Shown in pieces: positions 1-64,000 of a stretch of DNA of 64,000 bases. The first letter of the stretch is position 1, and every line of letters starts with the position of its first letter. The DNA is from Mobula hypostoma (Eukaryota), in the NCBI RefSeq assembly GCF_963921235.1, contig NC_086097.1:176764001-176828000 (forward strand), read 5' to 3'. Position numbers and translations under genes: made by a program. The notes under the pieces were generated by a model, which searched no databases, was not told the DNA's origin, and saw only the letters and a program-made list of their open reading frames with translations.

Positions 1-99
1 GAAATTGGCAAGAAAGATTCTCTTTGCATTTGGTAGCATGAAGATAGATAGTGGGAGAAAACAAAAGTGAGTGCCAAATGAGGAGCTGAAGAAGATTGA

Positions 100-570
100 A
101 TAACTCACCTCCTCGCTCCCCAAAGCCTGCAGAATACTTACTATTCACTATTCACTATTTGTATGTGTTGCACTATTTGCAAAGCCCAAGTCAGGAGTGT
201 GATGGAAAACTCTTCACTTGTCCCAATGAGTGCACCTTCAACAACCCTCAAGACGCTTGACTGCCCAGGACCTACCATCCAGCCTGTTCGATAGGTATCC
301 CATTCACTCACTCCACCACCAACAAACAGTAGCAGTGCTTGTACCATCTACAGGAGATACTGTGGCAGCTCACCAAGACTCTTTAGGCAGCACTTTCCAA
401 AACCACCTCCTCTAACAACTGGAAGAACAAGGATAGCAAAAGCACAATGACCATTACCCCCTGGATTTTGACGTCCAAGCCACACACCATCCTCTCTTGG
501 AAATACTGTATATTGCCCTTCCTGCACCATCACTGGGTCAGAATCCTGGAATGCCCTCCTTAATTGCATT
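100..570 (+). mobile_element. Old CR1-clade LINE, 3' RT/C-terminal remnant
   Basis: Degenerate 'aaagcccaagtcaggagtgtgatggaa' (K-A-Q-V-R-S-V-M-E) and 'tcctggaatgccctcc' (W-N-A-L). A similar remnant lies at 54440-54665. Confidence 0.55.
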
Positions 571-844
571 GTGATATTGGTTTATTATTGCCAAGTGTAC
601 CAAGGTATACTGAAAAGGTGTGTTTGTGTGCCATCCAGAAAGATCTTGCCATACATAATTAGATCAAATTAGTAAAGAGAAAATAGAATGCAGAATATAG
701 TGTTGCAGTTACAGAGAAAGGGTGGTGCAGATAGACGAATAAACTGCAAGGGCCGTGATACAGTAGATTAGGAGATCAAGAGTTCATCTTTTAGCATACG
801 AGAGGCTCATTCAAGATAGAACCTGTCCTTGAAATTGATGGTCT

Positions 845-1618
845 GATTTCTTGGTGTTATTATTTCAGGGGACCTGTCACGGGCCCAGAAGGTAAATGCA
901 ATTATGGAGAAAGCATGGCTGTGCCACTACTTCCTTAGGAGTTTGTGGAGATTTGGTACGCCATCTAAACTTTGACAAACTTCTATAGATGTGCAGTGGA
1001 GAGTATATTGATTGGGTGCATCATAGCCTGGTATGGAAACACTAATGCCCTTGAATGGAAAAATTCCTAAGATATAGTCCAGCCCATTACAGATAAATCC
1101 CTCCCAAACATTGAGCTTGAAACACGAATGTAGGAAGTAACATTCATCATCAGGAAACCCCACCACCCAGGACATGCTCTCTTCTCGCTGCTGACATCAG
1201 GAAGAAGATACAGGAGCCTCAGGACTCACACTACCAGGTTTAGGAACAATTACTACCCCTCAACCATCAGGCTCTTGAACCAAAGGGGATAACTTCACTC
1301 AAATTCACTTGCCCATCAATGAAATATTCCCACAACCAATGGACTCACCTTCAATGACTCTTCATTTCATTTTCTTGATATTTATTGCCTATTTATTTAT
1401 TATTTTTATTATTATTTCTTTCATTTTCTATTTGAAAAGTTTGTTGTCTTCTGCAGTCTGTTTGAATGCCCAAGTTGAGTGGTCTTTAACTGATTCTGTT
1501 ATGGTTATGATCCTATAGGTTTATTGAGTATGCCCACAAGAAAATACATCCCAGGGTTATATATGGTGACATATATGCACTTTGATAATAAATTTACTTT
1601 GAACTTTCAACTTTGAAC
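845..1618 (+). mobile_element. Rex1/Babar LINE 3' fragment, inserted into an opposite-strand Rex fragment (574-845 and 1630-1805)
   Basis: Degenerate FYRCAVESILIGCIIAWYGN, HPGHALFSLL and SGRRYRSL motifs. Ends in AATAAA plus an (actttga)n-like tail. Confidence 0.75.
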
Positions 1619-1819
1619 ATTCTCTCAGGCTTTTTTTACTTTATGACCATTGGGAGAGGGGAGGAGAGAGAATGATTGGGGTGGGAGAGGCCTTTGATTT
1701 TGTTGCCTACTTTCCTGAGGCAGCAGAAAGTGTTGACAGAGTCCACAGAGGGGAGGTTGGTGCTTGTGATGGAATGGGCTGTGTTCACAACTGATTCTGA
1801 TTCTAAAAAAATGCTCTTC

Positions 1820-3430
1820 TTTTCTGAGTCTGTGTCCTCTGATCCTGGACTCTTCTAATATTGGGAACATCCTCTCCACGACCACTCTATCTGGGCCTTT
1901 CAATATTTGGTAGGTTTCACTGAGATTCCCCCATCATTCTTCTAAACACCAGTGAGTACAGGGCTCAGAGCCGTTAACATTCTTCATGCGTTAACCCTTT
2001 CGTTCTCAGGATTATTTTCATAAACCTCCTCTGGACCATTTCCAATGCCAGTACATCCTTTCTTAGGTATGGGGCCCACAACTGCTCACAGTCCTCCAAA
2101 GGTGGTCTGACAATGTCTTATAATGCCTCAGCATTACCTCTAGTTTTCACATTTTATTGCTCTTGAAATGAATCCTAACATTTCATTTGCCTTCCTTCCA
2201 ATGACTCATAAGACCATAAGATATAGGAGCAGAATTAGGTTATTTGGTCCATTGAGTCTGCTCCGCCATTTCATCATGGCTGATTCAATTTTCCTCTCAG
2301 CCCTAATCTCTGTCTTCTCCCCGTATCACTCCATGTCCTGAATAATCATGAATCCATCAGCCTCTGCCTTAAATATACATAAAGACTTGACCTTCACAGC
2401 CACCTGTGGCAAAGAATTCCACAGATTCACCACTCTATGGCTAAAGAAATTCCTTCTAATCTCTGTTCTAAAAGGACACCCCTCTATTCAGAGGCTGTGT
2501 CCTCTGGTGTTAGACGCCCCCACTATAGGAAACATCCTCTCCACATCCATTCTGTCAAGGCCTTTCAACATTTGATAGATTTTGATGAGGTCATCCTTCA
2601 TTCTTCTGAATTCCAGTAAGTAGAAGCCCAGAGTCATATGACAAGCCTTTCAATCCAGGAATCATTTTTGAACCTCTTTTGAACCCTCTCCAATATCACC
2701 ACATCCTTTCTTACGTAAGGACCCAAAATTGCTCACAATACTCCGAGTGACACCTCACCAGTGTTTTATAAAGCCTCAGAATTACATCCTTGCTTCTATA
2801 TTCTAGTCCTCTTGAAATGAATGCTAACATTGCATTTGCCTTCCTCACCACCGACTCAACAAGCAAATTAACCCTTAGGGAATCCTGCACACAGACTCCC
2901 AAGTCCCCTTGTACATCAGATTTTTGAATTCCCTCTGCATTTGGAAGATGGTCTACACTTTTATTTCTTCTACCAAAGTGCATGACCATACACTTCCTGA
3001 CAGTGTATTCCACCTGTCACTTCTTTGCCCATTCTCCTAATTTGTCGAAGTCCTTCTGTAGCTTCTCTACTTCCTCAAAACTGCCTACATCTCCACTATC
3101 TTCGTATCTTCCGCAAACTTTGCCACAAAGTTATTAATTCCCTCATCCACGTTATTGACATTTACCATAAAAAGAAGTAGTCCAAACACAGACCTCTGTT
3201 GAACAACACTAGTCACCAGCAGCCAACCAGAAAAGGCTTCCTTTATTCCCAGTCTTTGCCTCCTGCCAATCGGCCACTGCTTTATCCATGCTAGTGTCTT
3301 TCTTGTAATACAGCAGGGTCTTAACTTGTTAAGCAGCCTCATGTGTGACACCTTGTCAAATGAAAATCCAAGTACACAAAAATTCTCCTTTGTCTATCCT
3401 GTTTGTCATTTCTTCAAAGAATTCCAAGAG
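1820..3430 (-). mobile_element. Two adjacent 5'-truncated CR1 LINE copies
   Basis: ORFs 3085-3351 (KFAEDTK, WIKQW) and 2711-3013 (KANAMLAFISRGLEY...LYKTLVR...EYC). CR1-type tail 'cataagaccataagatatagg' at 2207. Confidence 0.85.
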
Positions 3431-4014
3431 ATTTGAAAGAATTGTGGGGTAGACTCGATGGACCTCGAGGACTTTCCAGGACATCATTTTGACATGTGCT
3501 CTTTGGAAGCTTACTGCTGCCAAAGTTTATCCTGTGCTGTATTTCATTGCCACTCTTAGTGAAAGCTCCCTGAAACAGGAGTTAGAGATGTTTAGTTAAC
3601 AAGATGAAGTTGTACCCCACAAATCTATTAGCAAGATGTTAGCTCAGATGAATGATGCATTCATATGAATGAAGAATAATTAAACATTAAAATAAACACG
3701 ATATTCAATTATCATTTTACGTTGTTTAAGAGGGACCGTATTGGCTATGGCAATTAGCCTTCTACCAACTAAAATCAAAGCCCTCACAGCCCGTTATCTG
3801 CTGCAGTTAATTACTTTTATTGAGGTTCACAGATACAAACTAACCAGATCAGGTTTCATGAGAGGGATCTGATATTAAATCATTAGCTATTGTAAAATGT
3901 AGTGACATGTTATATAATTGCACAGTCACTTATCAGCATTCAGAAAACAAGCCAGCATTAGGCACGCACATATAACTTAGATAATAAGACCTTGCTTGGC
4001 TTGTCTGTATGTGG

Positions 4015-4495
4015 CTGGGCTGGCTAATATTCAAGATCCTGTCTGGATTAGAGGGTATGAGCTATAAGGAGAGGCTGAACAATCAGGTTGCTTTCTCTGG
4101 AGCGACAGAGGCTGAGAGGAGACCTAATAGACGTCCATAAAGTAATGAGAGGCAGAGACAGACAGCAATTATCTTTTTCCCGGGGCTGAAATCTCTAATA
4201 CTAGAGGGCACGCATTTAAGATGAGGGGGAAGTTTAAAGGAGATATATGAGGCAAGTTTCTTTTCAGAGAGAGGTGGGTGCCTGGAATGTGCAGCAGGGG
4301 TGGTGAAGGCAGATGCAATAGAAGTGTTTAAGAGACTCTTAAAATGGCACATGAATATGCAGAGAATGGAGGCATGTGGACCATATGCATGCTGAAGGAG
4401 ATTATTTCAATTAGGCATCATTTGTAGTTCAGCACAATATTATGGGCTGAAGGGCCTGTTTCTGTGCCATATTGTTCGATGTTCTATGTTCTAAC
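4015..4495 (+). mobile_element. CR1 3' end
   Basis: Degenerate RLRGDLI and TRGHAFK motifs, then a 'gggctgaagggcctgtttctgtg...ttctatgttcta' tail. Confidence 0.8.
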
Positions 4496-4679
4496 TGACA
4501 TTAAAGCTTAGGTCTGAACATTATTCTGGCTGAAAGGTTCAATTGGTTACTTGATTAATTGACTTGTTATGGTCACATGTACCGAGATACAGTGAAGAAC
4601 TTTGCTTTGCATGCCATCCATACAAGTCTTTTCATTACATCAGTATATCAATGTAGTTCAAGGGATTCTGATTCAGTGA

Positions 4680-6034
4680 AAGGTAAGCCAGCACCCTGCC
4701 ACCTCGCAGATCACACAACTGTGAGATCAACATCCTCCCGGGCACCACCCCTTTCAGATGTCATCTGATCTCCCTCTTCCTCCTGAAACGCAAGCCTTGA
4801 TTGCCGAAGCACTACTGCACAGCTTCATTTGGCTACCCCAGTGCCCAGCCAGTGCTGAATTCCTCTTTATCAAAAAGAATGATGGGGTCTCCATCCCTGC
4901 ATTGACTAACATGGACTTAGGAAAATCACCATCTCCACAACCCTCTTCCCTTGATGTATAACGGATTCAAAACACTCAGGAGGGCCCAGATCTTCACCAA
5001 ACTGGATCTGCGACGCGCATACAACCTGATCCACATCTACCAGGTTATGTGAAAGATGGTATTCGTAAGACCCACTGGCTATTACGGATACTCGGTGATG
5101 TCTTTTGGACTTCCCAACAGTACAGCCATTTTCCAAGCCTTCGTTAATGAGATACCCTGAGACACGTTGCACAGATATGTGTTCATTTGCCTCAACAACA
5201 TCATTATCTTCTCGAAGGACTACCATGTCTGTCACATCCATGGGCATGTCACCTACAAGTATTTCAACTCATCTCCTGCAGCCTATTGAACCAACACTGA
5301 AGTGCTTCTTGGCTACCAATCCTCGTTATTCCCAACAAAGCAGCCAACGGTAGAGGTCCCATCTGCCAGGGCCCGGTCCCCCTATGCCAGAATGCTTGGA
5401 AGAGGGCATGGAGGGCTATTCTTGCTGCCAACCGTGCCTACTGCCACCAGGCTAACTGCCGTCAGTGTCCAGCCAGTCTACCCCAGCATCAGAAGATCAT
5501 CTGGCTGTCCACCCTGAGCACCAACTCCCACAAGCTCTTGTCCCATTTCATTGGTCTTGCTAAGATTACCCAACACATCAACCCAGTCACTTACCATCTC
5601 CAACAGTACCTGGACAACTAGAAAGGGTATGGTCCAGAGAAGAGGTCTTGGGTGCCAGTTTCAGCTTCAATCCATCGCTCATCAAGGAGCTCCAGTGGAG
5701 CATCCAGATCACCCTGGGCTGTCAGCCGTAGGACGTGCAGGGTCCTATCAGGCTCCCAGTCTCCACCCAGCTAACGGGAGTCACCTGCTAATTGCTTTCA
5801 ACTCTTCGCCTGCAGACTATCTAAACCCCGCTCACATCCACAGTCATTGTTCATATTGAACCAGTTTCTCCTAGCCCTCAGTTAACTTGTTGCCTTGTCA
5901 TGTTAAGTATCCGTTCTCTCTTGCTTCATGGTCCCTCGTGGCTTGTTATTTTGCAGTTTATTAAAGTGATCATTCACTGCTAAACTGTCACTGCTGCTCT
6001 GTGTTGTGTCAAGCCTCCTCTACAATTCATGACA
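4680..6034 (+). mobile_element. Degenerate chromodomain-containing Gypsy LTR retrotransposon (sushi/Tf2-like) with 3' LTR (about 5746-6034)
   Basis: RT remnant [16 protein letters not shown] (about 4990-5037). Chromodomain remnant QYL..*KGYGPEKRSWVP (5604-5658). LTR-like segment with ATTAAA, ending ...catgaca. Confidence 0.8.
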
Positions 6035-6150
6035 TAAGGAGAGGCTGGACAGGCTGGGACTATTTTCCATGGAAGCTGAAGGATGACTTTATAGAGAGTG
6101 ATAAAGTTACAAGGACTTAAGTTGTGAAGATTTTCAGTCTTTCTCAGGGT

Positions 6151-6740
6151 GAGGGTCTCTGTTGGTCAGAGCTGACCACGGATATTGCATCCTAGCCTTC
6201 TAGCTACGCAAGCCTGGGCAGTACATTATGGAGAGCAAGCTGTTGCCCATGTAGCAAGATCCCTCTCTCCATGCATCTGATGAACCCAAAGGAACAGTAG
6301 AGACCGATACAGTTTGGTACCAGCAGTGTTGCAGGAGTTGCCAGTCAGCATTGAATTCAATCTAGGACTTCCTTAGGGACTACAGCTCCAGACACTTCCC
6401 TTTGGGTTTACTCCTGAAGCCTTCCCCACAAGAGAGTATAACAACAAGGCAGCAGAGGTCTGAGATCAGAGTTTTCCTTCTCCGAGGTGAGCTGCCAACC
6501 ATGGTTGACAAACCCCATCTGCCCGAAGCAACTTGTTTTAAGGTACCAGTAACCCACTTTTGCCCCTTCTTCTGTCGGTAGGAACATTGCTGCAGGCTTA
6601 GTAGCTAAGCCACACATGAAGGCCAGGAGCTGGACTTGGTTGTCAGAGGTTATTTGAGGTGCGTGTCATTGGGAGCATTTAATAGGTAGTGGGAACTTGT
6701 CCCCATTACCATCCCCGGCTATAACAGACTTAAGGAACCC
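6151..6740 (-). mobile_element. Non-autonomous RTE-like element inserted in a CR1 3' fragment (6035-7040)
   Basis: Flanked by ttctcagggt/ttctcagtgt (10-bp TSD, 1 mismatch). Carries the RTE 5'UTR-like motif 'ggagaaggaaaactctgatctca'. A second copy lies at 39837-40401. Confidence 0.7.
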
Positions 6741-8029
6741 TTCTCAGTGTAGGGTAATCTAAAACTAGAGGGCATAGGATAAAAGCGAGAGGGGAAAGAT
6801 TTGGAAGAAACCTTAGGGGATTTTCTTTCACACAGAGAGTGGTGAGTAGATGGAACAAACTGTCAGGGAAAATGGTTGAGGCAGGTACAATGGCCATGTT
6901 TTTTAGACATTTGGGCAGGTATCTGGACAGGAAAGGTTCAAAGAGATATGGGCCAAACAAAGATAAATAGGAATTTCTCCGAGAGACTCATTGTTCAGCA
7001 TGGACAAAGAGCCTGCTTCTGCGCTGTATAACTCTATGACACAATGGTTCTAGAAGCAAGATTCTAAACCTTATAGATGGGCGAAGATGTCTTTCTTCTG
7101 TGTGTGCCTCAATTTCTTTGAACTAGTTTTTTCTCTTCAGTCCTGCCTCTTCAGCCTTCCAAACTCATTGCCTTTCCTCAAAACCTCTCTCTCTGGAGCA
7201 ACTCCTTATTTGTAAAAGCAGAGTCACACAGCACAGAAACACGACCTTTGGTCCAAATGGTGCATGCTGACCAATATGCACTTCCAAGCTAGTTCTAGTT
7301 GTCTGAATTTGGCCCATATCCTTCTCAATCTTTTTAAATTCATGTAGCTGTTCAACGCTCTTTTAAAAGCTGCTATTGTACTTGCCTCAACTACTTTCTC
7401 TGGTAGGTTGTTCCACATTCATACCACCCTTTGTGTATAACAAAGTATCTCAAGTTCCTATTACATCTCCACTATCACCTCCCAGCTTTATACTCCAGTA
7501 TAAAATCCAGTATGCCAAAATCATTGTTGTCCAAGATTCCACTTTCACAGAGCCATGAATTGTAGTCCAACTACATCTTCCATCCACTCATCGTGTACGT
7601 ACATCCTTCGATGCTTGGCACTTTGTGTAACTGAATCCTTTGCGCCCTCTTCCAACTATCCAGCCACAATATGTTTGTCCATATGCTTCAACCAGTTTGA
7701 GGCTTGTGAAAGAGACATGGAATATTTGGCAGGGATAGATTTCCTAATCAATCCCTCAGAATTAACAATAATAGATCCGCCTATCCATGCATTTTAATAC
7801 AAAACAAACTGAAGAAAGCTGCCAATTTTATTGTTTGGCAGTGCTGACTAGATGAGCTGGCTGAGGTTTTCCATATGGGTTCATAGGGTTGTACATCACA
7901 GAAGTAGGCCCTTAACCTATCCCGTATGCAATGAAGAGCACAGTTCACATTTTAATTTTTAAGTCAAAAATTAGATTTTAAAAATTGTCAGCCGTTCTCA
8001 ATAATTGGACTGAGCTATTCAATTATCCT

Positions 8030-8220
8030 GGAGTCACAGGAGATATTGGAATCTGGGGCAACACACAAAATGCTAGGGGAATTCAGCAGATCAAGTGAGG
8101 CTCTTCTTCTGAATTCAGTGATCCTCTGAGAAGAGAGGGTCTCAACCCAAAATGCTGACTGTCCATTTCCCACCATAAATGTTGCCTGATCTGCTGAGTT
8201 CTTCCAGTATTGTGCCTGTT
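8030..8220. repeat. Degenerate palindromic element made of Penelope tail sequence
   Basis: Left arm 'aatgctaggggaattcagcagatcaag' is approximately the reverse complement of right arm 'cctgatctgctgagttcttccagtatt'. Confidence 0.6.
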
Positions 8221-8384
8221 CAATCATATTTCCCTGTTGGAAATTAGACAACTGTAGTTGAGGTAAAATAAATAAGCCAGAACAATTCCTGTAGCACCTT
8301 TGTTATTTATGTAAGATCTTTGCAGCACTCTTAAAGGATTGTCACTGTTAGAATGCAGAAAATACAACAGCCAAACTACATAAT

Positions 8385-9840
8385 TGTGTGTTCCAGACTC
8401 AGCAAGCTATGTTGCAGCTTTATAAATCTCTCGTTAGGCCATATTTGGAGTATCGCTTTCAATTTTCTTTGAGGGTTTAGGGAGGATGCAGAAGAGGTTC
8501 ATCAGGATACTGCCTAGAGATTAAAGGGTGTGTCTTGTCAAGAGATGTTGGACAAACTTGGGCTGTTGCCTCTGAAGTTGCAGAGACTGATGGGAGACCT
8601 GGTAGTAGTTTATAAGACTGTGAGAGGCATAGATAGAGTAGACAGCTGGATTCTTTTTCCCAGGGTCAAAATGACCAGAGGGCATGCATTTAAGGTAAGG
8701 CGGGATAAATTCAAAGAAAATATGTGTAGCAAGTTTTTTTTAACACAGAGAGTAGTGAGTGTTTGGAATGTAAATCCAGAGGGCAGTGGGGGTTTAAAGG
8801 TTCTATGCAGAGAGTGGAGGGACATTGATATTCCGTAGGATGAAGGGACTAGTTTAGTTAGGGGTCTGATTAGCTTGGCACAATACTATGGGCTGAAGGG
8901 TCTAGTCCTGGGCTGTGGTGTACTGTTCTTTGTTCTCTGTTTTATGAGTTAAAGCATTTTTCACAAATATGCATTGGGTCCAAGGATGGAATGCTGGTGA
9001 TGTTTTGGATAGTGTAGAGTGTTACCATAGTTTACAATGGGATGTTGATATAATGCAGAGCTGGCTGAGAAGTAGCAGATGGAATTCAATCTGGAAATAT
9101 GTAGGTGATGCTAAAAGACCGGATTTGAATGCAGAGAACAGAATTAATGACAGGGTTCTTAACAGTGTGGAAGAACAGAGTCGTCTTGATATCAACATCC
9201 ACAGATCCCTCAAGGTTGCTATATAAACTGATAGGGTGGTTAAGAAGGCACATGGTGTGCTGGCATTCATTAGTTGGTGGATTGGGTTCCAGAGCAGCGT
9301 GGCAATGTTGCAGCTCTATAAATCTCTGGTTAGACCGCACCTGGAGTATTGTCCTCAGTTCCAGTTGCCTCATTATAGGAAGAATGTGGAAGTGTCAGAG
9401 AAAGCTAGGAGGAGATTTACTGGGATGCTGCTTGGATTAGAGGACATGTCAATTGAAGAAAAGCTGAGTGAGCTTGGTATTTTCCCTTGGAGTGATGGAG
9501 AATGAAAGGCAACTTGATAGAGGAGCATAAGGTGATAAGAGGCATAGTGGATAGCCAACATCTTTTTTCCCCAGAGCAGTGATGGCTGATACACAAGGAA
9601 ATAATTTAATGGAAAGTAAAGGGGTGCTGAGAGAGGTACAGTAGGGCTTTTAACAGAGGGAGTGGTGGGTGTCTGGAATGTATTGCCAGGGATGGCAATA
9701 GAGGCTGATACAACAGGGATGTTTAAGAACTATGGACTGTGTAGGAGAGGATTATATTGATCATGGAGAGGTTTATATAGGTTGGCACAACATCAAGGTC
9801 CAAAGCATCTACACTGTGCTGAACAATTCTATGTTATATG
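8385..9840 (+). mobile_element. Two tandem 5'-truncated CR1 copies
   Basis: ORFs with LQLYKSLVRPHLEYC, GDLVVVYKTVRGIDRVD and TRGHAFKV. Confidence 0.85.
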
Positions 9841-10695
9841 CGACTTGACATTTTGAGACATGTGCGGGTCACAGAATACCGTGAAGGCGCCCCATACTTA
9901 AAATGCATCTACCTTTGTGCAGAAAGTTTGACTTAAGCATAGTGTCTAAAAAATCTGTTGCCATAGTGATATTGGATTGAAGCTGAAAGAAATATTGAAC
10001 ACTGCAGACGATTGTTCATAATTAGCTCATGGTTGCAATGTGATGGATTGGGGTCCTGATATTGTGCTCAGGATGGGGAATGTGGTAAGGGTGGTGTTAC
10101 TTGGGGAGGGACTCAGTATATCAGGCAGATACTAACCCTTTACAAATCCACACTGTGTAAAAATTGTATGTGACATTTTTAATGTTACTTATCATTATAA
10201 AACATGAACTGTTTGATAAGTACTGTTTACCATCCCCTGATTTACAAAACCATTTGCTTCAAACACTCACAATAGAAAGGGAAGAATTTATAAATTTATA
10301 AATTTAAATGAATTATGTATATATGCAAGTGCACAAACATGTCTTTAAATAAACAGCTAACAACTGGTTTAAGCATTTGAGTTCATATTTTTATTTCAAA
10401 ACATCAACATGTTTTCTTTAGAAATGTGGTGCCAGGAATTAGTATACAGCATACTCAATTTTTAGAAATAAATTTTATTTAAATTGCAAAAGCAAAATCC
10501 TGCAGACACTGGGGATTAAAGACATGAGCATCAATTTCTTTAGCTTCTGGTAACCATTTTCCTCTGTCCCTTTTTTATTCGGATCCCATCGGCCTCCATT
10601 ATCTCTTCTCTTTCCCTCACCCACTCTCTCATCAACCACATATTTTTCCTTCAGGTTTCCCTCTTCATCTCACTCCCAAATATGATTCTACTATT

Positions 10696-10962
10696 TAGAA
10701 ACATAAAAACATCGAAAACCTACAGCACAATACAGGCCTTTCAGCCCATAATGCTGTGCCGAACATGTCCATACTTTAGAAATTGCCTAGGGCTACCCAT
10801 AACCCTCTATTTTTCTAAGCTCCAGGAGTCCCTTAAAGGACCCTATCATATCTGCCTCCAACCCCATCGCTGGCAGCCCATTCCATGCACTCACCACTCT
10901 CTGCGTAAAAAACTTACCCCTGATATCTCCTCTGTACCTACTTCCAATCACCTTAAAACTAT
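10696..10962 (-). mobile_element. Young CR1 3' tail
   Basis: Reverse complement of the CR1 tails at 27740-28012 and 43720-43988. Confidence 0.8.
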
Positions 10963-11320
10963 TGTAAGGGGGTTTCGTCTTTTATGTTACTGGGTAGGCT
11001 GATTAAAAAGGCTTCTTTGTTATGCTAAACGCTGAGAAAGTCCTTCCCAATAGCAGTTTGTTTTGTATTATCAATTGATATGAGGATGAATGAACCAATT
11101 GGGATAGTTGTTATGTTTTTGGAGTATTTGAAGATACTGTATGCGCGGGGTTTTGGGGCAGAAGGCGGGAGAGAGAGACAGAGAATGGACCAGGTGCTGT
11201 GAGTCCGCTAACGGGGTCGAACCCCGAGCGGGGCGTTCAGCGAGGAGGGAAGACGGAGTGTGGAGCATCTGGTCAACCACCGTTGTTGGTCCCAGGCGGC
11301 CGGTCGAGGTGGTCCGAGGG
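10963..11320 (+). mobile_element. Probable truncated LTR fragment
   Basis: Starts 'tgtaagggg' exactly where the CR1 tail breaks off. CpG-rich, and cut by the Penelope insertion. No closing CA end was found. Confidence 0.45.
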
Positions 11321-11365
11321 CTCCCTCCCATCCCCCCCATGGTGGTCCCCCCCATCCCTCCCCAC

Positions 11366-11795
11366 TGATCTCCCTCCTGGCACTTATCCGTGTAAGCGGA
11401 ACAACTGCTACACGTGCCCTTACACTTCCTCCCTTACCACCATTCAGGGCCCCAAACAGTCCTTCCAGGTGAGGCATCACTTCACCTGTGAGTCGACTGG
11501 GGTGATATACTGCGTCCGGTGCTCCCGATGTGGCCTTTTATATATTGGCGAGACCCGACGCAGACTGGGAGACCGCTTTGCTGAACATCTACGCTCTGTC
11601 CGCCAGAGAAAGCAGGATCTCCCAGTGGCCACACATTTTAATTCCACATCCCATTCCCATTCTGACATGTCTATCCACGGCCTCCTCTACTGTAAAGATG
11701 AAGCCACACTCAGGTTGGAGGAACAACACCTTATATTCCGTCTGGGTAGCCTCCAACCTGATGGCATGAACATCGACTTCTCTAACTTCCGCTAA
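11366..11795 (+). CDS. Penelope GIY-YIG endonuclease domain (open frame; start and RT domain missing)
   Basis: VIY...YIG motif with CCHH zinc ligands. The N-terminal part of the listed ORF is read-through from the flanking LTR fragment. Confidence 0.8.
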
Positions 11796-12090
11796 GGCCC
11801 CACCTCCCCCTCGTACCCCATCTGTTACTCATTTTTATGCACACATTCTTTCTCTTACTCTCCTTTTTCTCCCTCTGTCCCTCTGAATATACCTCTTGCC
11901 CATCCTCTGGGTCACCCCCCCCCTTGTCTTTCTTCCCGGACCTCCTGTCCCATGATCCTCTCGTATCCCCTTCTGCCTATCAACTGTCCAGCTCTCGGCT
12001 CTATCCCTCCCCCTCCTGTCTTCTCCTATCATTTTGCATCTCCCCCTCCCCCTCCAGCTTTCAAATCACTTACTCACTCTTCCTTCAGTT

Positions 12091-12126
12091 AGTCCTGATG
12101 AAGGGTCTCGGCCTGAAACGTCGACT
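12091..12126 (+). ncRNA. Minimal type-I hammerhead ribozyme motif
   Basis: AGUC-CUGAUGA-AGG(gucucgg)CCU-GAAA-C-GUC-GACU. Stems I and II pair, and helix III is reduced to a palindromic ACGU. Confidence 0.8.
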
Positions 12127-12349
12127 GCGCCTCTTCCTATAGATGCTGCTTGGCCTGCTGCGTTCACCAGCAACTTTGATGTATGTTGCTTGAATTTCCA
12201 GCATCTGCAGAATTCCTGTTGTTTGCGTTTAAATATTGATGGGTACTCATTTATATGTGCGGTGTGTCGATAAGCCAGATGCTAAAATTGAAGTGAAAAT
12301 TGAGTCATATATGCAGGTGCAATGAAAAACTTACTTGCAGCAACATGAA

Positions 12350-13910
12350 GCAAATCTATATCCCTCCTTTCTCTACAAACTCATGTGCCTATCTAAGAGT
12401 CTTTTTAAACCCCTCTATCATGTTTTCCTCCACTGCTGCCCCTGGCAGCACATTCTAGGCATCCGCTACTTTCTGTCTATAAACAAAACTTGCTCCTCAC
12501 ATCTCCTTTGAACTTAACCCCTCTTGCCTTAAATGTATGTCGACTGCACCAGGTGGCATCCTGAAGTAACACTTTAAGTCAGGAGGAGAAAAATTTCTGA
12601 ATGTGGCAGAGGACAAATGGATCCATAGAAAGAAATGCTGCAGCTCCAGCAGAGCTGAGCTGGCCCCCATCACATTGATCTTGTCAGCCACTGATGGTGC
12701 TTCACCGACAATGTAGACAACTAAGATCTCAACCAGTGGAGGGCCACTATGCCCTCTAATTTGAGACATTTCAACCCTGAGGAAAAGATACTGGATCTCT
12801 ACTCTATCTATGCCTCTCATAACCTTATAAACTATTGTGTCTTCCCTCAGAGAAAACAACCCTCGTACGTCCAACTGCACAGCACATGCCCTCTAATCGA
12901 GGCAGTATCTTCCTAAACTTCTTCTTCACCTCTCCGAAGCCTGTGCATCCTTCTTATAATGGGGCAACCAAAGCTGAATGCAATTCTCTAAATTCTCTGG
13001 CCTAACCAGAGTTTTATAAAGCTGCAATATAGCATGCTGACTCTTGAACTCAGTGTCTTGACGTATACAGGTAAGCCTGCTATACACCTTCTTTACCACC
13101 CTATCAACCTGTACAGCTACTTTCAGGAAGCTATGGACGGACCCCAAATTCCCTCTGTACATCTACTCTCTTAAGGGTCTTGCCTTTTACATTTGATCTC
13201 CCAAAGTCTAACACCTCACATTTGGCCTAATTAAACTCCACCTGTCATTTCTCCACCCACATCTGCAAGTGATCTGTAACTACTGGGTCCTTGGTCAACC
13301 TTCTATACTATACACAATCCCTCTGTGTCATCTGTAAAGTTATTAGCTCACCCACTCACATTTTTTATCCAGGTTGTTTATATACAAATATCATAAACAG
13401 AAGAGGTCCTTGTATAGATCCTTGCAGAACACAACCAGTCACATGAATCGAGCCAAGGATAGACCCATCAACTATTATCCCCTGTTTTCTTAGGGCAAGC
13501 CAATTCTGAATCCAAGTGCTTGAGCCACACTGGATCTCATGCATCTTAACCTTCTGGACGATCTTCCCATGAGGCACCTTGCCAAATGCCTCATTAAATC
13601 CATATGAACATCATCCACAGCTCTACTTTCATTGATCACCTTCATCACTTCCTCAAAAAACTTAATCAAGTTAGTAAGACGTGAACTGCTTTACACAAAG
13701 CCATGTTGACTATCTCTAATTAGGCAATGCTTTTCCAAGTGCTCATAAATCACATCCTGAAGAATCATCTCCAATAACTTCCACACCATTGAGGTGAGAC
13801 TCACCATTCTATAATTTTCAGGTATACCCTTAATTCTCATCTTGCACAAAGGAACAGCATTAGCTATCTGCCTGTCCTCCAGGACCTTGCCTGTGGCTGG
13901 ATTCTTTACT
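12350..13910 (-). mobile_element. Degenerate CR1 RT region
   Basis: ORFs with NYRMVSLTS, DSQHGFV, LQGSIQGPLLF and LQLYKTLVRP. Interrupted by an insert at about 12540-12745. Confidence 0.85.
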
Positions 13911-15036
13911 GGCTCTTTGAATGACCAACTATCCACTCAACCACACAAATCTCTAAGGTAATTATTTAAAGTTTTATCAAAATATTCAATGATTCATAAT
14001 CAAGACAATCAATGGCTTTTCCATGTATTAGAAGATAAGTGCATGGAAGAAGGAATACATCCAGCCCCCAAGGGTCAAAAAATGACAAACTTTCCCATGT
14101 ACCTGTCTCCAGTCTAAGTTCTGAAGTGTTCTTTAAGTGTTGTTGGCTGTGCCTTTCTTAATGTAATTAATTTCCTTATTATACATCTTGTCAGTTATTG
14201 ATTATTCCAGTAACAACATCCTCTGCACATATGCATATCTCTATGTTGTGCCACTGCTGAATATAAATTAGTATAATCCTAGCCATTAGTCAGGAATCAA
14301 GCTTTATGATACAAACCACTTAATGCAAAAGCTTGGGAAAAGTATTAAAATCTATTTTAATTGGTGATTGGCCATTGATTTATGATTATCATATGTACCG
14401 AGATATGGCGAAAAACTTTTGATGTGTGTGCCATCCATACAGGTGATTCCATGCATAAGTACATTGAAGTAGTACAAAGGGAGAAACAATAACAGGATGC
14501 CGAAAATAGCATTACAGTTGCATTGTAGGGAGAGAAATAAAATTTAAGGGCTATACCAAGGTAGAAATCAGGAGTTCTCCTTAACATACAAGATGTCCTT
14601 TCAAGAGTCTGATAACAGTGGGGCAGAAGCTGCCCTTCACCTTGATGGTACACATTCTCAAACATTTGTGACTTCTGCTCACTGGGGAAGAGAGAATGTC
14701 CAGAGTGCAAGTGCTCTTTGATTATGTTGGCATTGTTTTAATTGATATCTTGCAAAATATCAATAACTAAGTAGCAGGGAATTTTGCCCATGGAGTCTAT
14801 GCTGGTTGAGAAGATGCTTTTGAGACTTTCCATCTTTCTCTCTGAAGTCATGGCTCTTAAGAGCCTCACAGAGCGTCTGCCTCCACTGCCCTCAGGTGAT
14901 GAGTTATGGGACCCTATCCTGAATGAAACATTCTCATTAGTTGAGGTGTGAGTTTGAGTTAGTGAATGTGTGAACGTGCTGACGTGTGATTGTTTGTGTG
15001 TCTGTGCATGAAAGAAAGCATACGAGACTATCCACA

Positions 15037-17110
15037 TTAAACTGCATCTGCCCACTCACCCAGCCTGTCCAAGTCACCCTGCATTCTCATAACATCCCCC
15101 ACACATTTCACACTGCCTCCCAGCTTTGTGTCATCGGCAAATTTGCTAATGTTACTTTTAATTCCCTCATCTAAATCATTATTATATATTGTAAACAGCT
15201 GAGGTCCCAGCACTGAACCCTGCGGTACCCCACTGGCTGCCTGCCATTCCGAAAGGGACCCGTTAATCGCTACTCTTTGTTTTCTGTCAGCCAGCCAATT
15301 TTCAATCCATGTCAGTACTCTGCTCCCAATACCATGTGCCCTAATTTTGCCCACTAATCTCCTATGTGGGACTTTATCAAAGGCTTTCTGAAAGTCCAGG
15401 TACACTACATCCACTGGCTCTCCCTTGTCCATTTTCATAGTTACATCCTCAAAAAATTCCAGAAGATTAGTCAAGCGCGACTTCCCCTTCGTAGATCCAT
15501 GCTGACTCAGACCAATCCTGTTACTGCTATCCAGATGTGTCGTAATTTCATCTTTTATAATTGACTCCAGCATCTTTCCCACCACTGACGTCAGGCTAAC
15601 CGGTCTATAATTCCCTGTTTTCTCTCTTCCTCCCTTCTTGAAGAGAGGGACAACATTAGCCACCCTCCAATCCACAGGAACTGATCCTGAATCTATAGAA
15701 CATTGGAAAATGGTTACCAATGCGTCCATGATTTCTAAAGCCACCTCCTTAAGTACCCTGGGATGCAGACCATCAGGTCCCGGGGAATTATCAGCCTTCA
15801 GACCCAACAATCTATCCAACACCATTTCCTGCCTAATATAAATTTCCTTCAATTCATCCATTACCCTAGGTCCTTTGGCCACTATTACATCTGGGAGATT
15901 GTTTGTGTCTTCCCTAGTGAAGACAGATCCAAAGTACCTGTTCAACTCGTCTGCCATTTCCTTGTTCCCCATAATAAATTCACCCACTTCTGTCTTCAAG
16001 GGCCCAATTTTGGTCTTAACTATTTTTTTTCTTTTCACATACCTAAAGAAGCTTTTACTATCCTCCTTTATATTCTTGGCTAGTTTACCTTCGTACCTCA
16101 TTTTTTTCTCCGCGTATTGCCTTTTTAGTTACCTTCTGTTGCTCTTTAAAAGTTTCCCAATCCTCCGGCTTCCCACTCATCTTTGCTATGTTATACTTCT
16201 TCTCTTTTATTGTTATGCTGTCCATTACTTACCTTGTCAGCCACGGCCTCCCCTTACTCCCCTTAGGATCTTTCTTCCTCTTTGGAATGAACTGATCCTG
16301 CACCTTTCGCATTATTCCCAGAAACACTTGCCATTGCTGTTCCACTGTCATCCCTGCTAGGGTATTGTTCCATTGAACTTTGGCCAGCTCCTCCCTCATA
16401 GCACCATAGTTCCCTTTGTTCAACTGTAATACTGACACTTCCGAGTTTCCCTTCTCCCTCTCAAATTGTAGATTAAAACTTATCATATTATGGTCACTAC
16501 CTCCTAATGGCTCCTTTACCTCGAGGTCCCTGATCAAATCCGGTTCATTGCACAACACTAAATCTAGAATTGCGTTCTCTCTGGTAGGCTCCAGTGCAAG
16601 CTGTTCTAAGAATCCATCTCGGAGGGACTCCACAAACTCCCTTTCTTGGGGTCCAGTACCAACCTGATTCCTCCAGTCTACCTGCATGTTGAAGTCGCCC
16701 ATAACAACTGTAGCATTACCTTTGCGACATGCCAATTTTAACTCTTGATTCAACTTGCACCTTACATCCAGACTACTGTTTGGGGACCTGTAGATAACTC
16801 CTATTAGGGTCTTTCTACCTTTAGAATTTCTCAGTTCTATCCATACTGAGTCTACGTCTCCTGATTCTATGTCCCCCCTCGCAAGGGACTGAATATCATT
16901 CCTCACCAACAGAGCCACCCCACCCCCTCTGCATATCAGCCTGTCCTTTCGATAGGACGTATATCCTTGAATATTCATTTCCCAGGCCCTGTCCACTTGA
17001 AGCCATGTCTCTGTTATTCCCACAACATCATACTTACCAATTTCCAACTGTGCCTCAAGCTCATCCACTTTATTTCTTATACTCCATGCATTCATATACA
17101 ATACTTTTAA
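15037..17110 (-). pseudogene. CR1 ORF2 (AP endonuclease plus reverse transcriptase), split and truncated
   Basis: GITETW, MGDFN, LDLVL and SDH in 16229-17296. NYRPVSLTS, YLDFQKAFDKV, GVPQGSVLGP and FADD in 15037-16101. Confidence 0.93.
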
Positions 17111-17283
17111 TTCATTACTCCCCTCACCTCCCATATCAATTCCTATTTCACTTGGCCATACTGTACGATCACTTCTTGAGCTTTCTGCTCTGTTGATTCT
17201 GCTGTCATTCTTAACTTTTCTTATTCTCACTTTCCCTTTATCTCCATCCTTATGTTTCCAGTTCGTCCCCTCCCCCCCACTAC

Positions 17284-18277
17284 TTAGTTTAAACACACCC
17301 GTGTTGCAGAGTCAAACCTGCCTGCCAGAATGCTGGTGCCCCGCTTATTGAGGTGCAACCCGTCCCTTTTGTACAATTCATCCTTACCCCGAAACATACC
17401 CCAGTGGTCCAAGAATGTAAATCCTTGCTTCCTGCACCAGTTCCTCAGCCACACATTCAGATCCATTATCTCCCTGTTCTTGACCAGTCCAGCACGGGGA
17501 ACTGGAAGCAAACCGGAGATAACCACCCTGGAAGTCCTGCTTTTCAGCCTTCTTCCGAGTTCTCTGAAGTCGCGCTGTAGGATGTCTTTCGTCTTCTTCT
17601 CCACGTCATTTGTGCTGACATGCACCAACACTTCCGGATGTTCTCCTTCACCCTTGAGGATTCCTTGTAATCGGTCCGTGACGTCCTGGATCCTGGCACC
17701 AGGGAGGCAACACACCATCCTTAAATCCCGCCCGTTGCCGCAGAAACCCCTTTCTGTACCTCTCACTATGGAGTCCCCTACTACCACGGCTCTGCCTGAC
17801 GTCTGTCTCCTCGGCTTTGCCTCAGCACCAAATGTTGACTCGCAGACCCGTCCGCCTCTCAGGCTGGCAGTGTCTTCTGTTGCGACAGCTTCCAAGAGGG
17901 AGATCCTGTTTACGAGAGGCAGTCTCCTGTACTTCAAGCATCCTTTCCTTGCTCATCGTCGTCCTCCTACTCTCTTCCTGTATCCTGGATGTAACGATCT
18001 CACTGTAGGTCCTGTCCAGAAAACTCTCGTTCTCCTGGATTAACCTAACATCATCCAGTTACCTCTCCAGTGCTGCAACACTGTCCTTCAGAAGCTAAAT
18101 ATGGACACATTTTCCACAGGTGTAGGATCCAGAGGCACCATCAGTGTCCCTGACTTCCCACATCATGCACGCAGCACATTGAATCAGCCTAGCGGTCATC
18201 TCTTCTCCACTTCTCACCCTCTCCGACTGTGGTGTAGTCTCTGCCCTCAGCCTCCTTGCCGAAGAGTCCTGAGCCAA
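17284..18277 (-). pseudogene. CR1 ORF1 (zinc finger plus SGNH/GDSL esterase), disrupted
   Basis: CAACMMW...YTCGKC (18095-18277). GDSIVRG, PGARI, HVSTND and DGLHLN (17284-17937). Confidence 0.9.
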
Positions 18278-18424
18278 AGAGTCGCACTTATCTCACAAGG
18301 CACTTCCCTCGACAAGGCCGCTCCCCGACGGGCCGCTCCCCTAGAGCGAGCCTTGCTTATATTAGCTGATAATTTCAGTAATTAGCTTCACCTGCCTCGC
18401 CTCCTCCGACCTCGAAGGTCTGGT

Positions 18425-19518
18425 TCTCATATGTGTTCTCAAGCCCAGACAGAAGCACTGCAGAGGAGTATATTAAGGAGGTCTTGCCCTGGGATTTATT
18501 CAGCTCTCCTCATCTCCAGCCGGTGCTGGCTTCTTCTTTGTATTGAAAAAGGGACAGGAGCCTGCAGCCATGCATTGATTATAGAGGGTTGAATTGCACA
18601 TTGGTTAAGAATCGTTACCTTTTTCCACTCATGAACACTGTCTTCAAGATTCTCCAAGGGGCAAGAGTATTCTTGAAGCTGGATTTGTGGAGTGCGTACA
18701 ACCTGGTGCAGATAAAGGAGGGTGACGAGTGGAAGATGGCATTCAACACGTCGACAGGGCACCATGAGTACCTGGTCATGCCTTTGGCCTTGTGAACATG
18801 CCAGCAGTGTTCCAGGCTTTTACAAACAACATGCTCTGGGATGCTCTCCATAAGTACGCCTTTGCCTACTTTGTCGACATTCTAATTTTCTCAAAGTCCA
18901 TGGAGGAGCATGTCGCTCACGTCAGAGATATCCTAAAGAGGCTTCTTTATCATAGACTTTATATCAAACTGGAGAAGTCCGAATTTCATGTAACTGCCAT
19001 TTCATTTTTGGGCTTCATCATCTCTAATGACAATCTCAAGATGGACCCTAGAAAGATGCAGCCAGGCGGAGATTCGCCACAACCATCCAGTGTGAAGCAA
19101 GTCCAACGATTCCTGGAATTTGCCAACTTTTACCAAAAGTTTATCAGAAACTTCAGCTCAGCAGAGGGTCCACTGACAGCACTAACCAAGAGATCTACAG
19201 GCCCTTTTGTTTGGACTACTGAGGTGGAGGCTGCTTTCACTGAGCTCAAACAGTGGTTTATGACATATTCCATTTTGGTCACGCCTAACTCAGACCTTCC
19301 CTTCATCGTGGAAGTGAATGCTTGGGACGTCAGAGTGGGTGCAGTATTTTCTGAACGGGCACGTTCAGGCAATAAGCTACACCCATGCGTGTTCTTTTCG
19401 AGGCGACTATCGTCGGCAGAGGTGAATTATGACATTGGGAATAGAGAGCTGCTCACGATCAAGTTGGCATCAATGGCTTGAGAGGGCCAAGAACCCTTTT
19501 ATCATATGGACAGATCAT
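18425..19518 (+). mobile_element. Gypsy (sushi/Tf2-like) pol fragment: RT and RNase H
   Basis: [66 protein letters not shown] and WTDH. Confidence 0.9.
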
Positions 19519-19896
19519 TGTTACTACATGCATCCATCTGTGCCAGCCTCCTATGTATAGACACTATAACTCACCGGAGTATGGATAGCTGGTGACAGTC
19601 CAGCTAATTGGCAATCATTTTTTGGGAGCCAAGGATTGAGCATTTAAGGAGCACTTGAACTGAGGTTCGATGCTCAGTCGTAAGCCTGCTCATGATTTCA
19701 TCTCGTGTTTGATTTGTGCTCAGAACAAATGATGTGAATCAGGACCTGGTGGATTCAAACTCAACAGCTTTGCCGGGGTATTCAGTCCCAGCCTGTCACT
19801 CAGTCATCAGTAGCTATTAGTAGAGCCACAGGCAGGCCGATGAGAACGACAAGTGGATACTAGATGTTGCGTTGAAGGGTCTAGAGGAAAGTAACA
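19519..19896. mobile_element. Candidate LTR
   Basis: Bounded by a perfect terminal inverted hexamer tgttac...gtaaca that starts immediately after the RNase H WTDH codons. No TSD is visible. Confidence 0.45.
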
Positions 19897-20694
19897 CTGT
19901 TGTATCACTGGGAAATAGGATGGTAATGGCATCTCAAATAGTCATGTATCTGAGAAGTAAAAGTAGCTCAAGCCTGAACTTCCGTCCAGCTGAGTTTAAT
20001 TAGGCACCCTAGCTATATATATGTGCCTGAGACTTTTGCAAAGCACTATAGATTGTGAAGTGAAGAGTCCATTTTATCACACTAGAGGCTCTTTCAAAAG
20101 ATTTACGAGAGTGTGAAAGAAGCTGTCCTTGAGCCTGGTGCTATGTGGTTGGTTGCTTTAACAAGGCAGTGACAGGTGTAGGTGGAGTCCACATGGAGGG
20201 GAGAGCTGGTTTTCATGATATGTTGAGCTGTGTCCACAATTACTGCAGTTTCTTGCCATCTTGGGCAGAGGACTTGACTTGTCAAGCCATGATGCATCTC
20301 TTTAACCAAAAGTGAATAAAGCAGAACTAACAGAACAATTAGGGGGATGTGTTGATTGCCACTGCACATTGTCTAAAATCATACTTGGAGGCATTACTGA
20401 ATAAATATAAAGCTGTCTTCTAGTACTCTTACACTGAGATTTCTGAATACAAAACCCACATCTGCATCAAGCCTAATGTGAGACTGTGAACCTTTATTTA
20501 CTCTGTCATAAGAAGGACATTGAAGCTCTGATATGTCATCTCAATCCACTAAGTGGGCTTTGTTTTCAGTAACATCACAAGTAATGGAAGGAGTAATATT
20601 TGCCTCTTGCACATTAAGAAAAAAGTGATGGTAACTATACACAGATTGGTTAAAAAGTGGTTTCCATGGGTTTCAGAGTGACAAAGGAATAACA

Positions 20695-21555
20695 GTTTAA
20701 AGTTCAAAGTAAATTTATTATCAAAGCACATGTATGTCATCGTATATGACCCTGAGATTCTTTCCCTTGTGGACAATTCATGGTAAATACAAAGAAACGC
20801 AACAGAACCAATGAAAAATCACACAAAAGACTGAAAAACAACAAATTGTGCAAAAGACAACAAATTGTGCAAATACAAAAGTAAGTAAATGACACAAATC
20901 GAGAACACGAGAGAAGAGTCCTTGAAACTGAGTCCACAGATCGTTGGGTGAGAGAGGTTGAGTGAAATGATCCCATCTGGTTCATGAGCCTGATGGCTGA
21001 CGAGTAATAACTGTTCCGCCGGTGGTGTTGGTACTGAGGCTTCTGTACCTCCTTCCTGTTGGTAGCAATGAGGAGAGAGCCTGGCCTGGATGGTGAGAGT
21101 ACTTGATGATGAATTCTCCCTTCCTGCTACAGTGCCCCTTGTAGATGTACTCAGTGGTGGGGAGGGTTTTACCCGTGATTGACCGGGCCGTATACACTGC
21201 TATTTGTAGGCTTTTTCGTTCAATGGCATTGGTGTTTCCATACCAGGCCCTGATGCAACCACTCAGTATTCTCTCCACTGAGCATCCATAGAAGTTTGTC
21301 AAAGTTTTAGATGACATGCCATATCTTTATAAACTTCTAAGAAAGTAGATGTGCTGCTGTGCTTTCTTTCTAATGGCGCTTACCTGCTAGAGCCCTGATC
21401 AGATCCTCTGAAATGATTACACCAAGGCATTTAAAGTTGCTGACCCCTCCCACCTCTGATCCCCTGATGAGGACCGGCTCCTGGACCTTCGGTTTCCTCC
21501 TCCTGAGGTCAATGATCAGATCTTTGATTTTGCTGATGTTGAGTGAGAGGTTGAT
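20695..21555 (-). mobile_element. Rex1/Babar 3' fragment
   Basis: ORF 20982-21317 (LTNFYGCSVERILSGCIRAWYGN...GRRYRSL), with an (actttga)n tail on the minus strand. Confidence 0.85.
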
Positions 21556-21904
21556 GTCTAGTCATGGATCACAAGCCTTATTCTGGGTTCAACACCTGTA
21601 ATTCCAAATCTACCATCTTCCAAAAGTCAGAACTGGGAAATTGTAATACCATAATGCGGCTTCATAGTTGGGCACCTCACTTCCATGCAAAATGCAATTG
21701 TTTTTTATCTTAATCCAGGCCATCACACAAAGATTCCAACAATTTTTGTCTGAAAAGAATTTTCTTTACAACTTGTGGATGACAACTCTTCAGAGCTAAA
21801 CGTAGTGGTGACCTGATAAAGGTATATATGAAGTAAAAGCTCAGAGGTAAATTTAAGGTTATGGTGTGTATGCCTGTTAATGACATAACAGTTGGTGGAT
21901 AGAC

Positions 21905-24900
21905 CCTAAGACCATAAGATATAGGAGCAGCATTAGGTTATTTGGCACATCTGCCATTTCATCATGGCTGATCCATTTTCCCTCTCAGCCCCAGTCCCCT
22001 GCCTTCACCCTGTCTTCCTTCATGGCCTGTCCAATCAAGAATCTATCAGTCTCTGCCTTAAATATACATAAGGACTTGGCCTCCACAACTGCTTGTTGCA
22101 ATGAGTCCCAAAGATTCACCACTCTCTGACTAAAGAAATTTCTCCACAGCTCCCCTCTATTCTGAGACTGTGTCCTCTAGTCCTAGGCTCACCCACCATA
22201 AGAAACATCCTCTGCACTTCCACTCTATCGAGGCCAATCAGCTTTCAATAAGCTTCAATGCAGTCACCACTCATTCTTCTAAATTCTAGTGAATACAGGC
22301 CCAGAGCCATCAAACACTCATCAAACACAAGCTATTCAATCTTAGAATCATTTTTGTGAACCTTCTTTGAAACCTCTCCAGTGCTGGGAGTCCTTTTACA
22401 TTCTAGTCCTCTTGAAATGAATGCTAATATCACATTTACTTTCCTCTCTACAGACTCAACCTGCAAATTAATCTTTAGGGAATCCTGCACAAGGATTCCC
22501 AAGCCCCTTTGCATCCCATAGTTTTGAATTTTCTCTCTATTTAGAAAATAGTCTACCCCTTTATTTCTTCTACCAAAGTGCATGACAAACACTTCCCAAC
22601 ACTGACTCCTTTGCCCATTCTCCTAATCTGTCTGTCCTTCTGTAGCCTCTCTACTACCTCAACACTACTTGCCCCTCCACCTGCCTTTGTATCGTCTGCA
22701 AACCTTGTAACAAAGCCATCAATTCCATCATCCAAGTCATGGATATATAACATAAAAAGAAACTGTCTCAACACAGATCCTTGTGGAACACCACTAGTCA
22801 CCAGCAGCCAACCAGAAAAGGCTTCCTCCACTCCTTGCCTCCTACCAATAGTAAGTATATGGGAGGACTGAGATCAGGTGGAAAGTTGGATAGAACATTA
22901 GCAGGTGGAAGTTTAAGTCAAATAAGGATCGGACATTCACAGTAAATGGCAAGGAACAGAGATATACAGCAAAACAGGCTCTTCAGCCCATAGTTATGGT
23001 GACCATGATGCCCATCTAAGCTAGTACTAGTTTTCCAAATTTGGCTATATCCTTTTGATCTTTTCCTATCCATGTACCTGTCCAGGTTTCTTTTAAATGT
23101 ACATGTACCTAACTCAAAAAATTCTTCTGGCACTCATTCTATATACTGCCCATCAAATTCCTTTTCCCTGTCTTTTCCCTGTCACTTTAGCCTATGACCT
23201 CTAGTTCTCAATTTCCTAGCCCTGGGAAAAAGACTGTGTGCTTTCACCCTATCTATGACTCTCATGATTTTAAACATCTCTTTTAAGATCATCTTCCATT
23301 CTCCTATGCTCTAATGTAAAAAGTTCCAACATGCTCAAACTCTGTCCCTAACTCTGTCCCTTGAATGTTGGCAACATCCTCCTAAATGTCCTCTGCACTC
23401 TTTCCAGCTTAATGGCATGTTTCCTACAGCATATTGATCAAGGTGGGACATTGCTGGTACTCCTTACTATGTATGATTCACACACAAGTGATTACTAACA
23501 GCGGATTTGTGAGCTGGAAGTTATTCCCACAAAAGCATTCCCTCCCACATACAAAACACTCTGTCACTGCTGTTGCTCTGAACAAATGACTATGATGAAT
23601 ATGTAAATCCTCAGAGCCACTTCCATCTAGACACATCAACGACAAATTATATTTTCTTCTTCAAAACAGAGAGCTCAGTTTAAAAGCAATTAAAATAAGA
23701 AGAAAAACTGATGAAGTAATGAGTAGGCTCTCCTTTCATGAGAAGAATACAGATCATGGGCAAGGAAGGTCTAGGAGAGGATGTAGAGATTTTGCTGAAT
23801 GTATACTGGGACTTCAGGAATGTGGAGGGATTGGAGAATCTTGGACTCTGCTCTTCCCATGCGGGATGTTTCAAGGAAGATTTAATGGAAGCATTCAAAT
23901 CACTTAATTAAGACCTGGTTAGAGTGAATGTGGAGAAGATGTTTCCATCATTTAGAGAGTCTAGGATCCAAGGGTGCAGCCTCAGAAGAAAGGGACTTCC
24001 CTTTAGAACTGTGTTGAGGAGGAATTATTTAGCCACATGGTGATGAATCAGTGGAATGCATTGCCACAACGGGCTGTAGAAGGCAAATCTTTGGGTATGT
24101 TTGTGGCAGAGATTGGTGGATTCTAGATTGTTAAAGGAGATTAAGGGTTATGGAGAAAAGGCAGGAGAATAGGATTGAAAAAAAGTAATCAACCACAAGT
24201 GAATGGAGGAGCAGATCTGTTGGGCCAAATTCTGCTCCCATATTTAATGGTCATACCGCACAGGAGAGCCATTAAGCCCATTGTGTGTGTACATCCCCTA
24301 TTCAAGAGTAATTCAACCAGGACCTCTCACCCAACTTCTCTCAGTGACCTTGGTATTCTTTCCCCTTTGACACTATGACCAGGTTGGCCTCCTTCCAAGT
24401 CCTGTGGATGGGCAAGTTTCTCCCCAAGTCACTTAGCTTCATTATCCAATCAACTTTGAGCGATATTCCCTGGCTTCTGACTACCCTCATACCACACCTA
24501 CTCCTCACCATGGAAACAGATGCTATTTGCCCTGTTCATCCCCCTCATGATTCCCTCACAATTTCCAATTTCTATAAACAGAAATCTCTCTTACTCTCGG
24601 AATTCTCTTTGTAAGTCTGACAATCACAGAAATGGACCTTCTAGCTCACTTACCACGCTTTTGTCTTTATTTGTTTACCTGCCCTGCTTTCTCTGTAACT
24701 CTAACAGTATATTCTCTATTCAGTTTTTCTTTGTACATAGAAAAGTATAGCAGAGTACAGACCATTTGGTCAATGATGATGTGCCGATGCTTTAATCTAC
24801 TCTGAGATCAATCTAACTCTTCTCTCCCATATAGCCTTCCATTTTTCTATCATCCTTGTGCTTGTCTGAGAGTCTGTTAAATGTCCCTAATGTTTCTGCC

Positions 24901-25760
24901 TTTACCAATATGCCCAGGACTGCATTTCATACACTTACAACTCTCTGCGTAAAAAACATGCCTCTGACATCCCCACCCCGTACTCTCCTCTAATCACCTT
25001 TAAATTGTTCCCTCTATTATTAGCTATTGCCATCCTAGGTAAAATGTGCTGGCTGTCCACTCTGTCCATGCCTCTCACCATCATAAACAGCTCTATCAAG
25101 TCACCACTCTCATCCTCCTTCACTCCAAAGGGAAAAGACGTAGCTCGCTCAACCTTTTCAATTAAGACATGTTCTCTAATCCTGGTAGCATCCTAGTAAA
25201 TCTCCTCTGCACTCTCTCTAAAGCTTCCACGTCCTATCTATAAAGAGGTGAATGGAACTGAACAAATACTCTAAATGTAATCGAACCAGAGTTTCCATAG
25301 CTGCAATATTACCTCATGGCTCTTGAACTCCATCCCCTGACTAATGAAGGCCAACACACCATATGCTTTCTTAACCATCCTATCAACTTGTACAACAACT
25401 TCTATGGATGTGGACCCCAAGGCCCCTCTGTTATTCCAAACTGCTAAGAATCCCGCCATTAGCTTTGTATCCTGCCCTCGAGATCAACCTTTAAAAGTTA
25501 ATTTCCAATTGAACTGTATCTGCCTCTTCTCAGCCCAACTCTGCATCCTGTCAATGTCCCATTGTAAACTAGAGCAACCTTCCACACTACCCATAATGCC
25601 ACCAACCTACTTGTCATTTCCAGACTTACTAACACAGCATTTCACTTCCTGATCTAAGTCATTTATAAAAATGTCAAAGAGCAGGGATTAGGGAAGAGAT
25701 CCCTGCGGAATGCCATTGGTCACTGACCTACAGGCAGTATACGCTCTAGCTCCTACCACA
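21905..25760. mobile_element. Cluster of CR1 fragments (21905-22845 -, 22960-23440 -, 23820-24250 +, 24735-25760 -)
   Basis: GVPQGSVL, FADDTK, KKAYGVLAFI and GDLIE motifs, with CR1 tails. Confidence 0.8.
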
Positions 25761-27064
25761 AAACCTCCTGTGAAGTCTCTCAATGTACTTACACAGTAAA
25801 TGGAATGACGTGTGTGGGTGACATGCAAACAAAGGTTTTCATTGTATCTCGCTACGTGTTACAATAATAAATTAATTACCAGTTTCATATTTAATCGCAT
25901 TAGGAACACATCCTTCTATGCCTTACCTATTATCGTTTTGGTTTAAATGTCTCTGAAACGCAGTGACTGTATCCGATTCCACCACCTCCCCTGGCAGTGA
26001 GTTCCAGAAATCAACAGACCTCTGCGTTAATAGTCAAAGAGTCATAGAGCAATACAGCACAGAAACAGGCCCTTTGGCCCAACTGATCCATACTAACCAC
26101 AGCATCCTCCCTGATAGAAGAAATTCCTCAGATTCCTTTAAAGCTCCTTCTTTTCACTTTAAGCCCCTGCCCTTCTGTTGATATCTTTATCATGAGAAAA
26201 ATATTTCAAAATCAAGGTCAAAGTCATATGTGCATGTACATGCATGCACAGGTGCAATGAAAATCTTACTTGTAGCAACAGCACAGGAACACAGCATCAG
26301 ATAAGCAGTATTCACAAGAAAAACATAAATTAAACATAAATTTTTCACACTTTTTACAAGAGATTAAAAAAGAACAAAACAAAATCAAATTTCATTTTAG
26401 GGCAAAGTGACTATCTATCCTATCTGTCCCTCTCATAATCTTATCTAATTCTACCAGCTTCTTTAGCTCCAGGAGAACAGGCCTAGCCTATGCAATCTGG
26501 CCCCATAACTAAATACATCCAATCCAGGCAACATCCTAGTGAATCTCACCTTCACCCTCTCCAAGCAACCACATCCTTCCTGTAGTTGGCAACCAGAATT
26601 ACACAGTACTCCGAACTCAGGCTTACCAGTGTTTGGTATAGTTACAGCATTATGTCCCAATTCTTATATTCTGTGCCTCTCCAAAGCCTTCACAAAGTGT
26701 GGCATCCTCGTCCTCTAGGCAATGTTCTACTTCTTGCCAAATGAAGGTCCATAATGACTTCCTTGCTCTTGTACTTTTGGCTTCTAGGTATAAACCCCAG
26801 GACCTGTGAGCACTCTCAGCTTGCCCTGCCACTGTCAGTATACCTCTGCGTCATTGCACCTCCATTCAAACAATGTCCTTGAAATTACATTGTTTCTTTT
26901 GTCTCTTTTTATTGCCTTACCAAAAGTTCTGCATGTTTCTGCATTACATTTAATCTGCCATACATTCAAGATTACAAAGAGCTTTTGATAAAATTATGAA
27001 ACAATAAAAGTATGGCATAGATGGGGAGAATGTATGCATTCTTTTTCTTCAATGTCTGGCATAA

Positions 27065-28012
27065 TTTTTTTATATAAATGACCTGGATGAGGAAGTGGAG
27101 GGATGGAATAATAATTTGCTGATGACACAAAGGTTGGGGGTGTTGCGGGTAGTTTGGAGGGCTGTCAGAGGTTACAGCGGGACATTGATAGGATACAAAA
27201 CTGGGCTGAGAAGAGGCAGATGGAGTTCAACCCAGATAAGTGTGAGGTGGTTCATTTTGATAGGTTAAATATGATGGTGGAATATAGCATTAATGGTAAG
27301 ACTCTTGGCAGTGTGATGGATCAGAGGGATCTTGGGGTCCGAGTCCATAGAACACTCAAATCTGCTACGCAGGTTGACTCTGTGGTTAAGAAGGCAAATG
27401 GTGCATTGGCCTTCATCAACTGTGGGATTGATTTTAAGAGTTGAGAGGTAATGTAGCAGCTATATAGGACACTGGTCAGACCTCACTTGGAGTACTGTGC
27501 TAAATTCTGGTCGCCTCACTACAGGAAGGACATGGAAACCATGGAAAGGGTGCAGAGAAGATTTACAAGGATGTTGCCTGGATTGGGGAGCATGCCTTAT
27601 GAGAATAGGTTGAGTGAACTCAGCCTTTTCTCCTTGGAACAACGGAGGATGAGAGGTGACCTGACAAAGGTGTACAATATAATGAGAGGCATTGATCATG
27701 TGGCTTTTTCCCAGAGCTGAAATCGCTAGCATGAGAGGGCATAGTTTTAAGGGGCTTGGATGAAGGTACAGTGGAGATGTCAGGGGTAAGTTTTTAACGC
27801 AGAGAGTGGTGAGTGGGTGGAATGGGCTGCTGGTGGTGGTGGTGCAGGCGGAAACGATAGGGTCTCTTAAAAGACTCCTGGATAGGTACATGGAGCTTGG
27901 AAAAATAGAGGGTTATGGTAAGCCTAGGTACTTCTAAAGTAAGGACATGTTTGGCACGGCATTGTGGGCCGAAGAGCCTGTATTGTGCTGTAGGTTTTCT
28001 ATGTTTCTATGT
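27065..28012 (+). mobile_element. Young 5'-truncated CR1
   Basis: FADDTK, FNPDKC, EYCAKFWSPHYRKD and RGDL motifs, with an (ttctatgt)n tail. Confidence 0.9.
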
Positions 28013-28219
28013 TTTTGTAATTTATGCACAATTTATATTTTGTGTATTGAAAATGTCGATGTACCTGTGATGCTGTTCCAAGCAATCTTTTCATTGTACT
28101 GTACCTCTCTGTACCATATGCATATGACAATAAACTTGACTTTTCTTGACTTGGTAACCTCCCTGCTTTCAGACCTTCTGGGGCTTAGAGCAAATGGCTG
28201 CATATGTAATGTGCAGAAC

Positions 28220-30480
28220 ATTCTGACTCCTGGTATGGAGGCTCCAATGCATAGGATCAAAAGAGGCTGTAAACTCAGACAGCTCAATCATGGGCACAAA
28301 CCACCCCTCCTCCCACCATCCAGGATGTCCTCAACAGACAGTGCCTCTAAAGGCAGCATCCATCACTGAGGAACCTCTTTACCTGTGGCATGCCCTCTTC
28401 TTATTACTGCCATCACAGAGATGCTACAGGAGCCTGAAGACCCACACTCGATGTTTTAGGAACAGCTTCCTCGCCACCTCCAGCAGATTTCTGAACGTTC
28501 CATGAACTTATGGACACTAGCTCACTATTCTTCCTCTGCACGATTTATTTATTTTAATTTTACTGTAACTTCTGGTAATTTTTAAGTCTTGCCCTGTACT
28601 GTTGCCACAAAACAATCAATTTCATTATATATGTCAGTGATAATAAACCTGATTCTGATTCTGAATGTTGTACCCTTCAGTTAGACCTCTCATTTCTTCA
28701 ACAAACACAAGTCTTGTTAACCCTTTCACTCCGCAGGTAATAGCCATTGCATCTGGGGAACCAGAGTCAGAATCAGGTTTAATATCACTGACATTGTATT
28801 CCACAAAATTTGTTGTTTTGTCACAGCAGTACAGTGCAATACATAATAAAGCCCACTATAAATTTCAATACGAAATAAATATATATATAATCAATAGTAT
28901 TATACTGTATATAATTCAATAAGCAGTAAAAAAAAAGAGAGGAGTTAAAAATAATGAGGTCAGAAATCTGATGGTGGAGTGAGTGTGTGTCTTCATGCTC
29001 CTGTACCTCCTCCCTCATTGGTAGTAAGGATAAGGTAGCATGTCCCAGATGGTAAGAATCCTCAGTGATGGGTCCTGCCTTTTTGAGGCACCACCCATTG
29101 AAGATCTGCTCGATGGTGGGAAGGTTTGTGCCCATGCTGGAGCTGGCTGAGTCAACAACCCGCTGTAACTTTGTGATCCTGTGCATTGGAACTTCCATAC
29201 CAGGCTGTGAAGCAACCAGCTGGGTGAACCTAATTTGCACTCCTCCATGCCAAGTACACCCGTTCTAAGGAGAACAACATGCACACAGTATTGGAAGTGG
29301 CATCTTCTCAAGGTCCTTCTTTGCTCCTGTACTCAAACCTTGTGCGGCGAACATGTATCTTCCTAACAGTTTTCTGAACCTGCCCATTTGTTTTTGGTTC
29401 ATAATGAGAATTGTGCAGGATTTGTTGAAAGCTGTGGCCTGTTGAGAATCACAGGTGGTGATGATTCGCTCACAGGAGTGGGATAGTATACCTGGCTGCT
29501 GGATGCTACAACAACCTCTCACTCAATGTCCAGAACTGCTTGCAGACTTTAGGAAAGGGAAGGAAAGTGAACCTATGCCAGTCCACATTGGGGGATTGGC
29601 CTGAGCCCAGTACAAAGATGCAATCACAAGTAAGGTGTGCCAGCATCTTTACTTTCTTAGGAGGTTCGGCTTGACACTGACACTCTACCAAACTTCCACA
29701 GATTTGCAGTTGTAGGTACCCTGACTGGTTTTATTATGGTCTGGTACAAAAAATCAAATGTGCAGGAGCGTAAGAAGCTTCAGAGTGTAGTGGACTCTTA
29801 TCAATGCATTACAGGCATATCCCTCTCCACTGTTGGTAGTATGCCTCAAGAAGGTAGCATCTATCATCAAAGATCCTCACCATCTCCTGACAGCTAGAAT
29901 AAGAAGCTGGAATAAGAAGGTGAGGGAGTGGATGGAGTACTAGCTGGAAGGTGACAGGTGAAGCCAGATGAGGGGGTGCAGAAGGAACAATGAGGTGAGA
30001 AGCATTGTGATGATTGGTGGAAAAGGAAAAGGGTTTAAGAAGAAGGAATCATACAGGAGAAGAGAGTGGACCATGGGAGAAAAGGAAATGAGGCACCAGA
30101 GGTGGTTGAGAAGGAAAGAGGTAAGGTGGTAACCAGAATGGGGAATGGAAAGTAAGAGAATGGGAAGAGGAAGAAATAATCTGAAGTTGGAGAAACCAAT
30201 GTTCATGCCAACTGGTTGGAGACTATCCAAATGGAATATGAGGTGCTACTCCTCCAATCTGCGAGTGGTCACAACAGTTTAGCAACACCATGAGCACTAA
30301 AATTGATTTTTTTTGTTTTAATTGTGTTTATTCATGTAAAATCGGTGTTTAATTTATGTTTATTCTTGTGAATGTTGCTTATATTATGCAATGTGCCTGT
30401 GCTGCTGCTGCAAATAAGTTCTTCATTGTATCTGTACTTGCACATACAGTATGACAATAAACTTGACTTTGACTTTGAAC
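28220..30480. mobile_element. Rex1/Babar fragments (28220-28665 +, 28765-29225 -, 29500-30480 +), the last interrupted by an old Penelope fragment (29900-30265 -)
   Basis: Rex C-terminal motifs with (attctg)n and (actttg)n tails. The minus ORF begins DSLQPVGMNIGFSNFR, matching the GIY-YIG C-terminus. Confidence 0.75.
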
Positions 30481-31171
30481 GAAAGTTCCCAGTGGTCTAG
30501 CACCCACTCAGGAGTATCCAGTGCAAAATCCAGTCCTCATGAAGAAATGAAAGAGCCAATTTAAAAGGACTGAGGTGCTCATTTTATCTACCCAATTTCA
30601 TTTCATTAAATACTTGCATCATGCATTGGAAAAGATATCAAGTTGAAGTGCTTACATTGTAATGTTATGTGAATGCTTTGTGGTTCAGCCCTGTGGAACT
30701 AAAGCAATCAATTGTGCTCTTTGCAGTTCTGTGCTTGTCATAGATCGTACAAAGCCTTTGTCTCACTTAAATAACAGAGTTGCTGTACTGCGTCCACAAC
30801 CATCAGTTTGCAACGTCTTCTCATATAATAACCACCAGTGAAAATTGTCTTAATGAAATTGTAATTCACAGTTAAATGAAAAAGCAGAATTGTGTCAAAG
30901 TCCTAATGGATTTCTAATGGTGATGTTATGTTCCAAAGAAGTATATTGCTAAGGTGAATTTATCATTGGGTGGTAGCCTAATTTAATGAATATGAAAGGA
31001 AATTATATTGTCAGTTCAATTATGTTGAAATAATCTTCAGAACAATTTCTGTGTATAGATTACAAAACTGTTAAATTCCTTCTGAGGAAACACTACTAGT
31101 AGAATCATTGCCTAGCTGCACTTACTCATAAAAATCAGGTGCAGGATCAAGCTCCTGATCCTGCTTCACCT

Positions 31172-33790
31172 TTCAGAATCAGGTTTAATATTGCTGGTAT
31201 ATGTTTTGATGTTGTTGTTTTACAGCAGCAGTAAATTGACATGGTGGCGCGTGGCCAAGTGGTTAAGGCGTTCGTCTAGAGATTTGAAGGTCGCTAGTTT
31301 GAGCCTTGGCTGAGGCAGCGTGTGTGTCCTTGAGCAAGGCACTTAACCACACATTGCTCTGCGACGACACCGGTGCCAAGCTGTATGGGTCCTAATGCCC
31401 TTCCCTTGGACAACATCGGTGGCGTGGACAGGGGAGACTTGCAGCACGAGCAACTGCCGGTCTTCCATACAACCTTGCCCAGGCCTGCGCCCTGGAAACT
31501 TTCCAAGGTGCAAATCCATGGTCTCATGAAACTAACGGATGGCTATGAAATTGCCATACATAATAGTAAAAAAACTATAAATTACAATAAGAAATATATA
31601 TTAAAAAATTAAATTAAATAAGTCATGCAAAAAGAGAGCAAAAAATAATTAGTGGGGTAGTGTACGTAGTTTCATTCTCTATTCAGAAATCTGATGGCAG
31701 AGGGGAAGGATCTGTTCCTGAAAGGTTGAGTGTGTGCCTTCAGAATCCTGTACCTCCTCCTTGGTGGTAGCAATGAGAAGAGGGCATGTCCTGGGTGATG
31801 GGAGTCCTTAATAATGGATGCCACCTTTTTGAGGCATTGACTTTTGAAGGTGTCCTGGATGCTGAGGAGACTAATGTTTACAACTTACTGCAGCTTTGTC
31901 TGATCCTGTGCGGTGGCCCCTCCATACAGATGGCGATGCAACCAGATAGAATGCTCTCCAGAGTCTCTGGTGACATACCAAGTCTCCTCAAACTCCTAAT
32001 GAAATAAAGCCGTTGTCATGCCTTCCTTGTAATTGCATCCACATATTGGGCCCAGAATGGATCTTCAGAGATGTTGATACCCAGGAACTTGAAACTGCTC
32101 ACCCTTTCCACTGTTGATGCTTTGATGAGGACTGGTGTGTGTTCCTTCAATATTCCTTTCCTGAAATCCACAATGAATTTCTTGGTTTTACTGAGGTTGA
32201 GTACAAAGTTGTTGCAACACCATCAAGCAACAGATCTATCTCACTCCTGTATGCCTCCATATCACCATCTGAAGTTCTGTTAACAACAGTTGAGTCCTTG
32301 GCAAATTTGTAGATGATGTTTTGAGCTGTACCTAGCCACATATTTGAGGGGAAAGATAGTTAGAGTAAATTAGTGGGCTAAGCACAGATCCTTAAGATGC
32401 GCTAGTGTTGATGATCAATCAGAAGGAGATGTTTTTTCCCAATCCACACTGATTGTGGTCTCCCAGTGAGGAAGTCAAGGTTTCATTTGCAGACAGAGGT
32501 GCTGAGGCCTAGGTTTTGGAGCTTGTTGATTAATACTGAGGGTATGGTTTTTTTGGATGCTGAGCTGTAATCAATAAACAGGAGTCTGACGTACATACTA
32601 CTATTGTCCAAGTGATCCAGGAACAAGTAAAATTACATCCACTGTTGACCTATTGTGGCAGTGGGCAAATTGCAGCCAATGCAGATCCTTGCTTAAGTGG
32701 GAGATAATTCTGGCCTAGATCAACCTCTCAAAGTAGTTTATCACTGCAATTGTGAGTGGAACTGGGTGATAATTGTTGAGGTAGCTCACCTTGCTCTTCT
32801 TGGACACTGGTATGATTTTTCCCCTTTTGAAGCTCGTGGGAACTTCCAATCACAGCAGTGAGAGATTGGAGAACATTCCTGCCAATCGATTTGCACAGGT
32901 TTACAGTGCCTTAGCAAGTATAACACAGGGCCTGACACCTTGTGAGGGTTCACCCTCTTGAAAGATGTTCTGATCTCAGCCTCCGAAACAGAGGTCACAG
33001 GGTAACCAGATGCTGAAGGGATTTGCACAGGTGTAGTTTTATTCTCCCGTTCAAAATGTGCATAAAAGGTATTGAGCTCATCTGAGAGTGAAGCATCATA
33101 GCCACTCATGATGTTAGTTTTCACCGTATAGGAAGTAATAGCCTGCAAACCCTGCCAGAGCTGACGTGCTGACGTGCTGACGAGTTATTACCTCACTCTT
33201 AAAACAGTTTTCCATAGCCATACCTAGATTTCTCATATAGTTCCAGATCACCAGTCTTGAATGCCACAGATCGTGCCTCAGCAGACCATGAATCTCCTGA
33301 TTCATCCATGGTATATCTGTATGTTCTCAAATGCACACACCCATCCACACAGGTCTTGATGGAGCTGGTGACAACTGAGGAAAATTCATTCATATTCAAA
33401 AATGAATCCCTGAATATAATCCAGTCCACCTATTCAAAGCAGTCCTGTAAGTGCTCCTCCACCTCCCACGACTATACCTTCTTGGTCTTCACCACTAGTT
33501 CTGCGATCTTTAATCTCTTCCTATATGCTGGGAATAGAAGTACAACCAGATGATTGGACTTTCCAAAGTGTAAGCATGCGATGACGCTGTAAGAATTCTT
33601 GATGGTGGTAGAACAGTGGTTAAGTGTGTTGTCTCTTCTGGTTCCTTTGGAATTCCTCTGCAATTCTTCAAACTGGCCTGGTTGAAATCCCCTGCAACGA
33701 TAGGAAAGACATCAGGGTGTGCTGTTTCATGATTTCTGATTACAGGTCTCAGCTCTTCCAGTGCCTGCCTGAGGTTGGCAATGAGACTGT
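31172..33790 (-). mobile_element. Long Rex1/Babar LINE relic (endonuclease end, RT and tail)
   Basis: NTLNHCSTTIKNSY...FGKSNHLVVLLFPAY, DASLSDELNTFYAHFE, IYKFAKDS and an (attctg)n tail. Confidence 0.85.
31241..31546 (+). mobile_element. tRNA-derived SINE with CORE-like central motif
   Basis: A-box 'gtggccaagtggttaaggcg', degenerate B-box 'agtttgagcc', and 'gtccttgagcaaggcacttaacc'. TSD aaattgacat/aaattgccat. Inserted into a Rex tail. Confidence 0.85.
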
Positions 33791-33794
33791 TGTT

Positions 33795-35020
33795 GATCTA
33801 AGCTTGGCCACTTTTCTGTACTCTCCCCATGCAGCTAATCTCTGCTACAGTTAGAACCATGGAGTCATAAAGCACAGAACCAGGTCTTTCTGAATGCACG
33901 TTCTTTGTACTCTTCACGTCAGCATTATGTTCATGCCTGAGATTTGCCTGTTGCTGACAAACATTCTCACTCAGCCTGACCACAGTGATAGCTTTCGCTA
34001 GTGGGAGATTTGCCTGCAGCTGGAGTCTCTCTGACAATTTGGTGTCTAGTAGCCCAACAACAGTCCTGTTTCTGATGAGCTCATCTCTCCGATTTCCATA
34101 TGCATAGTTGTGTGACAGGGCATACAGTGCTGTAATTAAGTCATTTACTCTTTCATCTGGCACTTGTTTTCTGGAGCTGAACTTAGCTCTCTTTTATACC
34201 ACATTTCGCTTTCATGTGAAATATTCTTAGAATTTGTCCTGCATTGTTTTGTGCTCCTTTTTCAGAGCATCCTTCAGTCCCAATCCTCCTATGATATCAC
34301 TTGCTTTGTTACCCATGCAGTATATCAGTGTGCTTACTTGATGCTCTTCTGAAACCTGAGTGAGATTGCTTGCAACCTTAAATCTTTCAAAGCATCTGAA
34401 CCATCTTTCAAAGTCCTCTGGTTCAGGGAAATCAAATATCTCGGTAAGTAGATGAAGGTACTGCAGGCATTTTCTCCATTTTACTGCATGTTTATTTATT
34501 ACTTTACTACTTGGCCTACTAAAGTCTTGTTTTCTCTTCTTAAGAGTTTGACTGATTCTCTGTTGTGTCTGTGTCTATGCGTAATTCCACGAGCTAGTGG
34601 CCCGCAGGTTATTACAACATATCCACTTTCGGGTATGGCTTGAGGCATTGCCAAGCAACCCTAGCCCTTCTCAGCTTCCGGCCTTGTGGTGCATACATTT
34701 AGCAAGCTAGCATAGGCAGTTCAGGTTGCTAAGTCTCTGGATATTTTCCATAGATATATGTGAACAAGAACAGCTTTACTGTAAATTCTTTCTTGTTGGG
34801 GATCTCACTTGGTCTGTAGCACCAATTCATTGACAATCAGCCACATCTGACATCATGTTGAGTTTGATATTGAGGGATAATGCAGAGCAAACCAAGAGGC
34901 CAGCATGCAGGGTACTCAACTGAACTTTATTGATAACCCTGCTTGTACAGTATATGAACTCCTCCCATGTGGAAGTGGCTAACTGGGTGATGTAGGAATA
35001 TCACTATTAACAGCACAACG
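33795..35020 (-). mobile_element. Gypsy (Mag-like) 5' LTR, PBS and gag relic
   Basis: Gag motif ITALYALS...YG...DELIRNR.VVGLLDTKLSERLQ. LTR of about 165 bp (34856-35020) with AATAAA, ending caaca. It is followed by a PBS-like tgatgtcagatgtgg (34841-34855), resembling a tRNA-Leu PBS. Confidence 0.8.
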
Positions 35021-35334
35021 CCTCTGCTTCAGTAATAGTTTGTTTCTACTACCTTCCTTCCAAGGAAAATTACATCACATCTTCTCATATTAACATATGC
35101 TGTACAGCATGAAATAGTACAGAACTGGAGAGGCCATTCAATCCATGATAATGTGCTGATCTTGATGTCAATTTCTTCACATTCATGTGTCTTGTTTCTG
35201 ACTGGATGGGATAGAGTTTGTCAAATGTGTTCAGGAACGTTTCCTTAATCAGTATGTAGAGATCCCAACGACAGAGTGTGCGATATTGGATCTGCTATTG
35301 GGGAATGAGACAGGGCAGGTGGCAGAAGTTTGTG

Positions 35335-35795
35335 TAGATAGATAGATACTTTATTGATCCCAAAGGAAATTAGAGTGTCACGGTAGCATTACAAGTGCAC
35401 AAATATACAAATACTAGAAGAGAAGTAAAAAAGAATAAAAAAAAATAAGTTGCCTCAAACAGTCTAACAAGAGGGGGGTCATTACTTCCCTGGCTATAGG
35501 TTAACTCACTATAGAGCCTTATAGTCGAGAGTAAGACAGATCTCATATAGCGCTCTTTAGAGCAGCACAGTTGTCTTGGTCTAGTACTAAAAGTGCTCCC
35601 CTGTTCAGCCAAGGTGGCACGCAGAGGCTGAGAAGCATTGTCCAGAATTGCCAGGATTTTCCGTAGGGTCCTTTGTTTTACCACAGCCTTCAGTGTGTCC
35701 AGTTTGGCTCCTGTAACAGAGCCAGCCCTTCTGATTGGTTTACTGAGCCTGTTGGCATCACCTGTGTTGATGCCAGTGCTCCGGCACACCACCAT
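35335..35795 (-). mobile_element. Rex-type LINE 3' end, subfamily with (tcta)n tail; related copy at 39070-39472 (+)
   Basis: DANRLSKPIRRAGSV...ILDNASQPL...STFS..., compared with AILDNVSHPLH...RSTFSQRL...SFLPVAIKLYN. Confidence 0.85.
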
Positions 35796-36694
35796 GATTC
35801 TCTTAAAGCAAGAAAGATCTAGTGTGTCTGTTGGGCAATGCAAGACGAATCGCACTTTCTTTCCTCAACTCTTGCCAGCGGGAAACCACGGTTCAAGGTT
35901 TCATCTGAAATTTAGCATCACAACCATGCAGCACTCCTTCAGCACAGCACAGTTCCTGCCACTCTGCTGAAGGCTCTGCGGCACTCCCTCAGCTCTGAAC
36001 CTCAGACGAAGCCTTTGTGCTTAACTCCACAGATTCCCGACTCGGAGAAGGTGTGTGTTCCACTGAGCCACAGCTAATGTGCGGAGAGTACAAGATGTAG
36101 ATGTACAAATGCCAGCTCCTGCCTCTGTTTAATGTTTAAACTCCCAGGAGTTACGGTGGCTCTACAGTGGTTAAACCACTGGGTTTGTAATCCAACAGGT
36201 GTAATCTGACACCTGAGGTCAAACTCGATCATAGCAATTGGGTATCTGCTAATGATCTGGAAGTAAGAGGAAAGCTAGCTAGTCGTAATGGTGATAACAA
36301 AGAGATCGAATTGTTGCAAAAGGAAATTGGTTTCAATTATGTCTTTCTGAGGATGGAAGGGGAGAAAAGAGCACTGAATGAAGGGCAGGAACAAAATGGA
36401 CAGTCAGCTTTTTCAATCAAGACTGTTTATCTGAACTGAAAGACAGAGGGAAAATAGTCTGTATAAAAAGATAAAGGGAAGGAGTTGAACAAGAGGTGTC
36501 AGGTGATGGGTGGATCCAGCTGAGGAGGGATGACAGGCAAATGGAGGAGCGTAGGGTGGGAATAGCGACAGAGGATGGGAGGAGAGAGGTGGAGGTGACA
36601 GAAGGCAGCAGATGGTGGAATCTGATAGGAGAGAAATCTAGAACCAAATAAGGGACATGGGGAGGGAAGATAGAGACAGTAGGGGAAGGAGACC

Positions 36695-36921
36695 GAGAAA
36701 CACACAAAAAATGCTGGAGGAACTCAGCAGGCCAGGCAGCATCTCCGGAAAAGAATACAGTTGACATTTCGGGCCGAAACCCTTCATCAGTCTTACCATA
36801 GGGTTTCAGCCCAAAACATCGACTGCACTCTTTTCCATAGATGCTGCCTGGCCTGCTGAGTTTCTCCAGCATTTTGTGTGTGTTTCTTGGATTTCCAGCA
36901 GCTGCACATTTTCTCTTGTTT
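36695..36921. repeat. Palindromic element derived from the Penelope tail, inserted in an older minus-strand Penelope tail (36420-37100)
   Basis: Arms 36695-36785 and 36800-36888 are reverse complements. A hammerhead core CUGAUGA...GAAA is on the minus strand at 36758-36790. Confidence 0.85.
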
Positions 36922-37243
36922 ATGAGGGGATGTGAGTGGGTGATAGGCAGGTCAAGTTGGTGAAGGGACAGAAGAAACAGGGTGATGGGAGGCTGGGGGG
37001 GAGTGTAGAAGGAAATGGGTAGATTAGAAGGAGAGAGAAAAGGGACAGAGGGAGAGCACGTTACCTGAAATTGGAGAATTCAGTGTTCCTGCTGTTCAGT
37101 TAGAACCAAGAAAGGTACATCGAGCACAGGAACAGGCCCCTCGACCAACGATGTTGTTCCAGACTAATTGGCTGCTGTTAATTACCCCTCTAATGCAGGC
37201 TAATGTAAAAAATGATCAAAGTGAAGTTGATGGGCATGTGCAA

Positions 37244-37280
37244 GTGAGTGAGTGAGTGAGTGAGAGAGAGAGAGAGAGAG
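37244..37280. repeat. Compound (GTGA)n(GA)n microsatellite
   Basis: Read directly from the sequence. Confidence 0.95.
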
Positions 37281-39836
37281 GGATAGGAAGTTGCACAGAT
37301 GTGGGAGAAAGAATAGCAGGAAAAATAATACTGGTGGGATAATTCTACTTGAGCTAGCATGGACACGCTCTGCTAAATGCTCTCCTTGTTATTGTTAGTG
37401 TTATTGTAAAGTTAAGATAGTTTGATAAAGAGCTATATAACAGAACCAGGGGTCAGAGAAAGAGTGTTTACAAATGACATTCCAGTCCTCCATCCCTCTG
37501 GAAGTACTTTAAGTTCAACAGAGACTTTCCAGTATGGAGGGCAAACCAGTGAAGAGAGAGAGTGAGAGCAATGGAGGTGGTGGGGGTGGGGGAGCCCCAG
37601 AGTTTAGGTCTTGAACACACAGCCACTAATCGTGAATCGCCCTAGGAGGGTTGAGTGAAGTCTAGTGCCGGGAATAAGCTGCAAGGTCACGGACTCTCTG
37701 AGGTTCTCCCTATGACCGTGTCCCTATCATATAACCTTCTTCCCCAGCTAAATGCAGCACTATTCATCACAGACAGTCTGCCACCTGATGTAGTACTCAG
37801 CAGGAAAAAGCAGCACTGCTCCTGCCTCCCTGATGAAATGAGAGGTTTACACTAAATATTTGATGCATTCTGAAAAGATCAGACAGGAGCACGGAGACAC
37901 ATTCCCGATGCATTAAGTCATCTTGAGGCTCATTTCAGAGGCAGCAGAAACGTTCCATGGAAGTAAAATATATTCCATGTATTATGCATGAGAATGATAA
38001 CAAGTCCCTCTCTACCTTACAATCTACAGTATATCCGCGGGGTTGCAGAGGCACTGCATTATAAAACTCACCAGCAGTTTCTCTGTTTCCCTTATGCTAA
38101 CTTGCAATGATTCCTGTTCACCCCCACTGTCTGCTAACACAGTTACAACTCTTCCCGTCCAGGTTATAAAAACTCATCAATTTATAATTCTCCTCTTTGT
38201 TTTCAAATCCCTCCCTCGCCTCCCACTCTCACAGACACAGCAACCTCTCACAATCTCTCCGATCACAGGGAGGCTACAGAAATCAGATCTGTATTCACTG
38301 GTTCTCAGACAAATAAGGGCTGATCTTCTTGAAATACATAAAATCCCAAGGGTTCATGAGGGGATAAATGTTACAATGCCACTAAGCTAGAAAGAGTTCA
38401 GAGGACATTTATGAGGACTCGAGGGACCGAGTCATGGGGAGAGATGGAGGTGTATGCGATTTCTTTAAATTTGTAGCATAGCAGAATGAGGGTGATCTTA
38501 CAGAGCTGTCTAAAATCATGAAGGGCATGAAGATGATGACTGCTGATAGTCTTCTTCTCAGGGTTGGGGAATCATGAACTAGAAGGCACGGATTGATGGT
38601 GAAAGGGTAGATGCTTAACAGGAACGTAAGGGGCAACTTGTTCACACAGAAAGTGCTCAGAACATACTGTGAACTGCCAAAAGAAATGGTTGAGGCCAGC
38701 TCAACATTTAAAAGGCAATTGAATGGGAAGGGTTTATAGGGATACAGAAAACACAGGTAAATGGGACCAGTTAGATGTGAGTTTTGGTCAGCCTGGACCA
38801 GATGGGCTGAATGGCCTGTTTCTATGCTGTATGAGCCCATGACTCCTCTTTTACTTGTGGGAGAATCTCAAGCGAGGGGTCATAGTTTTCATTAGATTTA
38901 CTTAAAACTAAAGTGTATAGGAATGTCATTTGCCAGAGGATGGTGATTCTTCCCCAGAGGGTTATGGGGGTCATATTATGTGAAGTATTTAAGAAGGGAG
39001 TAGATATATATTTGTAAACTCTTGGAATTGAGGGCAGTGGGAAATTAACACAGAGGAGTAATCGAGAATGGGGTAGAACTGGACTCTCTGACGGTGGTGT
39101 CTGAAAAGAGGATGCTGTCCAAGTTGCATGCCATCTTGGACAATGTCTCCCATCCACTACATAATGTACTGGTTGGGCACAGGAGTACATTCAGCCAGAG
39201 ACTCATTCCACCGAGATGCAACACTGAGTGTCATAGGAAGTCATTCCTGCCTGTGGCCATCAAACTTTACAACTCCTCCCTTGGAGGGTCAGACACCCTG
39301 AGCCATTAGGCTGGTCCTGGACTTAATTCCATCTGGCATAATTTACATATTATTATTTAATTATTTATGGTTTTATATTGCTATATTTATACTCTATTCT
39401 TGGTTGGTGCAACTGTAATGAAACCCAATTTCCCTCGGGATCAATAAAGTATGTCTATCTATCTGTCTATCTAGAATTGATCACTTTGAAAGCCAGGGCA
39501 AGCTTGAGAGGCCGAGTGGCTTAATCCTGCTCCTGTCCTAGATTGTCCTCTATGAACTCCGTCTATACTTCTCGCCACCTCAGTAAAGAAACCATTACAA
39601 TTAAAGACCCCTCCCACCTAATTAAATACCTCTCCAAATGGGCAGAAGATATAAAAGCCTGAAAGCACACAGCACCAGACTCAAGGCCAGTTTCGATCCA
39701 CTGTCACCAGACTCCTGTATGAAAAGGTGGCTCTTGACTGCACAATCTGCCTTGCTGTGACCTTGCATTTCATTGTTCACCTGCATTGCAATTTCTTTGT
39801 CACTGTCACACTTTATTTTGCATTGTTACTGTTTTA

Positions 39837-40401
39837 CCTTAAAGTTATCATCGCCATGGTGGTAATAGGGACAAGCTCCCGCTACCTGTTAAATGCTCCC
39901 AATGGTCTGCGCCTCAAATAGCCTCTGACAACCCAGTCCAGCTCCTGGCCTTCATGTGTGGCTCAGTTACTGAACCCAGCGGAACTGTTTTCTACTGACA
40001 GGAGAAGGGGCAAAGGTGGGTTACTGGCACCTGAAAACCAGTCGCTTCGGGCAGATGGGGCTTGTCAGCTGTGGTTGGCAGCTCATCTAGGAGAAGGAAA
40101 ACTCTGATCTCAAACTCCATCTGCCTTGCAGCTATACCGACTCATGGGGAAGGTTTCGGGAGTAAACCCTGAGGGAAAAATCTGATGATGGAGTCCCTAA
40201 AGCCTATGTTATGTTCAATGCTGCAACACCACTGTTACCAAACTGTATTGGTCTCTGTCATTCCTTTGGGTTTATCAGATGCGTGGAGAGGGGGGGCTTG
40301 CTACATGGGCAACAGCTTACTCTCCATATCTTCCTGGCCAGGCTTGCGTATCTCGACAGCTCGGATGCAACATTCGTGGTGAACCTTGACTGACAGAGGC
40401 C
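39837..40401 (+). mobile_element. Non-autonomous RTE-like element, second copy
   Basis: Colinear with the reverse complement of 6151-6740. Confidence 0.75.
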
Positions 40402-41346
40402 CCACTCACTCTTTTGTTTTACCTTGTTCTGCCTGAGTGCATTGTGTAATGATTTGATTTATATGAACCGCTTTACCTCTGTACATGTGACAATAATAAA
40501 CCAATAGCAATTCTCTGATAATGTTATGAGAGAGGAATGCCCACTGGTAGCTGTGCAGTTTCTCACTTCCGAGTGAATGTAAGAGAAAGAAGAGCAATTT
40601 ATTGTAGAAATTCTCCCAGACATCCAAGGACCAATATTTACCCCTTCTGTCAACACTGCAAGAGATTATATGGCTGATATCGTGCTGTGTTTCGTGTGAG
40701 CTTACTCAGTGCAATTTGGCTGCTGTGCTTTCAACTTTGCAATAATTATTCCACTTCCAAGGTAGTTCATTGGCTCTACAAAGTTCAAGGGCATCCTGAA
40801 TGTGAAGGTCTTACCCATTCTGTCTCCACTTGTTCTTCTCAGTCAGCTCAGATCGGGCCTGATTAGGGACAACTTCACCACAATTATCCACAACACTGGT
40901 GTCCCACAAGGTTGGTCCTCAGCCTGCTACTGTACTCCCTGTACACTTGTGACTTTGTGGACTAATTCTGATTCAGCTCCACCTACAAGTTTACAGGTGA
41001 TGCAGCCATAGTGGACCCAATCTTGAATAACGATGAGTTGGAATACAGGAAGTAGATAGAGAGCATAATAACATGATAACATGAAAATAATCTTTCCTTC
41101 AATGTCAACAAAATAAAAGAGCTGGTCATTGACTTCTGTGTGTGGGATGGATGGACAGTATTTGCAACCATTCCTTTTTACTTCAATGCTCTGAGGCCAA
41201 GAGGGCTGACAGCTTCAAGTTCCAAGGGGAGAACATTTCAACTATGTAGGACACGAGGAATTCTGCAGATGCTGGAAATTCAAGCAACACACATCAAAGT
41301 TTCTGGTGAATGCAGCAGGCCAGGCAGCATCTCTAGGAAGAGGTAC

Positions 41347-41382
41347 AGTCGACGTTTCAGGCCGAGACCCTTCGTCAGGACT
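41347..41382 (-). ncRNA. Minimal hammerhead ribozyme motif (inverted pseudo-LTR)
   Basis: Minus strand reads AGUC-CUGACGA-AGG(gucucgg)CCU-GAAA-CGUC-GACU. Confidence 0.78.
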
Positions 41383-43334
41383 AACTGAAGGAAGAGTGAA
41401 TAAGAGATTTGAAAGTGGGAGGGGGAAGGGAGATCCAAAATGATAGGAGAAGACAGGAGGGGGAGGGATGGAGCCAACAGCTGGACAGGTGATTGGCAAA
41501 AGGGATACGAGAGGATCATGGGACAGGAGGCCCAGGGAGAAGGAAAAGGGGGAGGGGGCTCCTGCCCACCGAACTCGCTTCTGTATACCTCGACACAGTT
41601 TTATCCCCCTTGTTCAATCCCTTCCCACCTATGTTCGTGACACTTCTCACGTTCTCAAACTTTTCGATGATTTTAAGTTCCCTGGCCCCACCACTTTATT
41701 TTCACCATGGATGTCCAGTCCCTGTATACTTCCAACCCCCGTCAGGAAGGTCTCAAAGCTCTCCGCTTCTTTTTGGATTCCAGACCTAATCAGTTCCCCT
41801 CTACCACCACTCTGCTCCGTCTAGCGGAATTAGTCCTTACTCTTAATAATTTCTCCTTTGGCTGCTCCCACTTCCTCCAAACTAAAACTATGCCTGTCTT
41901 TTTGTTGGCTTTGTGGAACAATCTATGCTCTGTGCCTATTCTGGTATCTGTCCCCCACTTTTCCTTCGCTACATTGACGACTGTATTGGCGCTGCTTCCT
42001 GCATGCATGCTGAGCTCGTTGACTTCATTAACTTTGCCTCCAACTTTCACCCTGCCCTCAAGTTTACCTGGTCCATTTCCGACACCTCCCTCCCCTTTCT
42101 AGACCTTTCTGTCTCTGTCTCTGGAGACAGCTTATCTACTGATGTCTACTATAAGCCTACTGATTCTCACAGCTATCTGGACTATTCCTCTTTTCACCCT
42201 GTCTCTTGCAAAAATGCCATCCCCTTCTCGCAATTCCTCCGTCTCTGCCGCATCTGCTCTCAGGATGAGGCTTTTCATTCTAGGACGAGGGAGATGTCCT
42301 CCTTTTTTAAAGAAAGGGGCTTTCCTTCCTCCACCATCAACTCTGCTCTCAAACGCATCTCCCCCATTTCACGCACATCTGCTCTCACTCCATCCTCCCG
42401 TCACCCCACTAGGAATAGGGTTCCCCTGGTCCTCACCTACCACCCCACCAGCCTCCTGGTCCAACATATTATTCTACATAACTTCCGCCACCTCCAACAG
42501 GATCCCACCACTAAGCACATCTTTCCCTCCCCCCCCCCGCATTCTGCAGGGATCGCTCCCTACGCAACTCCCTTGTCCATTCATCCCTCCCATCCCTCCC
42601 CACTGATCTCCCTCCTGGCACTTATCCTTGTAAGCGGAACAAGTGCTACACATGCCCTTACACTTCCTCCCTTACCAGCATTCAGAGCCCTAGACAATCC
42701 TTCCAGGTGAGGCGACACTTCACCTGTGAGTCAGCTGGGGTGATATACTGCATCCGGTGCTCCCGATGTGGCCTTCTATATATTGGCGAGACCCGACGCA
42801 GACTGGGAGACTGCTTTGTTGAACACCAACGCTCTGTTTGCCAGAGAAAGCAGGATCTCCCAGTGGCCACACATTTTAATTCCACATCCCATTCCCATTC
42901 TGATATGTCTATCCACGGCCTCCTCTACTGTAAAGATGAAGCCACACTCAGGTTGGAGGAACAACACCTTATATTCCATCTGGGTAGCCTCCAACCTGAT
43001 GGCATGAACATTGACTTCTCTAACTTCCGCTAATGCCCCACCTCCCCCTCGTACCCCATCCGTTGTTTATTTATATACACACACATTTTTTCTCTCTCTC
43101 TCCTTTTTCTCCCTCTGTCCCTCTGACTATACCCCTTGCCCATCCTCTGGGTTTTTCCCCCCTCCCCCTTTTCCTTCTCCCTGGGCCTCCTGTCCCATGA
43201 TCCTCTCATATCTCTTTTGCCAATCACCTGTCCAGCTCTTGGCTCCATCCCTCCCCCTCCTGTCTTCTCCTATCGTTTTGGATCTCCCCCTCCCCCTCCC
43301 ACTTTCAAATCTCTTACTAGCTCTTCCTTCAGTT

Positions 43335-43370
43335 AGTCCTGACGAAGGGTCTCAGCCCGAAACGTCAACT
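43335..43370 (+). ncRNA. Minimal hammerhead ribozyme motif (3' pseudo-LTR), stem I mismatch
   Basis: AGUC-CUGACGA-A-GGG(ucucag)CCC-GAAA-CGUC-AACU. Confidence 0.7.
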
Positions 43371-43428
43371 GTACCTCTTCCTAGAGATGCTGCCTGGCCT
43401 GCTGCGTTCACCAGCAACTTTGATGTGT

Positions 43429-43987
43429 CAGCTATGTGGAACCCTGGTCAGACCCCACTTGGAGTACTGTGCTCAGTTCTGGTCACCTCACTACAGGAAG
43501 GATGTGGAAACCATAGAAAGGGTCAGAGGAGATTTACAAGGATCCTGGATTAGGGAGCATGCCTTATGAGAATAGGTTGAGTGAACTTGGCCTTTCCTCC
43601 TTGGAGTGACGGAGGATGAGAGGTGACCTGATAGAGGTGTATAAGTTGATGAGAGGCATTGATTGTGTGGATAGTCAAAGGCTTTTTCCCAGGGCTGAAA
43701 TGGCTAACATGAGGGGGTGCAGTTTTAAGGTGCTTGGAAGTAGGTACAGAGGGGATGCCGGGTAGGTTTTTTACGCAGAGAGTGGTGAGTGCATGGAGTG
43801 GGCTGCCGGCGATGGTGGTGGGGCTGGGTACAATAGGATCTTTTAAGAGACTTCTGGATAGGTACAGGGAGCTTAGAAAAATAGAGCCTCAGTAAGCTTC
43901 GGTAATTTCGAAAGTACATGTCCGTCACAGCATTGTGGGCCGAAAGGCCTGTATTGTGCTGTAGGTTTTCTATGTTTTTATGTTTCT
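43429..43987 (+). mobile_element. Young CR1 3' fragment, itself inserted in a Rex fragment (40860-41237 and 43988-44310)
   Basis: TLVRPHLEYCAQFWSPHYRKD and a CR1 tail. 'aacat' is duplicated at both Rex junctions. Confidence 0.85.
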
Positions 43988-44889
43988 AACATCACCAATA
44001 GCCTGTCGTGATCCAATCACATCAACAACATGATCAAGAAATCGCACCAGTGCTTCTGTTTCCTCAGGTTGTTAAAGAAATTTGGCATGTCACCTTTGAC
44101 CTTAGCTAACTTTTATTGATACGCCTATTTGGATGCATCGCAACTTGGTGTGAGAATTGCTCTGTCTGTGACCACAAACAAATGACAGAGAGGTGTGGAC
44201 ACAGCTCAGCACATCACAGAAACTAGTTCCCCCCTACCCCACCCCAGTGATCCTATCCTCACTTCTCGCAGTCTTGCTAAAACAGCCAAAATAATCAAAG
44301 ACATCACCCAGCCTGGTCGACCATTTGGGTTGGAGGAGTGTCTATGTGCGTGCGTGGGTGGGTCAGACGGAAGAATGGGGCTTCTTTTGCTAATGTTGTT
44401 TTGCCACTTGTTGTGTTCCTCATTCTGCTGAGCATAGTACGCATGCTATGTTGGCGCTGGAATGTGGGTCGATACTTGTCGGCTGCCTCTAGCACATGCT
44501 TGGGTGTGATGTTTGTTAACACAAACAACGCATTTCACTGTGGTTTTTGATGCACATAGGATAAATAAATCTGAATCTAAATTTGGACTTTCTCTTTTAT
44601 ACCCCCTCCCGTGAGGTAGGAATTACAAAAGACAGAAAACACGTACCACCAGGCTCTGTCCTGCTGTTATAAGACCACTGAACAGCCCTTTAGATAGAAT
44701 CTTGATCTCATAATCTGCCTCGTTATTGTCTTGTATCTTAATATGCATTCTTATTCTCTAGTCTTACTTCCATAAGACATAGGAACAGAATTAGGCCACT
44801 TGGCCCATCAAGCCTGCTCTGCCATTCAATCATGGCTGATCCTTTTTATCCCCTCTTCAGCCCCACCTACCGGCCTTCTCCCCATAGCC

Positions 44890-45197
44890 TAAAGACACAG
44901 ACTAAAGAATGCGAATTTAAACAAAGATGAAGATCTCACTCTAAGTAAGAACTGGAATTTGATTCCAGTTGTAAACAAGGTGAGACAGCAGAAACCTGAT
45001 TGGTTGAGAACTAACCCATCAGGAGGGATGGATGAGGGGGATATAAATACCACCGGACTAGACATGCCCAGGCATCATCCCTGATGAAGATGGTAGAGTT
45101 TGTCATTGAAAAATCAGCTAAAATCGATACCTGTACCTGGCCGGCAGCCCGAGAAGAGTTTGTTCATCATATACACTGGGATAGCACCAGATCCTTA
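44890..45197 (+). mobile_element. 3' end of a second Penelope lineage (Poseidon-like) with degenerate hammerhead
   Basis: NLNKDEDLTLSKNW resembles the Poseidon GIY-YIG C-terminus. TATAAATA, then CTGATGA (45081), a stem and GAAA (45108). Downstream 'cccgagaagagttt' motif. Confidence 0.65.
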
Positions 45198-47399
45198 ATG
45201 AAAGTGAAGCTTTTCACCATACCTCAGTACATGTGGTAATAAAAATAAACCGCACCAAATCACCCACAGAAACTGCCTGACCTGCTGGATTATTCCAGAG
45301 GATTGTTTTGTGTCTATAGCTTAGATGGACATTTTGGTTCGCATGGACAAGTTGGGCTAAAGAGCCTGCTCTTATGCTGCATGATCCCCTGAATCTATAA
45401 CTTTAATTCAACCTGCAAGTCCATGGACTGAGAACTGGAAACTGGGATTAGGCTCGGGAGGTCTTTGTTGGTTCAAGTTACCAGAAGACCCAAATTATCT
45501 CCTTCATTGCCTTAAGTTTCCATGAACTTTTCCATCACTGAAACCAAACCCTTCCTTTAGGCCTGTTCAAGATCAATGCGCTCGGCACTCTTGAACATGG
45601 AATAAACTAACATCAAACCAATAGATTCGAAGAAACATTGCCCAGCAAGCAAAGTCCCTGGAGATTTGTCAGTTGCATTTTTTTGGAAAATAAAATGCTT
45701 GTTCCAAGGCCTCCATCAACTTATGTTCTGTGCTGGAACCATTACTTGTGAAGAATGGAGGGGGTGGTCAGACATTAAAATTATGCCCACAGGCAGATTG
45801 ACACACACATAACTGCCTTGAAACTGTTTTGTACAGCATAATGCATGATTCAGTTTCAACAAAAAAATAAGATGTGTTGAAAAATTGGGATGAAACTATC
45901 GGAAGAGCATGACTGATTTGAAGAGGACGCTGAACAGATTCAACAGGATGTCAGAATCAGAATCAGATTCAGGTTTATTGCAAATGACATCTGTTGTGAA
46001 ATTTGTTGTTTTCACAGCCGCAGTACAGTCAAGACATATAAATTACAGAAAATTACAACAAAATAAATAAATAGTGCAAATGAAAAAACAACAAACTAGT
46101 GTTCATGGGTTCAGAGTCTGTTCCGGAGTTTCTTGTGGGAGGAGAAAAAGCTGCTTCTAAATCTTTGAGTGTGGTTCTTCAGTCTCCTGTATCTAACTCC
46201 CCCCCCCACCCCAACGAAGGTAGTACAAAGAAGATGGCATGTCCTGGATGGTGAGGGTCTTAGTGACGGATGCAACCCTCTTGAGGCACTGCCTTTTAAA
46301 GATGTCATCGATGGTGGGGTTACTGTCTGGGATGGAGCATTTTAGCTATAAGAGACTGGAGATGCGGTGTCTCTTTTCCCTGGAGCAAAGCGGGCTAAGG
46401 GGGAATATGTTTGAAGTATATAAAATTATGAGGGTACGAGGGCTAAAGATAGGGTAGACTGGAGGAAATGTTTTCCATAACAGAGGTGAATAAAACTAGA
46501 GGCCATAAATTTAAAAGATATCTGAGGAAGTATCTTTCACACCCAGAGAGTGGTGAGTACCTGGAACATACTGATGGAGAGCATGGTGTTCAGCAGAGTA
46601 ATTGACACTGTTTAAGAAGTGTCTAGAGAGGTACTTGAAACTCTCAGGGATAAAACCGGTAAATTGGTAAACTACTTTATTATTGTCACCTATAACTGGG
46701 AACAATGAAAAACTTGACTTGCATACCATTCATATGGTGCATTGAGGTAGTACAAAGTCGCAATAACCAAATGCAAAATGAAGTATTACAGTAACAGAGA
46801 AAGTTCAGTGCAGGCAGACAATAAGATGCAATGTCATAACAGCTTGATTTTGAAGCCAAGAGTCCATTTTATCATATTAGAGAACAGCAATTTCAAGTTC
46901 CTGGGTGCCAATAACTCTGGACCTAACCTGGTCCCAACATATTGATGCAGCTATAAAGAAGGCAAGACAATGGCTATATTTCATTAGGAGTTTGAGGAAA
47001 TTTGGTTTGTCACCTAAAACACTCAAATACATCTAGAGATTTGCATGGAGAATATTCTGACAGGCTGCATCACAGCCTGGTATGGAGAGTGGTATGCACA
47101 GGATCAAAGTAAGATGCACAGAGTTGTAAGATTAGTCAGCTCCATCCTGGCTACTAGCCGCCATAGTGTCCAGGACATCTTCAAGGAACGGTGCCTCTGA
47201 AATGTGGCATCCATCATTAAGGACCTCCACCACCCAGGACATGCCCTCTTCTCATTGTTACCATCAGGTAGGAGGTACAGAAGCCTGGAGGTACACACTC
47301 AGTAATTCAGGAATAGCTTTTACCCCCCTGCCATCTGATTTCTAAATGGACATTAAACCCAAGAACACTACATCACTACTTTTTTATTTCTGTTTTTGC

Positions 47400-48045
47400 A
47401 TGCTTGCCACAGTCATGGTCAGCAACAGTAACTGTGAGCCTTTTCAAGTTAGATCAGGAGTAAAACAGGGATACGTGATTGCCCCAACTTTGTTCACTAT
47501 CTTCACTGCGACAATCATCCATATCATCAAGGACAACCTACCCCCAGGAATTGAAATTGTCTACAGAACAGATGGCAGACTTTTCTATCTTGCCTGTCTC
47601 AAGTCCAAAACGAAGACATCCACGAGTTCCTTCATCGAGTTCCAACACGCTGATGACAACAGTGTTGCAGCTCTTTCAGAAAACCACCTACAACAGATTC
47701 TGACTGCCTTCAACCGTGCATACACAAAACTTGGACTTACCATCAATTCCAAGAAGACTCAGATCATCTATCAATCGTCACCAATTGAGACAAATTGGAT
47801 AGAGCCGTCAATTCAACTTGGCGAAATAACCCTGGAAAATGTGGACCACTTTCCGTAACTTGGAAGTCACCTCTCCTCCACTGTCGACCTTAATGACGGG
47901 ATCCAACATCATCTTAGATGCGCTGTAACAGCTTTTGGACGTCTCCAAACAAGAGTCTTTCATGATCATGACATCCAAACAGACACCAAAATGTTAGTGT
48001 ACAAAGCAGTGGTAATCCAAACGCTCCTGTATGCATCAGAAACCA
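47400..48045 (+). mobile_element. RTE-clade LINE internal RT fragment
   Basis: SGVKQGYVIAPTLF, YRTDGRLF, QHADD, GLTINSKKT and YKAVV..LLYASE. Confidence 0.88.
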
Positions 48046-48312
48046 GCACCTTTCCCATCACCGACATCAGGCTAACCGGTCTATAATTCCGTTTTCTCTC
48101 TTCCTCCCTTCTTGGAGAGGGACAACATTAGCCACCCTCCAATCCACAGGAACTGATCCTGAATCTATAGAACATTGGAAAATGATGACCAATGCGTCCA
48201 CGATTTCTAAAGCCACCTCCTTAAGTACCCTGGGATGCAGACCATCAGGTCCCGGGGACTTATCAGCCTTCAGACCCAACAGTTTATCCAACAACATTTC
48301 CTGCCTAATATA
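48045..48312 (-). mobile_element. Internal fragment of the young CR1 family
   Basis: Near-identical to 15570-15840 (KADKSPGPDGLHPRVLKEVALEI). Confidence 0.9.
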
Positions 48313-48812
48313 CTGTCACTGAGTGTCAGGTTGTTGCTGTGGCACCATTCCACTAGTTGGCATATCTCACTCCTATACATCCTCTCGTCACCACCTGAGA
48401 TGCTACGAACAATGGTTGTATCATCAGCAAATTTGTAGATGGTATTTGATCTATGCCTAGCCACATAGTCATGTGTATACAGAGAGTAGAGCAATGGGCT
48501 AAGCACACACCCCTGAGGTGCACCAGTGTTGATCGTCAGCAAGGAGGATATGTTATCACCAATCCACACAGACTGTGGTCTTCCAGTTAGGAAGTCGAGA
48601 GGAAGGTTCAGAGGGCCAGGTTCTGCAACTTCTCAATCAGGATTGTGGGAATGATGGTATTAAATGCTGAGCTATAGTCAATGAACAGCATCCTGACATA
48701 GATGTTTGTGTTGTATAGGTGGTCTAAAGCCGTGTGAAGAGCCATGGAGACTGCGTGTGCCATTGACCTGTTGTGACGATAGGCAGACTGCAATGGGTAC
48801 AGGTCCTTGGTG
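48313..48812 (-). mobile_element. Rex1/Babar internal RT fragment
   Basis: [34 protein letters not shown] and KFADDTT. Confidence 0.9.
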
Positions 48813-49317
48813 AGGCTTCTGATTCTGATTCTGATTCAATAGTCTTATGACAGCAGTATAGAATCTGTTCATGAGTCTGGTGGTACATGATTTTAGGGTT
48901 TTGTATTTTAAGACAGATGGGAGGGGTGAGAAGAGAGAATGTCTGGGGTGGGTGGTTTATTCCTGCTTTACTGAGGCAGTAAGAACTGTAGATAAAGTCC
49001 ATGGAGGGATGGCCGTTTTCTATGATGTGCCATAACTCACAAAGAAAGCTATAGCTAAGGTGCTGAAAGATGGGATTAAAATAGATTGCCTCCCACTGCT
49101 CAGTATGCATATGCTGGGCCAAATGGCCATTTTCCACAATGCATGGCAGTAGGATTCTGTAAAATCCATTCGTGCAAAATCTCAAAGTTTCCTTCATGAT
49201 CTTCTGTGTTACTGACGAACAAAAGTGTGTACATGGAAGTCAGAAGGACACAGTGGTGTCCAGCAGTGTGCAGAAGAGGTTTACCAGGATGCTGCCTGGA
49301 TTAGAGGGTATAAGCTC

Positions 49318-49631
49318 AAATCAAAGCAAATTCAAGCTTAATTATCATTCGTCCATACATAAATGCACCTGAACGAAACAGCTCTCCTCTGGAGCCAAGG
49401 TGCAAAACCTACGCAGCACGACACAGTACATGGCACTCTGTACATTCAAACACACAGACAGTTATGCAGTCGCTGAGTGGCATGTCCATAGACGAACACA
49501 CACATGCAATCCAGCTTGTCATTACACTGATGGAACACTGGAGGGCAGCACCAACAGGAGAGACCAGCCGCTAACCGAGCATGGACACCCCGCTACACCT
49601 GTCACTTCCTCTCCTGGATTGCAGCAGTAGG
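49318..49631 (-). mobile_element. SINE-like insertion in a CR1 fragment
   Basis: Splits 'ggtataagct|ataagaagag' with aagct duplicated. (tttga)n-like tail on the minus strand. Confidence 0.6.
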
Positions 49632-49790
49632 CAAGCTATAAGAAGAGATTGGACATATCCCTCCTCCTCTTTATACTATATCCCCTCTATCCACTTCCCA
49701 ATTCCCTCCACAGATGCTGTCTGATCTGCTGAGTTCCTGCAGCAGTTTGTGTGTAGCTCCAGATTCCAGCATCTGCAGATATCTATGTCT

Positions 49791-50510
49791 CCACGAATCT
49801 ATGCTGACACTCTTTGATCAGGTCTGACCATATTTTAGAATTCACTCTGATTCCACCATCAATAACTATGCTCTCCTGCAAGTTGAGTAATTTCAATGCT
49901 ATTGTTACACAGATCGAAGGAAAACAAGTCTACTGTAAAGAAGAATACTGTTCCTGTCCACAGTTACACAACGTCCAGGCCTCTGCTCACCAGGCCAGGG
50001 GAATCCATGTTATTAGTAGCTTCCCCGAGGAATAAAAGTTCAATTTGAGATGAAAATTACAGGCTGCAGACTGCCAACCTTGTCATTGTCACACAAGGAA
50101 GCAGTATGGGAAATCAACTCTGTGAAGATTGCACTGCACTGAATATTTTGGAACCTAATCAGTGGGGATGGAAGTAACTGTAAGAAGGAATATTATGATC
50201 TTAAATTCCTTCATTATTGATCGTCGTTTCTGGCAACCTCATTAAATTGAGAAACACATCTTTACTGTCTCACGTGCAGCCAAGTTTTATATGGATGTCC
50301 ATGTCTCTGTAATAACCTCCCACACACACAGCCTCAGCTGTCTGAGATATCCACATCCCTCCAGTTTTGACCTCTTCCACATCATAAATTTAATCACTCA
50401 TCAGTGCTTTGTGATTTAGTCTCTGATTTTTTATGTTACTCTGTCACATCCTGTCCTTTATTGCTAATGCACAATTTCCTGCAATTCCAGCCTCTTGTTC
50501 ATCCCCATTT
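49791..50510 (+). repeat. Left arm of diverged inverted repeat
   Basis: Colinear reverse-complement match to 52095-52874. Confidence 0.92.
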
Positions 50511-52094
50511 CCCTTTGTATTTGTGCCTTCAGTTCTTGGATCCTGAGCTCTGTGATTCCCTCTTTTAATCTCACAACTCTCTGCCTCTCTCATCATTTAT
50601 GAGCCTCTAAATGTCTACCTTTCTGAACATTCTTCCAGATGCCCATTTCATTTTTTCCTGTAGAAGTTCAAAAAGAAATTATTCTTGAATTTGTTCATTT
50701 ACCCTTAGGGATCTGCATATTACTGGCAAGACCAACAGTTACTGCCCATCCCACTTACACTTGTCTGTCTGCTGTCCCAGATTATCCCATCTGCCTGCCC
50801 TCCTACACTTCTCACTACCTCAGTAAAGCAGCCAACTCACCCTTCCCAAACATTAACTCTTCTCTCACCTCCCTTCAGGCAGAAGATATAAAAGTCTGAA
50901 AGCACATACCATAGAAAGCATCCAATCCAGTGCATCGAGACTTAGTATGGAAACCCCTCTGCCAAGATCGGAAGAAACTGCAGAGAGATATAGACACAGC
51001 TTAGTACATCATATAAACCACCTTCTCTGCTCCATGGCCTCTGTCTACAATCCTAGCTACCTCAATAAAGCCATCAGCATAATCAAAGACCCCAGGCACT
51101 CTGGACATTCTCTCTTGTTCCCCACCTCACCACCACCCCCCATCAGTCAGAAGATACAAAAACATGAAAGCAGGCACCACTAGGCTCTACCCAACTATTG
51201 TGAGACTATTGGATGGTCTCCTAGTACACTAAGATGGACTCTTCACATCCAAATCTACCTCATTATGGCCTTACACCTTATTGTGTGTCTGCACTGCACT
51301 TTCTCTGAAACTGTAACATTTTATTTTGCATTCTGTTATTGCATTCTCTTGTTCAATCTTAATACAACACTGTAATGAAATAATCATTATGTATCTCTTA
51401 AAGTTTAAAGTTTTTCACTGTATCTCTGTATGTGAGAAAAATAAGCTAATTTACTGTCTATAACTGCTCCTGAGAGAAGGAATCCCAGAGCATAAAGTCT
51501 AAAGGCTTAAGGCACAGGTGCCAGTGAGTTGGTCCGTGATTCAGGAATGGGATGGTGTACGCACTCCTGCTTACAACTTCAAATTCCCAAGAATAAACAT
51601 CACCAATAGCCTACCTTTGTCCAGCCAGTAGAAAGTACAACAAAAACGTGCACCGATGTCTCTAATTCCTCTGGCTGCTAGAGAAATTTGGCATGTTCCT
51701 TTTGACCATCGCCAATTTTTATCAATGCACCACAGAAGTCATCCTGTCCAGGGGCGTCATGGCTAGGAAGAGCAACTACTCTGCCCAAGACCAGAAAAAA
51801 ACTACATAGAGGTGTGGACGCAGCTCAGCACTTCACGAAACATAGTCCCCCCATCCATGGACTCCGTCTGCCCACCTCAGTGCCTCAGTAATGTGATCAA
51901 AGCCCACACACTCCCTGGACATTCTCTCTTCCTACCCCTCCCATTGGACAGAAGACACAAAAGCCGGAAAGGACATACAGGATCAAGGCCAGATTCTATT
52001 GAACTACTATCTGATTATTGATGTACTCAGTTCATGTGACCCTGTATCTTGATACATGTGAAAATAATATTTACCAACGGTGCAGTGAAAACAA

Positions 52095-52874
52095 GTGGGG
52101 ATGAATAAAAAGCTGGAAGTGCAGAAACCTGAGTGTTGTAGGCCGACAATCAGTGACAGGGTTGTCCAGGATGTGACAGGAAGAATTTCAGGTGCAACGT
52201 AAAAGTGGAGAGTTTTTAATGAGAGTAGTCCGAATCTGAAGACCTAGTGGAGCGATTAAATTTACTGAAGCGGAAGAGGTCAGAACCGGAGGGGTGTGGA
52301 TGTCTCTAGGAGCTGTGAGCTGGGGGGATTGCAGAGGCATAGGGAGCCCATGTAAAAACTTGCTGCAATGTGAGGCAGTAAAGATGTGTGTTTCTCAATT
52401 TAATGAGGTTGCCAGAAGTGTGAATCCTAATGACAGATCTTAAGATCATAATATTCCCTCTTATGGTGATGTGCACCCCTACTGATAGTGTTCCAAAATA
52501 CTCAGTGCAGTGCAATCTTCCCAGAGTTGATTTCCCGTACTGCCTCCTGGGCCTGATGTGTGGAAATGACAATATTGGCAGTCTGCAGCCTGTAATTTCT
52601 GTCTCCATTCCAACTTGTATTCCTCAGGGAAGCTGCTAATAATATGGATTCCCCCGGCCTGGTGAACAGTGGCTTGGACACTGTAACTGTGGATGGGAAC
52701 AGTATTTTTCTTCACGTTAGACCAGTTTGCCTTCAGTATGTGTAACAGCGGCACTGAAATTGTATCTAAATAAATCATTCACCTTGCAGGAGATCACAGT
52801 TATTGATGGTGGATTCAGAGTGAATTATAAAATGTGGTTGCACCTGATCAAAGAGTGTCAGCGTGGATTTGTGG
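52095..52874 (-). repeat. Right arm of diverged inverted repeat
   Basis: Includes exact 31-, 24- and 21-bp blocks shared with the left arm. Confidence 0.92.
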
Positions 52875-53435
52875 AATTTAGGTTGCAGCTGCCTCAGCCA
52901 GCTGTATCCGCTGAAGGATTACATCACAGTTCCTTCACAGAAGTAGGCCATTCAGCCCAACCAATCCATGCTAGTGTATATGCAGCGTATATGTGTATGT
53001 CTTTTGTATGTACCAACTCTCCACATCTAGTCTGATAAAAACTGATCACAGGGAGTTTTGATGTAGTTACTGGTGCTAAGGGTGTAGAGGAAACATGGCA
53101 ACTTTGAGAAATATTTAATACTGAAGCATTTTTCACCTCTGATTCACAGACTCAGGTCTCACCCCATCGTCAGTGCTAACCTGGCAGTGGGGAAGAGGCA
53201 CTGCTGTCTTCCCCTCGAGGCCTCAAAATCAAACACAGACACCATCTGTCCTCCGAAGTCATGTGAAAGATCCCACAACACCGTCTCAGAGAAAAGCACT
53301 GAGATCTCCCTGGCGCCCTGATATATACACCAGAAACTTCGAGCTGATGGAAGAGGCATAATCAGTAAGTTTGCAGGTGATACGAAGGTTGGTGGATAGC
53401 ACATAGGGTTGTCTGTAAGGTTACAGAGGGTTAGA

Positions 53436-53722
53436 GGGCAGCACGATAGTGCAGCGGCTAGCACAGCACTTTACAGTACCAGCGACCCAGGTTCATTTCC
53501 CAGAGCTGTCTGTAAGGAGTCTGTACACTCTCCCTGCGAACATGTAGGTTTCCTCTGGGTGCTCCGGTTTCCTCCCACAGTCCAATGATGTACCAGTTGG
53601 TAGGTTAATTGGTCATTGTAACATGTCCTGTGATTAGGCTGGGGTTAAATCCGTGGTTTGCTGGGCAGTGTGGCTCGAAGGGCCGGAAGTGCCTGTTCCA
53701 TCTGTATCTCAAAAACAAAACA
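53436..53722 (+). mobile_element. V-SINE (HE1-like) with CR1-type tail
   Basis: tRNA-like head, V-domain 'ggtttcctctgggtgctccggtttcctcccacagtccaa', tail 'gaagggccggaagtgcctgttcc', A-rich end. Confidence 0.88.
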
Positions 53723-55959
53723 AAGTAAATTGACAGGCCATGGATGGATACACTCCCTGTGTTGGCAGTCATGATTAGTATAGAAGGGCAAGGAAGCCAG
53801 CATGGGCGAATTGGGTTGAAGGGCTTTATGCTGTGCCCTTTGAATTGATGGCACTGTGACAATGTCAATTCCTTAAGGCACATTACTGATGTCCTGGTGA
53901 TTATTGCATCACTGACTGTAAGATCTCACTGTGTACAAGTTGATGGCCAGCGTTCCAACCAGTTGCTGGAGATGTACTCCAGAAGTATCTCAAAGGTCAC
54001 TGTGAAAGCCATTACATAAATGCAAGTCTTCTTTGACTTAGAAATTGTCAGAACTAAAGGCAGCTGTTCACACTTTGAAACCTCATTAAATAACACTACA
54101 GCTGTGACACTGGAGGTTCTGATGGAACCAAATGGCAAATGTCATTATTTCCTTGACTGATATAGCAGCACATAATAGACACCATTTGTTAAAAAAAAAG
54201 ACATTACATCAGCATAGAAGAAGTGAGGTTATTACCTAATGCTGCATTGGTAGGCAGAATTATATTAATTTTATGCAACCTCTCCCTACGCCTTTCTTTG
54301 CAAGGCATTTCTGCTTGTCACTGCCTATTCCCCTCAGCTGAGTGGTGATTATGTAACCTTATAACATCCAGATCAAGTAACTGCTTTATCAGCACCCAAA
54401 CATTAATTCCCTCTACTACCAAGAATGGCAAATTCAGCAGGCTAATGGGAGCGCCACCACCAGCAGATTCCCCACCAAGTCTCACATTGCCCAAACTTTG
54501 AAATATTCCACAGCTCTTTCATCACCTCTGGCTCTACTTTCTGGAATTTCTCCCCAACAACACCGTGGAAGCACCCTCAACAGGACTGTGGTGATTCAAG
54601 AAAGTGGCTCACCAATGCATTCTCAAGGGCAGTTAGAAGTCAACAATAAATGCTGCCCTCATGAATAACACTGGACTGCAAATTTTTTACAAAGTGTTGC
54701 TTCCTCAGAAAATTTTTTTAGTTGTGATAGAACACTTGAAGCTAAACATAAATATAATTTCATACTACTTATATCACATGGAAATGTGGCGAAACAGGAA
54801 ATGAACTTTTATTTGATATAATACATTTAATTGTATAATGGTGCTGATGCTTGGCAATTATTCAACTAAGCTAAAAATGTTCTGTTGATGATTTTCATTT
54901 GTACTCAGTGTCTGAGGCTTCTTGCCTAAGAGTCCAACAATAATCAGCTAACACTGATAGATTCCAATGACCTGATACCTTTTCTCCAGGACCGCAGTAT
55001 CCTGGAGAAACCTTTTACCACGCTCGTCATTGACAGGAGCTAAGATTTACAGGGAAGTCTAAATGGGAATGCAGAAAATGAATCTCTAGTGACATGTTGC
55101 ACTTCATGGTTTTGTATGCTTGAAGCATGTTGTCAACCAGCCGCACGTAGTTTGGTGCTCTGTGGTTGCCAAGAGAATTTTCAACATCATCCTTAAATGC
55201 CTTCCATGCAATTTTCTCCGGTCCCACTAGAAGCTTTTTGGATTACCTGTCACTGATGACCTGTTTGATTTGTGGACCAAAAAAAAATTTTCCTTAATCT
55301 TGGTATCAGTTATTCTGGGAAACATCTGTCTCAAATATTGAAATCCTTCACGAAAAATTTTGTATCTGGTGATAACAGATTCCATCCTCGCAGTCTTGAA
55401 CCCAGTAATTCTGCTTTTGCATTTGACAAACCAAAGTCTCTGACTAGGTCATTTAACTCAGATTGAGCTATCGGATGAGGCTCACTTGACATAAAGGGTT
55501 CAAAGTCTGTATCGGTATCAGTGCCACGTTCCGCTGCTGGCTGGTGCATCATGGCATCTTAGTCTGCCTCCTCTAGACTCAATGCCTCAGGTAGCTTCGG
55601 TACTGGAAGACTATCATGCATAGGTCTCGTGGCTGCCGGGAGATTGGAGTATTCTAAGGATTTCTTGTTTTAGCAGTGAAACCAGATACACTGGTTTGAC
55701 AGAAGTAGTAGGCTATCACATGATCCTTCTGTTCTTGCCATAATAGTGGAACAGTGAATGGCATCAATGTCCGAGTACCTCTGAGCCAAGCTCTAAGATC
55801 AACATCTCATGTTGCACAATAAAGGTGAGGAGCCCAGGCCTGGTCTTGGTCACCAATTTTACATGCAACATAGAGCTCAAAGGGCTTTCTTAATAACAGG
55901 AGCCATATTCTGTCTGAGACTTAAATGTATATTCGCCACAAATATAACAGAAAGCATTG

Positions 55960-57204
55960 GACATGTCGAACCAATCTTATAGAATTTTTCGAGGAAGTCA
56001 CTAGGAAAATGGATTAAGGCAAAGCAGTGGATGTTGTCCACAAGGAATTTAGTAAGGCGTTTGAGAAGGTCCCACACGGGAGGCTGGTCAAGAAGGTTCA
56101 GTCACTCAGCATTCAGGATGAAGTAGTAAATTAGATTGGATATTGGCTTTGTGGGATAAGCCAGAGAGTGGTCGTAGAGGGTTGCCTGTCTGACTAGAGA
56201 CCTGTGACTAGCTGCTGGGATGTTGTTGTTTATCATCTATATCAATCTGCTGGACGATAATGTGGTTAACTGGATCAGCAAATTTACGGATGACACCAAG
56301 ATTAGGGTTGAAGTGGGCAGTGAAGAAGGCTATCATGGCTTGAAGAAGGATTTGTATCAGCTGGAAAAATGGGCTGAAAAATAACAGATGGGATTTAATG
56401 CAGACAAGTGTGAGGCTTTGCACTTTAGTAAGATTAACCAGGGTAGGTCTTGCACAGTGAACACTAGGGCACTGAGGAATGTGGTAGAACAAAGGGATCT
56501 GGAAATATAAGTACATAATTCGTTGAAAGTGACATCATAGGTAGACAGGGTTGTAAGGGGAGCTTTTGGCACATTGGCCTTCAAAAATCAATGTACTGAG
56601 TACAGAAGATGGGATGTTATGTTGAAGTTGTATAAGACGTTGGTGAGGCCTAATTTGGAGTATTGCGTGTATCAATTTGCGTGTAGGTCACCTACCTACA
56701 GGAAAGTTGTAAACAAGGTCGAAAAAATACAGAGAAAATTTACAAGGATGCTGCTGGGCCAGGAGGACCTAAGTAATAAAGAAAGATTGAATAGGTTAGG
56801 ACGGTATTCTTTAGAACACATAATATTGAGAGGAGATTTGATAGAGGTATACAAAATTATGAAGGGTATAGATAGGGCAAATGCAAGCAGACTTTTTCCA
56901 CTGAGGTTGCGGGGCATTACAACTAGAGATCATGGGTTAAGAGTGAAAGGTAAGAAGTTTAAGGAGAACATAAGGTGAAACTTCTTCAGAGGGTCATCAG
57001 AGAGTGGAATGAGCTGCCAGCAAAAGCGATGCATGCGAAGTCGGATTTCAACATTTGAGAGAGTTTGGATAAGTACATGGATAGTTGGGATATGGGGGCC
57101 TATGGTCCCGGTGCAGGTTGATGGGAGTAGGCAGTGTAAATGGTTGCAGCATGGATTAGATGGGCCAAAGAGCCTGTTTCTGTGCTATACCTCTCTATGA
57201 CTCT
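55960..57204 (+). mobile_element. CR1 inserted in the Chapaev3 transposase N-terminus
   Basis: KAFEKVPH, KFTDDTK, LYKTLVRPNLEYC and an (ctatgact)n tail. Confidence 0.9.
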
Positions 57205-57601
57205 ATTGAAGTTTTTGCAATATTGGCGAGTCATTTTGTCATCACAAGTGCTCTTGAAAATATGATTAATTTATCATAAGTACACACAATATGCTATGCG
57301 CCGAGAGCATGTGCTTCAATGTAATTGCAAACCAATATACATATAAATGCAATGCCCAGAATAGTGTGTGGGTGATGCTTTTATAGCCATTCTAAAACCT
57401 GCCCTGCCATGTAGCATCCACCTTGCGTAAGCATGCCCTGGCATACCTAGACAAGGTAGAAAACTTACATTATGGGCAAAATTTTAATAGATTTGAATTA
57501 TGAATTGAAAGAGCAAATATTGGCGATTTAAAATAAAATAGTGTGTGACAGGGAAATTTCATGATCAGCAACCCAAAGTCCATGAGGTACACCCAAATGT
57601 A

Positions 57602-59249
57602 CAGTGGCATGCAAAATTTTGGGCACACCTGGTCAAAATTTCTGTTACTGTGAATAGCTAAGCGAGTAAAACATGACCTGATTTCCAAAAGGCATAAAGT
57701 TAAAGATGACACATTTCTTTAATATTTTAAGCAAGATTACTTTTTTTAATTTCCATCTTTTACAGTTTCAAAGTAACGAAAAAGGAAAAGGGCCCAAAGC
57801 TAAAGTCTGGGCACCCTGCATGGTCAGTACTTAGTAACACCCCCTTTTGCAAGTATCACCTGAAAACGCTTTGCTATCTTCTTATAGCCTTCTCCTGCTT
57901 TCTGTAGCCAGCTAAGGGTCTTTCAATTCTTGTTTGGAGGATTTTCACCCATTCTTCCTTGCAAAAGGCTTCTAGTTCTGTGAGATTCTTGGGCCGTCTT
58001 GCATGCACTGCTCTTTTGAGGTCTATCCACAGATTCTCGATGATGTTTAGGTCAGGGGACTGTGAGGGCCATGACAAAACCTTCAGCTTGTGCCTCTCGA
58101 GGTAGTCCACTGTGGATTTTGAGGTGTGTTTAGGATCATTATCTTGTTGTAGAAGCCATTCTCTTTTCATCTTCAGCTTTTTTACAGACGGTGTGATGTT
58201 TGCTTCCAGAATTTGCTGGTATTTAATTGAATTCATTCTTCCCTCTGCCAGTGAAATGTTCCCCGTGCCACTGGGTGCAACACAAGCCCAAAGCATGTCG
58301 ATTCACTCCCGTGCTTTACAGTTGGAGAGGTGTTCTTTTTATGAAACTCTGCACCCTTTTTTCTCCAAACATACCTTTGCTCATTGCGGCCAAAAAGTTC
58401 TATTTTAACTTCATCAGTCCACAGGACTTGTTTCCAATATGCATCAGGCTTGTTTAGATGTTCCTTTGCAAACTTCTGATGCTGAATTTTGTGGTGAGGG
58501 TGCAGGAAAGGTTTTCTTCTGATGGCTCTTCCATGAAGGTCATATTTGTGCAGGTGTCACTGCACAGTAGAACAGTGCACCACCACTCCAGAGTCTGCTC
58601 AATCTTCCTGAAGGTCTTTTGCAGTCAAACAGGGGTTTTCATTTGCCTTTCTAGTAATCATATGAGCAGTTATCTCGGAAAGTTTTCTCGGTCTTCCAGA
58701 CCTGAACTTGACCTCCACCATTCCTGTTAACTGCCATTTCTTAATTACATTACGAACTGAGGAAACGGCTACCTGAAAACGCTTTGCTATCTTCTTATAG
58801 CCTTCTCCTGCTTTGTGGGCATCATTTATTTTAATTTTCAGAGTGCTAGGCAGCTGCTTAGAGGAGCCCTGGCTGCTGATTGTTGGGACAAGGTTTGAGG
58901 AGTCAGGGTATTTATAAAGCTTTAAAATTTGCATCACCTGGCCTTTCCTAATGATGACTGTGAACAAGCCATAGCCCTAACAAGCTAATTAAGGTCTGAA
59001 ACCTTGGTAAAAGTTATCTGAGAGCTCAAATCTCTTGGGGTGCCCAAACTTTGGCATGGTGCTCCTTCCCTTTTTTTCACTCTAAAATTGTTCAAAACAA
59101 AAATAGTACACTAATCTTGCTTAAAATGTTGAAAAGAATATTTCATCTTTAACTTTATGTCTTTTGGAGATCAGTTCATCTTCTACTCACTTAGCTATTC
59201 ATAGCAACAGAAATTTTGACCGGAGTGCCCAAACTTTTGCATGCCACCG
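57602..59249 (-). mobile_element. Full-length Tc1-family DNA transposon, inactive
   Basis: TA on both sides. TIRs of about 0.2 kb starting cagtggcatgcaaaa, with internal direct repeats. GEGYKKIAKRF HTH, GRPRK, QQDNDPKH and WPSQSPDLNIIENLW (DD34E type). Confidence 0.95.
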
Positions 59250-59944
59250 TATTCAGGAAGAAAAATCTTTGTTGTCCAGTGAAATAGATATCACCCATGA
59301 AACAAAAAAAAGTACTATGGACATGCTTAATCATAGAACATAGAACATTCCAGCACAGGAACAGGCTCCTGAGCCCACAAAGTCTGCGATGCATACTGTT
59401 GTAGCATGGGATGAAATCACCAGAGAGACAGAGTCACTGGTAGATACAAAGCAGCTGACACAACAAGCAGGCATCATACGTACGGAGACCCTTTCGGTAG
59501 AAAGGTCTGCTAGCTCAATGTGGGCTCAGTATTTATATGCTAAACACAAAGGCAATCACTACTTAAAAAGTTATAGACAATGCATAGACAATGTTTCCTA
59601 TTGAAGCTACATACAAAATATCCCACCATCCTTTCCTTCCGACGTCAACATGTCTGGGTTGGTATCCACAGCCTTTAAGAATGCAAGTTAAGTCCACGGT
59701 GCATTTATTTGGCATTTCACATGCTAACATAGAAGACAATTAATATTTATAAAGTATAGATAATACTGTCTTTGAAACTACAGCATCTGGTCAAACTATG
59801 GTGCCAGAAACATCTGATATTCACACCTTTTTAGGAAGCGCATTGTTGTGGACTCAATCCACAGTACTTTGTCAAATAGAAGTCTGGTGGACAAAGTCAT
59901 TTAAGTGTAAACAAATCATCTACCAAAAAAATCACTCTAACAAA

Positions 59945-61530
59945 TATAATGCCGAATTCAACTAAATCCCTTCCACCTACAAAAGATCTATATCCTTCCA
60001 TTCCCTGTATATTCAGGAAATTATTTAATAGCCTCAATACTACTATCAAATCTGCTTCCACCACCAGACACCAATCACTCTCTGTGTAAAAAAAAATCTT
60101 AGCCTGTACATCTCCTTTAAACATTTCCCATCTCATCTAAATGTATGTCTTCTAGTATTTGATATTTCTACCTTGGGTAAAATATTCCGACTCTCTACCC
60201 TATCTATGCCTCTCCGAATTTTACAAAGTTTTATCAAGTCTCCCCTTAGCCTCCAGCACTCCAAAAAATCCATGTTTGTCCAACCTCTTCATACATTCTA
60301 ATCCAGGAAGAAGAAACTGACTGTGTGCATTATCTGTGCTTCTCATAATCTTATAAATCCTGCAGAATTTTACAAATTGTAAAACATATTCTATTGAAAT
60401 CTTCTGGATTAGCATCCATGAGATGAAATTTGAAAACTAAGTAGAGTGCCCTAGCTTTTCCACAAATAAGTAAATGATAGATTCACAGACCAATATCTCA
60501 ACTGAAAGATAGTTGGAAGCTATCTCCATCTCTGTCTTTTCTCCTCAGTGACCTGGGCCACACCTCTGTAAATCCTTTCAGTACTCTCTCTCCAGCTCAG
60601 TCACATCATGTGATGTGATGGCCTGATCTAATCCTATTTCACTCCATCATATTACGGACTTAAGGCAGGATGAAGAGCTGGGATGAGAAGTGCCATATTT
60701 TGTTCGATACACAAAAGTGAGAAGTGATACGCTTTAGAAAGTCAAACTTGAAGACAGAGTACAGGGTTAATAACAGAATTGTTAGCAGTGTGGAGGAATG
60801 GAGGGATCTTGAGGTCATGTTCATCAAAGTTGATAGTGTGGTGCATTGGCCTTCATTTGCTGGAGGATTGCATTCAAGATCTGCAAGGAAAATGTGGCTG
60901 TATAAAACTCTGGTTGGACTACACATGGAGTATTCCATTTGTTTCTGTTTGCCTCAGTATAGGAAGGATGAGAAAGACAGTGCAAAGGAAATTTACCAGG
61001 ATGTCGCCTGGATTAGAGAACATGTCTTATGAGGAAAGGGTGAGCAAGCTAAGGTGTTTCTCTTTGGAGTGAGGTGGATGAGAGACAACTTGTTAGAAGT
61101 GCATAAGATTCTGAGAGGCATAAATAAAGTGGACACCAGCATAAACAGAGTATTTTCCTCCAGCTTATGAGGCTCTTCATGACTCTTACAGGTTTACACC
61201 AACCTGAGATAGAATATAGAACATAGAACCCTATGGGCCCTTGACCTTTTAACCTACTTGACGATCAATCTAATCCTTCCTTTGAACACAGTCCATAACC
61301 CTCAATTTTTCTTTAATTTTATTTTTTGGAGGCACCCAACTCTCTCCATGTAGAAACCTACATCCCCCCTAAACTTTCCTGCTCTCAACTTAAAAGGATG
61401 TCCACTGGTATTAGCCATGGCCGTCGTGGAAAAAACGCTGGCCACTCTGCCTATTTGTCTCATAATCGTATATGGCTCTATCACATTGCCTCTCATCGTC
61501 CTTCACTCCACAGGAAAAAGCCCTACCTCG
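59945..61530. mobile_element. Old CR1 fragments (59945-60360 -, 60660-61140 +, 61215-61530 -)
   Basis: LYKTLVGLHMEY, VQRKFTRMSPGLE and CR1 tails. Confidence 0.75.
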
Positions 61531-61839
61531 CTAGTGTCCTGACAACACCATAAAGGCAGTGATGTCAGAACCTCCTCCACATTAATAACATCTTCCCCAC
61601 ATTCCCCTTGTATTGAGATGATGAGTGAGTGACACCTTGCCTCCCCATCTGTGAGCCACCTACGAATGGGCACTGCATCCCTCTTTTCACCCTGTACTCT
61701 GTACCCATCACAGTCTCAGAAACATTCTGATCTAAAACTCAGTGTATGAGTCATAACCCCCTCAATGTATTTCACAATCAGCTTTATGGAAGAATCTCGA
61801 ATAAGGGAACATAGTTACCAGAACAGAGTAGAAGTATAA

Positions 61840-62045
61840 CGGGTATTACGGTACTAGCAACCTGAGTTCAGTTCCACTGCCGTCTGTAAGGAGTGTGTAT
61901 GTTCTCTTCTGACCACTTGGGTTTCCCTGGGTGCTCTAGTTTCCTCCCATATTCCAAAAATATACAGGCTAGTAGGTTAATTGGTCACTTGGTTGTAATC
62001 GGGTCCATTGGGCTGGAAGAGCTAGTTAACATCTCTCTCTCTATA
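61840..62045 (+). mobile_element. Degenerate V-SINE
   Basis: 'gggtttccctgggtgctctagtttcctcccatattccaaa' V-domain. Confidence 0.75.
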
Positions 62046-62474
62046 AGTGGTCATTTGAAACCAGGCGCATACAGACCTCTGAAATTCTCTAACTAGTGAG
62101 TTGGGGATACTGGATCATGGGATAGACAAAGAAAAGGTAGATGATGTAGTGGTAGAATGAGGGGGGATCTCATTGAAACCTACCGAATATTGAAAGGCAA
62201 AGATAGAGTGGATGTGGAAAGGATGTTTCCAATAGCAGGAGAACATAGGACGACAGGGCACAGCCTCAGAATAGAAGGACATCTCCTTAGAACAGAGTGA
62301 GGAGGAATTTCTTAGTTGAGGGTGGTGAATCTGTGGAATTCATCACCACAGGTGGTAGTGGAGTCTAGGGAATTGGGTATATTTAAAGGGGAGGTTGATA
62401 AGTACTTGATAAGTCAGGATATTGAAGTTTATAGGGAGAAGGCAGGAGAATGGGGTTGAGAGGAAAATAAATAA

Positions 62475-62790
62475 GATGAAGATTAGCTTTATTTGGTACA
62501 TGCACATTGAAACATTGAAAAATATTGTGAAATACACCATTTGAGTCACTGACCAACACTGTCCAAGGATTGTGCTGGAGGCAACCTGCAAGTGTTGCTG
62601 TGCTTCCAGCACCAATATAGCATACCCACAGCTTACTATCCCAATATGGAGGAAACAGGAAGACATGGCAGATACCCATGAAGTCATGGGGAGATCATAC
62701 AAAGTCTTCACGGATAACAGCATGAATTGAACCCTAATCACCGGTGCTGTGAAACATGACGTTAGCCTCTACACTACCATGCTACCCGGA
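62475..62790 (-). mobile_element. V-SINE-headed element with a non-CR1 tail, inserted in a CR1 (62150-62870)
   Basis: Minus strand has a tRNA-like head and V-like 'gggtatctgccatgtcttcctgtttcctcc'. Its tail is shared with 44420-44583. Confidence 0.65.
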
Positions 62791-63207
62791 CACTACTATG
62801 CCACTGCGATTACATGGCAGTGCAGAGTTGATGGGCCAAATGGCCAGATTATGCTCCAATATCCTTTAACCTTGTCTATCTTCGAAAGATCGGGAGATTA
62901 AAAGAATAGTGGATTTGGCACAGAAGACAAGATGATGCTAGCGTAGGGCAGCCTGATCCCATTGAATGGCAAGTAGGCTTGAGGGGCATAATGGCCAACT
63001 CCTGCTTCTGTTACTTTTCATTCTTAACTTTCAATAGTATCAGCTTTTAACTTTTTTCTTTCTCCACAGATGCTGCCTGACCTGCGGCATTCACATTTAT
63101 TTCTACCAGCTGCACACTTTCATACCACTCCATGGAGTTACGGAGTTATACAGTACAGAAACAAGCCCTATAGCCTGTGATGATATGTAAATCTTTTCAT
63201 CTATATT

Positions 63208-63430
63208 GGGAAACATACACAAAATGCTGGAGGAATTCAGCAAGTCCAGCAGCACCTGCGGATGAGAATAAACAGTCAACTTTCCAGGCCGAGACCCTTA
63301 ATCAGAACGCTAAAGGATCTCATTTCGAAATGTTGACTGTTTATTCCCCTCCATTGATGCTACCTGACTTGCTGAGTTCCCCCAGCATTTTATGTGTGCT
63401 GTTCAAGATTTCCATTATCTGCATTATCTG
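63208..63430. repeat. Palindromic element derived from the Penelope tail
   Basis: 'cacaaaatgctggaggaattcagcaagtc' and 'gacttgctgagttcccccagcattttatg' are approximate reverse complements, as are 'aataaacagtcaac' and 'gttgactgtttatt'. Confidence 0.8.
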
Positions 63431-64000
63431 CTGTGCTTATGAATTGTTGCACCTCTGGAAATAGGTTTAAGATGAGAGGGGAAATAATTAGTAGTAACAC
63501 AGGAGAAACTTCTTCATGCAGATGAAATGAGCTGACAGAGGCAGGTAAAATTACAAAGTTTAATAGACATTTGCATGGATAGAAAAGGTTTAGAGATCAT
63601 GGGTCAAATGGGATTAGTTTAGGTGGCTGTCTAGATCAGTGTAGGCAAGTTGTTCCTGTGCTGTATGGCTCTGTGATTCTATTTTAATAATTCCACCCAC
63701 AAAGATCCATGCTTAAGCATACAAGACATTGGGTTGGTCAGATGATAAAGGATGGTGTTGATGCCTTTGGAAAAGGAAGGTTTGATGTGGCGGATTCCTC
63801 CTCTTATCACTGGTGTGACAGGAAGAGGTGTCGTGGTCCCTATCCATTATACACCAGGTTGAAACATCTAACAAACAACCCTTTGCAGTCTGACATGCAA
63901 ACAAGGACAAAAATATGCAAAAAGACCTTGGCAGGAACCATTGTAAAATGGTATGTCACTCACTGGCCGCCTGTATTGGTGACATCTGGGCTTCTCACTG

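Follow-up and report, generated by a model that had tools for sequence, protein, structure and literature searches.

A single-copy segment of about 750 bp, carrying two decayed L2-like fragments, is present twice in inverted orientation at one locus of Mobula hypostoma, in a window (the whole stretch of DNA that was analysed) of 64,000 nucleotides. Taken alone, a one-off local inverted duplication is very probably the origin of the pair. The reading that we prefer joins this origin to a weak, enhancer-like cis-regulatory constraint on both copies; as a joint claim, drawn from sequence comparison, it is put forward tentatively, at somewhat less than an even chance.

Structure of the inverted pair

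The pair is made up of the following parts, where B, C and H are related organisms represented by assembled contigs.

49790..50510, plus strand: arm A of the inverted duplication (alignment; single-contig depth in organisms B, C and H)
52093..52875, minus strand: arm B of the inverted duplication (alignment; single-contig depth in B, C and H)
49790..50285, plus strand: outer part of arm A, without recognisable repeat (83.6% identical to arm B, K2P 0.19)
50286..50400, plus strand: first L2-like 3' fragment, common to both arms (82% arm to arm)
50401..50640, plus strand: innermost part of the arm (to 50510) and second L2-like 3' fragment, continuing into the spacer
50237..50258, plus strand: core of a shared exact block, AT-rich, with its partner at 52387-52408 (contig ends)
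51475..51516, minus strand: possible inward extension of arm B past an insertion, or a separate L2-like fragment

The arms are colinear, with 594 matches and 132 mismatches (81.8% identity; K2P 0.21, that is about 0.2, in the pairwise alignment), and the pair is recovered with an E value of 2e-142 when the window is searched against itself with BLAST. This confirms the earlier note on this DNA, which had described an inverted duplication of ~0.75 kb and ~80% identity with ends within 1-2 bp of ours, and had quoted three exact blocks, all of which lie where it placed them. Arm B is 63 bp longer than arm A and has a higher GC content (44.6% versus 40.4%). About 19 indels separate the arms, the spacing of their mismatches is near random (p 0.06-0.43), and their K2P distance equals that of ordinary transposon pairs of the window (0.20 and 0.16). 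Another inverted pair, 6153-6711 and 39860-40402, which lie 33 kb apart and are 82% identical over ~540 columns, looks like two copies of a dispersed element and served as a divergence scale.

Identity between the arms declines inward: it is 83.6% over the outer 496 bp, 82.1% over the 115 bp that follow and 73.6% over the innermost 110 bp (K2P 0.33), so that divergence is 16.4% in the outer part versus 26.4% in the innermost part (p 0.02). The ~220 bp at the inner end of each arm resemble two 3' fragments of what we take to be the L2 type, and both arms hold the same two old fragments in register. Transitions with A/T in arm A where arm B has G/C outnumber the reverse by 54 to 27 (p 0.004), an asymmetry stronger than that of the wobble-compatible transitions described below; arm A would thus have drifted towards A/T relative to arm B.

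The longest of the exact blocks (31 bp, 50228-50258 / 52387-52417) is no evidence by itself, because 26% of random pairs with 83% identity would be expected to contain a run of at least 31 bp. The contigs of B, C and H all break at this block, with ends at 50257/50229 in B, at 50266/50238 in C, and at 50266 and 52408/52387 in H. The block implied by these ends is 50228-50258 in B and about 50237-50267 in C and H, from which we infer a 22-bp core that would be identical across both arms in four organisms. The core presumably holds a homeodomain-type site.

At the outer junction, no significant continuation of the arms was found, and an outward extension suspected by eye near 49230-49272 was rejected after shuffling (p 0.22-0.68). 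On the inner side, 51475-51516 matches 50522-50563 with 71% identity across 42 bp (p 0.003 against shuffles in a tight window), with 0.2-3.5% of window slices scoring equally well. This sequence could complete arm B, or it could be an old fragment of its own from which a fold-back was seeded. The earlier description of the arms as uninterrupted by young transposable elements is accordingly not certain, as arm B may resume at 51475-51516 beyond an insertion. The original junctions of the duplication are not recoverable, as transposons obscure them.

Copy number in related organisms

Part of the stretch is contained in 20 of 24 sequencing runs, from 11 studies. Four of the 24 runs were compared as contig sets at a threshold of 80% likeness, namely the whole-genome sets X6 (organism B), X9 (C) and X17 (H), together with X20 (organism K), in which arm B is covered in part and arm A has no cover. 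In B, C and H, depth is 4.8-17.3 in all eight bins inside the arms, as compared with 4.3-10.3 for single contigs. The remaining 22 bins comprise 16 with depths of 95-751,449, two with 18-90 and four at the single-contig level. Summed depth is not equal to copy number, but the contrast between the arms and the rest, as measured in the three relatives B, C and H, is large. At the places listed, there are one or two contigs per place in the arms versus up to 128 in transposons.

Sister copies of the arms would match at 82-84% and pile up at the 80% threshold; such a pile-up is absent in all three runs, and the arms are therefore not a dispersed repeat. The threshold is blind to families older than the arm pair, as can be seen from the L2-like tail, whose bin (50503-50669) is also at single-contig depth. 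Within the 64-kb window, a profile built from the two arms (nhmmer --max) revealed no third copy, the next match having an E value of 0.34, and exact 30- and 24-base patterns gave no matches in metagenome and viral contigs. The earlier note had named a high dispersed copy number as the sign of two ordinary transposable-element copies in opposite orientation; the contig sets of the three relatives do not show one.

These data bear on the proposal that the arms are the terminal inverted repeats of an ancient DNA transposon or foldback element, or that a dispersed repeat inserted here twice independently, which is largely refuted and the least probable of the alternatives we considered. It would account for two arms flanking a spacer, and a family older than the pair would be invisible at 80%, as is the case for the L2-like tail. 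However, sister copies at 80% or more are missing from three of three runs, no trace of a transposase was found in searches of the arms, and retroposon-like debris sits in register inside both arms, as the two shared fragments. No terminal motif or target-site duplication was seen, the outer end of arm A abutting another insertion. The suggestion of an undescribed foldback element is therefore not supported.

Age of the arrangement and its transposon surroundings

Two neighbouring features define the setting of the arms.

50511..52092, no strand assigned: spacer, mostly old multi-copy retroposon pieces (depth 95-40,600 in eight bins; present in B, C and H)
49693..49792, plus strand: Penelope-type terminal fragment against the outer end of arm A (junction with arm A in B and C)

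The spacer had been described as packed with young transposable elements; its pieces are instead mostly 62-74% identical to other copies in the window and are found in orthologous contigs of B, C and H. In these three organisms, contig pieces with 0.6-9% differences span both arms, the spacer and the flanks. Arm A is linked by contigs to the Penelope tail in B and C, and to the spacer in all three; for arm B, contigs reach the spacer in B and C and the right flank in B and H. Since each of the three relatives has the two arms as well as the transposons of the spacer, the arrangement predates the splits from B, C and H. Arm-to-arm divergence is ~3.4-4.3 times the distance to H and 5.5 times the distance to C, and the arrangement would be about 3-5 times older than the splits from B, C and H. 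A pedigree mutation rate of 7e-10 per generation is given in the part of PMC10587355 cited here; that rate comes from another species, which allows no safe conversion, and no calendar age is therefore given.

The Penelope-type fragment at 49693-49792 is 70-83% identical to eight copies in the window, including 12141-12211, which ends an element bearing a GIY-YIG domain, and its bin reaches a depth of 44,000-144,000 in the contig sets of the relatives. Its position raises a different origin for the pair (and for the origin only), in which arm A would be host DNA copied by a Penelope-like element. We consider this distinctly unlikely. The tail ends exactly at 49792, at the outer end of arm A, its likeness to its paralogues suggests an age similar to that of the pair, and its junction with arm A is shared by B and C. 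However, the junction fits an ordinary 3' insertion boundary, and the inner end of arm A yielded neither a second Penelope arm nor a ribozyme motif nor a target duplication. Penelope tails are so abundant that one lying next to arm A is unsurprising.

The window as a whole is rich in retroposons and DNA transposons: of 16 long ORFs tested against Pfam, seven carry RVT_1, endonuclease, GIY-YIG, RNase H or DDE domains. A long, nearly intact CR1-type LINE lies at 15037-17952 on the minus strand, with open endonuclease and reverse-transcriptase frames and a further open frame that we assume to be esterase-like. Penelope-like copies at 11094-12217 and 41249-43427 are 91-95% alike, and 41289-41558 is inverted with respect to 43158-43428, in a head-to-head terminal-repeat layout. 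At 57600-59251 there is a Tc1-like DNA transposon whose terminal inverted repeats, of ~215 bp, are 80% alike and whose DDE transposase is broken. A repeat-free stretch of the size of an arm is not unusual here, as 53643-55950 has no self-match over 2.3 kb. This old, repeat-poor DNA adjoins arm B, has no Pfam match, and may be the native context of the duplicated segment.

Rate of change in the arms

Arm and non-arm rates of change were compared using all 24 pieces listed for X6, X9 and X17, with the eight short pieces of X20 excluded. The arm rate relative to the non-arm rate is 0.67 in H (95% CI 0.47-0.93, p 0.018), 0.58 in C (0.36-0.88, p 0.011) and 0.11 in B (0.01-0.54, p 0.001), three comparisons that share the branch to Mobula hypostoma. 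A CpG term hardly alters these ratios, and when one piece is left out p ranges from 0.001 to 0.08, the latter being reached in H. Gap columns make up 4 of 2255 in arm pieces versus 116 of 4798 in non-arm pieces; gapless pieces are also slowed (C p 0.05; B p 0.006), and the non-arm pieces do not differ in rate from one another (p 0.43-0.77). Plain two-by-two tests are weaker, with p 0.09 for arms versus non-arm DNA in H and p 0.14 for arms versus the mostly single-copy flank in C. When the arms (0.57) are set against single-copy non-arm DNA (0.87), the pooled p is 0.09 (H 0.41, C 0.54, B 0.009).

Given that the slowdown is not significant relative to single-copy DNA and that the comparisons share a branch, constraint is suggested rather than established: the outer ~600 bp of both arms may be under weak purifying selection, with roughly 30-40% fewer changes. 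For the duplicated regulatory element that had been proposed from the sequence alone, this means that a slowdown of ~40% relative to neighbouring transposon DNA speaks weakly in its favour, while the same comparison with single-copy DNA falls short of significance.

The same local inverted duplication could also have left a neutral relic, to which we assign an appreciable but lower chance, making it nearly as likely as weak enhancer-like constraint. The slowdown would then reflect local variation in mutation rate, a baseline inflated by multi-copy transposons and the post hoc choice of the region. The p of 0.09 against single-copy DNA is consistent with this, as are the random mismatch spacing and ~19 indels between the arms, the pair-breaking changes on the Mobula hypostoma lineage described below, and the presence close by of the 2.3-kb stretch without self-match. 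Neutrality is harder to reconcile with a slowdown that recurs in three of three runs and in both arms, gapless pieces included, while the non-arm pieces are homogeneous in rate.

Part of the change on the Mobula hypostoma lineage itself lies in a short patch of arm B.

52464..52487, plus strand: six-change patch in arm B on the Mobula hypostoma lineage (comparison with relatives)

Arm B has ~10 changes in 386 bp on this lineage, about half the flank distance to C, which would make it roughly neutral there if rates are equal in both lineages. The 24-bp patch appears to have been built in two steps, three of its changes differing from B, C, H and K and three from C and H only. Its derived letters form a small palindrome and hairpin, and a short-range template switch is possible as its source. 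Gene conversion was not adopted as the cause of the patch, as six interspersed arm-to-arm differences do not appear among the changes listed for C, a list that covers 12 of the 13 differences of that contig.

Coding potential and RNA pairing

The arms had been judged non-coding, and this is borne out by the lack of codon periodicity in six ungapped arm-to-arm blocks and of any Pfam match above the cut-off in 49 arm ORFs (one lay below it). Three protein matches to a 99-aa frame of arm B were rejected, being summed weak matches of ~30 bits to internally repetitive proteins. A tblastx comparison of the arms with the transposons of the window gave nothing below an E value of 0.17. In Rfam, the window has no match at the gathering score, and three weak snoRNA matches near the arms lie below threshold. 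No host exon was found in the 145 of 160 ORFs from unique segments of the window that were scanned, a scan which short exons would escape and which gave one retrotransposon-domain match below the cut-off.

Inverted repeats serve as ADAR substrates, and the arms may have been retained for the duplex that they would form within a pre-mRNA or lncRNA, whether it served as a long ADAR substrate, gave rise to small RNAs or acted as a splicing bridge. The slowing of both arms would fit such a role, and the predicted duplex is very stable, at -815 kcal/mol on the plus strand and -774 on the minus strand, with helices of up to 34 bp. Wobble-compatible transitions lean slightly to the plus strand (47 versus 34). 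Neither strand difference is significant, however: the lean in transitions has p 0.18, in agreement with a hand count in the earlier note that had found no consistent G-U bias, and the 41 kcal/mol by which the duplex is more stable on the plus strand has p 0.08 against 60 nulls with swapped mismatches. Transcription-linked mutation bias would yield the same lean to the plus strand. Each arm by itself folds like its own shuffles (z 0.25 and 0.06).

Lineage changes were read from 40 of 516 differences relative to the relatives, of which 15 lie in the arms, and no compensatory partner pair is present among these 15. Thirteen arm differences are common to C and H. Twelve of these have a partner base, and in 11 of the 12 the letter of the relatives is that of the other arm, showing that the changes arose on the Mobula hypostoma lineage. 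By hand count, five of these 11 match-breaking changes leave a G-U pair on the plus strand, two do so on the minus strand only (and are thus unpaired on the plus strand), and four are transversions, which indicates that pairing is broken freely on this lineage. No exon was found in the spacer, where donor-like sites are absent on the plus strand and occur on the minus strand only inside a repeat. With no exon to be found there, the idea that the arms promote circRNA formation is not supported. A selected RNA foldback, also raised earlier, gains no support from wobble, duplex energy or lineage changes, and with neither a spacer exon nor a host exon found in the window we regard retention for pairing as highly unlikely.

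A variant of equally low likelihood is that a chance duplication was co-opted as a 600-bp pairing element, with selection for pairing slowing both arms in most of these fishes and being relaxed in Mobula hypostoma. The ~10 changes of arm B on the Mobula hypostoma lineage compare with three in C (p 0.09). Pairs of conserved complementary regions in pre-mRNA have been catalogued (Kalmykova et al. 2021, PMC8052449). Like the pairs described in the part of that catalogue cited here, the arms are non-coding, complementary and within 2 kb of each other, and they would pair if co-transcribed; unlike them, the arms are long and rich in indels, and they failed the strand-bias tests for a selected duplex.

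Origin, comparison with known systems and significance

For the preferred reading of local duplication with weak enhancer-like constraint, we envisage one local replication or repair event (a template switch, fold-back priming or a staggered break) that would have copied ~750 bp backwards, at a time when the spacer was probably much shorter. Retroposons would later have filled the spacer and the flank of arm A, pushing the arms apart. The copied DNA would be cis-regulatory, and both copies may have been preserved as protein-binding elements that are redundant in part. If transcription read through the locus, the arms would pair passively in the transcript, in the manner of other inverted repeats and with no selection for pairing.

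Duplicated conserved non-coding elements and redundant enhancers are a known class. As in that class, the arms are non-coding paralogues that have been kept and whose evolution may be slowed. Unlike its members, they are adjacent and inverted and do not lie beside duplicated genes; any constraint is weak and the enhancer role putative.

As to mechanism, inverted duplications formed by fold-back (Hermetz et al. 2014, PMC3907307) and by template switching (Walker et al. 2021, PMC7954356) have been described. In the parts of these papers cited here, such events likewise place an inverted copy of non-repeat DNA beside its source with a single-copy spacer between, and the short inverted sequence at the spacer boundary that accompanies them may be represented here by 50522-50563 / 51475-51516. 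Those events are recent, have readable junctions, and are very large or very short, whereas the present pair is sub-kilobase, fixed and ~20% diverged, with junctions obscured by transposons. Staggered breaks at the breakpoints of inversions also give rise to inverted duplications (Ranz et al. 2007, PMC1885836). In the cases cited from that paper, as here, an inverted duplication of non-repetitive sequence flanks an internal segment; unlike those cases, the segment here is 1.6 kb and not a chromosomal inversion. The relatives B, C and H all carry both arms. In a literature search of partial coverage, neither this locus nor comparable pairs in elasmobranchs were found to have been described. The kind of duplication, a local inverted duplication, is already known.

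The significance of the pair depends on which reading is correct. If it is neutral, it is a mere fossil of a replication or repair error, and if selection acts on pairing, the arms would form a long RNA duplex built from non-repeat DNA, which is rare in vertebrates. If the weak constraint is true, a regulatory element was duplicated in place and both copies were kept for a long time, and the two arms would be natural paralogues for reporter comparison.
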